DNA from: Cyanophora paradoxa CCMP329
Lineage: Eukaryota > Plantae > Glaucophyta
NCBI GenBank assembly: GCA_004431415.1
Contig: QPMI01000022.1
Coordinates: forward strand, 1-64,000
Length of the DNA stretch: 64,000 nucleotides
Reading direction: 5' to 3'
The position numbers and the translations under genes are program-made. Each line of letters opens with the position of its first letter. Position 1 is the first letter of the stretch. The notes beneath the pieces are model-generated. The model was not told where the DNA came from. It did not search any database and worked only from the letters and a program-made list of their open reading frames with translations. This document shows positions 1 to 64,000 of this stretch, in pieces.

Positions 1-297
1 GAAACTTTGCCCATTAGCGGGTGATCGAGACCCATGACATACCAGGATTTCATAACGGGATCCCAGCGGGCTTTCTCAGCCTTCGCTTGATCCTTAAATT
101 CATAAGGAATATCGAGGTAAACCTTCACGTTTCTTTGATACACTTGCTCATAGCTTAGAGTTTGAACTGAGAGCATAGGGGGTGATCTTTCTTCGTGACA
201 TACCAGCATGAATTCTCACGATCCCACTTTCCACCGAGGGATTTCGCAACGTCTTTTTTATCAACGGAATATCAACATAATACTTTTCACCCTCCAT
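1..297 (-). CDS. Tandem DUF5710-like domain protein (frameshifted, runs off window)
   Basis: Manual translation gives two repeats: YVDIP..KKDVAKSLGGKWDRENSCWYV and YLDIPYEFKDQAKAEKARWDPVMKSWYV, matching the YLxVPYxEKDxAKxxGARWD...WY pattern. ATG at 297 follows the viral upstream motif. Confidence 0.7.
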
Positions 298-312
298 CTC
301 TTTTATATTTAC

Positions 313-323
313 CGGAGAAAATA
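313..323 (-). promoter_or_regulatory. Viral upstream motif TATTTTCTCCG (copy before the DUF5710-like gene)
   Basis: The identical 11-mer (CGGAGAAAATA on +) also occurs at 5,993, 6,557 and 7,137, always 10-31 nt upstream of a minus-strand ATG. Confidence 0.7.
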
Positions 324-339
324 ATTTCGGGGTTTGTTA

Positions 340-1702
340 TGAACGAGAAGACCGAAGAATGCGCGTAGTAGGGGCTGTGTAGCTTGCGCTCTGATTCTTG
401 AATGATTTATACCACCGCTGACTGTTTACCTCTGAGAGCTTCTCAGTTCCCGCGATCGTTAATTTAGCGAGCTCTCTCAGCGCCCTCTTTGTCTTTTCTG
501 CGCGATCTTCCAATAATGCGCCTTTTGGAACACTTGCGGCGACATCTATGCCTTCTTTTTGAACCTGCCGGATCGAAGCGCTCTACATCGCTGCTAATAG
601 CGTTGCCTGATGGCTCCACCACAGCCTCGACCTCTGTAATGATTGCAATTCGTGCGGCTTAAAAAGCTTCGGCATTACGTTCCCGCTGCATCTTGCACCT
701 CTATCGCGTTTCCTCTCCTTCCCGCAATTTTGTAGACCTCTCGCTATACCTTTGGTCGCTCCTTTATCAACTTTGATCTCGGCAATAATACACGGACGTG
801 GAGACCCGGCTTAAAGTCGCTGAATATATCCTTTACGATTGTGTTCTTCTTGAAATAATAGCCGCTCGGATCCGCTCCATATCAGAAAGCTTAACATCTG
901 CGGGTTTCATTCCTATGGTTCTGTGAATGGTGTTATTATAATTGAAAACGAAGTCGTCCAATTGTCCATAATCGCACACTGTATTATAAGCGACACAGTA
1001 ATTGTTTATCATCGTTTTTAAGGGTCAAATGAAAGCGATTCATTATTCCCAGCGAAGTGTGATCTCCGACCTGTTTAAAGCGGTGCTCTATTCCATTATT
1101 TTTACGACCTCCTGAAACTCCTTCGCGATGAATTCCGACCGTTATCTGTCTCCAATCGAATCATCGGAGCCGGGAGCTCTGTGAGCATCTCCGCAAAAGC
1201 GGCGGCAACACTTGCGCCCTCCTTATTCTTTAACTTCTTGGCATATGCTTTTCGGCTTGTCATCTCGATGAGAGTAAGGACTGCAATGTAGCCGGAATTA
1301 TATGCCATATGAGAGATAAAAGATGAGATCGGCTTGGTAGCACCACGGCGGGGCTGTGATGGGAATAAAAGCTGTTTGGGTCGGTGCGGGGGGCTTCTTG
1401 TTGATCTGCATAAATTCTTGTTTCGCTGCGACATCTTGCACTTCTTTCAATGTGAGGGTCTTGTCCTCTTTTCTCAGCTCTTCGTACAATGCCGATGGGT
1501 TCTTAAAACCTGTCTTGGGTCATACATGCGCGCACGATCTTAGAGGACGGGTTAGCAATGCTAAAAGGAACATCTCCTAATAAATTTGATTTTGCTTGGC
1601 GTTTTGTGATTTTTTGGGGGACTTGCTCAGTTTCAGGAACCGCGATAGGTAGTATGGTGGTCTCTGTCTCTCGCCCGCTACCCTTCTGACGATCCGTGAC
1701 AT
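340..1702 (-). CDS. Retroviral-like (rve/c-integrase) integrase, split by several 1-nt frameshifts
   Basis: Joined frames read GFKNPSALYEELRK...WCYQADLIF...SRKAYAKKLKNK...LETDNGxEF...SLGIMNRFHLTLK...FVFNYNNTIHRTIGMKPADV, typical of Polinton integrases. Both ends are approximate. Confidence 0.88.
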
Positions 1703-1720
1703 TCTTCTAATTAAACCTGT

Positions 1721-4700
1721 TTATTTTTTGCTGCAATTGCACCCGTGATGCGCGAGTTGACAATTGTCTTTAAGATGTGGGCGCCTGTTGTTATGCGATC
1801 CACGACGAGCTTGTAATTCGGATCTTGTGGCTCATCGGAATCGGAAGGGAACAGACGCACAGGCGCCTTCTGTTGCTTCTTGCGCTCTAATATCCACTCC
1901 GGCGTAATATAATCCGCCTCATCGAAATCGCGCCCGGCACGCTGATCCTGGCATTTGTAACCGCGGATCTTCCCTTCAGATACTCGATGTAGTCACTCTT
2001 TCTTGGAACTTGTGAATCGGTGTATAATCAGCACAGTAGACAGATCGCGGTTACGAGTGAGCGCGGTATAGAACCATTCGCGAGTGGTATAGCGGAACGT
2101 AGCCTCACAAATACAATGCCCGAATCAAGTGTGAGACCTTGCGTTGAATGACCTGTTCCTGCATAAGGGAGAGAAAAATGTCTAACATCGCGCACGGAAC
2201 CTCAAACTGACACCATCGAAAACGTCGTAATGTGACCATTTGCTTTGTGATTTGGTGATTCGATAGGTGTAATCGTGTATGCGTTTATAGACTCGCCCTC
2301 AGACGCGAAATGCGTAGATACTTGCGGCAAACGACTTCCAACCTTGTAGAATTTGATGCCATTGACCTCTACGGTTGGATATTTACTTTGCGTCTATCGT
2401 GCATCAGTTTGTTGTAGGCTAAGGTCATTTCGTTTCTGTAACGATGCCAAAGTAGCCGTCGGGAATAGCGCTTAGATCATTAATTGTCGGCAACCCGTAT
2501 TTCGAGATAATCTGTGCGGTTCCAGTCGTTCTCGAAGAGATCCTCTTTAATCGCCCGAATTAATCACGGTCTGTCTCCTTCTGTGCCGCTTGTTATTGCG
2601 TAGACTCAGAACGTTAGGAACATGCTCTGCACAGCGGCTTATAGTAGCCCTTGCGATCAGAAACCGAGAGTCGTCATTAATGGTTCGTTTGATAGGTATC
2701 CCATTAGCCAATATTTGATATCCGGATAGCGATCGATAAACGACTTGATCTTAGCGAGATCTTTTACGGAATACGCAAATATCTCGTCGAACATAATGTG
2801 GCTGAACTCAGATACGAACGCCTCTGGTCTTTTTCGCTCATAGCCTTTCGTAGGTCTGATCATTTGAGACACGGATCCGGAACATTATACAAAGTACGAA
2901 CGGTAATATTCTCGATTCGCGGACTTGAGAGAGTCCCTTAGCTCTGCGCACTGTTTGTTATAGGGCAAATGACTAAGCAATTTGACTTTTGAGAGGCAAA
3001 GCATTAATACCGAGGTCGACTTTCCACTTCCGGGCATGTCAGCAAGGACAAGCATACGATTATGGAGCTCCGCAACCCAATTAAAGCACTCCGGATTAAA
3101 TCGTCCCTCAGCGAGAACCGGTTAATGAGTGTCTCGGGATCCTGAAATTCGAGAGTTACACCCCGTGGTGGGCGGAGTGCATTCTCAGGGCATCTTTTCC
3201 GGGATATAGCTGAATTTGCCATGTTCTCAACGCATTTCGGTCGAACTCTTTCTTACTTGTCCATGAACCTTCGATATAAAGACAGTCCGTTCTGATCCCG
3301 GCAACCTTGTGCCCGCGCGCTGTCAGGCGCTTGTATTGCGCAAACATATTAGCGCGGTTACGATCGTAAATATGAAAGTGGATAGGAAGGAATCCGTTAA
3401 CGAGCTCGCGGTGAGAGCTGATCTTAACGAAATAGATGTGACCTTCGAATTCGCTAAGAGTTTTGACACGTTTCGAATTCTTAGGATTGAAAGTAAACAC
3501 TCTACTGTTCCTCCGCATTCTTGGGCGAACCTCTCAGCCTCGGCACGGTTGTAGAACATTTTCGTGGATGTTTGCGAGTCTTGGAATTTGCCGAGCATTC
3601 CGATCTCTTTCACTAAAATGTGTTTCTTGTCCGTGGTTTGAATGTCACTTGAAAGTACTTTCTTCATCTCCGAGATCGACGTATTGGGCACCAAATGCGA
3701 AGGCTCCGCGACCGCGATAATCTCTATCTTGTCCTTTACGTCCGCCCAATGCATGGAGAGAGTGTAGCCTGTCATGAAATTATAACAGCGACCACTCACG
3801 GAAAATGCGCGATCCAGAATAATTTCGATTCCGTCAATCTTGCGAGACATGGCGCATCATAATCTACATCCTCATCGTCGGCGAAAGTCGCTTGCTCTCT
3901 CTCAAACGCAACGACACGCACGTAGTAGATCGCGTATTCGAGAATATCGCTTCCCGCTTTAAAGGGAACGAAGTCATCAAACACATTGTATTTCGGAAGA
4001 TATTGCATGCCTTCAGTATCGAAGGGTAGCACTTCGCCATATCGACAGCTGTGTAGGTGGCTTTCGGGTTCGGCTTATAGAAATAGCCGCTTAGTGCGGA
4101 TCGCTTGTAGTGCGTGAGAATTTCGCGCATATTCGGACTGTAATGTGAGATATTCGTCGCATTTAGAAGCGACTCGCGGAATCCCTTCCCGATTTCACAG
4201 ACCTTATTATAATATTCTTCTGTCTCGAAATCTTGCTCAATAAAGTGTCGTTGTGCGTGGATCTTTGATAGAGAACATGGAGCCATTAGCTTTGAATGTG
4301 ATGCTGTCGATTTGTTTCGATGGTGTTAACTTCACAGCGGGCTCATATCGCATTTCAGGAACGTAAATAGAAGACCTTCCAGACCTTCACGCCAGTATAC
4401 AGAATGCGAATGAAACTGCGCTCGTCAGGCGATAGTTTTAATTGCGTGATCTTTAACAGATCCTTGGATGTGTGCGCGAAGATATCGTGAGTAAGACACG
4501 TCGGAATTTTATAGAGTGCTAACGAAGAGTTCGACTTAGGAACATGATTATCGAGCTCTTCGACCTCCATCTTTGCCATGCGCATTTCGAGCGACTTGAT
4601 GTTATCGTTGAATATATAGATATGCTTGTTGTGAATCATAAAGTGAATATTGCGGGGATTGATATTTTTGTTAATTGATTCTGCCGGAATTTGTATACTA

Positions 4701-5968
4701 ACTTTCCGTCGACATCAAAGACGCGGAAGCCTGTCTGGATTCTCTTACAGAATTTCTCAATATGGCGGAGGGTGAGAGCCAGAGAGTCGCCAGGTGTGCG
4801 TTCGCGACCGTGAAAGAATTTATAGAGACCGTCGTAGGACATAGTTAAGTCAGTATATCGCGGTTTTGGCGCCTCCTGACACTTCTTAATGGACGCTCCC
4901 CATGTGGAGATGATCATATCGTAGCCGCAAGCGTTAGATGTCGATGATTTGGGAAGCTCAATAATATCTTCGAACTCAGACGCGTTTGGATTTAATGTGT
5001 AGTCTGTGAATTTGCTCATAATCGCGGTGCATCGCATACTGTCCATTAGCTCCTCATCCAGGAACTCATAGCGATTGCCAGGGATAGCACCGGCTCGTCA
5101 TCTTCGACACCTTCGTCCCCATCGATCACGACCTCATGAACAGTTATAAAGGCATCATCGATACTGCCGCCAAGATCATCGAAGTTTTTGCGTAGTTTTT
5201 TCTGTTCCTCGGTTGGTGTGTCTTAAAGAAGAACATCTCGTATGCTTGTCCGAACGTTCCCAGACCAATCTTCAATTCATCGTAGTTTTCGAGTAAATCG
5301 AAGATTGAATCTCTCTCTTCCGAATAATAACGATTTTGAGCGGTGAGAATTCCATACACTCTATCGATTTTTGCCAGAGCAAAGTTTCTCAACACCCTCA
5401 CCGAAACTGTCTCTCTTATATTATTGTAGGTGACAAGGTTTTGTCTTCTATATATGTCCGGGAATTCCGGGAATAACAATTACCTCCGACGACCGAGCAC
5501 CGATCCAGGTCCCACATCTTGAACGTAATTGTTGCGAGAGTTTCCGGATCGTATGCGGCGATTGGGTCGAGAATAGTGCGTTTAATCGCATCCTCTACCG
5601 CTTTTAGTTTACCTCTCTGCTGCTTTGCTTCGAGCTTCGCTTCTTTCGCTCGTTTCTGTTCTTGCTTGCGATCGAAGCGCTGTAAACGCTTAGCCTCTTG
5701 TTCTTTTTGCTTCTGCTTTCTATATTAACTTGGTGCGAGCGGCACGCTTTTCTTTCCGCTCTGCCCTGCGGAAAACGCGGGGATTAATGATTCCATTCAG
5801 AGTATCCCGAATGTCGATCAGCGTTTGGAGCTTGGGCTTCCGATTCATTGTGTTGTGCATGCCCAATGCGCCTGTTCTTCGGTTAGCAAATCCTGACTCA
5901 ATCCCTGCATAATGTATCGATAATCTCCTCCGAACATTGTTAGCGATTCTGTTGGCTGCGCGCGGCAT
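1721..5968 (-). CDS. Family B DNA polymerase - SF1 helicase - HNH fusion (multiply frameshifted, ~1,400 codons)
   Basis: Consecutive minus-strand fragments: PolB motif A AVDMAKCYPSIL (~4,017-4,052), motif B-like KHILVKEIGMLGK, motif C GIRTDCLY (~3,280-3,300). Helicase ADMPGSGKST (~3,013-3,042), IMFDEI, YAGTGHSTQGLT, WFYTALTR. C-terminal DRI.NRRPHLKDNCQLAHHGCNCSKK-stop. Confidence 0.82.
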
Positions 5969-5992
5969 CTCTATTAGTTCTTTTAAAATAAG

Positions 5993-6003
5993 CGGAGAAA
6001 ATA
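5993..6003 (-). promoter_or_regulatory. Viral upstream motif TATTTTCTCCG (before PolB fusion)
   Basis: Exact copy 24 nt upstream of ATG 5,968. Confidence 0.7.
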
Positions 6004-6214
6004 ATTTTACCGCAATCTACCAAATCCTCCTTTTCATACCCTTGTTGTTAATTCCTTAAATGCTTTTTGACCGATCCGGGAATAAAAAGGGAGGTAAAAA
6101 ATGAGTCATTTTTTGCATCGTACGGATACGTTTCACTACGGATTTTGTACATTCTCGACGACATGCTTTCGGGTCTCCCAGCGGGCTTTTGCGGCTGGGG
6201 CTTCACCGGCGGGT

Positions 6215-6546
6215 TCAGCTTTCGTTCCGCTCTTTTTCTGCGTTGTATTCCCGTGCCTTTTCTCTGATTTTCTCCCGATACTCTTCATCGTCTTGGTATC
6301 GCTGCTGTTTACGAATTGCGATCTTTTGTAGCTGCTCCGGGTAAATACGGTCGCTTCCCCTGCGGCTAATCGCTCTTGCTTTTGTCTCTGATGCTTGTTT
6401 CGCTGCCGCTCTGCATCTTTCTCGCGTTTTAGTCGTAATCTCTCGGCTTTCTCCTCTTCTGTGATCACCTTTTTCGGTCTCCCGGGTCTGCGCTTTTCTT
6501 GCTGTGCCGCCATTGCCTCTTGGTTTGAAATCTTGGGTTTCGCCAT
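6215..6546 (-). CDS. Small basic/coiled-coil protein with AT-hook-like motif
   Basis: MAKPK...RRPGRPKK. Probably continues after a 1-nt shift at ~6,357 into EEYREKIREKAREYNAEKERNES (stop 6,215). Preceded by the viral upstream motif. Confidence 0.6.
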
Positions 6547-6556
6547 TTACTATAAC

Positions 6557-6567
6557 CGGAGAAAATA
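6557..6567 (-). promoter_or_regulatory. Viral upstream motif TATTTTCTCCG (before AT-hook gene)
   Basis: Exact copy 10 nt upstream of ATG 6,546. Confidence 0.7.
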
Positions 6568-6670
6568 GTTTTTTGTCACTCTGTATTATTTCCCTTGCCC
6601 TTATATACCTTTTACCGAAACCTTCAATTTTTGCCCTCGGATCGATACAAGCGCCACCGAAATTCACCGC

Positions 6671-7105
6671 TCAATAACCGTTCCAGACGGTTCTTTCTTG
6701 TTGCTGAGGATATACATAAGGTTGCTGAGGATAAACATAAGGGTTCGTTACATTTTCATCGTCGCCTAATGCCATTTGATCCAATCTATACATCGGATAA
6801 GGGGAGTCAGCGCGCAAATGACCTTCTACAAACTCAGGACATGAGCGCCTTCTAATATGCTCTACATGCACGTCCTCTATCTGAGCGGTTTCGATATTAG
6901 AACTCATAGCCGCGGGCACAGGCGAGGGCGATCGAGATCGTGGGTGGTTGTGATTGTCGCTGTGGTTAGAATATACAGAAAGGCGCCTACCTCCATTGTC
7001 TTCATCGCTTATATCAACCTCTACGGTTGTGTCGCAGCAGGAGTTGTGGCACGTGCTTGTGAAATGTAAATGAAACATTTCGATGCATTGTGTGATGAAA
7101 TTCAT
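6671..7105 (-). CDS. Hypothetical viral protein (HFTSTCHNSCC motif, PYVYPQQ x2)
   Basis: 144-aa ORF with ATG and the viral upstream motif at 7,137-7,147. Confidence 0.6.
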   Translation of the reverse strand: MNFITQCIEMFHLHFTSTCHNSCCDTTVEVDISDEDNGGRRLSVYSNHSDNHNHPRSRSPSPVPAAMSSNIETAQIEDVHVEHIRRRSCPEFVEGHLRADSPYPMYRLDQMALGDDENVTNPYVYPQQPYVYPQQQERTVWNGY

Positions 7106-7136
7106 CGACCCTACAATTGGGCAACGTATTAAATAT

Positions 7137-7147
7137 CGGAGAAAATA
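7137..7147 (-). promoter_or_regulatory. Viral upstream motif TATTTTCTCCG (before 144-aa gene)
   Basis: Exact copy 31 nt upstream of ATG 7,105. Confidence 0.65.
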
Positions 7148-7154
7148 AAAGGGA

Positions 7155-7313
7155 ATGAGGCTATTGCTTGCTCGTGTGTTTCCTTATGAGTTGGTCGACC
7201 TTATAATGCTGTTTACAGAACCGACATGCCCGTTTTGCAAGGGAGTCCACATAAAGACCCGCTCTAAATACGGGCGGGTTCAGCTTTGCCTTGCGGATAT
7301 TCACAGTCATTAG
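7155..7313 (+). CDS. 52-aa micro-protein, F-box-like N-terminus plus CxxC
   Basis: Manual translation MRLLLARVFPYELVDLIMLFTEPTCPFCKGVHIKTRSKYGRVQLCLADIHSH. Fills the gap between flanking genes; too short to appear in the ORF track. Confidence 0.45.
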   Translation: MRLLLARVFPYELVDLIMLFTEPTCPFCKGVHIKTRSKYGRVQLCLADIHSH

Positions 7314-7993
7314 CGGATATGGCGTTTACCACCGAGCATTGCGGCATAATTCACGGGTGCGGTCGGCACAATATGTGCATATTGCGGGGCAACCGATTGC
7401 TGTCGAGTTACGGCTTGCGCATCTGTCTTTTCCTCCTTTTTAATCTCCTCTACGTCGACTTTTTGCTTTAATCCGAGTTTGGAGATCTCTTTCTTCACGA
7501 GCCCCTTTAATTTCTTGCGTTCGTTATAATCTTGCATCCATTTCTCGTAGTTAGAGACTTTCATTTCAAGGTCTCTCACTTTCTCTTCGAAGCTCATGAC
7601 AACGTCGACAGGAACCGTGTGTTTTTGATAGGATCCGCGCTTTTTAAGCTCGGTTTCGGCGGCTTTCGGGACGTCTTGCGTTTTGTGTTGGCTTGCAACA
7701 ACTTGCGCTTTTAGTACTTTGTCGGTTGCTTCATCAACAGAGCCGCCTCCAATCTGTGGTTTTACAGTAGCTAAATCGTCCATTTGGCGTTTACCGCTAT
7801 CTTGGTTTCCCTTGTCCGCGGTGGCACTCGCAATAATCGCCTCTTGCTTGGCGACCTCCTCTGGCGAAGTGTCTATAAGATATTCGGGCATTTCGAGACC
7901 GCCACCCGACGTTAACCCAGACTCTTCAAGTCCGCGATTAGGATTACCAGAAGCGACAGTTTGAATGGTTTGAGGCTTCTTTCGGTAGACCAT
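7310..7993 (-). CDS. Hypothetical coiled-coil viral protein
   Basis: 227-aa intact ORF starting 2 nt after the ATPase stop. Confidence 0.7.
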   Translation of the reverse strand: MVYRKKPQTIQTVASGNPNRGLEESGLTSGGGLEMPEYLIDTSPEEVAKQEAIIASATADKGNQDSGKRQMDDLATVKPQIGGGSVDEATDKVLKAQVVASQHKTQDVPKAAETELKKRGSYQKHTVPVDVVMSFEEKVRDLEMKVSNYEKWMQDYNERKKLKGLVKKEISKLGLKQKVDVEEIKKEEKTDAQAVTRQQSVAPQYAHIVPTAPVNYAAMLGGKRHIR

Positions 7994-7995
7994 GA

Positions 7996-8862
7996 TTATC
8001 TTCTCTTACATTTGATTAACATTTTCTTTTTCTTAGGCGAAATTTGCGAAAGTTTGGGGATACCTTCAAGCTCACGCTCAAATTTGGATAAAGTTCGACA
8101 GACAGTTGTCGAATCTTTGACAGGCGGCGGTTTTGATGCTTGCTCTTCTTGTTGTTTGCGCTTCTTTTCTTCAAAAGCCGCCCGCTTGTGGAATTTAGTA
8201 AACGGATGTTCATCGATCATATCGGCTTTTTCGACCCACCATCGCACAGAATACCCGGTATTATCGTGAATGATCGCTTGGTAGCTATGACAGAATTCTT
8301 GGAACATGCGCTTAAAACTCTCTTTATCCATGTTCCCGAACTCTTCGTGATATGCTTCAAACTCTCGCATGTTTGACCAGCTTAGGAATATGATATACTC
8401 CGCATTGCTGCGAATGATCGTTGAAAGCTTTGTTAGTTTCTGCGATATTAAAGCCACGGAACAAAACGTATGACGACCTTGCGCCATCAATTTATTTAGC
8501 AAATGATCGCGCGAGAGATCAATAGTTCCCGATTCCAAACAATCGTCGAGCACGATGAGAATATTCTTTGGTTTCTTACCCGCAATGATAGCCTTTTTGC
8601 GGGCTTCTATGATCGACTCTACGTATTCCGGTTTCCAGGTGTCATGTACTTCGTCTGTTATTTGACCCCAGAAACCGTTAAAACTCGTAGGACAGAAAAC
8701 CAGAACATACGAGATCTGGTCTTCGAGTTCTTTGATCAGCCACTTTAAGAATACCGATTTACCACAATTGGTTTTCGCCAATAGGAGAAATCGTGCGGGA
8801 AGTTTCACCCTCTGTTTCGGGTTCCATTCTTCGAGATCTATGGGCGTCGTCCCTTTTTGCAT
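7996..8862 (-). CDS. A32/FtsK-HerA family DNA packaging ATPase
   Basis: Walker A LLAKTNCGKS, Walker B ILIVLDD, QGRH arginine finger and ISQ motif. Likely start is MQKGTT at 8,862. Confidence 0.92.
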   Translation of the reverse strand: MQKGTTPIDLEEWNPKQRVKLPARFLLLAKTNCGKSVFLKWLIKELEDQISYVLVFCPTSFNGFWGQITDEVHDTWKPEYVESIIEARKKAIIAGKKPKNILIVLDDCLESGTIDLSRDHLLNKLMAQGRHTFCSVALISQKLTKLSTIIRSNAEYIIFLSWSNMREFEAYHEEFGNMDKESFKRMFQEFCHSYQAIIHDNTGYSVRWWVEKADMIDEHPFTKFHKRAAFEEKKRKQQEEQASKPPPVKDSTTVCRTLSKFERELEGIPKLSQISPKKKKMLIKCKRR

Positions 8863-8920
8863 TCTTTCACTATAAAAACAATAGAAAAATAAGACTGAAT
8901 GTGGTAATCGCACGAATTCC

Positions 8921-10232
8921 TCATGAAGATACTCTGCGAATACCATCAGCTCCGATTATCATGATATTGTGAGCGAGCGCAATGCATTGAATTTGCATCT
9001 TCTGATAAGCGGCACCCGCATACCACTCCTCATTACCGACTCCACCGGCTGTGACACCATTGAATTCGAAGACCAGATCGAACGCCGATGTGCCTGTGGC
9101 ATCGATGTAGCCCGTGTTCTCTTGGTTGAGAAGCGACGCCTTTCCGTTTCCAGCACCGAAGTAAATGCCAGTGAGAGCGGGGTAGCTTGTGCTCTCGGTA
9201 AAGATCGCCGAATTATATTTATCTTGAAGTTCGGTCGCGGCAATCATGAGAGGAAGCGAAGTATTTGAGTAAAGGCGGTTATTGTTGAGTTCCACATAGA
9301 AGTTCACAGCGTTGGTTCTGAGTGCACGAGGAGCCAGAACCGAGAGAGTTCCGTTGTTAACCTTCGTCTTCGCGTTTTGGCGCACAGAGAATACGAGAGT
9401 GTGGATGAGACCCGCACCTGTGAGTTGCGAGAGATTGACTCGCGAACCGGAGGCGGTCGGCTGGAAATCTGTGTGTAGGAAACCGATTTCGTTGTAGGGG
9501 ATCGCGATGCCAGTCGATTTAACTCGGGCAATGGTCTCAGATACAACCGCCTCATCGGCATTTACGACCTTGCAAATAACGCGGGGTTTCAGCACTTGAA
9601 GGGAAGCACCACTGTTTACGACCGAAATATTGCCAACATTGTTTACATCCTCAATGATACCATCACCAATCGCCTTGAATTCGATTTCGACCACGATCTC
9701 AGAGTTCAGAGCGCAAAGTGGGAACATCGCCTTCTCGAAAGGAGAGGGTAAATCGATTTCGTAGGTTCCACCGACAGTGTTACCAGCGGTTCCGACAAGA
9801 CCACCGACATAGCGAAGTTTCTTATCAAGTTCGCCCTGTTCAGTCATCAGTAGAAAATACTGGGTGACGAAATCCTCCGGGACAACATAGCGGAATGAAG
9901 CGTGAGAGATTTCGATGCGCTTAATCAGCGATCCAATGACGCGAAGGTAGCCAGTAGTTCCAGCGACACCATTCGTGAGATCAGTGAGGGTGATCGGTTA
10001 AGATCGAGTTGCAGCGCGAGACCATTCAGGAAATGGTAGCGGGGATTTTGAAGACAACTCGGTTGCCGAGAGCGCTGGGTGGCTCAGTGTCGGGGGCGAC
10101 CAGAACTCGAAGTGGCTTAGTGCCAGAGGACGTTCCAATGACCAGCGACTTGTTTAGGAAATAATCCTTGTAGTCATCGGTGGTGAGCATAGATTTCAGC
10201 GTTGGGCGCTGGAATTGGCTGTTAGTCTCCAT
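8921..10232 (-). CDS. Double jelly-roll major capsid protein (two 1-nt frameshifts at ~9,997 and ~10,042)
   Basis: Joined ~437 aa: VVFKIPRYHFLNGLALQLDL...GSLIKRIEISH...IDLPSPF...FPLCALNSEIVVEIEF. Lies between the ATPase and the pentons. Confidence 0.78.
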
Positions 10233-10279
10233 GAGCGTTTCTTCTCTTATCTTTGGGATCAGAAAATAATTTAAAGGGC

Positions 10280-11206
10280 TTAGTAGAAATTCATTTCGGG
10301 CGGTGCGTCGTAGGTTTCGATCTCAAAAGTGAAATAATGCGCCCAAATCCCGAAATCTAAGAGAGCGCCATCATGGTCGATGAGTTTAATCGTCAAGCGG
10401 TCGAACGATTTTAATTCGCGGAATTCACGAATGAGAGGCACCGTAGTGGACGTGTCGAAGTGGTAGATATCACCATGTTCGAGTTCCTGTGGGATTGGAA
10501 TGCGCATGAAATAACCATCGACGTGCTTGTTGACTGAGCGAATAAACGGCGCAAATTCGTCAATATATAGCCAGATCATCGCCGCCGGGGTCTCATCTCC
10601 ACGAGTATAGCCGCGAATGCGTCGATTGAGTGTCACAGTTCCCGTCCCAGGATTAAACACAAGGAATGTATCGCTTGCAAGAGGGGTAAATGTCTCGTAA
10701 ACATATAGTTGAATATCTTTGAAACCGAATATTGCGAGTTTCTTAGCGATTGTTTTGCGATTACTGGATTTTCTGAGTGTTTCAGGGGAAGCTTTGGAGA
10801 ACTTGAACCAAAAGTTACTATCACTGAAAAACTCATAGATCTTTGAAGTAGTATTATAGCGGCATTTAATATATTTTCCACCGAAATCTGAAAGGCGAGC
10901 TGCTTCGAGTCTTTCTGTGACTTTTGCGGCAAGGTCGTCTTTGGTGTAAAATCCTTTGGGGATTACGATGGTCACGAATCCGGAATCCGAAGCTGTGACC
11001 GAGAAATAGAGTTCCATGCGCTCGATGGTTGCACCAGTGGCGTCTATATCGTTTGTCACGGTCGATAGAACGTTTGGAATTGTTGCCTGCACCAGGCGCA
11101 CCGATTTTACGTTGTCATAGCGACGGGGTAATGTCACTACATACTTGTTTGGCTCTATGAACTCCTCGTCGCGATCATCGCTCGAAAAGCTCAGGTATTC
11201 TTTCAT
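10280..11206 (-). CDS. Minor capsid (penton)-like protein 1
   Basis: N-terminal SDDRD...YDNVKSVRLVQATIPN and C-terminal FDRLTIKLIDHDGALLDF...FTFEI, a pattern typical of PLV single-jelly-roll pentons. Confidence 0.8.
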   Translation of the reverse strand: MKEYLSFSSDDRDEEFIEPNKYVVTLPRRYDNVKSVRLVQATIPNVLSTVTNDIDATGATIERMELYFSVTASDSGFVTIVIPKGFYTKDDLAAKVTERLEAARLSDFGGKYIKCRYNTTSKIYEFFSDSNFWFKFSKASPETLRKSSNRKTIAKKLAIFGFKDIQLYVYETFTPLASDTFLVFNPGTGTVTLNRRIRGYTRGDETPAAMIWLYIDEFAPFIRSVNKHVDGYFMRIPIPQELEHGDIYHFDTSTTVPLIREFRELKSFDRLTIKLIDHDGALLDFGIWAHYFTFEIETYDAPPEMNFY

Positions 11207-11222
11207 CTTACTATAATAGATT

Positions 11223-12068
11223 ATGAAAAGAATAACAATAAATTGCGACAGTAGAGACCTTGAAAACGGCGTGCTGCATTTGAAAACGCGCCTTAATAAT
11301 GTTCGACGATTTCGTGTGCTATCCGCTGAGATTCCAAATAGCTCTTATGTTGTTCCGCCCGATCAGACAATAACTATAACGCTTCTAAACGAAGAGCCCA
11401 CAGTAATCCCCGCATCCAAAATGATAGCACCGATTCCCAGCGTAAACGATTATTATTACGTCGATACTGATAACGAACGATACCCAAAAGAGAGAGCTCT
11501 AAACAGTGATGCTTTACTCGGATTTGCGGGCGGTTCTTTTGATCCGCTCGGTCTCTTCCCGGTTTCCTATTCTCTCGCTCTGTCTGCGAACCGCTTCGTG
11601 TTCTCATCTCCGAATAGCCCTTTTACATTAGAGTCCTCAGACCAGGAGTTCTGTGACTGTCTCGGCATAGAACCCGGAGTGGTTTACGCCAGCACACCAG
11701 AACCAGTGCCGGTTCCACTCAGAGATTACCCCAGTCGCTACGCGATTATATGCCCGAAAATGGTCGACTTTAATGCAATTCCATATATTTACCTTGATAT
11801 CGAAGAGCTCCGCCCGTTTACCAAATTCGCAGCGGTTACTGGGAGACAGAACAATTTCGACGACTCCTATCTATTGCGAATTCAGATGAACTCGGACTTT
11901 GGTAGATATTCCTTTTACCACGAACCGAGCGCAAGCATCCCTTTCGTAAATGTCACATCGCAACTCGATTTAGATCGTCTCACAATATCGCTTCGAAAAT
12001 GGCGGGGCTCTGTTGCGGATATAAACGGTCTCTCATTCTCGTTCCAGCTCGAAGTGATCACGGATTAA
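11223..12068 (+). CDS. Minor capsid (penton)-like protein 2
   Basis: DSRD...LNNVRRFRVLSAEIPN...YIYLDIEE...LDRLTISLRKWRGSVADINGLSFSFQLEV; paralogous to penton 1. Confidence 0.8.
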   Translation: MKRITINCDSRDLENGVLHLKTRLNNVRRFRVLSAEIPNSSYVVPPDQTITITLLNEEPTVIPASKMIAPIPSVNDYYYVDTDNERYPKERALNSDALLGFAGGSFDPLGLFPVSYSLALSANRFVFSSPNSPFTLESSDQEFCDCLGIEPGVVYASTPEPVPVPLRDYPSRYAIICPKMVDFNAIPYIYLDIEELRPFTKFAAVTGRQNNFDDSYLLRIQMNSDFGRYSFYHEPSASIPFVNVTSQLDLDRLTISLRKWRGSVADINGLSFSFQLEVITD

Positions 12069-12075
12069 GCGCTGT

Positions 12076-13569
12076 TCACACGTAGTAGCCCTCGAAATCA
12101 ATTCGGCATGCCGAAGCTACATTCGTAGTAAGCACCCAGATTACGAGTGTTCTCACAGATCTCGGGTTTGCTAAGAAATGTTCGTCGGGTTCTACACTTC
12201 CGGCTATTTGATTTGCATTGGTAAACACTCTCGTCGCGCCGGCTTCTGTGTATGTAACAAGCGCCGAAACTCCCGGAGTTAATTGGTAATCGATCTCAAA
12301 CGTTTTAATGTAGTTTCCATTCGCAGCCGGCTTCATTTTTATAGAGGAAAGCATAAACAGACGCGGAAAATCAATGCGTAAATAATTGCCTCCCGACCTA
12401 CTACCTTGCGGCGGGTTTGTAAATCCCACCCACCCCGTAGCATTTGACCAGCGGGCATTGGAGGCTGTGCCGAATTCCGCAATAAAGGCGCTATTATCGA
12501 GCGGCACCCAGTTAGACTCCGGGGGTGCGCTTACATCTGTGCACCCGGACAGATTAATAATGGGAACGTCTCCCTCTGATATATTCATCGTCAGCACTGA
12601 ATACATCGCATTAAAATACGTTTGCTGTGCGGAAACAAACGCGAGCGCTTCCGTTTCCAAATATTGCAGGTGCGTCGTTGTGATAGTATCGAGGGTCATT
12701 TTATCTTTCGGTAAAGGAACGCTCAGCTTATAGTAGCGATCGTAATTCTGATCATCGTTTCTGGGTAAAAGTTCCATTAGCTTTACGTGGGCGTTTAGAT
12801 CGCTCGACTCTAAGAACATGCTGAGAATTGGCGATCCTGTGGCGCTTAGCATCCATTGCACGATCCCCCAATTTTTCATGGTGTCATACGAATATCCCGC
12901 GGTTGCTTTATCGGCGTCTTGGACGTGACCCGCCGTAATCGAGACCACGATAAGCTCCTCCTCGCAAGAGTTTCCGAATAAAGTGCGGGCAAATGTGTAG
13001 CCGCAAACCCCGGGCGAATTATTTCCACTCATGCAACCATCGATTAAACAATATGTTCTTCCGGCGACTGTGACTTGTTTCGGCTCGAAATAGGTCGGAG
13101 CAGCCGAGGTAGCCCTTGCAGCATCGCGCACAAGCATCCCATTAATGTCTTCATCGTTGCTTGAAATAAAAACGGGGGACATTAAGATCGTGTCAAATGC
13201 AGTCACGATGGTTGGTTTATAGAGATCCGCCATGGTCGCTGAGCCGCAGAGTTCCAGAGCCACAGCTTCTAAGTTAGTTGCTTCGTACTTTGGGCGCTGT
13301 ACAATCGATGTAAGCACTCGTGGATTCGCGAAAATCAGCGGTAGTTTCGCTTTGTAGAGCGCCAGAATATCAGTAGCAGTATATTTAGGGGCGCCATCGG
13401 TTCCCTTGATATTCAAAAGGAGCGCGATTAATCCACCTGTGGATGTTCCCGCAAAGCAGTCGAATAGCTGTTGGATTCGTTTACCGGTTTGGGCTTCAAT
13501 CTGTGCCAGTATAGCAGCCTCGATTATTCCACGCGACCCTCCACCACTCAGACATAAAACGGTCTTCAT
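12076..13569 (-). CDS. Patatin-like phospholipase with C-terminal discoidin (F5/8 type C)-like domain
   Basis: LSGGGSRG, GTSTG, ATSAAPTYF and IDGC motifs. C-terminal WVG...YLRIDF...YIKTFEIDY...RTLVIW...RIDFEG. Confidence 0.88.
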   Translation of the reverse strand: MKTVLCLSGGGSRGIIEAAILAQIEAQTGKRIQQLFDCFAGTSTGGLIALLLNIKGTDGAPKYTATDILALYKAKLPLIFANPRVLTSIVQRPKYEATNLEAVALELCGSATMADLYKPTIVTAFDTILMSPVFISSNDEDINGMLVRDAARATSAAPTYFEPKQVTVAGRTYCLIDGCMSGNNSPGVCGYTFARTLFGNSCEEELIVVSITAGHVQDADKATAGYSYDTMKNWGIVQWMLSATGSPILSMFLESSDLNAHVKLMELLPRNDDQNYDRYYKLSVPLPKDKMTLDTITTTHLQYLETEALAFVSAQQTYFNAMYSVLTMNISEGDVPIINLSGCTDVSAPPESNWVPLDNSAFIAEFGTASNARWSNATGWVGFTNPPQGSRSGGNYLRIDFPRLFMLSSIKMKPAANGNYIKTFEIDYQLTPGVSALVTYTEAGATRVFTNANQIAGSVEPDEHFLANPRSVRTLVIWVLTTNVASACRIDFEGYYV

Positions 13570-13612
13570 TATCTTATATACTTCTTATATATCTTCTTTG
13601 TTTATAAAGAGG

Positions 13613-16600
13613 ATGTCGTTCCTGAATCCGCGACCAGATGCACGAGTTATTAATTCGACCACTCAGATAGAGGACACTGATCAGGTAAACACTGAAATTC
13701 GCGGGTCTCTGAGAATAAATTACAATGCAGACCGCGAAGATCCAGTCAGTGGGACACCGAGCAGACCCGCAGCTTTGCAGTTAATGAACGTCGAGAAAGG
13801 GGATCATAAACTTGGAATCGACTTTTTACTTGATGATAACGAACGAAACAGAGTCGCCAGCATTCAGGCAACCCGCCAGCTACCGAAAACGGTGCGATAT
13901 AATCGCAGGAACATCCCAAAAGCATTCGATAGAGGTCGCTTAAACTTCTTCATTCAAGATGAGAGCGGTTTCCAAAATGCAGCTATGAGAATCGTGGATA
14001 ATAGCACACTTATAGCGGGAGTATCCACACGGAAAACAAAGGTAGAGGTCGTCCATGATCTCTCAGCAGGTAATCTTACGACGAGTAACATTACAGCAAG
14101 TAACATCACTACGGATACCCTAAATGTAAACTCGCTCAACTCCGAGTCGTTTTTCGCCACCAATGTCGCAACCTGTAACCTAAACATCGAATCCTTTGTG
14201 ATTCAGAAGAGCGAATCGGTTCCCAGATAACAGAGGGTGTTTTCACATTAGACCCCGCGAAACCGACCTTAGAAATTGTCGAAAATGGGAACGTTGTGGA
14301 TATAATTGGCGCCAATGCTCCGAATGTGAGATCCTTAGCACTTGATAAAACGACTATATCATTTGCAGAGGAGATTCCGGCTTTTACCACAGAGAAACAG
14401 GCACTGAGAACAGATCATGTTTACATTACCAGAGACAATATAAACGATCTTTTAGGCAAGGACATCGTAAAGGCGTTTTTGGAGTTCGAGAGGAGCAAGA
14501 ACACCAAAGATTCCAGCCAGGATGGAACCCTCACGACCCACACAACCGAGATCGCGGCTTTGCAGTCCGAAATTAATGCACTGTTTGCAGCAGATGGAGC
14601 GCTTGCAATTACCTTAGCCCATATTCTATCGAAAAGGAACATTTACCCCGCGACTGATAACACATACCGAGTTGGTTTATCGAATCTGAGATGGTCAGAG
14701 GTGCATGGAGTTTCCATGTTTGCCTCCAATTTAATCCTTCCATTAAATCACTCACTCCGACCTAATCAGATTCTTACCAATGGTAATGCACTGATCAGCT
14801 ACACCGACTATAATAGTAACCTTTCCCGCTCAGTTTCGCGAACTGAGACCTACACTGTCGAGGGATACCCTCAGCAGCTCGCAAATGGGGTCTATGTCGC
14901 TTATGTAGGCAAACCTACATATACATTCACTTGGGATCAGTTGGGTGTCACAGGTTTCGAGACGAATATACCCACTGTTTCATTGGTGGATCACACTACT
15001 TATTATAATCCTATCTATAACAATAATGAATCTAATAAAGCATTTATCCAAAATGTCACCTCCACAGGGTTTCAGGTTTCGTTTGTCATTAACGAGACAT
15101 ACAATTTACTTATCATCCGAAACAACTCATTGAGTTCCGAAGCTACTATTAGTTTCACTCTTAACATCAATTACATTAGCCCTGTATTCGATAGCAAACC
15201 CAGAGTAAAGGTTTACCGAGATTTACAAGGTAGCAATATCGTGCCCTTCTCACAGAATTTCGATCTTGGGGCGAATTCTTTAAGGTGGAACACAGTTTAC
15301 TCTTTGAGTGCAAACACCTGTAATATTGTAGTCGCAGGTTCATCGGCTACTATTGGAGATCTGACCGCGCCTTTTAGAAAGGAGTATCTTAAAGAGCTGT
15401 ATATAACAAAGTCTGATTTACCAGATGCTATTTCGTTGGTACTCTCCCCGACTCCCAGCATATCATACCACAATGTGAAAGACACAAGTAATGTAGTGCA
15501 GAGTGGAAGCAAAGTATTCCAGGCATCCGAAATAGGATCGGTCTCATATAGATATCTTGCAGGGGTTCCAGCGAATTTTAATTTCACATTTGAGACACCA
15601 TTTGTTTCCCCTCCTACTATTGAAATAACAGACACGAATTTGTATGTGGTCAATGATGGGTCAGCTACATCACTTCAAAATGCACCAGCCGGCTACTCCC
15701 CATTTGTTGCAACTAACATAACAACCACCGGCTTTACACTTGTAGGAAATGCAACAGTGACATATGCTCTAACATCATACCCTGTTGGGTTGTATTTTTC
15801 GAAATTTAATCTCTCTGTTATCCCAGCAGTGTCCCTTGCTCCTCCCTTTACTATCAGTTGGAAGGCAACAGGAACTATTCCGCGATTTGACCCCGAAGAT
15901 CGATTAAAAATAAGGTATCCTCTCGATGTTACAGACATTCACACTACGAGGATCAATGGGCAGAATTTCGTGTTTAATGGAACCAATGCTACTCTGATCG
16001 ATAATCGAGTAACGAATAATTACTTTTTCGATTCTCGATACATTAATACTTGCAACATTGTCATACATAAAACGTTTGAGGATCGCAGTAAGACCTTAAC
16101 AGTCACCTTGCCCACTCACTCGAATGTCTCAGATGGATTTTACTATTATCTGTTAAATCGCTATTACACCTCTTATATTCCATATCCTTCTGAGACTGTC
16201 AGCATGAGCTATCCCAAAGTCACCCTAACATCGACCAATGCTGACTTCTTTGGATCCACAGACTTCATGAGAGACTTCTTTTATTTTACATCCTCCACAG
16301 ATGGTCTCTTAGTTTATTACTCTTACAAATATGAGTCTATTGCTACCCAAATCGAAAGCCACCCAAACACTGATGTGATCACAGCAGGCGATAAGAAATA
16401 TATAAAAACCGCTTCCCCATGGGTTTGCACTGTCCGGCTCGATGACAGATACACTCCTAACCTAAATAACATTGGATTGCACTCGACATGCAATATTTAT
16501 GTGCAAGGTGCGATTTCGGCTTCGAAGTACTTTGAGGGTGGAAATTGTGATACAGGACATAGGTTGCTATCGCGAAATGGACTCTTTGAGTCATTCAGTG

Positions 16601-17325
16601 GGACGGCTCTACCGCCTTTTATCAGGGACACAGTCTATGATACCACATGCAATATTTGGGTGTGTCGATCTGTGAGCAATCCACCTGTGACACAGGAATT
16701 ATACAAGTATCTCGCAGATACCTATGGTGCAATCTCAGGATCCTCCACAGGAAATCCAGCGACGGCTCCTATCGTGTTTGCGAATGCATACACAGCGCCA
16801 ACCTCATTAGCAGGGTCGACGGAACCGCCCCCAGATTCAGATCCTAACTTGCCTCCTGATGAGTCAGACCCACAGACCCCACCTACCACTGATCCTACAA
16901 CACCTAATAATCCCACAAATCCTACGAATCCAGTCGGAGCACCGGGAACTGATCCAGGAACGTTAGTGCTTATGATTCTCTTGCCGATTCTCGGTGCTCT
17001 TGGGCTTGTGCTTGCATACAAATTCCGAGCTTTGTGTTGTGCATGCATAGACAGAACCATTGCAGGAGCAGGTAATAAATACTCCACACCTGAGCTGAAT
17101 GTGACCCAAACAGCCGAAGGAGATGTGGGCTTAGAGGTGAGGTCAGCCGAGGGGCATGGTCTTAGTGTTGTGAGAACTGATCAACCACCAGCAAGTAGGG
17201 CAGCACCCAAAAAATCGCGAGCAGAACGAATGGCTGAATCAATAATAAAAGATAATGCAGACTTTATGGCGGAAATGGCACAGCGAGAAGGGAGAATATA
17301 TGAACATGTTCCAAATGTTATGTAG
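13613..17325 (+). CDS. Large fibre/adhesin-like protein with C-terminal transmembrane helix (one frameshift at ~14,180)
   Basis: MSFLNPRPD ORF joins the 1,009-aa ORF by a 1-nt shift. Repeated TCNI/TSNI, PATDNTYRVG...RW and FTFETPFVSPP motifs, a P/T/N linker, then LVLMILLPILGALGLVLAY (~16,963-17,019). Confidence 0.72.
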
Positions 17326-17363
17326 CGACCCTAATTTTTGTATTATGCCATAATAGAGAAATA

Positions 17364-20300
17364 ATGACGGAACCCATAGTAGAAACGACAATAAAGAATG
17401 CTGTATTGGATAATAATTTTTATATAACCCACGCCAATATACCCAGTGAATCCAATGACCTGATAGTAGATCTAAAAGGGTATGTGATGGGAGCTATGGC
17501 TTCCAACCTGTGGAATGACATTTTTGGTTACGAGTTTGGTCACATATATGACATAGCAAATGGGATTGGCTATGTGGATGCAATGGCAGGAACAGCCTTT
17601 CGAAATCTAAATTGCAACTGTGTGGGAGGGTGGATGTTTCAGATCTGTTCAAATGTCGATCCTACTATTGATCCAGCTACTGTGACCTTTGATTGCAATC
17701 TATTCGCCCCTAAAACCATTTTCTCCATCACTTGCAACCTTGTATGTTCAGATGTGCCCATTGTGGCACCTATAATTGGGGCAAGTAACATTTATATACA
17801 AAAAATGCCTGTGGCTACTCAAAACTTTGTTTCGTCTAACTATCTATCTCTTGTTGGTGGGACAATCACAGGAAACCTTACAGTAAATAGTAATATTTAC
17901 AGTAGCAATATAGAGACCAGTAACCTAAAAGTGAATGGAATTCTTACAGTTGGTTCATATGCGTTTACTACATTGCAAGAGTTGAACAAAGATTACTACC
18001 AAATAACAGCCAGCAATGATCCAGCTTCAAATATTCCCAATTGCATTTTTGCATGGAAAGCATCAGGAACAGAAGGTCAAAGTGCAGGTTCTACACTTCT
18101 TTATAATAGAGTATCAAGTTCGATCCCATCGCTCACGGTGAGCGCCACAGGCAACCCTTTTATGCTTCCAATATATCTACAAATAATCAGATGAGTTTAA
18201 CATGCGCTTTGAATACCTCAGTCACAGCATCTTCAATAGTCAATGGTAGAATAATAGATTGGTCGCAAGGTTTGACATATTTCTATGTGGGTAGATACCA
18301 TCCCACAAACAGTTTATCACATGCTCACATAGATATTTCAAAGACAGTTACTCCTTCGAGAATTATTAAATATGGAGCGAGATTCTCCACCACATTAGGG
18401 ACAACTGATTTCATCATTAATGGGGTCAATCAGACTCAAATGGCTTTTACAATTCCTTCTCTGATTAATAAATGGTATTATGCAGATCAAACACTTACAT
18501 CAGACAGCTATTCAGTTGGATTAAATGGTGTCGATATTGGGACTGTTACAGGAGTAAATTACTTACCTGATTCAACAGTGACTACTTTTAGAATCGGAAC
18601 CCTTTTTAGCGGTAGTGTTAGTGAAGTTATTGTTTTCAACAGAGCATTAACCACAGCAGAAAGGCAACAAGTAAGGTATTACATTCAACAAATGTATGGA
18701 TTCCCAATTACTCAACCTCTGACCATTTACAGAGGTTTAAAGATCACATCACCCGAAACAGTAATTGATTATCTCACAGTAACAAGTAATGCAAATTTAC
18801 CACATCATCCAACGTCGAATGTGGTTCAAGGTTGGATACAAAACCACACACACACGAAAGCGCAAATTACAGATTTCGCCCATACTCACACCAAAGATCA
18901 GATCACAGATTTTGCCCATACTCACACCAAAGATCAGATCACAGATTTTGCCCATACTCACACCAAAGATCAGATCACAGATTTTGCCCATACTCACACC
19001 AAAGATCAGATCACAGATTTTGCCCATACTCACACAAAAGATCAGATCACAGATTTTGCCCATACTCACACCAAAGATCAGATCACAGATTTTGCCCATA
19101 CTCACACAAAAGATCAGATCACAGATTTTGCCCATACTCACACAAAAGATCAAATAACAGATTTCGCCCATACTCATTTATGGGAGCATATCACAAATCC
19201 TCCCTTAACCTTCCCACCTGATTCACATACTCATGATTATTCTGAAATTACAAACTCTAACCACAGGCACCCATGGAGCGAAATAGATGAGCAACCAAAA
19301 TTCGCATCAGCAGGAAATTTATTAACAGATTTCCAATTTGGTGTAAGTCTCTACCAAAAGATAGACATTGCCGAAAGGTTACAATTAAATGACTATTACG
19401 TTAATCGAAAAGGAATTGAAGCAGGCACCACAATGGATGGCGAATTATACATTAAACAACCTTCAAGATCTCAAATGGTTTCAGCAGGTGGGGTGGGGGT
19501 TATAGACACCAAACCAGGAATCTTTTTGACAAGTTATTATAATGATGATATCCCATTAACAGCAGGTTTACCACCACTTCCATTAGATCCTGTGAGTTAT
19601 GATGATAAAGACGCCATCTTACAAGTGAATGTTACAGATGTAAGCGCAACCGATGGATCAAGACCGAAAATAATATTTAGTCGCTCCAAATTCAATTACG
19701 CACCTCTTGCAGGACAACCAAAAGATGATTTCGGGAAATGTGAGATGGCGTGGATCAAAACAACAACAGGTGGCGCCTTAGAAGTCAATCAGAGAATGGC
19801 GGCGAAAAACTTACACAATGAAACCCTTTCGGGTGTTGTAACAGATGATTACCTTGAAAGCAAAAATTATGTAGATGATACAGAACTTGCAAATATCCTC
19901 GAAAACTACGTGACAAAACCAGAACTTGATGTATATGTGACTGAACCTGAACTTAACTTAGCACTATCAAATTACCTCCCTCTCAAAGGTGGAACCATCG
20001 CCAGCAACTTGGTGGTGACAAGCAACCTTACTGTGGGTGGAAAGATTAAAATGGGAACCAATAGCTATTTAGAATCTTTCAGTGAAACGTATTATAGAGT
20101 TACAGCAAGCAGTGACCCAGCTTCACAAATTCCGAATTGTCTTTTTGCATGGAAAGCATCAGGTGTTCATGGTGAATCGGCAGCCACTTCCAATCTTTTT
20201 AATAGAGTCCCAAATTCTTTGATTCCATCAATTAACGTGGGTTCGGGAACCAGTTCGTATTTTACATCAAATGCAGCAATCAACAACCAATTCACTATAA

Positions 20301-22243
20301 CAACTCCTTCCGGAACCAGTATGTCCGCATTTTCCTATCCAAATGTAACAATTGATTGGTCATCAGGACTCACATACTTTGTAATAGGTAAATACCACCA
20401 AACATCCTCTGTTGTTGATCATCATTTACGAATATGGAAGACAGATTTATCAAACAGAAGTGTTCAGTTTGGTGTTAAGTCGAATACAATAATTGGAATG
20501 ACAAGTTTTGCAATAGAGGGAGTCCAACAACCAACCCCTTCTATCACAGTTCCCTCTTTGATCAATAAATGGTATTACATAGACCAAACAATCACTTCTG
20601 ATTCTTATTCGGTAGGTTTGAATGGTGTAGATATCCAAACTGTTACAGGGACTAACTATTTACCTGATTCCATAGTAAACTTTTTTGGATTTGGACAAAT
20701 TGTTGGAGGTAGTATTGCTGAAATTATAGTATTCAACAGAGCATTGACAAATGATGAAAAACGTGATGTGAGGTATTATATTCAACAAATGTATGGCTTC
20801 CCAAATACTCAACCAATCTTAACTCGGGAAATTCTTAATATTGTAGGAAAAGACAGATTAACTCTTAGCAACTTGCACATGCCCATACACACTCACACAA
20901 AATCACAAATAACAGATTTTGACCACACACATTCACGATTACAGATACCCGATTTTGCACATCTTCACACAAAAGATGAGATTTCAGATTTCGCCCATAC
21001 TCACACAAGAGATCAAATAACAAATTTCGCCCACTCTCATTTATGGGCGGAGATCACAGACAAACCAACATTTGCTACTGTTGCAACAAGTGGAAATTAT
21101 GATGATTTAATTAATAAACCAACATTCTCTACTCCTACTGACTTTGATGCTATAAGTGTTCTTGGCGATTATTTTTTGAAATCCGCTGATTGGACAAATG
21201 AATCATATATAAGTTACTACACGGGAGCATACACAGCAGCTCAAAATGATTTAGTATGTAATAGCTACATGTATTGGGATATTCCAACAGGAATGAAAAC
21301 ATGCTACATTTTTTATATAGCGCACTTCAACTGTCGATATTTTGACATTAAAGGGTTTAATATAAATGAAGGTTTTCAAACCACAATGCGAGTAAATGCA
21401 TATGCACAATCATACAACTTAAATACATTCAGGCTATATGTTGCTGTAAATTGCGAGATGTTCACAAAAATTGGTGTTCAAGGTGTTTTAGGAAGAATAT
21501 ACTTACTTGGTATTATTGGTTGGAGCAAAAACCCAGCTTCGTCAGGAAATAGCGGTTATCTCCATTGGGATAATATCTATGGAAAACCAACAGCTACTAA
21601 CACAGTTGGCGCACACAGTCATTCAAAGACCGATATTACAGATTTTGCCCATACTCACACAAAATCGGAGATCACAGATTTCCCAACCTTAGACCCGTTT
21701 GTAGCCAATACGATCACAGGTAACACAATTACAGCCAACAATACCATGTATGTGGGATCCGGTCAAATTTACCAACCGAATGCACCTCTTTATTTAGAAC
21801 AATGGTTTTTCCACAATTCCACAAATATATACGATAAAACGTTATTATGTCGGGGAAATGCTTACGCAAGAGCATATTATGCAATGGATGAAACAGATAA
21901 TACAAAGATCGCAAAACTTGTTTCAGAACAACGGGTCAATAAAGACCAGTATATTCAAACAGGGAGTTTCTCAAAATCTTTAACAATCACAGGTCCAGGT
22001 CATTGGGGATTTCCACAGGTTGTCACATTCCCAAAAGCATTTGCGGCAGCCCCAGAAGTGGTTCTCAATCTTAAACAAGGGTATAATGGTGGTTCATATG
22101 TATTGGTATATGGTGTCACAAGTTCCACAACAACAACATTTACTATTCATGCAACAATTTCGGCAAATAGAGAATACAATGAAAGCATTGGACTTTTCCA
22201 CTATCAAATGAGTTATATTGCAACAGGAAAGATGGTAGCATAA
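17364..22243 (+). CDS. Tail-fibre-like protein with two LamG-like domains and HTH(T)K..ITDF repeats (one frameshift at ~18,158)
   Basis: ORFs 17,364-18,194 and 18,191-22,243 join by adding one T; the joined region aligns with the internal second copy (YY..TAS.DPAS.IPNC.FAWKASG...EVIVFNRALT..E...VRYYIQQMYG). Also FATVATSGNYDDLINKP and a C-terminal VTFPKAFAAAPEV domain. Confidence 0.8.
18842..19177 (+). repeat. Coding 36-bp tandem repeat (AHTHTKDQITDF x8 plus a variant and a partial copy)
   Basis: gcccatactcacaccaaagatcagatcacagatttt repeated with an exact 36-nt period. Confidence 0.97.
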
Positions 22244-22349
22244 ATCATGCATAAGAAAGGCATGTATCTTGCATAGTGGGCGGGGCGCGAGTGGTTCCAG
22301 TTGCGATTAATCGTGGTCTATCGTCGTACTTCGTCGTAAATATGCTAAT

Positions 22350-22463
22350 CGTACATTTCGACTCGATTGAAGTACATTTCGATTCGTACATTTCGATTGA
22401 AGTACATTTCGATTCGTACATTTCGATTGAAGTACATTTCGATTCGTACATTTCGATTGAAGT
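22350..22463. repeat. Subterminal 30-bp tandem repeat (gtacatttcgattc + gtacatttcgattgaa)
   Basis: Three full units plus a partial, lying non-coding between the last viral gene and the host junction. Confidence 0.95.
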
Positions 22464-22972
22464 CGCGAGTGTGTGCAGGTGGGCATTTTTGGCAGCACAA
22501 ACTTGCGAACGCAATCGATCTCGTACTTATCATCGTACTCTCTCAGTGGGGTTCACCTCGGTTTTCTTTTTGGATTACTGAAAACAGTCCGGCAACGATC
22601 GGGAACATTTCGTAATAATGGGGTCTTACTGTGCCTTACTGAGAGATCGGGGGACGGGATTATGGCTTACTGAGAATGGTAAGGGATCGGAGAGAAGATG
22701 AAATGTAGATTTTCGTGATTGGTTTCAGTAAGGAGGGGTTAGATGTTTGAAAAATACAGTGTGGCTCAGTGCGAATTACAGCGATTTTATTAATTTGTGA
22801 CTGAGAATAAAGAATGTTTTATACTTGCTCACTGAAATAGGTCGGCGGGAATTAGTGGGGTTCACCTGCAAGCGAGCCGCGCGGGTCGCGATCTGGCTCA
22901 CCGCGCCCCCGGCCGCGCCGCCGCATATGCATGACCAACCATTTTTTTTGTTTGGTGAATTACCGGCCACAG

Positions 22973-24926
22973 CCTCTAGTCTACTCCAGCACTGTGGGGG
23001 CGTGTACAGGCAAGGTAGGGCATGATCGATCGGAATTATGTGGAACGGGCGGGATTCGAAGGCATGACCAACCAACCCTTAAGCTTGCATGTAATATATA
23101 TATTAATTGCGCATATATCAAGCCTGCAACATTAATTGCGCGCGCAGGATGAGGTCGACCCCGCCATCGAGCCCCTGCCCGCGGAGGAGGACGAGGCGTC
23201 ATACGAGGCGGCCATGCAGGTGCGCGGGCCGGGGCCGGGCGGGAGCAGGCTTAAGCTTTCGGCCGCGCCCCGCGGCCCGGCTCGGTACCAGTCCCTCCAC
23301 CGTGGCACTGATTATGACGCCCGACACGTGCACGTGCACCGGCCGCCGGGCGATCAGAAGAAAATCCGCGAGCAGCGCCGGCGCCGCACCGTCCACTGGG
23401 GCCTCCCCGCCATCGTCGAATTTTCCGCCCCCGATCGCGAGCCCCCCAGCCCCCGCTCCCGCCGCTCTAAGAGGTGCCCGTCGACGTCATCGCTCGAGTT
23501 CTTAAGCTTGTCTGTGTTTTCCTCGCTCCGATTCCCCGCGCGTGCCCGCAGCATGTGCCTCCCGCGGCCGCTCAAGTCTGTCCTTTGCAGCGGCGCGGTT
23601 TCGATATCGGGCCCCGCCCAGGGCGCCGGCCTGCAGCTGGCCACCGACCGCCCCCTCCCAACCTCGAGCTCCACCGCCAGCTGCAAATTTGGAGGCTTCG
23701 CGGCCGCCTGCCGCCTGCCGGCCGTCACGAACCCCTCCGGCCCCGCCCCCGCGGCCGTAGCACCGTCGCCTTACAATAATTACGAGGCGCCAAAGCCGAT
23801 CGCGGCGTCGATCGCGGCCCCGCGCTCGAGCTCGATCGATACCTCGATCGATATCGGGGATCTGGAGCCGCGGGGCAAGGCTTCGGCCCCCTCCAATTCG
23901 TGGACGGCCGGGTCCCGGGCCCGACCCCCCCACGTCCTGACGTGCCCCCGTATGGTCGTCTTGGCGCCGGCCCCCCCTCCACTCGTCTTGGCGGTCGCGG
24001 AGCCCACCACCACCCAGCTCACGGAGCTCGCCGGTACCCTCCTAAGCGGTCTCGGCCTCGATCGCGACCCCCTCCTCCTCGACGATCGCGAGGCCGCGCC
24101 CGTACCCCCCTCCCTCGCCCCCCCCAAGCCCAACGGCAAGCTGCAGCTGGCGCCCCTCTCGCCCTCCACGGGCTCCCCGCGACCGAGCTCGAGCGCGGCC
24201 GCGGGCCCGCACCGGCCCCGCCTCTCCCGATCGCGATCGCGGTCCCGGTCGCCCACCGGTGATGTCGATCACGATTACGAGGCGTCGGCGCGGCGGGACC
24301 CGTCGCTGCCGCCTCCCAAGCCGCAGCTGCCTGTCGCGGCCCGCGGGCGCCCCGTCGACCTGCCCGCCCGCCGGACTCGCGATCGGCGCTCCTCACCGTC
24401 GGGATCGGGGTCCCCTTCGCGCTCCCCCTCCCTCTCTACGCCCCGCCCCGGGACGCCCCATGGCCAGGGCCCACCCAGCTCCTCCTCGCTCAGCACCTCC
24501 AGCCTCAGCTCCATCGGCAGCGCCGGCTGCGGCTCCGGGTCGGCGCCGACGACGCCCAAGTGCCAAGGCGCGATCGCGACCAAGAGCCCCGGGCCGGCGC
24601 TGGCGCCAGCCGCAGCGCCGGCATCCGCGCCCAAGTCCCAACAGGGCGCCAGCTGCAGTCAGAGCTCGAGGCAGGCCTGCGGCCGCGGCCTTCGCCCGCC
24701 GAGCTCGGGCACGGAGGGCCGCCCCAAGGAAAGGGATCCGGGCCTGAAGGCGCCGCTCTCGAAGGTCCCGAGCCTGAAGCCTTTGAAGGCGCTGCCCTTA
24801 CTCGAGCGCGAGCTCGACGAGCTCGATCGCGAGCTGCAGGAGGCTGCAAATGGGCGCCGCTCGCTGCGGCAGTGGGTGGTACGTATACCGGTGCGGCCCG
24901 CCGCGGCAAGTACGTCCGCTTCTTGA
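22973..24926 (+). CDS. 3' part of a host gene, Pro/Ser/Ala-rich hypothetical protein
   Basis: Long GC-rich frame 23,148-24,926 opening at a splice acceptor; candidate 42-nt exon at 22,973-23,014. No recognisable domain. Confidence 0.45.
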
Positions 24927-25280
24927 TCATGATCCGCGATCTTCTTTATTATCCTGCAGCTGCCAGGCTGTATAATTAAGCTTCTCCCCGGCCCTAGCTA
25001 CTAGGCTATAGGCCTGATCATGATCGATATTAAATCCGCTGGCCGGATCTAACTCTCAGAGTCTTCAGTGCGTGCTTCTATTCCCAGTTAATGCTCGTGA
25101 TTGTAATTAGTCGCACCGAGTCTGTCTCTCCGTGTACATAATTAATATTTGATCTGTCCGTGTCTTTGGATATGTATACGTATGTACGCGCGGCCGACAT
25201 TTACGTCGACCGCAGATCTAGAGCCCGAGAGAGGCCCTCGAGCTTGCCGATGGGTCTAGGCCCCTAGCCTCGCCCTGCGC

Positions 25281-26464
25281 CTAACACGGTGCGGGTCCGG
25301 CGCCGGGCGGCGCGGGCGGCGGCCCTCCGCCGGGGACGGGCGCCGCCGCCTCTGCTGCCGCCGCCTCCGCCGCGGCCGCCTCGGCCCGCAGGACGGTGAC
25401 GAGGAGGGCGTTCAGCTGCCGCCACGCGAACTTGGCGTCTGGGTCGGAGTCGGCGCCCGGGGCGAGGGCCGTCACGTTGATCTTCCGGAAGCGAGCGGCG
25501 CGCAGGAGGCGCGCGTCGCCCGCCACGGCGCGGAGGAGGCACAGGAGGGCGGGCACGGGCCAGCGCGCCCGTTTCACAAAAGGTGACCCAACGGAAGTAT
25601 CCCCCAAAGCGAGCTCCAGCTCCTGCAGATTCGGGAGCGATCGCAGTACCCCCAGGAACTCATCCACCGCCTCGCAGGCTGCGGGGCGATCGTGAGATGC
25701 CGGAAAGGGGGGGGGGGGGGGGGTGCGAGGTGTATGGGAGGCGAGAGGGGAGTTTCGGGGGGTTTCAGAGGGGGGGGGGGGGGGGGGGGGGGGGTTCGGG
25801 GCTTAAAGGCCTTGGCGCTGGCGAAGCCGTGCCGGACATTCCTGCAAGCATGCGAGTGCGCGTGACCGTCTGCTCCCGCGACAGGGCGAGGCGGGTAGAG
25901 CGGGTCTGTTCTGTACCGGCCGCGGCCGGTGGAAAATCCATTGGAGCGCCACGCCACGTCAATCCTGCGCCGCACCGGCGGACTCGAGCGCGTGAGATGC
26001 GGTTTCAGACGAACGCGGGCTGCGGCGGGTTCTAGCCGCCCCATCAGCTGCAAGTTGCCTGAAACGCACAGCTCAAAGACATTCTGGTTGACGCGTCGCC
26101 ACTTGCGGCACACGTCGAGGCAGGTGAACGCCGGCGCCCGACTGCAGCGAGCTGCAGCTCAGGACGGGCTCGTTGACGTGACGGAAGATCAGCTGCAGGA
26201 TCTCGTCTGGGAGGCTGTTGATCGCGCATGCGCCATCGTTGACGTCGGCGCTTGCTTCGAATTCGAGTTGCGGTCCCGTCCGCGCCGCACGCTTCACCGG
26301 CCGCGGAGGCTCGGCCTCTGCGGCGTCCTGCTGCTGGTCCTCATTGAGGCGCACGCTTCGACCACTCCGCAGCACGCGTTCATGATCACCCTGTCGCCGA
26401 GATAAAGAGATCGGCGCGGGAGGCAGGGGCAAGGACCAGGAGGTCGCACCGCAGGCTCGCTCAT
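25281..26464 (-). pseudogene. Internally deleted copy of the F-box gene at 41,994-44,358
   Basis: Same N-terminus (INSLPDEILQLIF) and C-terminus (EFLGVLRSLPNLQELELALG), but the ~1.2 kb after KAFK is missing (junction ~25,800). Confidence 0.75.
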
Positions 26465-27989
26465 TGCAGCTGCGGAGTGCGTGGGCTGTGTGCTGTTTGG
26501 CGCTTTGTGCGTGGTACGAAGGTCGCTAGCGGGAGCTGCACGTTCGCCTGATGTCCGCCAAAGGATGTGCTTCGGTATCAACTGCAATGAAAGTTCTGCG
26601 CAGAGCTTGCTCGCTGAGGCCCACGAGCGCCGAGCCCGCTCGCTTCAGCGGCGACTGTACACTGTACCCCACAAGAGCGAGCTCGCTCGGCGGCGTTCCT
26701 TGCTGGCCATCCTCTTCGTCTTCTGTTCTCCTCCTCCAGTTCGTCTCAACCGATGCCAGCCTGCAGCCAGGCGTTCCTCGCACCCGTGGCGGCGCTCTCA
26801 ACTCCGCCGCGCGTGCCAGCCGCCGCTGTGCACGGACTCACAATCTGCGCTGTAGACGTTGCGGCCCGGCCTCGTCGGGCGCGGGCGGGCCCCAGCGTGA
26901 GCAGCGCATTCAGCGGCGAGAAGCTGCGGTTCCGCGCGACCGCGGCCAGAGCGCCTGAAGCGCCCAATGTCTTCCGTATCAGCTGCGAGGCTGCTGCAAG
27001 CGGTGCGTAGCCGGGTTGACGCCCCCGATGCGATTCTAGATCTGTGCGCTAACAGTAGCAGCCAGGCTCGGCAGCGTTGACGGGCACGACTGTCTGGATT
27101 CAGAAGGACGTCGGAATTAAGCCTCGTGCGCGGTTTGCTTCGGGCTTCGCGGGCTGTGAGTCGTGCTGACCGCGCCGCGCGCGCACGCGCACGCTCTGCA
27201 TGCGCATACGCTTGCAGGGTCCCGCGGCTGCCACCTCATCCACATGGAGCTGCTGAACGCGCTGCGCGACGATCTCAAGGGCATCAAGGTCGGCACGGCG
27301 CACTTCTTCCTCATGGTCCGACCCCCGCATGCACGAAGCGGCCGCGTCGACGTCGCACGCTGATCGCCCGCGCGCCGCAGCACACGAGCGCCTCGCTGAC
27401 GATCAACGAGAACGCGTCGCCGGACGTGCCCGTGGACATGGAGATGGCACTGAACCGAGTCGTGCCGGAGGTGCCCATCCTCGCTGCCCAGGCCCAGGCC
27501 CTCTTCCGTCGGCTTATGCGCCCCGCGCTCCAGTCCTGGCCCTACGACCACGCAGACGAGGGATCCGACGACATGCCGGGTACATGCGCCTCCTCCGCCC
27601 CCGGGCCGGGGGGCCCTCCCCTCCGGATCCCCCTTCTGCCCTGCTCTAGTTTTCCCAGCGTCGGGCGCCGCGCGCGCCCTGCGCCTATGCTTAGCCTGCA
27701 TGCAACTGACCCGCTGCGCTGCGAGCAGCGCACGTCAAGTCCGCGCTCGTCGGCAACTCGCTCAGCATCCCGATCAAGGACGGGAGGCTTCACATGGGTA
27801 CGCTTCTTCTGATCGATTGAGTTCACGTGGAAGGGTCTTCGTTCTCACACACCTTCGTTCGCGCGCAGGGATGTGGTGCGCGCGCGCGATACGCGTACCC
27901 CCTCGCTCTCCTTTTTGCGGACGGGCGAGCTGACTGAGCTCGCCCCCCCTCCCCCAGGCAGGGGATCTGGCTCTGCGAGCACAGGAACT
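26165..27989. repeat. Tandem segmental duplication, copy 1
   Basis: Near-identical to 29,168-30,993; the differences I saw are homopolymer indels. Confidence 0.95.
26753..27989 (+). pseudogene. YjbQ/UPF0047 gene copy truncated in its last exon
   Basis: Matches the complete copy up to ...LCEHRN, then diverges into the spacer. Confidence 0.75.
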
Positions 27990-29167
27990 TCCCTGATGCA
28001 TATGCAGGTGTCCGCGCGGAGCGGCGGCCACATTAAACGAACTACAGTCCCGTGGTAATGCAGGTGCAGTGTCCCGGCTGGATCAAATCGAGGCAGATCC
28101 CGAGCGCGGCTGGATCGGCGACTCTCTGTTCGAATATCAAATAGTACACACTCTACACGACATCTACGCCTACCGACGCGCGCCAGGCGGAAAGGGCCTA
28201 CGAGCTCCTGCTGATCCCAAGGCCCCCCCTAACCAGTTGCTGCCGCCGCGCTCCGCTGGAACCGCGGCGCCGGGCGCCGCGCTCCGCGCCCGGATAGCCG
28301 CACTCAAGGAGCGCACGCCGCGCGCCACGGAGCCGCCCGCCAGCGAGACCGCGCCCTGGGCGGCCACATCCAGAGAGGCGGGGCCGGCGGCGCCGAGGGC
28401 TGCCCGGCGGAAGATCTGATCCTGAGCGGCGTTTTCGTGAGCACTCAGGGCATAGATCCAGGCGGCGCGCAGCGACTCGGGCGAGGACGCACGGGCGCGG
28501 CCGCGGGACCGAGAATGCGCGGCGGTGTTCGACCCGCGGGCGCCCCGGCTGCCTGCGCGGGCCGTGAGCGTTCTCGTCGGAGTCCGTGCATCTCAGAAAG
28601 AGCTTCTGCGCGACAGGCGGCGGGCTGGTCCGCACCTGGCGCTCGGCGTTCGACTTCTCCCGAGGCCGGTCGCGGCGCAGGTGCGTGGGCGGCCGCGGAG
28701 ACACTAGCTACGAGAGCTCCGGAGATCTCCGACGACAGTGCCGCTCGCTGGACGCGTGCCGCCCTCGCGTGTCGGCCGCATGCGCGGGCTTGCCGCCGCC
28801 GGGGCGCTAGGCGAAGGCGCAGCTGTAGCTAGCTAGTGCTGAGCGCGCGGCTCTGCATCTCGCAGCGCTCCTAGCTAGTGGGCCTGCGACTTCGCCGCGC
28901 GGCTGCCGCCGTGCATGCACGTAGCCCTGTTCCGGGTTGCTAGCGCTAGCCTGCAGCAGGCCTAGCCGGGCTCACCCGGTTAACCCGGTTCCATGACGGT
29001 ACCCCCGGTGGGGATCGGACCGGTCGTCGACGAGGGAACGGACCGGGCTCTAGGATTTGCGGTGCCGGACCACTGCCGGTCGTCCGGAACACGTTCCGGA
29101 TCCGGTCGACGCTACCGGCCGGATGTCGCCTTAAGCGCCTGATTTCCCCGGACTTGGGAATGCAATG

Positions 29168-30993
29168 CGGGCTCGTTGACGTGACGGAAGATCAGCTGCA
29201 GGATCTCGTCTGGGAGGCTGTTGATCGCGCATGCGCCATCGTTGACGTCGGCGCTTGCTTCGAATTCGAGTTGCGGTCCCGTCCGCGCCGCACGCTTCAC
29301 CGGCCGCGGAGGCTCGGCCTCTGCGGCGTCCTGCTGCTGGTCCTCATTGAGGCGCACGCTTCGACCACTCCGCAGCACGCGTTCATGATCACCCTGTCGC
29401 CGAGATAAAGAGATCGGCGCGGGAGGCAGGGGCAAGGACCAGGAGGTCGCACCGCAGGCTCGCTCATTGCAGCTGCGGAGTGCGTGGGCTGTGTGCTGTT
29501 TGGCGCTTTGTGCGTGGTACGAAGGTCGCTAGCGGGAGCTGCACGTTCGCCTGATGTCCGCCAAAGGATGTGCTTCGGTATCAACTGCAATGAAAGTTCT
29601 GCGCAGAGCTTGCTCGCTGAGGCCCCACGAGCGCCGAGCCCGCTCGCTTCAGCGGCGACTGTACACTGTACCCCACAAGAGCGAGCTCGCTCGGCGGCGT
29701 TCCTTGCTGGCCATCCTCTTCGTCTTCTGTTCTCCTCCTCCAGTTCGTCTCAACCGATGCCAGCCTGCAGCCAGGCGTTCCTCGCACCCGTGGCGGCGCT
29801 CTCAACTCCGCCGCGCGTGCCAGCCGCCGCTGTGCACGGACTCACAATCTGCGCTGTAGACGTTGCGGCCCGGCCTCGTCGGGCGCGGGCGGGCCCCAGC
29901 GTGAGCAGCGCATTCAGCGGCGAGAAGCTGCGGTTCCGCGCGACCGCGGCCAGAGCGCCTGAAGCGCCCAATGTCTTCCGTATCAGCTGCGAGGCTGCTG
30001 CAAGCGGTGCGTAGCCGGGGTTGACGCCCCCGATGCGATTCTAGATCTGTGCGCTAACAGTAGCAGCCAGGCTCGGCAGCGTTGACGGGCACGACTGTCT
30101 GGATTCAGAAGGACGTCGGAATTAAGCCTCGTGCGCGGTTTGCTTCGGGCTTCGCGGGCTGTGAGTCGTGCTGACCGCGCCGCGCGCGCACGCGCACGCT
30201 CTGCATGCGCATACGCTTGCAGGGTCCCGCGGCTGCCACCTCATCCACATGGAGCTGCTGAACGCGCTGCGCGACGATCTCAAGGGCATCAAGGTCGGCA
30301 CGGCGCACTTCTTCCTCATGGTCCGACCCCGCATGCACGAAGCGGCCGCGTCGACGTCGCACGCTGATCGCCCGCGCGCCGCAGCACACGAGCGCCTCGC
30401 TGACGATCAACGAGAACGCGTCGCCGGACGTGCCCGTGGACATGGAGATGGCACTGAACCGAGTCGTGCCGGAGGTGCCCATCCTCGCTGCCCAGGCCCA
30501 GGCCCTCTTCCGTCGGCTTATGCGCCCCGCGCTCCAGTCCTGGCCCTACGACCACGCAGACGAGGGATCCGACGACATGCCGGGTACATGCGCCTCCTCC
30601 GCCCCCGGGCCGGGGGGCCCTCCCCTCCGGATCCCCCTTCTGCCCTGCTCTAGTTTTCCCAGCGTCGGGCGCCGCGCGCGCCCTGCGCCTATGCTTAGCC
30701 TGCATGCAACTGACCCGCTGCGCTGCGAGCAGCGCACGTCAAGTCCGCGCTCGTCGGCAACTCGCTCAGCATCCCGATCAAGGACGGGAGGCTTCACATG
30801 GGTACGCTTCTTCTGATCGATTGAGTTCACGTGGAAGGGTCTTCGTTCTCACACACCTTCGTTCGCGCGCAGGGATGTGGTGCGCGCGCGCGATACGCGT
30901 ACCCCCTCGCTCTCCTTTTTGCGGACGGGCGAGCTGACTGAGCTCGCCCCCCCTCCCCCAGGCAGGGGATCTGGCTCTGCGAGCACAGGAACT
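29168..30993. repeat. Tandem segmental duplication, copy 2 (includes F-box 5' fragment 29,168-29,467, minus strand)
   Basis: Offset about 3,003 nt from copy 1. Confidence 0.95.
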
Positions 30994-31043
30994 ACGGCGG
31001 CCCGAGGCGGCTGTGCGTCACTCTGACCGGCCTCCAGGCCTGA
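29757..31043 (+). CDS. yjbQ: YjbQ/UPF0047 family protein with plastid-transit-like N-terminus, multi-exon
   Basis: Spliced: ...VWIQKDV..RSRGCHLI...HTSASLTINENASPDVPVDM...HADEGSDDMPAHVKSALVG...GMWQGIWLCEHR...TGLQA-stop. Confidence 0.88.
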
Positions 31044-32580
31044 GGCCGCGGTCGGTGTCCACTGGGCCAGGTTAGCAGTCCCGGAACTTGTCTTGCGCAT
31101 GCGCGATTCGGCTTCTGTTTCGTCTAGAAACTCACTGCCCGCCCCCTGGCCCCAGATCTAGCTAGGCCTAGATGTGGCGCACCCTTCCGAAGGCGTTTAC
31201 AGGCCAGCTGTGAGCTGTGGCCTTTATAATTCGGCGCCCGTTGGCCCGCGGTCCCCGGGACCGCAGCCCAGGGCTCGCTCTCCCGGCCGCGCGGGGGCCC
31301 AGCTCGTGGGCGGGAGAGGAGGGGCGGGGGCTGTGGGTGTGTGTGGGCCTAGGGACCAGGGGGCCGGCCGGCGGGGGCCGGGCGTTCCAGCCTGGCTAGC
31401 GCTGCAGCTGACAATCATTGAATGCTAGCGGCTCGATCAGGCCTAGGGGCCGGGGGCCCGGCGGGGCTATCCAGGCTGCCCGGGCGCGGCCGCCAGCCGC
31501 GCGCGGGCGCGCGGCCCAGGCCCACCTAAAGCTATAGGCCGCTAGGCAGCGCTCAGCTGCCGCAGTGCAGCTAAAGCTGTACTACGGTAGGCCGCTACGC
31601 TGCCGCTACTAGTGGCGCTGCAGCTGTGGGCGCCCCGCCCGGCGCCGGCGCGCCGGCCCCCTTCTATATATATATAGCTAGCGCTGCTCAGCCCTGCTGC
31701 GTTACCCCGCCGGCCTCGGGCCCCGGGCAGGCTGCTGGCAGCCTGCTGCTCATCATGGCATCAGGCTCATGATCATGATCAACCCCGGGCCCGAGGCCTG
31801 CTCTGCTGCGCATGCTCAGCGGCTGCGGAATTTCTGCGATCGGAGCTCTTGGAGATTGTCGTTTCCCCCCCTCTCGGAGTCACGGGCAACTTAACGTCCG
31901 CTTCGAACTTGGTCGCGCTCGCAAGCTTAAGCTTCTCCGCAAGTCCGATTCGAAAAATTCGGCTTGCACGGTTAACGTTGCACCGTGGCACGTGCAAAGA
32001 AACCGGTACTCCCGCGAAGAAGCTGCATGCGTCTGTAGGCGAGCGCGTCGGAGCGCCTACTATCGATATCATCGTTTTACAGCAGCAGCAGCACCTACAG
32101 CTGTGCGCGGAGGTGATCCTGCCGGCGAGATCGACGCGCACGCGAAAGTTTGTCCGCACTTACCAACTGCCGCAACGCTGCCGCCGGTGGCTTCGGCGAG
32201 TAGACTTGGCGCTCCACACTGTGACACGCGTGTGATCGCAGCAGCAGATCGGCGTGGCACCGTTAGAATTCCTCAGCGGGCACATCAATTGCAGCCTGCA
32301 TCATGGGCTGCATGCCTTGAAGGCCACTACATTGGTGCCCATCCGTCCAACCGACCGGCCCGAGCTTGCGCCGCTTCCCGCGCAAGCTGTCTCTTCCTCG
32401 AAGTTCTCCGTCGACAGTACCGTGGGCCGGGCTAGCGTCGGCCGCTGTTCAGCCGCTGAGCAGCGCCAGCTGCAGGCCTGCTAGGCTCAGCGCCATGTCG
32501 GGGTGCACTAGTTCTTGCCGCGCACCTTCTCTCTCATTCGTCTCTCGCTTCGTGAAGCTGAGCGTTCTCGGTGCAGGCCG

Positions 32581-33668
32581 ATGACCTGGTTGGGCCCTCC
32601 GGCGGCGCGACCTGACGGCCATGTGCATGGTCATGGCCAGCGACAGCGCGATGAGAGCTGGACGTTGCCGAACCGCGAGTACGACATCGATGCGGCTTTC
32701 CACTTGCTGGCCCGCCGTCCCCGGCACCAGCCGTATGGATTCGCGGGGCGAGCGCTGGAAATGCAGATGCAGCCGCCGCCGCACATCCCGCAACCACAGC
32801 CGCCGCCGCAGGACCCCAGCCACCTCTGGCAGATGTGGTCGCTGCAATCCGATCGGCCGCAAAGCGCCAGCTCGAGCCCGTCCGTCGGAAGCTACGGCGC
32901 CGGCCGCGCGGGCGGCGCGAGCGCGAGCGCCAGCGCGAGCGCGATCTATTTCGAGGGGTTCCCAGTCGGGCACCTGCAGCGGGCGTCGATGTGGCCGCGC
33001 GAGGACGCCGCGGCCCCCTTCGTCTGGCCGCCCGCCGCGGCATCGTCGTCGCATCCGCCGGCGCGGCCGGCCGGGGCCGGCCCCGCGGCGAGCTCGAGCT
33101 CGCGGCCGGGGGGAAAGAAGGCGGCGCGGCCCGTGTGGTCCCCAGCGGCCGACGACCCCATCCTCGTCATGACCAGCGTCCCGCCCCTCGTCGTGGGCCC
33201 TCCGGGCCCTCCGTCCGCCAGGCGGCGCTCGGCCCCCTCGGCCTCCTCGGCCGCGGCCCGCCGCGCCGCGCCGCAGGGCGCCCCCAAGCCTCAGAAGAGG
33301 GCCCGCGAGGGCGGCGCAGACGGCCGGGACCGGGTACGCGTTCTTCCCGTTTAAGCTCGACCGCCCCGGCCCCGCTGAGCGGCGCGCAGGCGCAGGCGCA
33401 GGCGCCGGAGTCGTCTCCGGCGGGGCGGGCCGGGCCCGACCCCTCCGAGCGGAAATGCGACCCGATTTCCATGCTTGGAAGCCTGCTCCCGCTCACCCAG
33501 GGGCCGCCGCCCCCGCAGAGCATGCCGTTTCTTCCCCCCGCCCCCGCCCCCTCCCCGCCCCCGCCCCCGGCGCATCCGTCCTCCGAAGGTCCCTCCCCCC
33601 GGCGGCACTCCGACCCCGCGGCTCCACCCCCCGCCTTTCCTTTCCCTGGGCTCTTGAGCTTCCCGTGA
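32581..33668 (+). CDS. Hypothetical Pro/Ala-rich host protein (probably two exons)
   Basis: ATG 32,581, GTACGC donor at ~33,334, CAG acceptors at ~33,389-33,401, stop 33,668, TGTAA downstream. Confidence 0.45.
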
Positions 33669-34202
33669 CGTCACCCTCCGGTCCGGCTTTTGGAGGCCCC
33701 CTGCTGGTTTTTGGGCCAGCCCGGCCCTCAGCACGCGGCGTGCCGCCTGTAAAGCGCACGTCCGGCACGGCGCACGAAATTGAGATCCCCTTTTCGCAGT
33801 CCAGGGCGAATCCCTGAGATTGGTTTTGGGCGTTTATCCTTAGGCGGATGCAGAGATCCGAGTCAGGCTTAGGATTACCAGGCTAGTTTCACAGCAACGC
33901 ACTAGAACAGTTCGAATTCGAATTCTTTAATTCCACGCCACATAATCTCTTAGATAAGATAACCGGTACGTATATGTGGTTGTACCAGTGCTCATTCTGC
34001 TACAAATTAATTTATACCCTACTTAGTTAAGTGTATACGTACTGCGCAGCTGGTACCGGTAGACTCTGAGAGCCACACCGCTCCTTGCTGTGTTTGTGCG
34101 AAGAGTATAGTACATCGATATCCTGATCATTAAACACTGATACAGAACGATCTAGAGCTCGTTCGAACAACGCCATGCGCGGCCCTGCCAGGCTGGGCCG
34201 CT

Positions 34203-37200
34203 CTAGGCTGCGCTAGGCCAGATGTGCTTTCTTCTTCTTCGTGGGATGGGACGCGGCGCGGGGCACTGCGCGGCGCGCGCGCGAGCCCGCGGCTCGGCTC
34301 GGGCACAAAAAGGAGGGGGAGGGGGTCTACGGACGCACCGACGAAGGGCTGGATGTTGGGGCCGGGTACGGCTTTCGGGTCGTAGCTCGGGTTGACGGCG
34401 GGCGGCGCCGGCTTGACCTCGGTCCGGTACCTGCGCACCCCCCACTCGCAAATCGATCCGGCATTCGCAAATTGATCCGGGGCCGCACTCGAGGTTGGAC
34501 ACCGCCCAGCGGGCGTTGGCGAGCCGGTCCTGCTGCAGTAGGATGACCCGCAGCTGCGCGCGAAGCGAAGGGAGCCGCTGTGAGCGGCGGAGGCGGCGGT
34601 GGCGGAGCGCCGAGGGAAGGGGCGCCCGCTTCCCACCTGGCTCCGTATCTCTGAGTAGTCCGAGCGCTCGTGGAGGTTGAACCTGCGCGGGGGAGAAAAA
34701 AGCGCCTCGCGGGGGGTACGTCGGAAAGCACGCGGGGGGTACGCGCCTTCGCAGGAGGTCGTCCAGGTCGGCCATCTTCCCCAGGAGCGGGTCCTGTACC
34801 CCCCGACCATCAGAGATGAAAGCGAGGAGGGGGGGGGTACGGGAGCGCACGAAGGAGGCGTAGTACCCGTATGGGGGCTCCCCCTCCACCATCTCGAGAT
34901 GCTTCTTCACGCTGAAGCAGCGCTCGAGGTACCCCTGGAGGGGGGAAGAAAGAACGTCGGCGTCGGCCTCCTCATCTCTACGGCGGCCCAGTACGAGTCT
35001 AGTCTAGGCGGCTCAGCTAAGGGCGGCTCTAGACTAGTACTCTAGGAATGAGCGGCGGTCGGGCCCCCGCCAGCCGAATACGACTCTTTTTAAAGTAAGG
35101 AGCGGCTCTGGTCTAGTCTCTCGATTCGAAGGGCGGCTCTGGTCTAGAACTCTAGGGAGAATCCAAGGGCGAATCTCATGGCGGCTCTAGCCTAGTCTCC
35201 CGGCGGCCCCATAGCGAAGGGCGGTTCTACTCTAGTGTTATTCTAGGAAGGAGCGGCGCACCAAGGCAAAGGGCGGAGCTTAAGGGCGGCTCTAGTCTAG
35301 TCGAATCTAACGCCCTAACGCCCGCAAGGAAGGAGCAAACAAGCCTCGCTCCAGTCTAGTATTATTCTAGGAAGCTTTAAGGAGTGGGGCGCGCTCGCCT
35401 CGAGGGGCGCGCTCGCCTCGAGGGGCCCTCGCCTCGAGGGGAGCTCTACTATTAGGGGAGCTCTACTCTAGGGGGAGCTTTTATTCTAGGAGCTCTGCTC
35501 TAGTCTGGGAAGGAGCAAGCGCGCTCGCCTCGAGGGGCCCGCGCCAGTCGAAGACGACGGCGAGCAGCTCGCTCCAGAGCTCCGCGAAGAGCACCCCGGG
35601 CATCGCCTGCGGGGGGGGCGGGGGGGCAGAGGGGGCGGGGGCAGAGGGGGCGGAGACCGAGTCAGAGTCGGATTGGCGAGGGAGGCTCGCTTCGGGGCGG
35701 GGGCGGGGGCGGGGCTCGCTCGGTCAGATGGGAGGAGGGGCGAAGGGGCGCGAGATGGGAGCCAGCGCTCGAGGACTTGCTCGAGGAACTAGCCTCTAGC
35801 TCGGTTCTTCTGGGTTGGCGCAGCCCTCTAGAAAGTTTCTTCTAGTTCTAGTTTGCCTCTTTCTAGTTCCGGGGGCGCGGCGCGGCGCGCGCTCGGTCGC
35901 GAGTTCTCGAAGCTCGGTCCTCCATCTAGCTTCAAGCTCGGTCCCCTATCTAGGTTGGCGCGGTTTCCTGTTCGTTCTAGTTCGTTTGTTTCTAGTCCCC
36001 GGCGCGTCCCTCGGCCCGGGGGCGGGCGGGCGCACGGGGCAGTCGGCGTAGAGGCCGTAGTAGCGGAGGACGACGGCGAGGACCGTCTCCGGCGCCACGT
36101 CCGCGTCCCCCTTCAGCAGCGCGACCTGCGGGGGGGGGGGGGGGGGGGGGAGGAAGTTAGGGGAGGGGGTAGGGGAGGGGGGTAGGGGATAGGGGATGCC
36201 TGCTTGCGGCGGCGCGTGTTGCGCGCGTAGTTCTGCTGCCCCTTGAGCTCGTGCTGCGGGCGCGGGGTCAGGTCAGGCAGGTCCGGGTACGCGAGGGAGG
36301 GGGGGGGGGGGGGGGGGGAAGAGTGTTGGAGCGGGCGGCCCAACTTGAACTCTAAGAAGTTCTCGGCTCGGCACAGGGGGGCGCACCATCTTGAACTTGC
36401 CCCCGCCGCCGCCGCCGAGCATGGACTCCACCGGCAGGTTCGTGTTCACCTCCGTCACTGGGGCGCCTCTCCCTCAGCGAGGCGCGGGGGCGGGGCGGGG
36501 GCGGAGCTCAAGGCAACGGCTTTCTTTTGGCTTCACTGGGGGCGCCCCTTCCTCAGGGGGCGGAGCGAAGGCGGAGGGCGCGGCGCCGCTCGTCGCTCCA
36601 GAGGCTGAAACGAAGCCCCAAAGCAGCTAGCTTTCTAGCAGCCTTCTTCTAGTCGAGGCCGGGCGGGGGCGGGGGCCGGGCCGGGGGGCGGGGCGGGGGC
36701 GCACGGTCGATGAGGCGGACGGAGCGCGGGGCCATCGCGTTGGCCAGTAGCACGGCTGCCGGCGCGGGGCGGGGTGCGTCAGGGAGGAGGGCGGGGCGGG
36801 GCGAGCGGGCGGGGCGGATCTAGGCTAGAGAAGATAGATAGGATATGACTTCATCCATTTCGCCTAGATCGCTTGCTGGCACGGATTCCTGGGGATCAGC
36901 TGGAGGACGAAGAAGCGGGGCGTGGTTAGCTTAGGCGTGGTTCTATGTCAGCTTTGACATCCGTAGTGTGAAGGCCTCAAGAGCTCAGACGCAGTGAGGT
37001 GACCGGGACTGGAGATATCAGACGTAGTTTTGGAGATCTCAGACCTAGTTGTAGGTCCAGGGCAGGGCGGCCCGTGCAGGACTAAGGGGGGCGGACGGGG
37101 CGCACGGTCGTCGGCGAGGGAGCCCTGGCGCAGCGCGGCGTTCATGGGCGAGTGGTGCGCTGCCATCCGCTCCATGCACGCCCGCTCCCGCGCGCGCTGA

Positions 37201-38218
37201 AGGAAAGAGGAGTAGATAAGATAGGAGGCGGAGGCTGGGGCGGCGCCTCTCGATAGACGAGAGGGAGGAAAGGGGGATAGATAGATAAGGGGCGGGGATG
37301 GGGGCGGCGGTGCCTTGCCTTTCGCTGGAGCTCCTTCTTGCGGACGGAGAGGCCCTTCTGCATGCCGTCCGCCGCGAGGATCTTCTCCACCGTCTTCGCG
37401 CTCAGCATGCCTGCCGGAGTGGGATGAGGAGGAGGAGAAGGAGGGGCCGTGAGCGAGCGTCGCGGGCTCGCGCCTACTCTTCTGCTACTACTACTCTTCT
37501 ACTAGTAGAAGGAGCAGCGGCCGTAGCTACTCTCTCTCTACTCTACTCCTCTCTGCTCCACTCTTCTACTACTCCGCTCCTCTTCTCTCTCTCTCTCTTC
37601 TGCGCTACGCCACGCACCGAGCATCCCGATGCCGAGGGAGGCGACGAAGATGGCGAGGGCGCGGCCCCACGTCGACTTCGTCACCAGGTCGCCGTACCCT
37701 GGCGGGTGGGGGGGTTCAGAGAAGGGGGTAGCGGGGGAGGGAGGGGAGGGGAGGGGGGGGGGAGGGGGATGTCCGCCCGCACCGACGGTCGTGGCTGCGC
37801 GGCGCAGAACGACCCGTCAGATTCGGAGGGGGTGGGGGGGTAGGTGCGTGACTCACCGGTGACGAAGACGAACCAAAGGGCGCCCCAGACAGTCTCGAAC
37901 CCGGGGCTCGCGTACTGCTCGTGCGTCTTGATCGAGAGTGCCTGCGGGGCGGGAGAAAGGGGAGGGCTCAGGGCGGGCGGGGGCGACGGGGAGATAGGGC
38001 GGGGCGGGGTGCGCCGGGTACGCACCGCGAGGAGAACCAGGACGAACATAAAGACGGCAAGGGAAAGGCTGCGGGCTCAGAGTAAGAAGAAAGAAGGAGA
38101 AGGAGAACAAGAGGGGGGTACGGCGCACAAGGGGCGGTCGGCGACGACGAGGGCGACGCGGCGGTTGCGGGAGACGCGGTAGTACATCCGCATGACGCGC
38201 GTCACCTGAGGGGAGGTT

Positions 38219-38250
<32 letters not shown>

Positions 38251-41200
38251 ACGCGCGCGCCTTGAGGGTGCGGAGGACGACGAGGAGGGAGACGAGGCCC
38301 GGTACCCCCTGGTAGGAGCCCGAGAAGACCACAGTGACGCCGGGGAGGTCCGTGATCACTGGAGGGGGTTGAGGAAGGTCGGAAGGAGTACAAGGATAGG
38401 GGCTCTTAGGAGGTGCGGGGCGGGGGGAAAGAAAGAAAGGGGGTACGCACGCGCGGGGAACTCAAACCAGTTCCGCTCAGCGAAGTGCAGGACGGAGGGC
38501 TGCCGGCCCCGGTCCCGGTACACGATTCTGGGAGAAGATGAGGGAGGGGGGAAGAAGGCGGAGGGGGATACGCCAACGAACCGGGCGGTAAGGTCGAGCC
38601 CGATGAAAGTGGAGACGAAGAGGTCCGTCCAGAGCAGCGCGTGCCGCTCCTTGATCTGCGGCGCCACCGGATGACAAGGGATGAGACTCGCGAAGCGCAC
38701 AATGTAAAAATTGCTTATTTATGAATGGACTGGGTCTCTAGAGTTACGGACCTGCTGGGCGTAGGGGAGCCAGGGGGCGATGGCGAGCAGGACGCTGCCG
38801 GGCGGGGCGGGGCGGGTGTCAGGCCTGCAGGGCCCGGGCTCGGGGGGCGGGGAGGTGCGGGGCGGGGCGGCCGCTCGCCTGAAGCATATGACGAGGAGGA
38901 TGAAAGCTTCGAAGACGCCCCGCAGCACCCGCTGCGCGATGTCAGGGAAGGGCGCTTCGGATTTGATCGCTGATTCGATCCGGTCCTAGGGGAGGGAAGG
39001 GCGCGCCACGACGAGCTGGCGGATGTCGGGCTTGGGGAGCGTCGCGTCGTCCTCCGCGTTCGCCAGCGCCTGTGAACGAAGTGTCGGATGCGAAGAAGGC
39101 GGGAGGGGAGGGGGGTACGGGGACGGACCAGGGAGGCGGCGGCGGCGGGGCCTAGGTAGCGCTTGATCTCGGCGTTCCCGCGGAAGCGGAAGATGTGCGG
39201 CACGTGGAGCCTGCGCCGAAAGCCGTCAAGAAGGAGGGGGGGAGGGGGAAAGGGGGTACGGACCTGTGGCCCTGGCGGTCCCGAGCGGCGAGCTGGCGGC
39301 GCCGGCGGATGGCCCGGATGCGAAAGGCCGCCACGCCCGAGGCCGTCAGGAGGGCCACGAGGGACCCGTACACGGAGTCTGCGAACGAAGTGATTGATTC
39401 AGCTTTGAAGCTCGAAGAGGGGGGGGGTACGGCGCACAGAGGGCGGCGTAGTCGGAGGGGCAGGCGTTCAGGGTCCCCGACGTCACGCAGGGGCCCGAGG
39501 CGACCACCAGGTCGGCCTGCCGGGTACGCAGTCATTTGAGAGGTCGGAGCGGGCCAGGAGGGGTACAGGGGCGCGCCTCGTCGGCGATGCCGTCGTTGTC
39601 CGAGTCACGGGTGAAGGCTCCCAGGAGGGGGAACCGGTCCTCCACGTCTGGAGGGCGGGGTACCATCGCAAGGGGCATACATGTTGGAGGGGGTACGCGC
39701 ACCGAGGAGGCCATCCCCGTCCTTGTCCAGGGCCAGGCGGTGGAGGCTGGCGCCTCCTCCGGGCTGCAGAGAGACGCGGCTAAGAATAGCGAAGGAAGGA
39801 AAGGGGGGGGGAAGGGGGGGGACGAAGGCACCAGGGGGGAGGCCCACGCGAGGAGAGTACGGTCCAGCGAGACGGCGAGCACCGAGCCCGGCTCGAAGTC
39901 CAGAGCGGCGCAGAGGAGGGGCGGCTCGCCCCGGGGTACGCTCGACGGGTCCAGGAGCCGGAGCGTCGAGGCGCCCGCCGCCGGGGCCTGCGCAGGGGGT
40001 ACGTACGCGTTGGCGCCTGTCGCACGGCTAGCGGGAAGGGGGATACGCGCCTCGGTGTAGAGGAAGCGGCCGGCGCTGGCGGCCTGGAGGGCGAGGGGGT
40101 GCGCGGATTTGGTAAGCGGGAGGTCCCGCCAGGAGGCGGCGGCCAGGGAGTAGGCGCGGAGCATCCAGGAGGAGCGGTCGGCGGTGGAGAGCTGGGCGAC
40201 GAGTGTACCCCCCGAGAGCGCGAAGTTCTCGAGGCGAACGAAGGGGCCGGAGGCGTAGGCGGCGGGGGGGAAGGAGCGCGGGGCGCGCTCGGGCAGGGAG
40301 AGGAGGGCGAGGGTGACGCCGAGGCCGCCCGAGGGCTCGGAGAGGGCGAGGCTGGAGGGGTCCAGGGACACGCGGGCGGAGACCTCGGCCCAGGCCAGCG
40401 CGCACGCGCCTGCCGCCCCGCCCGTCGGTCCCGGCCGGCTCAGGGGCACAGAGGCGGGGGGTACAAGCGCACCAAAGCCGTCCGGCGCTCTGTCCATGAC
40501 CTGCGGGGGTAGGGAATCGCCTCGGTAAGGGCGAAATGGGGGGGGGAGGGGGGGGGGTAGGGGCGCACCGGGTGGAAGAAGCTGGCGATGCGCGTGGGGG
40601 GGTGTACGGGCGTGGCGAGCTCGGAGCTGCCTGTACCCCTGTGGAAGAAGTGGACGGCGGATGTACCCCGCGCGGGGTCGAACTGCGAATAGGCAATGTA
40701 GGGCCCGCAGGCGCTGGGCTCCAGGCGGGATGCCCCCGGCGGCAGGGGCCGCAAGCTCAGCTGCCCGGGGTACGCGTCACAAAAAGGAATAAAGGAGAAT
40801 GGGGATAGAGGCGCACCGGGGCTACGATGCCGAGCGCCCTGTCGAAGTACGTGACGTCGGTCCCGTTCCCGCGGCGCTCGGTCCAAACGACGGCGTCCCC
40901 GTGGGCCGAGAGGTGCCTGGGGCGGCTCAGAAGAGGAAAGAAAGAAGAAAGGAGAAGGAAGAGAAGGGAAGGAAGGACCGAGGCTCGGACGAGTCGAGGC
41001 GCAGGAGGCGCCTGCGCTCGGGAAAGGACTGCTGGTAGACCTTGTCCAGGCGCGCAGGCGGCGCGAAGTCGAAGCCGAAGGGATCTGCGGCGCGAAGAAG
41101 CGGCGAGCAGCGCCGAGCAGCGCTTAGTCTGAGCCCCGCGCGGCGCGGCGCGGTGCTCGGGGCCTGGGGCAGCACCGTCCTTGGGGAGCTGGGCGAGGAT

Positions 41201-41779
41201 CTCCGCGTAGGGCTGGAACACGGCGCCGAAGCTGCGCGCAGGCAGGGCGGGACGGGGCGTGGCGGGGCGGTCGGCACGCGGGCAGAGATTCGAGCTTGCA
41301 GCGGGGAGCGGTGCCCACCCTTCCGAGTGCAGAGCGAAGACCTTGGTGCCCTGCGTGGGGTCCGCGTCGATGTAGAAGACGGTGTCGTTGTCCAGGAAGA
41401 GCTGGCGGCCTGCAGGGGCGCTTAGGAGGAGCGCGCCCCGATCCGAGAGGGGGATGCCCGCCGCATGCGCACCGAGCTGGAAGGGCTGGCGCGCGAGCGC
41501 CATGCTCGGCCGCCAGAGAGTGCTGTTCCACGCAGCTGCCGGGTAGGCGCCCCGGGTGTCCTCGCCGATCCAGTCCAGGTTCACATCGTTGAGGAAGTTG
41601 CACCGGCGCAGGCCCTGCCGCGCGCTGGCCGCATCGGTCACCGAGCAGGCCGCCTCTTGCGTGCCCCAGCAGCCGCTGGCTGCGTTGTGCTGTGCAGAGG
41701 CGCTAGCTAATAGCAACAGAGCTGCTAAGGCCGCCAGCGCGCGGGCTGGCTGCCCGGAAAGGTGCCTCCGCAACTGCAT
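34203..41779 (-). CDS. Voltage-gated K+ channel (6TM) fused to a large extracellular domain; many exons; 3' end approximate
   Basis: Manual splicing gives a signal peptide, VVWTERRGNGTDVTYFD, DKDGDGLLDVEDRFP...DSDNDGIADEAD, TM + RIRAIRRRR, then S1-S6 with S4 LRTLKVTRVMRMYYR and pore WFVFVTATTVGYGDLVTKSTWGR. Confidence 0.85.
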
Positions 41780-41993
41780 CACGCTTGCGGTCACACTGCC
41801 ATCGGATCGGCCCTTTCAGCTGAGCTGATGCGGCTTAAAGAATCCGCACACGCCGAGGCCGCCTGGCGGCTCTTGACAAAGCTGTCCGACTCACAGTCCG
41901 AGCTCTTGTGGGGTACAGTGACGAGCGAGACCTCAAACGAACGTGCAGCTCCCGCCGCTGCTGGCTGACACAGACCGAGAGTCCGGGGCTGCA

Positions 41994-43877
41994 ATGAGCG
42001 AGCCTGCGGTGCGACCTCCTGGTCCTTGCCCGTGCTTCCCACACCGACGGATCTTGCCGACAGGGTGATAACGAAAGCGTGCTGCGGAGTGGCCGACTTC
42101 TTCGACTCAATGAGGACCCGCAGCAGGAAGCCGCAGCCGACCGATCTCCGCGGCCGGCGAAGCGTCCGCGCCGCATCCAGACGGGACCGCACCTTGAAGC
42201 AAGCGAGGGTGCCGACGGCAACGCATACGTGATCAACAGCCTCCCAGACGAAATCCTGGAGCTGATCTTCCGTTTCGTCAACGAGCCGATCCTGAGCTGC
42301 AGCTCGCTGCAGTCGGGCGCGGCGCTCACCTGCCTCGACGTTTGCCGCAAGTGGCGCCGCGTGAACCAAAAAGTCTTTGAGCTGTGCGTTTCAGCTGATG
42401 GCGCGACTTGAACCCGCCGCCACAGCCCGCGTTCGTCTGACACGCGGCCGCCGGCGCAGGATTGACGTGGCGTGGCGCTCCGATGGATTTTCCACCGGCC
42501 GCGGCCGGTACAGTGTAGACCCGCTCTACCCGCCTCGCCCTGTCGTGGGAGCAGACGGTCACGCGCGCTCGCATCCTGCAGGAACGTCCGGCACGGCTTC
42601 GCCAGCAAAAAAGCCTTTAAGGCCTTTAAGGGCGAGGCATTCATCAGCCTAGAATGCCTGCACCCGGCTTTCAATGGCACGCACGCGGAGTGGGTCGGCT
42701 TTGTTCGGCACCACGAGCGCCGCATCGCGTCGGCCCTCGTGCCGGGAGCTGCCGCCGCCCGCCTCGAACAGCTCACCCGCGGCCCACTCCACACGCTCCA
42801 CCTCACCGTATACTGCGCCGAGCTCGACGCGTTGCCGGACTTCGTCGACGCGCACCTCCCGCGGGACTGGAGCCCTCGCGTCCTCTCCCTGCACCTCCCG
42901 CTCGTCCGCGACCCCTCGCCGGCAGTGTTGAAGCTGGGCCCGGCCCTCCTCGGGCGCGCCCCGGGCCTCGAGGTGCTTCGCCTCGCCTACGGCCCCGGCA
43001 TCCCGCTACCCGTCGCCATCCACGCCGTGCGCGCGGCTCCTTTCGCGTACCCCGCCGCTCCGATTTGATCCGCCCCGCGGTCGCAGCTGCCGGCGGCAGA
43101 GAAGCTACACACCCTCGGGGCGCGCCTCATTTTCCCACAGGACACGCCTGGCGCGGCGTCGCTCGGGCGGTTCCCCTCGCTCCGCGCCGTCGAGCACGTC
43201 GACCTGGGCCCCCTCGAGGGCTGCGAGGAGAGGCTCGTCCTGGCGACCCTCGAGGCCCTCGCGGCCCGCCCCGTCCTCTGCCGCAGCCTCGCCCTCCCCT
43301 CCTTGGCCCCCGACTGCGAGCGGCTCCGCGCCGCCCTCGGCGCCGTCTTCCGGCCGGGGGCCCTCCCCGGCGGCCCCGCCGGCACCCGCCTTCTCCTCAG
43401 GCTCTCCAGCCTGTCCGACTTCGGCGGCTCGCCCCTCCTGAGCTCGGTCCTGCGCGGCGATGAACAGTGCGTGTACCCCGCCCGTAAAGCGAGGGCCTGC
43501 GTGTGCTGACCACGGGGAGCGCCTGCGCGCGAAGGCTTCTCATCGCGTCGCGCCCGCCGCCACCTGCCAGCGGCGACCGCTTCTCGCAGCTGGCGCTGGA
43601 GGCGCCCCGCGCGACGCTCGCCGACGCCTTTGCCCTCCTTCGTGCGCCCCCGCCTGGCCCTAGGCCCGAGCCCGAGCCCTAGGCCTGAGCCCGCCCGCCC
43701 CGTTCGACTCGCGGCGTCCCGCAGAGGGCACGGCCTCGTCGCTCAGGCGCCTGGCTCTGTACGAGGTACCTTTCGTGGAACACGGTGGTACCCCCGAGCA
43801 AGGTGCCACGCATCTTACCCCCCCCCCTCCCCCTCGAAACCCCCTCTCGCCTCCCCATCATTCGCCCCCAATACACC

Positions 43878-43909
<32 letters not shown>

Positions 43910-44358
43910 AGCATCCCATCGATTGCCCCGCAGCCTGCGCGGTGGTGGAAGAGTTCCTGGGGGTACTGCGATCGCTCCCGAAGCTGCAGGAGCTGGAGCT
44001 CGCCTTGGGGTACTCTTCCGAGGGGTCCTATGTGCGGGCGCGCTGGCCCGTGCCCGCCCTCCTGCCCCTCCTGCGCGGCGTGGCGGGCGACGCGCGCCTC
44101 CTGCGCGCCGCGCGCTTCCGGAAGATCAACGTAACGGCCCTTTCCCCTTGCGCGGGCTCAGACTCGGACGCGAAGGACGCGTGGCGGCAGCTGAATGCCC
44201 TCCTCGTCACCGTCCTGCGGGCCGAGGCGGCCGCGGCGGAGGCGGCGGCGGAGGCGGCGGCAGCAGAAGCGGTGGCGCCCGGCTCCGGCGGAGGGCCGCC
44301 GCTCGCGCTGTCCGGACCCGTACCCGCAGCCGCTCCAGCGGCTGGGCCTTCGTGTTAG
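41994..44358 (+). CDS. F-box protein with LRR/RNI-like C-terminal region, multi-exon
   Basis: INSLPDEILELIF...VCRKWRRV F-box; LxxLxL repeats (LHTLHL, LEVLRL, LQELEL). Confidence 0.8.
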
Positions 44359-44987
44359 GCGCCTGGCGGCACAGCCGCGGGCGGAGGGCCTCAGGGCCTA
44401 GATCCAGCCCCCGCATGCCTGTAGGCTAGCGCTTTTTTATCCCCTGCATTCTCACCGGGCGCGGCCCTACACAGATATTAAAATAATGTCTATACTGTAT
44501 CTGTTGTGCTTTCTTCTAGATTTGTATGTAGCCTAGTAGCCTAGGCGGCCCAGCACAATAGCTTGAGCCCTTCATTTCTGGAATCATCGGATCCTCGAGC
44601 TCAAGCTCATTTCGGGGCTCCAATTTCCTCCGTGTAAGATATTTTTACGACACTCTGTACTCTGTTCCTTGTTCCGAAGTTCTGGTTTAAGCTTTAAATT
44701 TGGGCACATTCATTCACCCATGCATATGGCCACCAGCGAAAGCGAAAGCGAAAGCACGTACGATCGTACGCGCCCGTGTGAATTTCGTTTCAAGTTTTAT
44801 TTCCGAATTCGAATTCGCCGATTAAATATTCGCGCGCCAGCGCATCCACGTATCGCAGTGTATAATCGCACCGATTCGCATGTTTATATTAATCGCGCGC
44901 CAGCAACGGGGCCCCGCCGCCCCGGGCCCGGGGCCGGGGCGCGCAGCCAGGCTCGCGATCGGGGCCCGGCCCGGCGCGGCTGATCCG

Positions 44988-47900
44988 AGCGCGCGCTCCG
45001 AGGCTCGTTCAATTTCCAAGTTCGAATTCGGAAATGATACCGAGTAGCGCGCGCGGGTCTTCCGAACTCTTTTCATGCTGCCAGGAGGGCGATAAGCGCG
45101 ACCTTGCCGCCGCTGAAGCGCCGCGCGGGGCCGCCGCGGGCCGATTTTGCAGCGCGCAAAGCGCGGCGCGTCGAACACGTGGTCGGGGGGTACGACGCAC
45201 TTTCGCACTCCGCTGAATTCTCGTTCGCTGGACGTGGAGATGGCGGCCGCAACCTCAAAAGCGCGTATCTGCGCCGCCAGGCCTCATTCTTCTAAGAGCT
45301 CCTCGCCCTCAGCCTCCAGACTCGGAAGCGAGCTCCCGCAGCAGCAGCGCAAGCGCACCCGCAGGCGGCTCCAGTTATCCCACAGCCCGCAAGAGAGCCA
45401 AACAAAGGCCTTGATCGGCCTCGGCCCGTCCCCACCTAGCGCTCAGCAAGTCCTCGGCACCCGCGCACGCGATGGCGCGAGCGTCGAGCGCGCCGCTCCT
45501 GGCGGCCCTCGTCCTCATCTCTGCGGTGCTTCACGCGTCCGCCGGTGCGAGCCGACCCGCTTTAAGCTTTCGCTTCCCGTGCGCGCTGATCCAGACGCGC
45601 AGTAACGCACCACGGCGTGCTCTTTGAGGGCCCCGTGTCCCGCGGCCTCGTGCTCGCCTCGATGTCCTCCGACAGCTCCGGCGCCTTCCTCTCCGTCGCT
45701 GTCGTCTCCGAGGTGCGCTCTCCCGGTCCAGATCGAATTGAGTGCCCGCCCCGGGCCCACCACCTTGCGCGCAGGAGTGCGACAAGCTCATCGGCCACGC
45801 CGTGAATGTCACCCTCCCTCCTCCGCCGCCCCCGGCGGCCCCCGCGGAGAACGCGACTGTCCCCGAGGAGCACTTGGAGCGGGAGGCGCCGGCGGCGCTG
45901 TGGACCGGCATCGTGCAGGGCTCGTCGGAGGACGGGAACGCCGCCTGCTTCTTCAAGCCTGCGCTCTCCGCGGAGGGCGCGGCCGCCGCCGGCTCCGGCA
46001 ACAACCTGACCATGGTCTTCGAGCTGCGTGGCTTCCGGGCGGTCCTCGGCGGCGCCGGCCGCGTGCACCGCGTGGCGTACCTGTCGAACCGCTACGCCTC
46101 GCCCGCCCCGGCGTTCCCCTTCCGCCCGCGCAAGTCCGGCTCCCCGATCCGCATCCCGCCGGGCACCTTCGGCGTGGCCGTCCTCTCCCTCGACGCCGCC
46201 GACGCCGCCGACGGCCTCCTCACCGTGTACCAGGCACGCCGCTCCTGCCCGGCCATCTTTGACGCTCTGCTCTCCGGCTGACGCTGCGGCAGACGGCCGG
46301 CGACTTCTCCGGCGTGCGCCTCGCGTACGTGAACGCGACTGTGGCGGCTGACGGCACCGTGCGCAACGACACGTCGTCTTTCGTCGTGGACCCGGCCTGC
46401 GACCCCGCGGCCCCGGCCCCCGAGTGCATCCCTGCGCCCGCCGTGTCCATCGGGTGAGCGTCGCCGGGGCCCTGCGCTTCTTTCGCCGCTCACGGGCCGT
46501 GCAGCCGCGTGCGCAACGGCACCTGCGACTGCGGCATGGGCGGCCCGCGCGACGGCGGCATGCGCCCGCCCTTCAACGCCACCGCCTCGGAGCCGCGCCC
46601 GGCGCGCATGGGCGAGGGCGAGGCGCCGCGTATGGACGAGGGCGAGGGCCCGCGCGGCCCGGCGCCGAACGCCTCGGAGCCCTTCATGATGCCGCCTCCC
46701 CGCAACTGGTCGCGCCCCGAGGGCCAGCCGCTCCGCGAGCGGTGCACCCTGCGCGCCCTGACCGCGCGAGTGAGCCCTCGCTGACGGGCTGCCGGTCCGC
46801 AGGGAGCCGCAGTTCAGCCCGGACGAGGAGGGCGACATCTGCGCGTGCCCCATGTGAGCCGCCGCGCCGGCGCCGGGCTCCTTCGAACGCTCATCTGACG
46901 CCCCCGGCTCGCAGGACGATGCAGGAGGAAGCCGGGACGCAGCAGGGCCAGCCCCGCGCCGGCCAGGAGGGCCCCGTGCAGACCCAGCAGTCCGTATCCG
47001 GACAGCAAATGCCGCCGCAGCAGGGCGCGACCGGCCAGCAGCAGCAGGGCACGACCGGCCAGCGGATGCCGCCTCAGCAGGGCGCGACCGGCCAGCAGCA
47101 GACGGGCACATCTGGCCAGCAGATGCCGCCCCAGCAGGGCTCGACTACCCAGCAGCAGACGGGCACGTCCGGCCAGCGGATGCCGCCTCAGCAGGGCTCG
47201 ACTACCCAGCAGCAGGGCGCGACCGGTCAGCAGATGCCGCCCCAGCAGGGCTCGACTACCCAGCAGCAGACGGGCACGTCCGGCCAGCGGATGCCGCCTC
47301 AGCAGGGCTCGACTACCCAGCAGCAGACGGGCACGTCCGGTCAGCAGATGCCGCCCCAGCAGGGCTCAACCGGCGAGCAGATGGGCGCGACTAGCCAGCA
47401 GCAGCCGCAGCAGCCGCAGCAGCAGCAGCAGCGCGCTCAGGGCACGCCCAAGCCGCTCTTCCAGATGATCTACTCGCTGCCGTGGAAGATCCCGCGGCCC
47501 CCGCACATGCGCCTTGGCGGCCTGCGCGGCCCCCGCGGCAACTCCACCCGCCCTCCGATGAACGAGACCCGCCCGCCCATGGAGCACGGCCCTGTGAACG
47601 AGACGCGGCCCCCGATGGACGGCGCGCGCCCTCCGATGAACGGCACCGAGCCGCGCCCGCCGCGCCGCCAGCCGCGCGAGATGCCGCTCATCCCCGGCCC
47701 CGTCCGCTTCGTCCGGGTGCGCCTCCGCGCGTCAAGTCTCGCCCCTCGGCAGCCGCTGACCTTCACCGCAGATCTCCCTCACGAACGCGCGCCTCTCGAA
47801 GGACCCGGCGACGCCCGCGTCGCTCCTCACCGGCCTGCCCTCGGCCGTGGCGCTCACCACCGCGGACGGCACTCCGGCGCTGCCGCTCGGCGTCTTCGTG

Positions 47901-49445
47901 GCGACCCCGCAGTTCCCGCTGCCCGGCAGCGAGACCGGCGGCCTCTTCCCCGCCTCTACCGGTGCGCCTCGGCTCCTCTCCGCCTTTGTGCTTCCGCCTC
48001 TCTGACCGATGCCCGCGCAGACGACTACTACACCTTCCCCGCCGTCGGGCCCTTCATCCGCTCCGCTCCCGGCGACTGTGCGTGGCCCCGCCTCGAGCCT
48101 GTCTCTCTGGGCAGCGAGCTGACAGGTTCTGGGCCGCGCAGTCTCTGCCTTGAACATCCAGCTCTCGCTCGCGTCTGCGGCAGCCTCGTCGGGCGCCCTC
48201 CGCCGTACATGCGAGGCCATGGCGTCCACCAAGACCACCTCCGCCTCCGCCCCCGCCGGCTGCGTGACCAACGGCTGCAGCCTCCTCCAGTGCTTCATCT
48301 CCTGTGCGCCGCCCGCCCTCGCCCTCTGCCCCTGCGCATCCCTGACCGCCGCCGGCAGTCATGGGCGGCGATGACCTCGGCACGAGCTGCGCGTCGGTCT
48401 CGAACGCGGCATGCGCGGCGCCGGCCGCCGGACGCCGCCTGCTCGCCGACGCGGCGTCCATCTCCGCTTCCCTCACGGCCACCTCCGGCCAGTCCCCGGC
48501 CCAGGTCCGCCCCCTCCCCGCCCCACTTTCGAACCCGGCCGCTCACGTTCGCGCAGCTCGCGGCCGGCCTCGCGGGCGCCGTGTCGGGCACGAGCGGGCG
48601 GAGCTTCGCGGAGGGCGCGGCGGCGGTCCTCGCCGGGGCGAGCCTCCCGGCGGACGCGGCGGACCCGGCGACCTTCGGCGGGGCGGTGACGGGCCTCTCG
48701 GCGCCGGGCGCTAACATCCCAGTTGTGACGGCCGACGGCTCCTCCACCACCGCTCTCTCCGCCTCGAGCCCCGTCGCGGCCAGCACCGGCACTGCGGCCG
48801 CGGCGACGGACGCGGCGGCCGCCGGCAGCGGCAGCGCGGGCTCCACGCAGGCCACCTCGGCGACCGGCTCGGGCAACGGGCAGGCCGGCGCCTCCTCCTC
48901 GTCCTCGTCCTCGTCCCAGTCCGGCCTCTCGCAGAACGCGATCGTGGCCATCGGGGCGGCGGTCGGCGGCACGGCGCTCGTGGCGGCGGTGGCCGGCACG
49001 GCCGTTGCCGTCCAGCGCCGGCGGCGGGCTGGCTTCTCGCCGGCGCGCAACGTGCCCGGCCTGGAGACCGTCGCGGCGCCCCGCGGCGGCCCGGTCGACG
49101 TCGAGGCGCCGGAGCTCCCGCCCCTCCCCGTCGCCTGGGTCGACGCCGGCGCCAAGGCCCCGGCCCCGGCCCCGCCCGCGGAGCCGGAGCAGGCAGCGGC
49201 GGCGCCGGAAGGGCCGGAGGGCCTGGTGGTTGTGACTGAGGCGCCGCTGCAGCTGCCGGGCGCCCGCACGCCGCTCCCGCGCAGCGCCCTCGGCAGCCGC
49301 GCCGCTTCTGTCTCCGGCAGCCGCCCAGGCTCCCTCGAGATCCGCCTCTAGGCGCCCCCTCGGGCCCTTCGATTCTCGACTCTCTTGTTTAGACGCATTT
49401 CGCATTTTCAACGCAGCGGGCTCTGGGGTGTAAATAATGCCGGGT
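44988..49445 (+). repeat. Inverted segmental duplication, arm 1
   Basis: Reverse complement of 56,933-61,340, including upstream DNA, introns and 3' flank. Confidence 0.93.
45472..49351 (+). CDS. Type I membrane glycoprotein with Gln-rich repeats, multi-exon
   Basis: Signal peptide MARASSAPLLAALVLISAVLHASA; many NxT/S sites; QQMPPQQGSTTQQQTGTSG repeats (~47,000-47,400); TM AIVAIGAAVGGTALVAAVAGTAVAV followed by RRRR. Confidence 0.75.
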
Positions 49446-50303
49446 AGTGCTGCAGGCAGCCAGTGCAGTTCCTTGTACTTCGCGCGAATGTTTTTAAGAA
49501 GCCTGATATCGATGCATATGTGGTATACGTGTGGGTCCACGTGCACTACGGGATTTTGAATCCGCTTCGAAATCAATTCTCGGGATGAAGCTTATAAGGA
49601 AAGGCGGCAATTGCAAGGGGCGGCAAGCTTATATAATGAAGGGGCCCTGCTTGTGAATATGAGGGGGCGGCAATATGCAATGCATGGACATGACACGCAC
49701 GGGCCCGGGGCACTGCCGGGCAGCGCCGCGCATGCACGATCGCGATCATGAGCGCTAGCCGCGGCAAGAATTCGGATTCCCGGAAGCGCAGCGCTAGCTG
49801 GCTGCTAGCCTACTAAGCCTAGTAGCCTGCAACGGTGCTACCAACTTCAGCGGTACCAAGTTCTACCTCGCTAAGTTCTACCAGGTACCAGCTTGGTCCA
49901 GCTAGCAATGCCTAGCATGATAGTAGCATCCGCACAAATTAATTTGCGTTCGAACCGTTTTCAACTCAAGCACATGCATGAGATGAACGCGATTTCGTCT
50001 GCGTGCAAGCGAATCACTGGAACGGCATTCGCGCGCACGAATCACCGCGGGTGTCCGCTTTGAACTCCGCTACCGGGTAGCCTCGCGGTTGGTGCCCTGG
50101 AAGGGGGTACAGGCCAAGAAGCAACAGCTAGCAGAGGCAGTCGACGTCGGCCCGTTACTCGGCCACCACGACGGAGGGAGCGCCAACTATCTCGTTAGTT
50201 CGTTAGAAGACAGCCGCGCTGCTCCGGCGCCACGCGAATAGTGCCCCGCCCGTCTCTGCGCGAACCCGAAAGACAACCGGTTCCCGGGCGCCGGCGCCGT
50301 GAT

Positions 50304-53300
50304 ATGGAGGATATCAGGCGCATAAGGGAGAACTTCGACTCATTCAAGGTGCGCCCACGCTGCCAGCTCATGAGTTTGATGTGGCCAACCTTGACTTGGG
50401 TCAGGTCGTGTGCAAGCAAGCTGGCCTGGATCAGACCCTCGTCGATGAAGCGCAGAAGGATGTTGAGGGAGGCCCGAACAAAGTTTCGAGGCTTATCACG
50501 CTCTACAAGGCGCTGACTCAGCAGGCCCCGGCCGTGTACGGCATCTGGCGCTCCTCGACGGCATCGCAGCCGGGCGGGGCGGCCTCGCCCTTGCCAGCTA
50601 GCTTCAGCATGGGGCAGCTGCGCCCCCAGCCGTCCATCTCGTCCGAGTTCAGCGTGGCGAGCAGCGGGCCCGCTCTTGACGGCATGTGCGACACGGAGAG
50701 CCGGAGCGGTGTGACCACCATGTCAATGTACGACGCAGATGATCTAGCTGGTGCGCGCGCCCCGCCCGCGGACCGCCCTCGGCGCGGGAAACTTGCGATA
50801 GAAGCTTACGCGACGGGACACGGCAGGCTCCCGGAGTCCCCGGGGCGCCCTGGCGCAGCCGCCGTCTAGCATGGCGTCTCCGGTTTGTTTGAAGTTCCTT
50901 TTCCACACTCTTCTCCTGCCCGACTCGGGGCGCAGCGGGGTCGCAGCAAGGCTTCCACGTCGCCGGCCACATCCTCGCGCACGATGGAGCAGAGCACGGA
51001 GATCCAGGAGCTTTTAGACGGTCCGAGGCCGCCTTCATGCGGCCCGCGCGCCGCGGTCCAGCCGGAGCGCTCATCCCTGCTCCGTGTTCGTCGCGCAGAT
51101 CTTCCCCAGATCGGCGGCGCGGACTGGGACAACTGGGACTCGAGCAAGCTCATGCGCCAGGTTCGCTGGAGCGCCGCCGGCCGCCGCCCCCGCCCCCGCC
51201 CCCGCCGAATGGAGCCGGCGCGCTCAGATCGAGCGGCTCATCACCGACGCGACGGCGGAGCTGTGGGGGGGCCCCGCGCCCTCCTCGACGCTCGCCTCGT
51301 CGGCGTCGTCCTCGGCGAACGGCGACGCGGCGGAGTCCGACCTGCTGGTCGTGGGCGCCGACGAGGAGCTCGCCTCGTTCCCCGCCGTCTGGAAGGAGGC
51401 CGAGCACGTCGGCCTCGGTCAGCTCGTTTGGCTTCGCTTGGTTTGGATGGATTGAATGGATTGGCTTAGCGTCCGCCGCGCAGTGCCCAAGGCGAAGGTG
51501 GTCGAGATCCAGCACCAGCTGCTCCGCGCCCGCGAGCGGTGCGCCCGCCCGCGCCGCGCCGCGCCGGGCGCTTCTGCCCTTTACTTAAGCTCGCCTGCAG
51601 CGTGCGGAAGCTCGAATCGTGCTCCAAGAAGGCCACGAGCGCAGTCCAGGCGAGCCGCGCGGGGCGGGCGGGCCGCCGCCGCCGCCGCCGCCGCCTCTGA
51701 CACCGCGCGCGCGGGCGCGCGCACAGGTCCTGCGGCCGGTGCTGGCGCGGCTGGTGACGCAGGTCTCGCACACGGGGAGCAAGCTCGCCCGCGCGAGGCG
51801 GGACGCCGCAGAGGACGAGAAGCGCGCGCAGGTCGGCCCGCCCTCTTTTGAGTTTGTTCGGGGCGCCGGCCGGCCGTCTCTTAGCGCACGGCTGCAGGCA
51901 AACTTCCACTGCATGCTGAAGGCGACGGAGGACTCGCTGCGGGGCGAGATCCGCATGAAGGAGGAGGTCATCGGCGAGCTGCAGAGCAGCATGGCCGAGC
52001 TCCGCGCCAGCAACGAGGTTCGACATCGAATCCGAAGTTCGAGTGGTGCGCGAGGGCTGACGCGCAGCGCGCGCGCAGGCGTACCGGGCGCGGCTGCAGG
52101 CGGAGGAGTCGCGGGTGCGGGAGGGGGAGAGCCTGCGGCTGCGGGGCGAGGCCTCTAGCGAGGAGCTCCGGCGGCAGCTCTCCGAGGCGCAGACGGCGGC
52201 GGAGCGGTACCGGGCGGACCTCACGGACGTCGTGGCGCGGCTGCGGGGGCTCGAGGCGGAGCGGGAGGAGCGGGAGAAGACGGACAAGGGCGACCTGCAG
52301 GCCGTGGTCGAGCTCACGCAGCAGGTCGTCAAGCTCAAGCAGGAGAAGCGCGCCCCTCCCCGCCCCCTGCCCCCCGCCCTCCCCTCCCAACTCTTTCCCC
52401 CTTCGTCCCCCAGGGAGGTGCTGCGGGCCGGGATGGAGGTGCGGGACGCGAGGAACCGCAAGCTCGAGGAGGCCCTCGCCGCCCTCCGCACCCAGGCGCG
52501 TCGCACTCGATGGACGCGGGGCGGGGCAGGGCGGGCGGATCTTGACGGGGCGGGGCCCGCGGCAGGTGACGTCGGACGACGCGCCGACGCCTGAGCGCCG
52601 GCGGTCGCTCCTGGCGCGGGCCGAGGGCCACGAGTCGGCCTCCCGCATGCTCCTCGTGCGCGCAGAGGAGGAGCGCCGCGCCCGCCGCGCTGCGCCCGCC
52701 AACGCCTCCGCGGCGCAGGACCTGCGGGCGTCGCTGGACAAGGTGCGGGAGGAGGCGACGCGCAAGGTGGCGGCCCTCTCGGCGGACATGGAGCTCCTGC
52801 GGGGCGCGGCGGGGCACATGGCCGAGGAGCTCGCCGAGGCGCGCGCCCGCTACCACAAGGAGTGCAAGCTCCGCCGCCGCTACTTCAACGAGGTCATCGA
52901 GCTCAAGGTGGCATTGATTGATTCCTTCTTCTTTCTTTTCTGTCCATCGAACTCTACCTATCTAAGCATTCTTTCTTCTCCAGGGCTCGATCCGCGTCTT
53001 CTGCCGGGTGCGGCCGCTGATGGGCGACGAGGCGGGGGCGGTGGCCGGCCAGGCCACGGTGGCCTTCCCGGCGGACAACGAGATCGAGATGGTGCAGCTG
53101 GGGCCCGGCTCGGCCCCCAACGGCATCAAGCGCTTCGAGTTCGACCGCGTCTTCCCCCCGGCCTCCCCCCAGAGTGCGCCGCCTCGGCCCGCCTATCTTT
53201 TAGCTGGCGAACTCAGCCTGCGCAGCCACGGTGTTCGAGGATACGCAGCCGCTGGTCGCGAGCGCCATGGACGGCTACAACGTCTGCATGTGCGCGGCTT

Positions 53301-56237
53301 TGCACGTGCGCCTCGGGGCCTTGGTCCACGTTCTCACGCGGGGCCGGCAGCTTCGCGTACGGGCAGACGGGGAGCGGGAAGACGTACACGATGGAGGGGC
53401 CCCCCGGCGACCGCGTGCGCAGCGCCCCGTTCTTTCGCATCCAACTTCCCATGCCCGCCTCACTTCTCTCCCTCCCTCCAGGGCGTGAACCTGCGGGCGC
53501 TGGAGGAGCTGTTCGCGCTGAAGCGGGCGCGGCAGGGCGAGTGGTCCTACCACTTCCGTGTCTCCATGCTCGAGATCTACAACGAGTCCATCTACGACCT
53601 GCTGCTCCCGGCCTCGGCCGCCGCGCAGGCCCCCAAGCTGGAGATCCGGCAGGGCCCGGCCGGCAACTACGTGCAGGACCTGACCGAGGTGGAGGTCAAG
53701 AGCCTGCGCGAGGTCGAGGAGGTGATGCGCGCCGGCGCCGAGAACCGGACCGTCCACGCCACAGCGATGAACGAGCACTCCTCCCGCTCCCACTGGCGCG
53801 CCCCTCTCCCCTCTTTCTTGTGCCCGCTCTAAGCTGCTTCGCTCGCCCGCAGCGTGCTGCAGGTGCAGGTGGAGTCGACGAACCTGACGACGGGCCTGCG
53901 GGCGCTCTCGAAGCTCAACCTGATCGACCTCGCCGGCTCGGAGCGCGTCTCGCGCTCCGAGGCGACGGGGGACCGCCTGAAGGAGGCCCAGAACATCAAC
54001 AAGTCCCTCTCCGCCCTGGGCGACGTCATCGCGGTCCGCCCGCCCCGCCCGCCCCGCCCCCGCTTCCTTCTTCTTGGCCTCTGACCCACGCTCCCGGCCC
54101 GACAGGCGCTGTACCAGAAGTCGGCGCACGTGCCGTACCGCAACTCCAAGCTCACGTACCTCCTCCAGGACTCGCTCGGTGCGCGCGCGCGGGGGCGGGG
54201 GCGGGCGGCCCGGAGCCAGCTAGCGGGGGGGGCGATCCGTGCCTCGCGCCCACTCACTCACGCCCTCGGGCAGGCGGGGAGTCGAAGACGCTGATGTTCG
54301 TGCAAGTCTCGCCCTCGGTGGCCTCCCTCCAGGAGTCCCTCTGCTCCCTCAACTTCGCCCAGCGCGCCAAGTCCGCCCCGCCCGCCCTCCCGCCCGCCCT
54401 GCTCGGCCCCTCCTCTGCTCCTTTGCTGAGGGCCGCGGGGCGCGCAGGTGCGTGGAGCTGGGGCAGGGCAAGAAGATCGACCCCGTCGAGTTCAACAGGG
54501 CCAAGCAGGTGGTGCGCCGCCGCCGGCGCCGCCCCGTCCCCCGCCCCCTCGCCCCCCACCCCACCTCACCTCACGCCCTCCCCCCCGCAGGCGGTGAAGG
54601 CGAAGGAGGACGCGCGTGCGATGCAGGAGCGCCTGCGCGAGGCCGAAGCCAAGGCCGCCGTGCGCCGGCCCCGTCTTCTTAGGCGCCTCCCTTCTTCTTC
54701 TTAGACCGCGGCGGGCGCAGGCGCTGCAGAAGGACCTGGACGCGCGCAACGGGTCGCTGCTCGACTCGTCGACGTCGCTGCGGTCGGCGCGGGCGGAGGC
54801 GGCGGAGCAGGCGGCGGCGCTGGCGGCGGCGCGCAAGGAGAAGGCGGAGCTGCAGCGGCTGCTGGCCGAGGAGCGGGCGCGGGGCAAGGCCCGCGACGCG
54901 GCCCTCGCCCGCCTCGAGCAGCAGCAGCAGCAGCAGCAGCACAGGCACGCCCCGGCCGCCGCGGGGGCGGCAGCGGGGCCGGCGGCCTCCCACGCCCCTT
55001 CGGCTTCGGCGGCGGCGCCGGCGGCGGCCTCGCTGGCGGCGGCGGGGCCGGAGGAGCTGCACGTGGAGGCGCCGAACATGGACAGCTGGGAGGTGCCGAG
55101 CCTGCTGGGCGGCGGCATCGTCGAGAACGAGTGCGAGGAGGGCGACGAGGCGGCCGAGGGCTCCTCCTCCCGCCCCGCCTCGCGAGCCGGCTCGGTCCCC
55201 GGCACGCCCTCGGCGCCCCGCGCGACGGCCGCCGCCCTCGCCTCGCCCTCCGTCACCAAGCGGGGCTCGGGGACGCCCCTGGGCTCGCGGCGGCCCCCGC
55301 CCGGCTCGGCGCCGCGGGGCCTCGGCCTGGCGACGCCGACGCGGCTCTCGGACAAGCGGCCGTCGTCGAGCTCGGACCTGCGCCCGGGGCGGACCTCCCG
55401 CTCGGGCAGCGCCGAGCCGCTGGACCTGTCCCGCACCCTGGACGACGCCGCCAGCGAGCCCGGATCCCGCTCCTCCTCCGCCACCCGCGCCGCCGCCCGC
55501 AAGGCCGGCGCGCCGCTGGGCAGCAGCCACGGGCGGGGCGCCGAGCTCGCCCTCGCGCACGCCCGCAAGCAGGTGACCCACACGCCTCTTCTTTACTCCT
55601 CCTTCTTCTTCTTCCTCGTAAGGCTGACCCTCGCTCGCTCCGCCCAGGTGACCTTCGACCACCCGGACTCGCCGGAGGTCGAGGGCATCCGCATGCGCAA
55701 GAGCAAGGTCTCCGCGCTGGTCGGCCACGAGGGGGCCGGCGCCCGCCCCGGCGCCCTCGGCGCCGCCGCCGGGCGCACGCCGCCACCGCTGCGGCGGCCC
55801 ATTTCGGGATCCCTCTCGTCCTCGCTGCAGGGCCCGCTGACGCCGCGGTCGCGCTCGGCCACGAACCTGCTCGCCGGCGTGAGCCTCAGCTCCTCCCTCA
55901 CCCTCCCCTCCGGCACCGCCGCCGCCGCCCTCGCCGCCGGGCCCGGGCCCTCGCTCGCCTCCTCCGCCTCCGCCTCCTCGCTCGCCGGGGCGACCTCCTC
56001 GCTGCGGCCCGGGAGCGCGCACCCGGCGGCGCCCTCGTCGCTCACGCAGCTCCCGCCCCGGCGCGCCGTGACCCCCACAGGCACCTCCAGCTCCTCCGCC
56101 CTCTCCGGGTGCGCCGCTGTACCCCTCCCTCCCCTTTCCCCCCCGCTGACCTGGATCGCAGGCCGGCGTCGCGCGTGGCGAGCAAGGAGCGCGGGGCGGT
56201 GGTCAAGGCGCGGCCGGCGGCCGGCTGGCGCATGTGA
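50304..56237 (+). CDS. Kinesin-14 family motor (KIFC3/plant KIN14-like), multi-exon
   Basis: Neck [80 protein letters not shown]; coiled coils on both sides of the motor. Confidence 0.95.
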
Positions 56238-56932
56238 GCGGGAGGCGCGCCTGTACCCCCCTCCCTGTACAGCGGCCCCCTCGAGCTCGGCGGAGCAACC
56301 GCCGAGCCGGGCGCCCTTACCCCGCGCGCCCTCCTGGCGCCTCCAGATGGCTTAGGTTTTCTATCCCATTTCTTCTTTACGAGCCCTTTCGAGATGTTCG
56401 TATGATCGGCGGCCATGGCCGCGCCGTTTTCCCGGGCAGTTCTGCTGTGCTGGCCCAACGCAGTAATTGTAAGTGTTAGTGCCGGCCACTGTTTATCTCG
56501 CTATGTCTGTCGCCAGTTAAGTTGGATGAGTACGTGCATAATGATCACATGATCAAGCCTCCAATCTGGTCCTAAGAGCGGAGCTGGCCGCCAGGCCAGG
56601 GCTCATGATCAGCGACTGATCATGACACCTGGTCCCTATATGCCAAGATATGTGCACCCCCCGGGCCGGGCGCATGATCATGATGATGATGAGGCTGAGT
56701 CAAAAAGCTTCGAGACTCTGAGAGAGACTGATCAGAACTTAGTAAGAGGCCCCTGAGGGCGCCGGCTAGCTATAGCGCTAGCGCTCAGTGATTCGCGATC
56801 GAATCCAATGATTCATTGATTGCGAAATTCAAAAGAGTCCACAACTTGGAAACAACATATTCAAAGCTCTAGAATCGCGATCTGTTCTAGACTACAGCTA
56901 GCGCTGGCGGCCTGCAGCCGCCTGAGCACTAC

Positions 56933-59900
56933 TCGGGATTATTTACACCCCAAAGCCCGCTGCGTTTAAAATGCAAAATGCGTCTAAACAAGAGAGTCGA
57001 GAACTGGAGGGCCCGAGGGGGCGCCTAGAGGCGGATCTCGAGGGAGCCTGGGCGGCTGGCGGGGGCGGAGGCGGCGCGGCTGCCGAGGGCGCTGCGCGGG
57101 AGGGGCGTGCGGGCGCCCGGCAGCTGCAGCGGCGCCTCCGTCACCACCACCAGGCCCTCCGGCCCTTCCGCCGCTGCCTGCTCCGGCTCCGCGGGCGGGG
57201 CCGGGCCCTTGGCGCCGGCGTCGACCCAGGCGACGGGGAGGGGCGGGAGCTCGGGCGCCTCCACGTCGACGGGGCCGCCGCGGGGCGCCGCGACGGTCTC
57301 CAGGCCGGGCACGTTGCGCGCCGGCGAGAAGCCAGCCCGCCGCCGGCGCTGGACGGCAACGGCCGTGCCGGCCACCGCCGCCACGAGCGCCGTGCCGCCG
57401 ACCGCCGCCCGATGGCCACGATCGCGTTCTGCGAGAGGCCGGACTGGGACGAGGACGAGGACGAGGAGGAGGCGCCGGCCTGCCCGTTGCCCGAGCCGGT
57501 CGCCGAGGTGGCCTGCGTGGAGCCCGCGCTGCCGCTGCCGGCGGCCGCCGCGTCCGTCGCCGCGGCCGCAGTGCCGGTGCTGGCCGCGACGGGGCTCGAG
57601 GCGGAGAGAGCGGTGGTGGAGGAGCCGTCGGCCGTCACAACTGGGATGTTAGCGCCCGGCGCCGAGAGGCCTGTCACCGCCCCGCCGAAGGTCGACGCGT
57701 CCGCCGCGTCCGCCGGGAGGCTCGCCCCGGCGAGGACCGCCGCAGCGCCCTCCGCGAAGCTCCGCCCGCTCGTGCCCGACACGGCGCCCGCGAGGCCGGC
57801 CGCGAGCTGCGCGAGCGTGAGCGGCCGGGGTCGAAAGTGGGGCGGGGAGGGGGCGGACCTGGGCCGGAGACTGGCCGGAGTTGGCCGTGAGGGAAGCGGA
57901 GATGGACGCCGCGTCGGCGCGCAGGCGGCGGCCGGCGGCCGGCGCCGCGCAGGCCGCGTTCGAGACCGACGCGCAGCTCGTGCCGAGGTCATCGCCGCCC
58001 ATAACTGCCGGCGGCGGTCAGGGGCGCGCACGGGCACAGGGAGAAGGCGGGCGGCGCACAGGAGATGAAGCACTGGAGGAGGCTGCAGCCGTTGGTCACG
58101 CAGCCAGCAGGGGCGGAGGCGGAGGTGGTCTTGGTGGACGCCATGGCCTCGCAGGTGCGGCGGAGGGCGCCGGAAGAGGCCGCCGCCGACGCGAGCGAGA
58201 GCTGGATGTTCAGGGCAGAGACTGCGGGGTTCGATCAGCTCGTTGCCCAGATAAGCACGAGGCGGGGCGGCGCACAGTCGCCGGGGGCGGAGCGGATGAA
58301 GGGCCCGACGGCGGGGAAGACGTAGTAGTCGTCTGCGCGGGCATCGGTCAGAGGCGCGGAAGCACAAAGGCGGCGGGGAGCCGGGGCGCACCAGTGGCGG
58401 CGGGGAACAGGCCGCCGGTCTCGCTGCCGGGCAGGGGGAACTGCGGGGTCGCCACGAAGACGCCGAGCGGCAGCGCCGGAGTGCCGTCCGCGGTGGTGAG
58501 CGCCACGGCCGAGGGCAGGCCGGTGAGGAGCGACACGGGCGTCGCCGGGTCCTTCGAGAGGCGCGCGTTGGTGAGGGAGATCTGCGGTGAAGGTCAGCGG
58601 CTGCCGAGGGGCGAGACCTGACGCGCGGAGGCGCACCCGGACGAAGCGGACGGGGCCGGGGATGAGCGGCATCTCGCGCGGCTGGCGGCGCGGCGGGCGC
58701 GGCTCGGTCCCGTTCATCGGAGGGCGCGCGCCGTCCATCGGGGGCCGCGTCTCGTTCATCGGGCCGTGCTCCGCGGGCGGGCGGGTCTCGTTCATCGGAG
58801 GGCGGGTAGAGTTGCCGCGGGGGCCGTGGGGGCCGCCGAGGCGCATGTGCGGGGGCCGCGGGATCTTCCAGGGCAGCGAGTAGATCATCTGGAAGAGCGG
58901 CTTGGGCGCGCCCGCGGCGCCCTGAGCGCGCTGCTGCTGCGGCTGCTGCGGCTGCTGCTGACCAGACGTGCCCGTCTGCTGCTGGATAGTCGAGCCCTGC
59001 TGGGGCGGCATCCGCTGGCCAGACGTGCCCGTCTGCTGCTGGCTAGTCGAGCCCTGCTGGGGCGGCATCTGCTGACCGGTCGCGCCCTGCTGCTGGGTAG
59101 TCGAGCCCTGTTGAGGCGGCATCCGCTGGCCAGACGTGCCCGTCTGCTGCTGGGTAGTCGAGCCCTGCTGGGGCGGCATCTGCTGACCGGTCGCGCCCGT
59201 CTGCTGCTGGGTAGTCGAGCCCTGCTGAGGCGGCATCCGCTGGCCGGTCGTGCCCGTCTGCTGCTGGCCGGTCGCGCCCTGCTGAGGAGGCATCTGCTGC
59301 CCGGATACGGTTTGCTGGGTCTGCGCGGGGCCCTCTTGGCCGGCGCGGGGCTGGCCCTGCTGCATCCCGGCTTCCTGCTGCATCGTCCTGCGAGCCGGGG
59401 GCGTCCGATGAGCGCTCGAAGAAGCTGGCCGCGGGCGCAGCGGCTCACATGGGGCACGCGCAGATATCGCCCTCCTCCTCCGGGCCGAACTGCGGCTCCC
59501 TGCGGACCGGCAGCCCGTCAGCGAGGGCTCACTCGCGCGGTGAGGGCGCGCAGGGCGCACCGCTCGCGGGGCGGCTGGCCCTCGGGGCGCGACCCGTTGC
59601 GGGGAGGCGGCATCGTGAAGGGCTCCGAGGCGTTCGGCGCCGGGCCGCGCCGGTCCTCGCCCTCGTCCATGCGCGGCGCCTCGCCCTCGCCCATACGCGC
59701 CAGGCGCGGCTCCGAGGCGGTGGCGTTGAAGGGCGGGCGCATGCCGCCGTCGCGCGGGCCGCCCATGCCGCAGTCGCAGGTGCCGTTGCGCACGCGGCTG
59801 CGCGGCGCGTGAGCGGCGATTGATGCGCAGGGCCGGGGCGACGCTCACCCGATGGACACGGCGGGCGCGGGGATGCACTCGGGGGCCGGGGCCGCGGGGT

Positions 59901-61340
59901 CGCAGGCCGGGTCCACGACGAAGGACGACGTGTCGTTGCGCACGGTGCCGTCGGCCGCCACAGTTGCGTTCGCGTACGCGAGGCGCACGCCGGAGAAGTC
60001 GCCGGCCGTCTGCCGCAGCGTCAGCTGGCGAGCACAGCGTCAAAGATGGCACGGGCGGCGTGCCTGGTACACGGTGAGGAGGCCGTCAGCGGCGTCGGGG
60101 GCGTCGAGGGAGAGGACGGCCACGCCGAAGGTGCCCGGCGGGATGCGGATCGGGGAGCCGGACTTGCGCGGGCGGAAGGGGAACGCAGGAGCCGGGGAGG
60201 CGTAGCGGTTCGACAGGTACGCCACGCGGTGCACGCGGCCGGCGCCGCCGAGGACCGCCCGGAAGCCGCGCAGCTCGAAGACGATGGTCAGGTTGTCGCC
60301 GGAGCCGGCGGCGGCCGCGCCCTCCGCGGAAAGCGCAGGCTTGAAGAAGCAGGCGGCGTTCCCATCCTCCGACGAGCCCTGCACGATGCCGGTCCACAGC
60401 GCCGCCGGCGCCTCCCGCTCCAAGTGCTCCTCGGGGACAGTCGCGTTCTCTGCGGGGGCCGGCGGGGGCGGCGGAGGCGGGAGGGTGACGTTCACGGCGC
60501 GGCCGATGAGTTTGTCGCACTCCTGCGCGCAAGGCGGTGAGCCCAGGGCGGGCGCCCAATTCGATCTGGACCGGGCGAGCGCACCTCGGAGACGACAGCG
60601 ACGGAGAGGAAGGCGCCGGAGCTTTCGGAGGACATCGAGGCGAGCACGAGGCCGCGGGACACGGGGCCCTCAAAGAGCACGCCGTGGTGCGTTACTGCGC
60701 GTCTGGGTCAGCGCGCACGGGAAGCGAGGGCGGGTCGGCTCGCACCGGCGGACGCGTAAAGGACCGCAGAGATGAGGACGAGGGCCGCCAGGAGCGGCGC
60801 GCTCGAAGCTCGCGCCATCGAGTGCGCGGGTGTCGAGGACTCGCTGAGCGCTAGCTAAGGACGGGCCGAGGCCGATCAGGGCCTTTGTTTGGCTCTCTTG
60901 CGGGCTGTGGGGATAGCTGGAGCCGCCTTCGGGTGCGTTGCTGCTACGGGAAGCTCGCTTACGACTCTGGAGGCTGAGAGCGAGGAGCTCTTCGAAGAAT
61001 GAGGCCTAGCGGCACAGAGACGAGCTTTTGAGGTTGCGGCCGCCATCTCCACGTCCAGCGAACGAGAATTCAGCGGAGTGCGAAAGTGCATCGTACCCCC
61101 TCACCACGTGTTCGACGCGCCGCGCGCGCTTTGCGCGCTGCAAAATCGGCCCGCGCCGCGCTTCAGCGGCGGCAAGGTCGCGCTTGTCGCCCTCCTGGCA
61201 GCATGAAAAGAGTTCGGAATGCCCGCGAGCACTACGTATACGTATACTCGGTATCATTTCCGAAATTCAAACCGTCGAACTTCGAAATTGAATTTTCGAA
61301 TTCGAACGAGCCTCGCGATCGCGATCGGAGCGCGCGCGCG
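56933..61340 (-). repeat. Inverted segmental duplication, arm 2
   Basis: Diverged inverted copy of 44,988-49,445. Confidence 0.93.
57025..60818 (-). CDS. Paralogue of the Gln-rich membrane glycoprotein (1-nt deletion at ~57,409 in the TM exon)
   Basis: Same exon structure, ends SLEIRL; has GGG where arm 1 has GGGG. Confidence 0.7.
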
Positions 61341-61776
61341 CCCGGCCCCGAGCCTGGCCGGCGCTGCACGTCCCCTGCAGCTGCCGGCGCCCCCCGGCAC
61401 GTGCACCGCACGTCCCTGGCCCCCGCGCGCGCGCGCCCGGCCCGAGCCTGGCCGGCGCTGCACGTCCCCTGCAGCTGCCGGCGCCCCCGGCACGTGCACC
61501 GCACGTCCTGGCCCCTGCCCCCCTGCCCCAGCCCCTGCCCCCACGTCCCCCTAGGCCTAGGCCTGGCCCCGAGCCTGGCCGGCGCCCCGGCCCGTTGCTG
61601 GCGAAAGCGCTTTCCGCGGATCGAATTCCGGAGTTCGAAATTCAAGATTTTGATCATATGCATGGTCGTGAAACTATACAATTTTGATTCAAAGCAATTG
61701 CAAGTGCGTGTCAAAAGCAATCATTTGAGTCGCCGGCGCCGGCGCCACGCGCCAGCCTCGCCGAGTCGGCGAGCGC

Positions 61777-63640
61777 CTAGCTATAGGCGAGGTTGTCGAA
61801 GATGGGCCGCATGCCGGTGAAGGCCCGCCGGCAGATCGGGCACGGATCCCCGGACGCCTGCAGCGTGTGCACGCACGGCAGGCACAAGACGTGGAGGCAG
61901 GGCTGCAGCGCCCGCCGCTGCGCCAGGCCCTTCGCCTTCAGGCACACCGCGCACTCGAATGTCCGGGCCGCCGCCGCCGCCGCCGCCGCGCGCCGCTCGG
62001 CCTCCTGCACCCGCGCCTCCGCCCGTGCTCGCTCGGCCCCCGCCCGCTGCGCCACCGCCGCTGCCTCCTCCTCCGGATCCGGATCCGGTCCGAGCGACTC
62101 GCGCCACTGCTGAATCTCCGCCTCCTGTACCCGCGCCACCGCCCGTGCTCGCTCGGCCCCCGCCCGCTGCGCCACCGCCGCTGCCTCCTCCTCCGGATCC
62201 GGATCCGGTCCGAGCGACTCGCGCCACTGCTGAATCTCCGCCTCCTGTACCCGCGCCTCCGCCCGTGCTCGCTCGGCCCCCGCCCGCTGCGCCACCGCCG
62301 CTGCCTCCTCCTCCGGATCCGGATCCGGTCCGAGCGACTCGCGCCACTGCTGAATCTCCGCCTCCTGTACCCGCGCCTCCGCCCGTGCTCGCTCGGCCCC
62401 CGCCCGCTGCGCCACCGCCGCTGCCTCCTCCTCCGGATCCGGATCTGGTCCGAGCGACTCGCGCCACTGCTGAATCTCCGCCTCCTGTACCCGCGCCTCC
62501 GCCCGTGCTCGCTCGGCCCCCGCCCGCTGCGCCACCGCCGCTGCCTCCTCCTCCGGATCCGGATCCGGTCCGAGCGACTCGCGCCACTGCTGAATCTCCG
62601 CCTCCTGCAGCCGCGCCTCCGCCCGTGCTCGCTCGGCCCCCGCCCGCTGCGCCACCGCCGCTGCCTCCTCCTCCGGATCCGGATCTGGTCCGAGCGACTC
62701 GCGCCACTGCTGAATCTCCGCCTCCTGTACCCGCGCCTCCGCCCGTGCTCGCTCGGCCCCCGCCCGCTGCTCCACCGCCGCTGCCTCCTCCTCCGGATCC
62801 GGATCTGGTCCGAGCGAATCGCGCCACTGCTGAATCTCCGCCTCCTGCAGCTGCGCCTCCGCCTGCACCCGCTCGGCCGCCGCCCGCTGCTCCACCGCCG
62901 CCGCCCGCTGCTCCGCGGCCGCCGCGCGCTGCTCCGCGGCCGCCGCGCGCTGCACCGCTGCCGCTGCCCGTTGCTCGGAAGCTGCCACCCGCTGCTCCGT
63001 GTTCTTGGCCAGCTGCTCCGCTGTGCGGAGCACACCCCTCAGCTCCGCCGGACGCCTCTCCTCGGTCGAGGCGCGCGCCTCCGCCGCCACTGGCGCCTCC
63101 GCCGCGTTCTCCTCCTGCAGCCCGGGCGGGTGCGGCAGCGCCACTGGTGCCGCCGCCAACGCCGCCGGCGCCTCCTCCTCCTCGCCGGCCGTAAACGTTA
63201 ACGGGCGCCCACCTCGCCCGCGGCCGCCGCCGCGGCCGCGGCCGCGCCCGCGCCCGTGGGCGCTCTCCCGGCTCTCCTGGGCGAACGAGGAGGAGGCGGG
63301 GGCCGGGGCGTCGATGCCCTCCAGCAAGCCGGGACGCCGGCCCCGGCCCCGGCCCGGTGGACGCCCCCTGGCCCCGGCCCTGCCCCCAGCCCCGGCCCTC
63401 CCGCGGCCGCGGCCGCGCCCGCGGGCGCCGGTCCCGCGGGCGACGTCCTCGTCAGAGGACGTCTTCTCCTCGTCGGAGGAGGACGCCTCCTCCTCCTCCT
63501 CGTAGGCGAACGCCCAAGGGCGCCCGCCCCGTTCCCGCCCGCCGCGGCCCCGCCCGCGCCCGCGCCCGCGCCCGCGTCCACGGCTGCTCTCCGGGGTGGA
63601 GGAAGAGGAGGCCGAGGCTGGGGGGTCCTCCTCGGCGGAG

Positions 63641-63676
<36 letters not shown>

Positions 63677-64000
63677 TCGGCCGCGGGCTGGACGGTGATC
63701 GTCTTGAACTCGCGGCTGCAGATCTTGAGGATCTCCTGCGCGCCCGCCCGGCCCCGCGTGAGAGGCGGCGCGTGCGCGGCGCGACGCGGGGAGCGTGCTC
63801 GCCTCCAGCGCCACGTTGCAGTTGAGGTACCGCTCGCCGCGCACGTCGTCCGTGCACCCGTAAGCCAACCCGTCGACCCTGCAGCAGCGCGACAAGGCCC
63901 CGTCACGCGCGCGCGCCCGCCCGGTGCGATCCGCTCGGGCGGGCGCACTTCATGACCACGTCCGACGAGGCCAAGTAGCGTATCGGCTTGAAGAAGAAAT
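61777..64000 (-). CDS. RING-HC finger protein with 40-aa repeats (5' end beyond window)
   Basis: C-terminal CAVC...PCLHVLCLPC...CPICR; RG-rich tracts; introns near 63,740-63,800 and ~63,880. Confidence 0.82.
62001..62900 (-). repeat. Coding 120-bp tandem repeat x7 (AVAQRAGAERARAEARVQEAEIQQWRESLGPDPDPEEEAA)
   Basis: Exact 120-nt period visible from line to line. Confidence 0.97.

Follow-up and report, generated by a model that had tools for sequence, protein, structure and literature searches.

A Cyanophora paradoxa gene joining a K+ channel core to a predicted propeller ectodomain, with relatives in other eukaryotic supergroups

Few membrane proteins have been studied as thoroughly as the voltage-gated K+ channels, and to our knowledge their regulatory domains (T1, PAS, CNBD, RCK, and ankyrin) are cytosolic; we know of none whose pore-forming subunit itself bears a folded extracellular domain several hundred residues long. 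A minus-strand locus in the glaucophyte Cyanophora paradoxa CCMP329 raises the question of whether such a channel exists. The locus lies in a window of 64,000 nucleotides (contig QPMI01000022.1, positions 1 to 64,000), the whole stretch of DNA that was analyzed, and the initial annotation had proposed that it encodes a signal peptide, propeller-like blades, TSP3-like Ca2+ loops, and an extra transmembrane helix, all fused to a complete Kv core. Do these parts form one polypeptide, and what might the outer part do?

All five parts are present on the minus strand where they had been placed (Table 1). Exon boundaries were taken directly from the genomic sequence, and the spliced model is a single open frame of 1,136 aa with one stop, at its end, or of 1,140 aa when the exon-4 donor is set to 40,979. 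The 37 introns (median length, 68 nt) have 28 GT and 9 GC donors and, without exception, CAG acceptors, which bears out the proposal of many short exons, GT/GC-AG splicing, and an open frame. The proposed gene end at 34,203 was wrong: the stop codon occupies 34,215 to 34,213, and 34,203 falls in a different frame. Residues 1 to 836, from the start Met into S6, are identical to the public EukProt model tig00000113_g5578.t1 (P0001), which lacks exons 26-27 and 32-38 and stops early.

Table 1. Features of the Cyanophora paradoxa gene, in positions of the window
Feature	Position	Strand	Remarks
Whole gene	34213..41779	-	38 exons, about 1,140 aa
Exons 1-8	41779-41473, 41409-41319, 41231-41176, 41084-40979, 40916-40817, 40760-40569, 40500-40473, 40409-40051	-	
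Exons 9-16	39987-39832, 39763-39703, 39647-39577, 39516-39438, 39378-39264, 39210-39129, 39069-39007, 38931-38879	-	
Exons 17-24	38794-38752, 38655-38582, 38527-38451, 38358-38261, 38205-38129, 38068-38026, 37941-37857, 37794-37783	-	
Exons 25-31	37698-37618, 37410-37319, 37196-37106, 36755-36705, 36457-36387, 36253-36200, 36125-36036	-	
Exons 32-38	35606-35529, 34934-34851, 34793-34747, 34682-34637, 34553-34489, 34430-34339, 34265-34213	-	
Putative optional exon	36518..36604	-	In frame, 87 nt, low complexity; used in public model
Signal-peptide-like N-terminus, aa 1-29	41693..41779	-	Basic n-region, hydrophobic core, small-residue cleavage-type end
N-terminal cap ahead of propeller, aa 30-91	41507..41692	-	Family-wide conserved Cys (alignment); no confident fold
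Beta-propeller ectodomain (predicted), aa 92-476	39731..41506	-	AF2, VIA, Foldseek, Atlas, TIGR04275 blade match
Two TSP3-type acidic loops	39508..39730	-	DxDxDGxxDxxD, 22 aa apart, across exons 10-12
Cys pair immediately outside S0	39460..39489	-	5/6 members; absent from Hondaea
Extra transmembrane helix S0 (predicted), then basic cluster	39317..39447	-	Positive-inside
Cytosolic S0-S1 linker (predicted)	39013..39316	-	Length and sequence variable in family
Voltage-sensor domain S1-S4	38173..39012	-	Pfam Ion_trans E 7e-16
Pore domain: S5, pore helix, TTVGYGD filter, S6	37385..38139	-	Ion_trans_2 above cut-off
Family-specific C-terminal domain (predicted cytosolic), aa about 949-1107	34388..36223	-	

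Whether gene prediction has merged two neighboring genes, one for a single-pass surface protein and one for a plain K+ channel, or the Cyanophora copy is a non-working channel, can be judged from the homologues. An intronless ORF of 1,374 aa in the stramenopile Hondaea (GBG29521.1) encodes the whole architecture, as does an intronless 1,274-aa ORF (likely start, Met54) on metagenome contig L001, and because both show the same order, the fusion is independent of the splicing model. That order recurs in transcriptome ORFs of Diplonema ambulator (Discoba; Trinity ORFs of 1,236 aa, labeled complete, and 1,445 aa) and Platysulcus tardus (N-truncated) and in the Cyanophora paralogue g13244 (31% identity over 809 columns). 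The neighbors on L001 and L002 are eukaryotic (ORC1/Cdc6-like, RFC, adaptin small chain, and APC-type TPR).

In Cyanophora itself, the ectodomain-channel junction is spanned by five ordinary introns of 53 to 84 nt, canonical and with the frame open, and the filter, the S2/S3 acidic residues, and the C-terminal domain are all intact. Seven sequencing runs from two studies, presumed to be RNA, contain 0.35 to 0.41 of the 31-mers of the gene region; transcription of every exon predicts 0.35 to 0.36, and transcripts of one side would give 0.24 (ectodomain) or 0.12 (channel), with an SE of about 0.017, so the observed share fits the whole gene rather than either side. The notion of a merger or dead copy draws on the model of a further Cyanophora paralogue, g17612, which ends after the transmembrane helix, on the long branch of the Cyanophora copy (1.76), and on the advice of Price et al. 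(PMC6704402) that Cyanophora gene models be curated; against the evidence above, we find it hardly credible. With homologues that need no splicing assumption, a fold prediction, and a paralogue of the same architecture all in agreement, the proposal that ectodomain, extra helix, and Kv core form one gene stands, and we are confident that this fused polypeptide exists in Cyanophora.

Sequence, homology, and predicted fold together show a signal-peptide-like N-terminus, propeller, TSP3-type loops, S0, S1-S6, and family tail in one polypeptide in four lineages. This predicted architecture is shared by a family across at least three eukaryotic supergroups, namely, Archaeplastida (glaucophytes), Stramenopiles, and Discoba, a distribution suggesting that the family arose close to the root of the eukaryotes or was transferred early. 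A tree of six channel sequences resolves only a weakly supported stramenopile pair (87/88), and a pattern scan of prokaryote genomes and viral contigs found no relatives. Exon-by-exon Pfam and NCBIfam scans of the Cyanophora gene were nearly blank, and low-sensitivity, length-limited word-index searches with its ectodomain returned only the query itself or nothing.

The Cyanophora protein begins with a segment whose 11-aa hydrophobic window reaches KD 2.9, and each of the six full-length members of the family has a comparable window (KD 2.7 to 3.1) before residue 46. For the region that follows, the AF2 model (pLDDT 65, pTM 0.73; pLDDT 35 with a 3-sequence alignment) matches 7ron (VIA; Z 22.6, rmsd 3.3 over 300 aa), 2gop (VIA; Z 21.3), and TolB (Foldseek; E 1e-9), with an archaeal PD40 cell-surface protein as the best Atlas match (TM 0.62); the insertion after blade 1 is modeled poorly. 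The initial annotation had recommended a fold check of its propeller-like blades, and these results uphold them; matches to 7-bladed structures and a manual count suggest that the blades probably number seven. Exon 5 carries a TIGR04275 blade match (E 0.004), and single blades score 11 to 17 bits in Cyanophora and Diplonema. We rejected membership among the TIGR04275 beta_prop_Msarc repeat proteins because multiple repeats at the curated cut-off (85 bits) were not reached, and we rejected a catalytic propeller because S9 peptidase matches are restricted to the propeller domain of those peptidases. Archaeal surface proteins (TIGR04275; PD40 plus TSP_3 clusters in Thermoplasmatota and Methanobacteriota) share the blade motif, the fold, and the propeller-then-TSP3 order, but they have no channel, the scores are under the cut-offs, and tblastn gave no relative in prokaryote genomes.

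The propeller is followed by a pair of DxDxDGxxDxxD motifs with the bacterial-type TSP3 period, exactly 22 aa apart in six of the seven family proteins and in all six channel-bearing members; composition alone would give about 1e-4 or fewer such pairs per protein. Pfam TSP3_bac and TSP_3 score 15 to 16 bits here, under the 25-bit cut-off, and EF-hand is also under its curated cut-off. An EF-hand identity was rejected, as the matches are weak, none better than E 0.006, and a double motif with 22-aa spacing suits TSP3 better. The TSP3-like loops read from the DNA are thereby confirmed as a motif pair, with Ca2+ binding predicted; the region and its counterpart in the metagenomic homologue share 50% identity across 54 aa, and its AF2 pLDDT is below 50. 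The last loop ends just some 20 residues short of S0, and the Cys pair probably forms a disulfide. This TSP3-Cys-S0 stem is conserved more strongly than the rest of the ectodomain, scoring 78 bits against non-Cyanophora profiles. The propeller is homologous but can scarcely be aligned (36.6 bits for Hondaea and 9.5 for Diplonema, with shuffle maxima of 3 to 4), and in the metagenomic member its homology is borderline (2 of 300 shuffles score as high).

By hydropathy and charge, a hydrophobic helix with acidic residues before it lies ahead of S1 in all six channel-bearing members. In the Cyanophora gene this helix is weakly hydrophobic (KD19 of 1.56 versus 1.8 to 2.7 in homologues), with a net charge of -4 before and +9 after it, consistent with the extra transmembrane segment proposed at the outset. 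The S0-S1 linker is unconserved, and the distance from S0 to S2 ranges from 114 to 239 aa. Because of the predicted cleaved signal peptide and the odd extra helix, we infer, from hydropathy and charge only, that the propeller and TSP3 loops (about 500 aa in this topology) face the outside of the cell or an organelle lumen and that the chain is back in the cytosol before S1; in a tetrameric channel, four propellers would therefore crown the pore.

The reading of S1-S6 with an Arg-spaced S4 and a TTVGYGD filter was sound (Table 1). The filter, split over a 12-nt microexon (37,794 to 37,783), is present in the Cyanophora gene and in all four non-Cyanophora homologues, and the K+ signature TxGYGD lies with a pore helix between S5 and S6. 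S4 has four basic residues at 3-spacing plus one more in Cyanophora and three to eight in the homologues. Acidic counter-charges are found in S2 and S3, the S2 Asp being invariant in the alignment, and the S2 charge-transfer site is Ile in the Cyanophora gene versus Phe in most homologues. Given this Ile and an S4 charge number of 3 to 8, the voltage sensitivity of the Cyanophora channel may be weak. Overall, the gene product is probably one subunit of a K+-selective tetramer that is likely to sense voltage and whose layout resembles that of a cell-surface receptor. The C-terminal domain, conserved in the family and without counterpart in the public gene model, scores 82.8 bits in the 38-exon model against a profile built from non-Cyanophora homologues only (P0001, -0.2; best shuffle, -0.6); a Pfam scan of it gave no match, and its profile found nothing in the PDB below E 0.24.

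Among known channels, the core is closest in sequence to archaeal KvAP, which heads the PDB matches obtained with the family profile (E 3e-21, 79 bits; KCNQ, 58 bits). KvAP and the prokaryotic 6-TM Kv channels (Aeropyrum pernix; 2a0l, 6uwm, 1orq) have the S1-S6 core and TTVGYGD in common with the family and likewise no T1, but KvAP is without the signal peptide, ectodomain, S0, and large tail. NCBIfam NF040645 (K_channel_Meth) scores about 30 to 34 bits for the two members shown, versus a cut-off of 300. Core similarity extends to Shaker-family Kv1-4 (Kv4.2, E about 4e-14) and to KCNQ/Kv7 (E 1e-14). We rejected Kv1-4, including Kv4, since P0001 and P0007 have no BTB Pfam match and the N-terminal region folds as a propeller; the family also differs in having no T1, no PVP-type S6 motif in the alignment, and a secretory-type N-terminus. 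The automatic name of the Hondaea protein, "subfamily D member 2," is a best-hit mislabel. KCNQ was rejected because the tail matches neither KCNQ structures nor Pfam KCNQ_channel, and the CNBD channels (EAG, HCN, CNG, and plant KAT/AKT) because no cNMP-binding match for a C-linker/CNBD was found in Pfam or the PDB.

Ionotropic glutamate receptors have a signal peptide and a large extracellular ligand domain, and GluR0 also has a K+ filter; these receptors differ from the Cyanophora family in their inverted pore, their periplasmic-binding-protein clamshell, and their lack of a voltage sensor. The 7-TM subunit of BK/Slo1 (KCa1.1) has an S0 helix that lies against the voltage sensor, an extracellular N-terminus, and a cytosolic S0-S1 loop. 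By hydropathy and charge the family shares the S0 and the extracellular N-terminus, but in BK the extracellular end is short and an RCK1/RCK2 gating ring is present. Pfam and PDB searches gave no match to the two RCK domains with a Ca2+ bowl in the tail, so BK membership was rejected, and BK is not among the best 60 PDB matches of the family profile. The BK S0 is mentioned in PMC12962649, and that of the Cyanophora family may be convergent with it. TRPW of choanoflagellates (bioRxiv 10.64898/2026.06.15.732144), a TRP channel that acts as a sensory receptor, offers a parallel: it, too, is an ancient 6-TM-type channel of protists, and it is joined to a beta-propeller with seven blades. That propeller, of the WD40 type, lies inside the cell, and TRPW exposes little extracellular surface, whereas the Cyanophora family has a K+ filter and a propeller between the signal-peptide-like segment and S0, which excludes it from TRPW.

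What might such an ectodomain do? In the explanation that we put forward, and hold at slightly short of an even chance, the propeller would bind an outside partner (protein, glycan, or surface), and Ca2+-filled TSP3 loops and the disulfide would form a short stiff stem that relays binding to S0. S0, adjoining the voltage sensor, would shift its voltage dependence, and contact would thereby alter both the membrane potential and the efflux of K+. We give about the same odds to direct modulation of gating by the ectodomain. A conserved stem under a divergent propeller is as expected of a receptor, with a coupling element beneath a recognition surface, but the stem would suit a purely structural stalk equally well, and the weak hydrophobicity of the Cyanophora S0 is a further point against this explanation. 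The channel could instead be an ordinary voltage-dependent one that the propeller anchors or clusters, or helps to fold or traffic, and the long, unconserved S0-S1 linker and the non-catalytic or surface propellers nearest in fold (TolB and the archaeal protein) speak for that reading. In animals, a secreted propeller protein organizes Kv1 clustering through ADAM receptors (PMC10828548 and PMC5906670), and by analogy the family might be a one-chain equivalent of LGI1/LGI3-ADAM22/23-Kv1, tethered at the cell covering, flagellar surface, or a contact zone. Both would tie an extracellular beta-propeller to a Kv channel, but the animal system consists of three separate proteins, and propeller homology was not detected. 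The stem beside S0 is strictly kept in length and motif over three supergroups, which looks like a tighter constraint than passive tethering would impose, and we regard the tether model as rather unlikely.

It is also conceivable, though improbable, that the TSP3 loops sense external or luminal Ca2+, with the propeller as scaffold and Ca2+ loading moving S0 to gate the pore. No extracellular feature is better conserved than the acidic loops, which lie directly ahead of S0 and have weak EF-hand and TSP3 matches. However, TSP3 repeats are generally structural elements, constitutively Ca2+-loaded at external Ca2+ levels; members live in both freshwater and the sea, at very different external Ca2+; and the retention of a 400-aa propeller would go unexplained. 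The predicted topology is equally compatible with the plasma membrane or a lumen, so the channel might serve an organelle (contractile vacuole, lysosome-like, or secretory), its luminal domain sensing contents or binding sorting factors. We think this very improbable, as the closest structural neighbors are cell-surface or periplasmic proteins and TSP3 repeats typically occur in proteins that are secreted or exposed on the surface (ESM Atlas feature scores, all below 0.9 and leads only).

The initial annotation had not recognized the architecture as described, and our searches of the open literature likewise found no description of a propeller-TSP3-S0-Kv architecture and no characterized family; nor did term searches of 10.1101/2025.02.15.638427, PMC6704402, PMC12223298, and PMC12221091. 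We tentatively suggest, while thinking it somewhat doubtful, that these proteins form an undescribed eukaryotic family of receptor-K+ channels, perhaps of great age, in which binding of an extracellular macromolecule or surface would gate the pore directly through Ca2+-bound TSP3 loops, S0, and a KvAP-like sensor within one polypeptide. If so, it would represent a mode of K+ channel control for which we found no characterized example. In databases, the family is concealed under names such as "Kv4.2." The intronless Hondaea gene is directly expressible, and the family also offers an independent S0 helix for comparison with BK. It is a testable candidate for the means by which protists translate contact at their surface, or cues from macromolecules, into electrical signals, and should the ectodomain gate the pore, it would be a natural scaffold for ligand-controlled K+ channels.

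The gene proposed in the initial annotation is real at its locus, a GC-rich, intron-dense region of the minus strand where splice sites read from the sequence join 38 exons into one open frame, with a product of 1,140 aa once one donor is shifted to 40,979. Of the donors, 28 are GT and 9 GC; every acceptor is CAG, and introns have a median length of 68 nt. This pattern is consistent with the short introns and 67.6% GC described for the Cyanophora paradoxa genome (PMC6704402). The gene's own public model, tig00000113_g5578.t1, is identical over its first 836 aa; two exons just past S6 are missing from it, as are the final seven, and the 970-aa database protein consequently has neither the complete S6 extension nor most of a conserved C-terminal domain. 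The longest intron (594 nt) begins with several sequences that nearly repeat the end of the exon before it and its donor site, which could permit alternative donors. Between 0.35 and 0.41 of the 31-mers of 35,900-41,850 were present in seven runs guessed to be RNA (two studies). Transcription of every exon would give an expected share of 0.35 to 0.36, the ectodomain side by itself 0.24, and the channel side by itself 0.12; the comparison suggests that both halves are expressed and says nothing on their joining in one transcript.

The decisive evidence for one gene is comparative, coming from homologues with the same predicted order of parts. When the in-frame ORF at 39,535-40,497 was searched by phmmer against 1.84 billion representatives, three proteins came back, all EukProt C. 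paradoxa models and one of them the gene's own. The paralogue tig00020710_g13244.t1 (31% identity, 809 columns) runs from the ectodomain through the TSP3 loops and the extra helix into S1 and on to the pore helix, where the model terminates; it has eight regularly spaced S4 charges. Model tig00021043_g17612.t1 comprises the ectodomain and one transmembrane segment, terminating just past S0, the extra helix before S1, with neither TSP3 motif intact and a duplicated peptide at its end. Both models are probably truncated. In metagenomes, a pattern scan turned up an intronless 1,274-codon ORF that has all the parts in this order (contig L001, Ga0105055_10004638). There and on a second contig, L002, both of 40% GC, the channel's neighbors are eukaryotic genes (ORC1/Cdc6-like, RFC, EDR2_C, adaptin, and APC-type TPR), and the source is a gene-dense, apparently intron-poor eukaryote. 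Searching with the stem-plus-channel region of L001 added four proteins: Hondaea fermentalgiana GBG29521.1 (1,374 aa, a single intronless ORF in the genome), an N-terminally truncated Platysulcus tardus homologue from a transcriptome, and two Diplonema ambulator Trinity ORFs (1,236 and 1,445 aa). Because intronless and transcriptome homologues share the order, the architecture exists free of any splicing assumption, and the proposal of signal peptide, propeller, TSP3 loops, extra helix, and Kv core on one chain is borne out. As judged from these sequences, it is found in glaucophytes, stramenopiles, Discoba, and one metagenomic eukaryote lineage.

By sequence, the predicted channel is a member of the 6-TM K+ channel superfamily (S1-S6, Ion_trans E 7e-16), with a TTVGYGD filter invariant in the family and three to eight S4 charges. 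The best match of the family channel profile is KvAP (E 3e-21), with KCNQ, KcsA, and Kv4 next (about 1e-14). A C-terminal domain of roughly 160 aa, with no Pfam or PDB match, is kept in all four lineages, and its profile scores 82 bits on the terminal exons left out of the public model. The family channel differs from Kv1-4 in having no T1, and from BK, with which it shares an S0, in having no RCK. The Hondaea protein is labeled "subfamily D member 2" after its best hit, Kv1-4 membership being ruled out by the missing T1; CNBD channels and KCNQ were also rejected on their defining features.

In all six full-length members, a hydrophobic window (11-aa hydropathy, 2.7 to 3.1) lies within the first 45 residues behind basic residues, making the N terminus signal-peptide-like. 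AF2, run on six sequences, models residues 92-476 as a beta-propeller (pLDDT 65, pTM 0.73), as the blade-like repeats had suggested. VIA-align places the model closest to CylK (7ron; Z 22.6, rmsd 3.3, 300 aligned) and the Pyrococcus trilobed-protease propeller (2gop; Z 21.3), followed with no clear gap in scores by lectin, integrin-alpha, and WD40 propellers; the top Foldseek match is TolB, and the top Atlas match an archaeal PD40 cell-surface protein (TM 0.62). The modeled propeller fold is clear, and the assignment stops at fold level, short of subfamily or function. A profile from the three Cyanophora propellers scores 36.6 bits on Hondaea and 9.5 on Diplonema (shuffle maxima, 3.0 and 4.4) and a borderline 1.0 on the metagenomic propeller, indicating a domain that is homologous across taxa yet fast-evolving. 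Directly past the last blade, all six channel-bearing members carry two DxDxDGxxDxxD motifs spaced exactly 22 residues apart; a Cys pair comes next in five of them and then, after acidic sequence, S0 in all six. Net charge after S0 is +9 in the Cyanophora gene, and the S0-S1 linker, predicted to be cytosolic, varies across the family.

With a cleaved signal peptide and seven helices, the propeller would lie outside together with the acidic loops, and S1 on the inner side, a topology we infer from hydropathy and established topology rules. In BK channels, S0 sets the same topology, with the N terminus outside. A tetramer would hold four propellers above the pore. The propeller diverges, whereas the stem beneath it (loops plus Cys pair, putatively Ca2+-bound and disulfide-linked) is rigidly kept, some 20 residues away from S0. 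This reads as a fixed element, which may couple propeller to S0, bearing a variable binding surface. An outside partner would then modulate gating directly through S0 and the voltage sensor, the reading we favor, if tentatively, at somewhat below an even chance. Alternatively, the ectodomain might tether or cluster the channel without gating it; this we consider less likely. Ca2+ sensing by the TSP3-type loops would draw on their strict conservation and make less of the propeller, and is improbable; a role in an organelle lumen is more doubtful still. Least credible, set beside the unbroken frame of the Cyanophora locus and its intronless relatives, is that the locus holds a dead copy or that the gene is an artefact of prediction.

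Elsewhere in the window, an AT-rich block with intronless ORFs appears to be an endogenous virus of the alga, of the Polinton-like kind. The start of an F-box-like gene lies about 300 bp from the channel ATG, and the two may therefore share a short bidirectional promoter.

Coordinates of the channel gene and its surroundings
Feature	Position	Strand	Remarks
Channel gene	41,779-34,213	minus	ATG 41,779; stop 34,215-34,213
Microexon, 12 nt	37,783-37,794	minus	selectivity-filter codons divided between it and neighboring exons
Region with exons skipped by public model	34,213-37,410	minus	
Near-copies of exon end and donor at start of longest intron	about 35,000-35,560	minus	
F-box-like gene	from 42,079	plus	Pfam F-box-like E 2e-4; head-to-head with channel gene
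AT-rich block	1-22,300		36-47% GC vs about 68% in rest
Pox_A32-type packaging ATPase	7,996-8,946		E 2e-10
Patatin-like lipase	12,076-13,569		
Fibre-like long ORF	14,296-17,325		weak H-lectin/laminin-G matches
Fibre-like long ORF	18,191-22,243		weak H-lectin/laminin-G matches

Propellers have been connected with channels in other ways. TRPW, described recently from protists, is a receptor channel whose propeller is 7-bladed; it belongs to the TRP channels, its WD40 domain lies inside the cell, and its extracellular surface is limited (10.64898/2026.06.15.732144). In the family here, the propeller is predicted to lie outside. In LGI-ADAM22/23-Kv1, an extracellular propeller is reported to be linked to Kv channels through separate proteins (PMC10828548, PMC5906670). 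The architecture had not been recognized as described, and no description was found in the openly searchable full-text literature, whose coverage leaves out most subscription journals and so does not prove absence. The finding is larger than first claimed: a K+ channel family, apparently undescribed, whose members have a receptor-like ectodomain and are spread over at least three eukaryotic supergroups.
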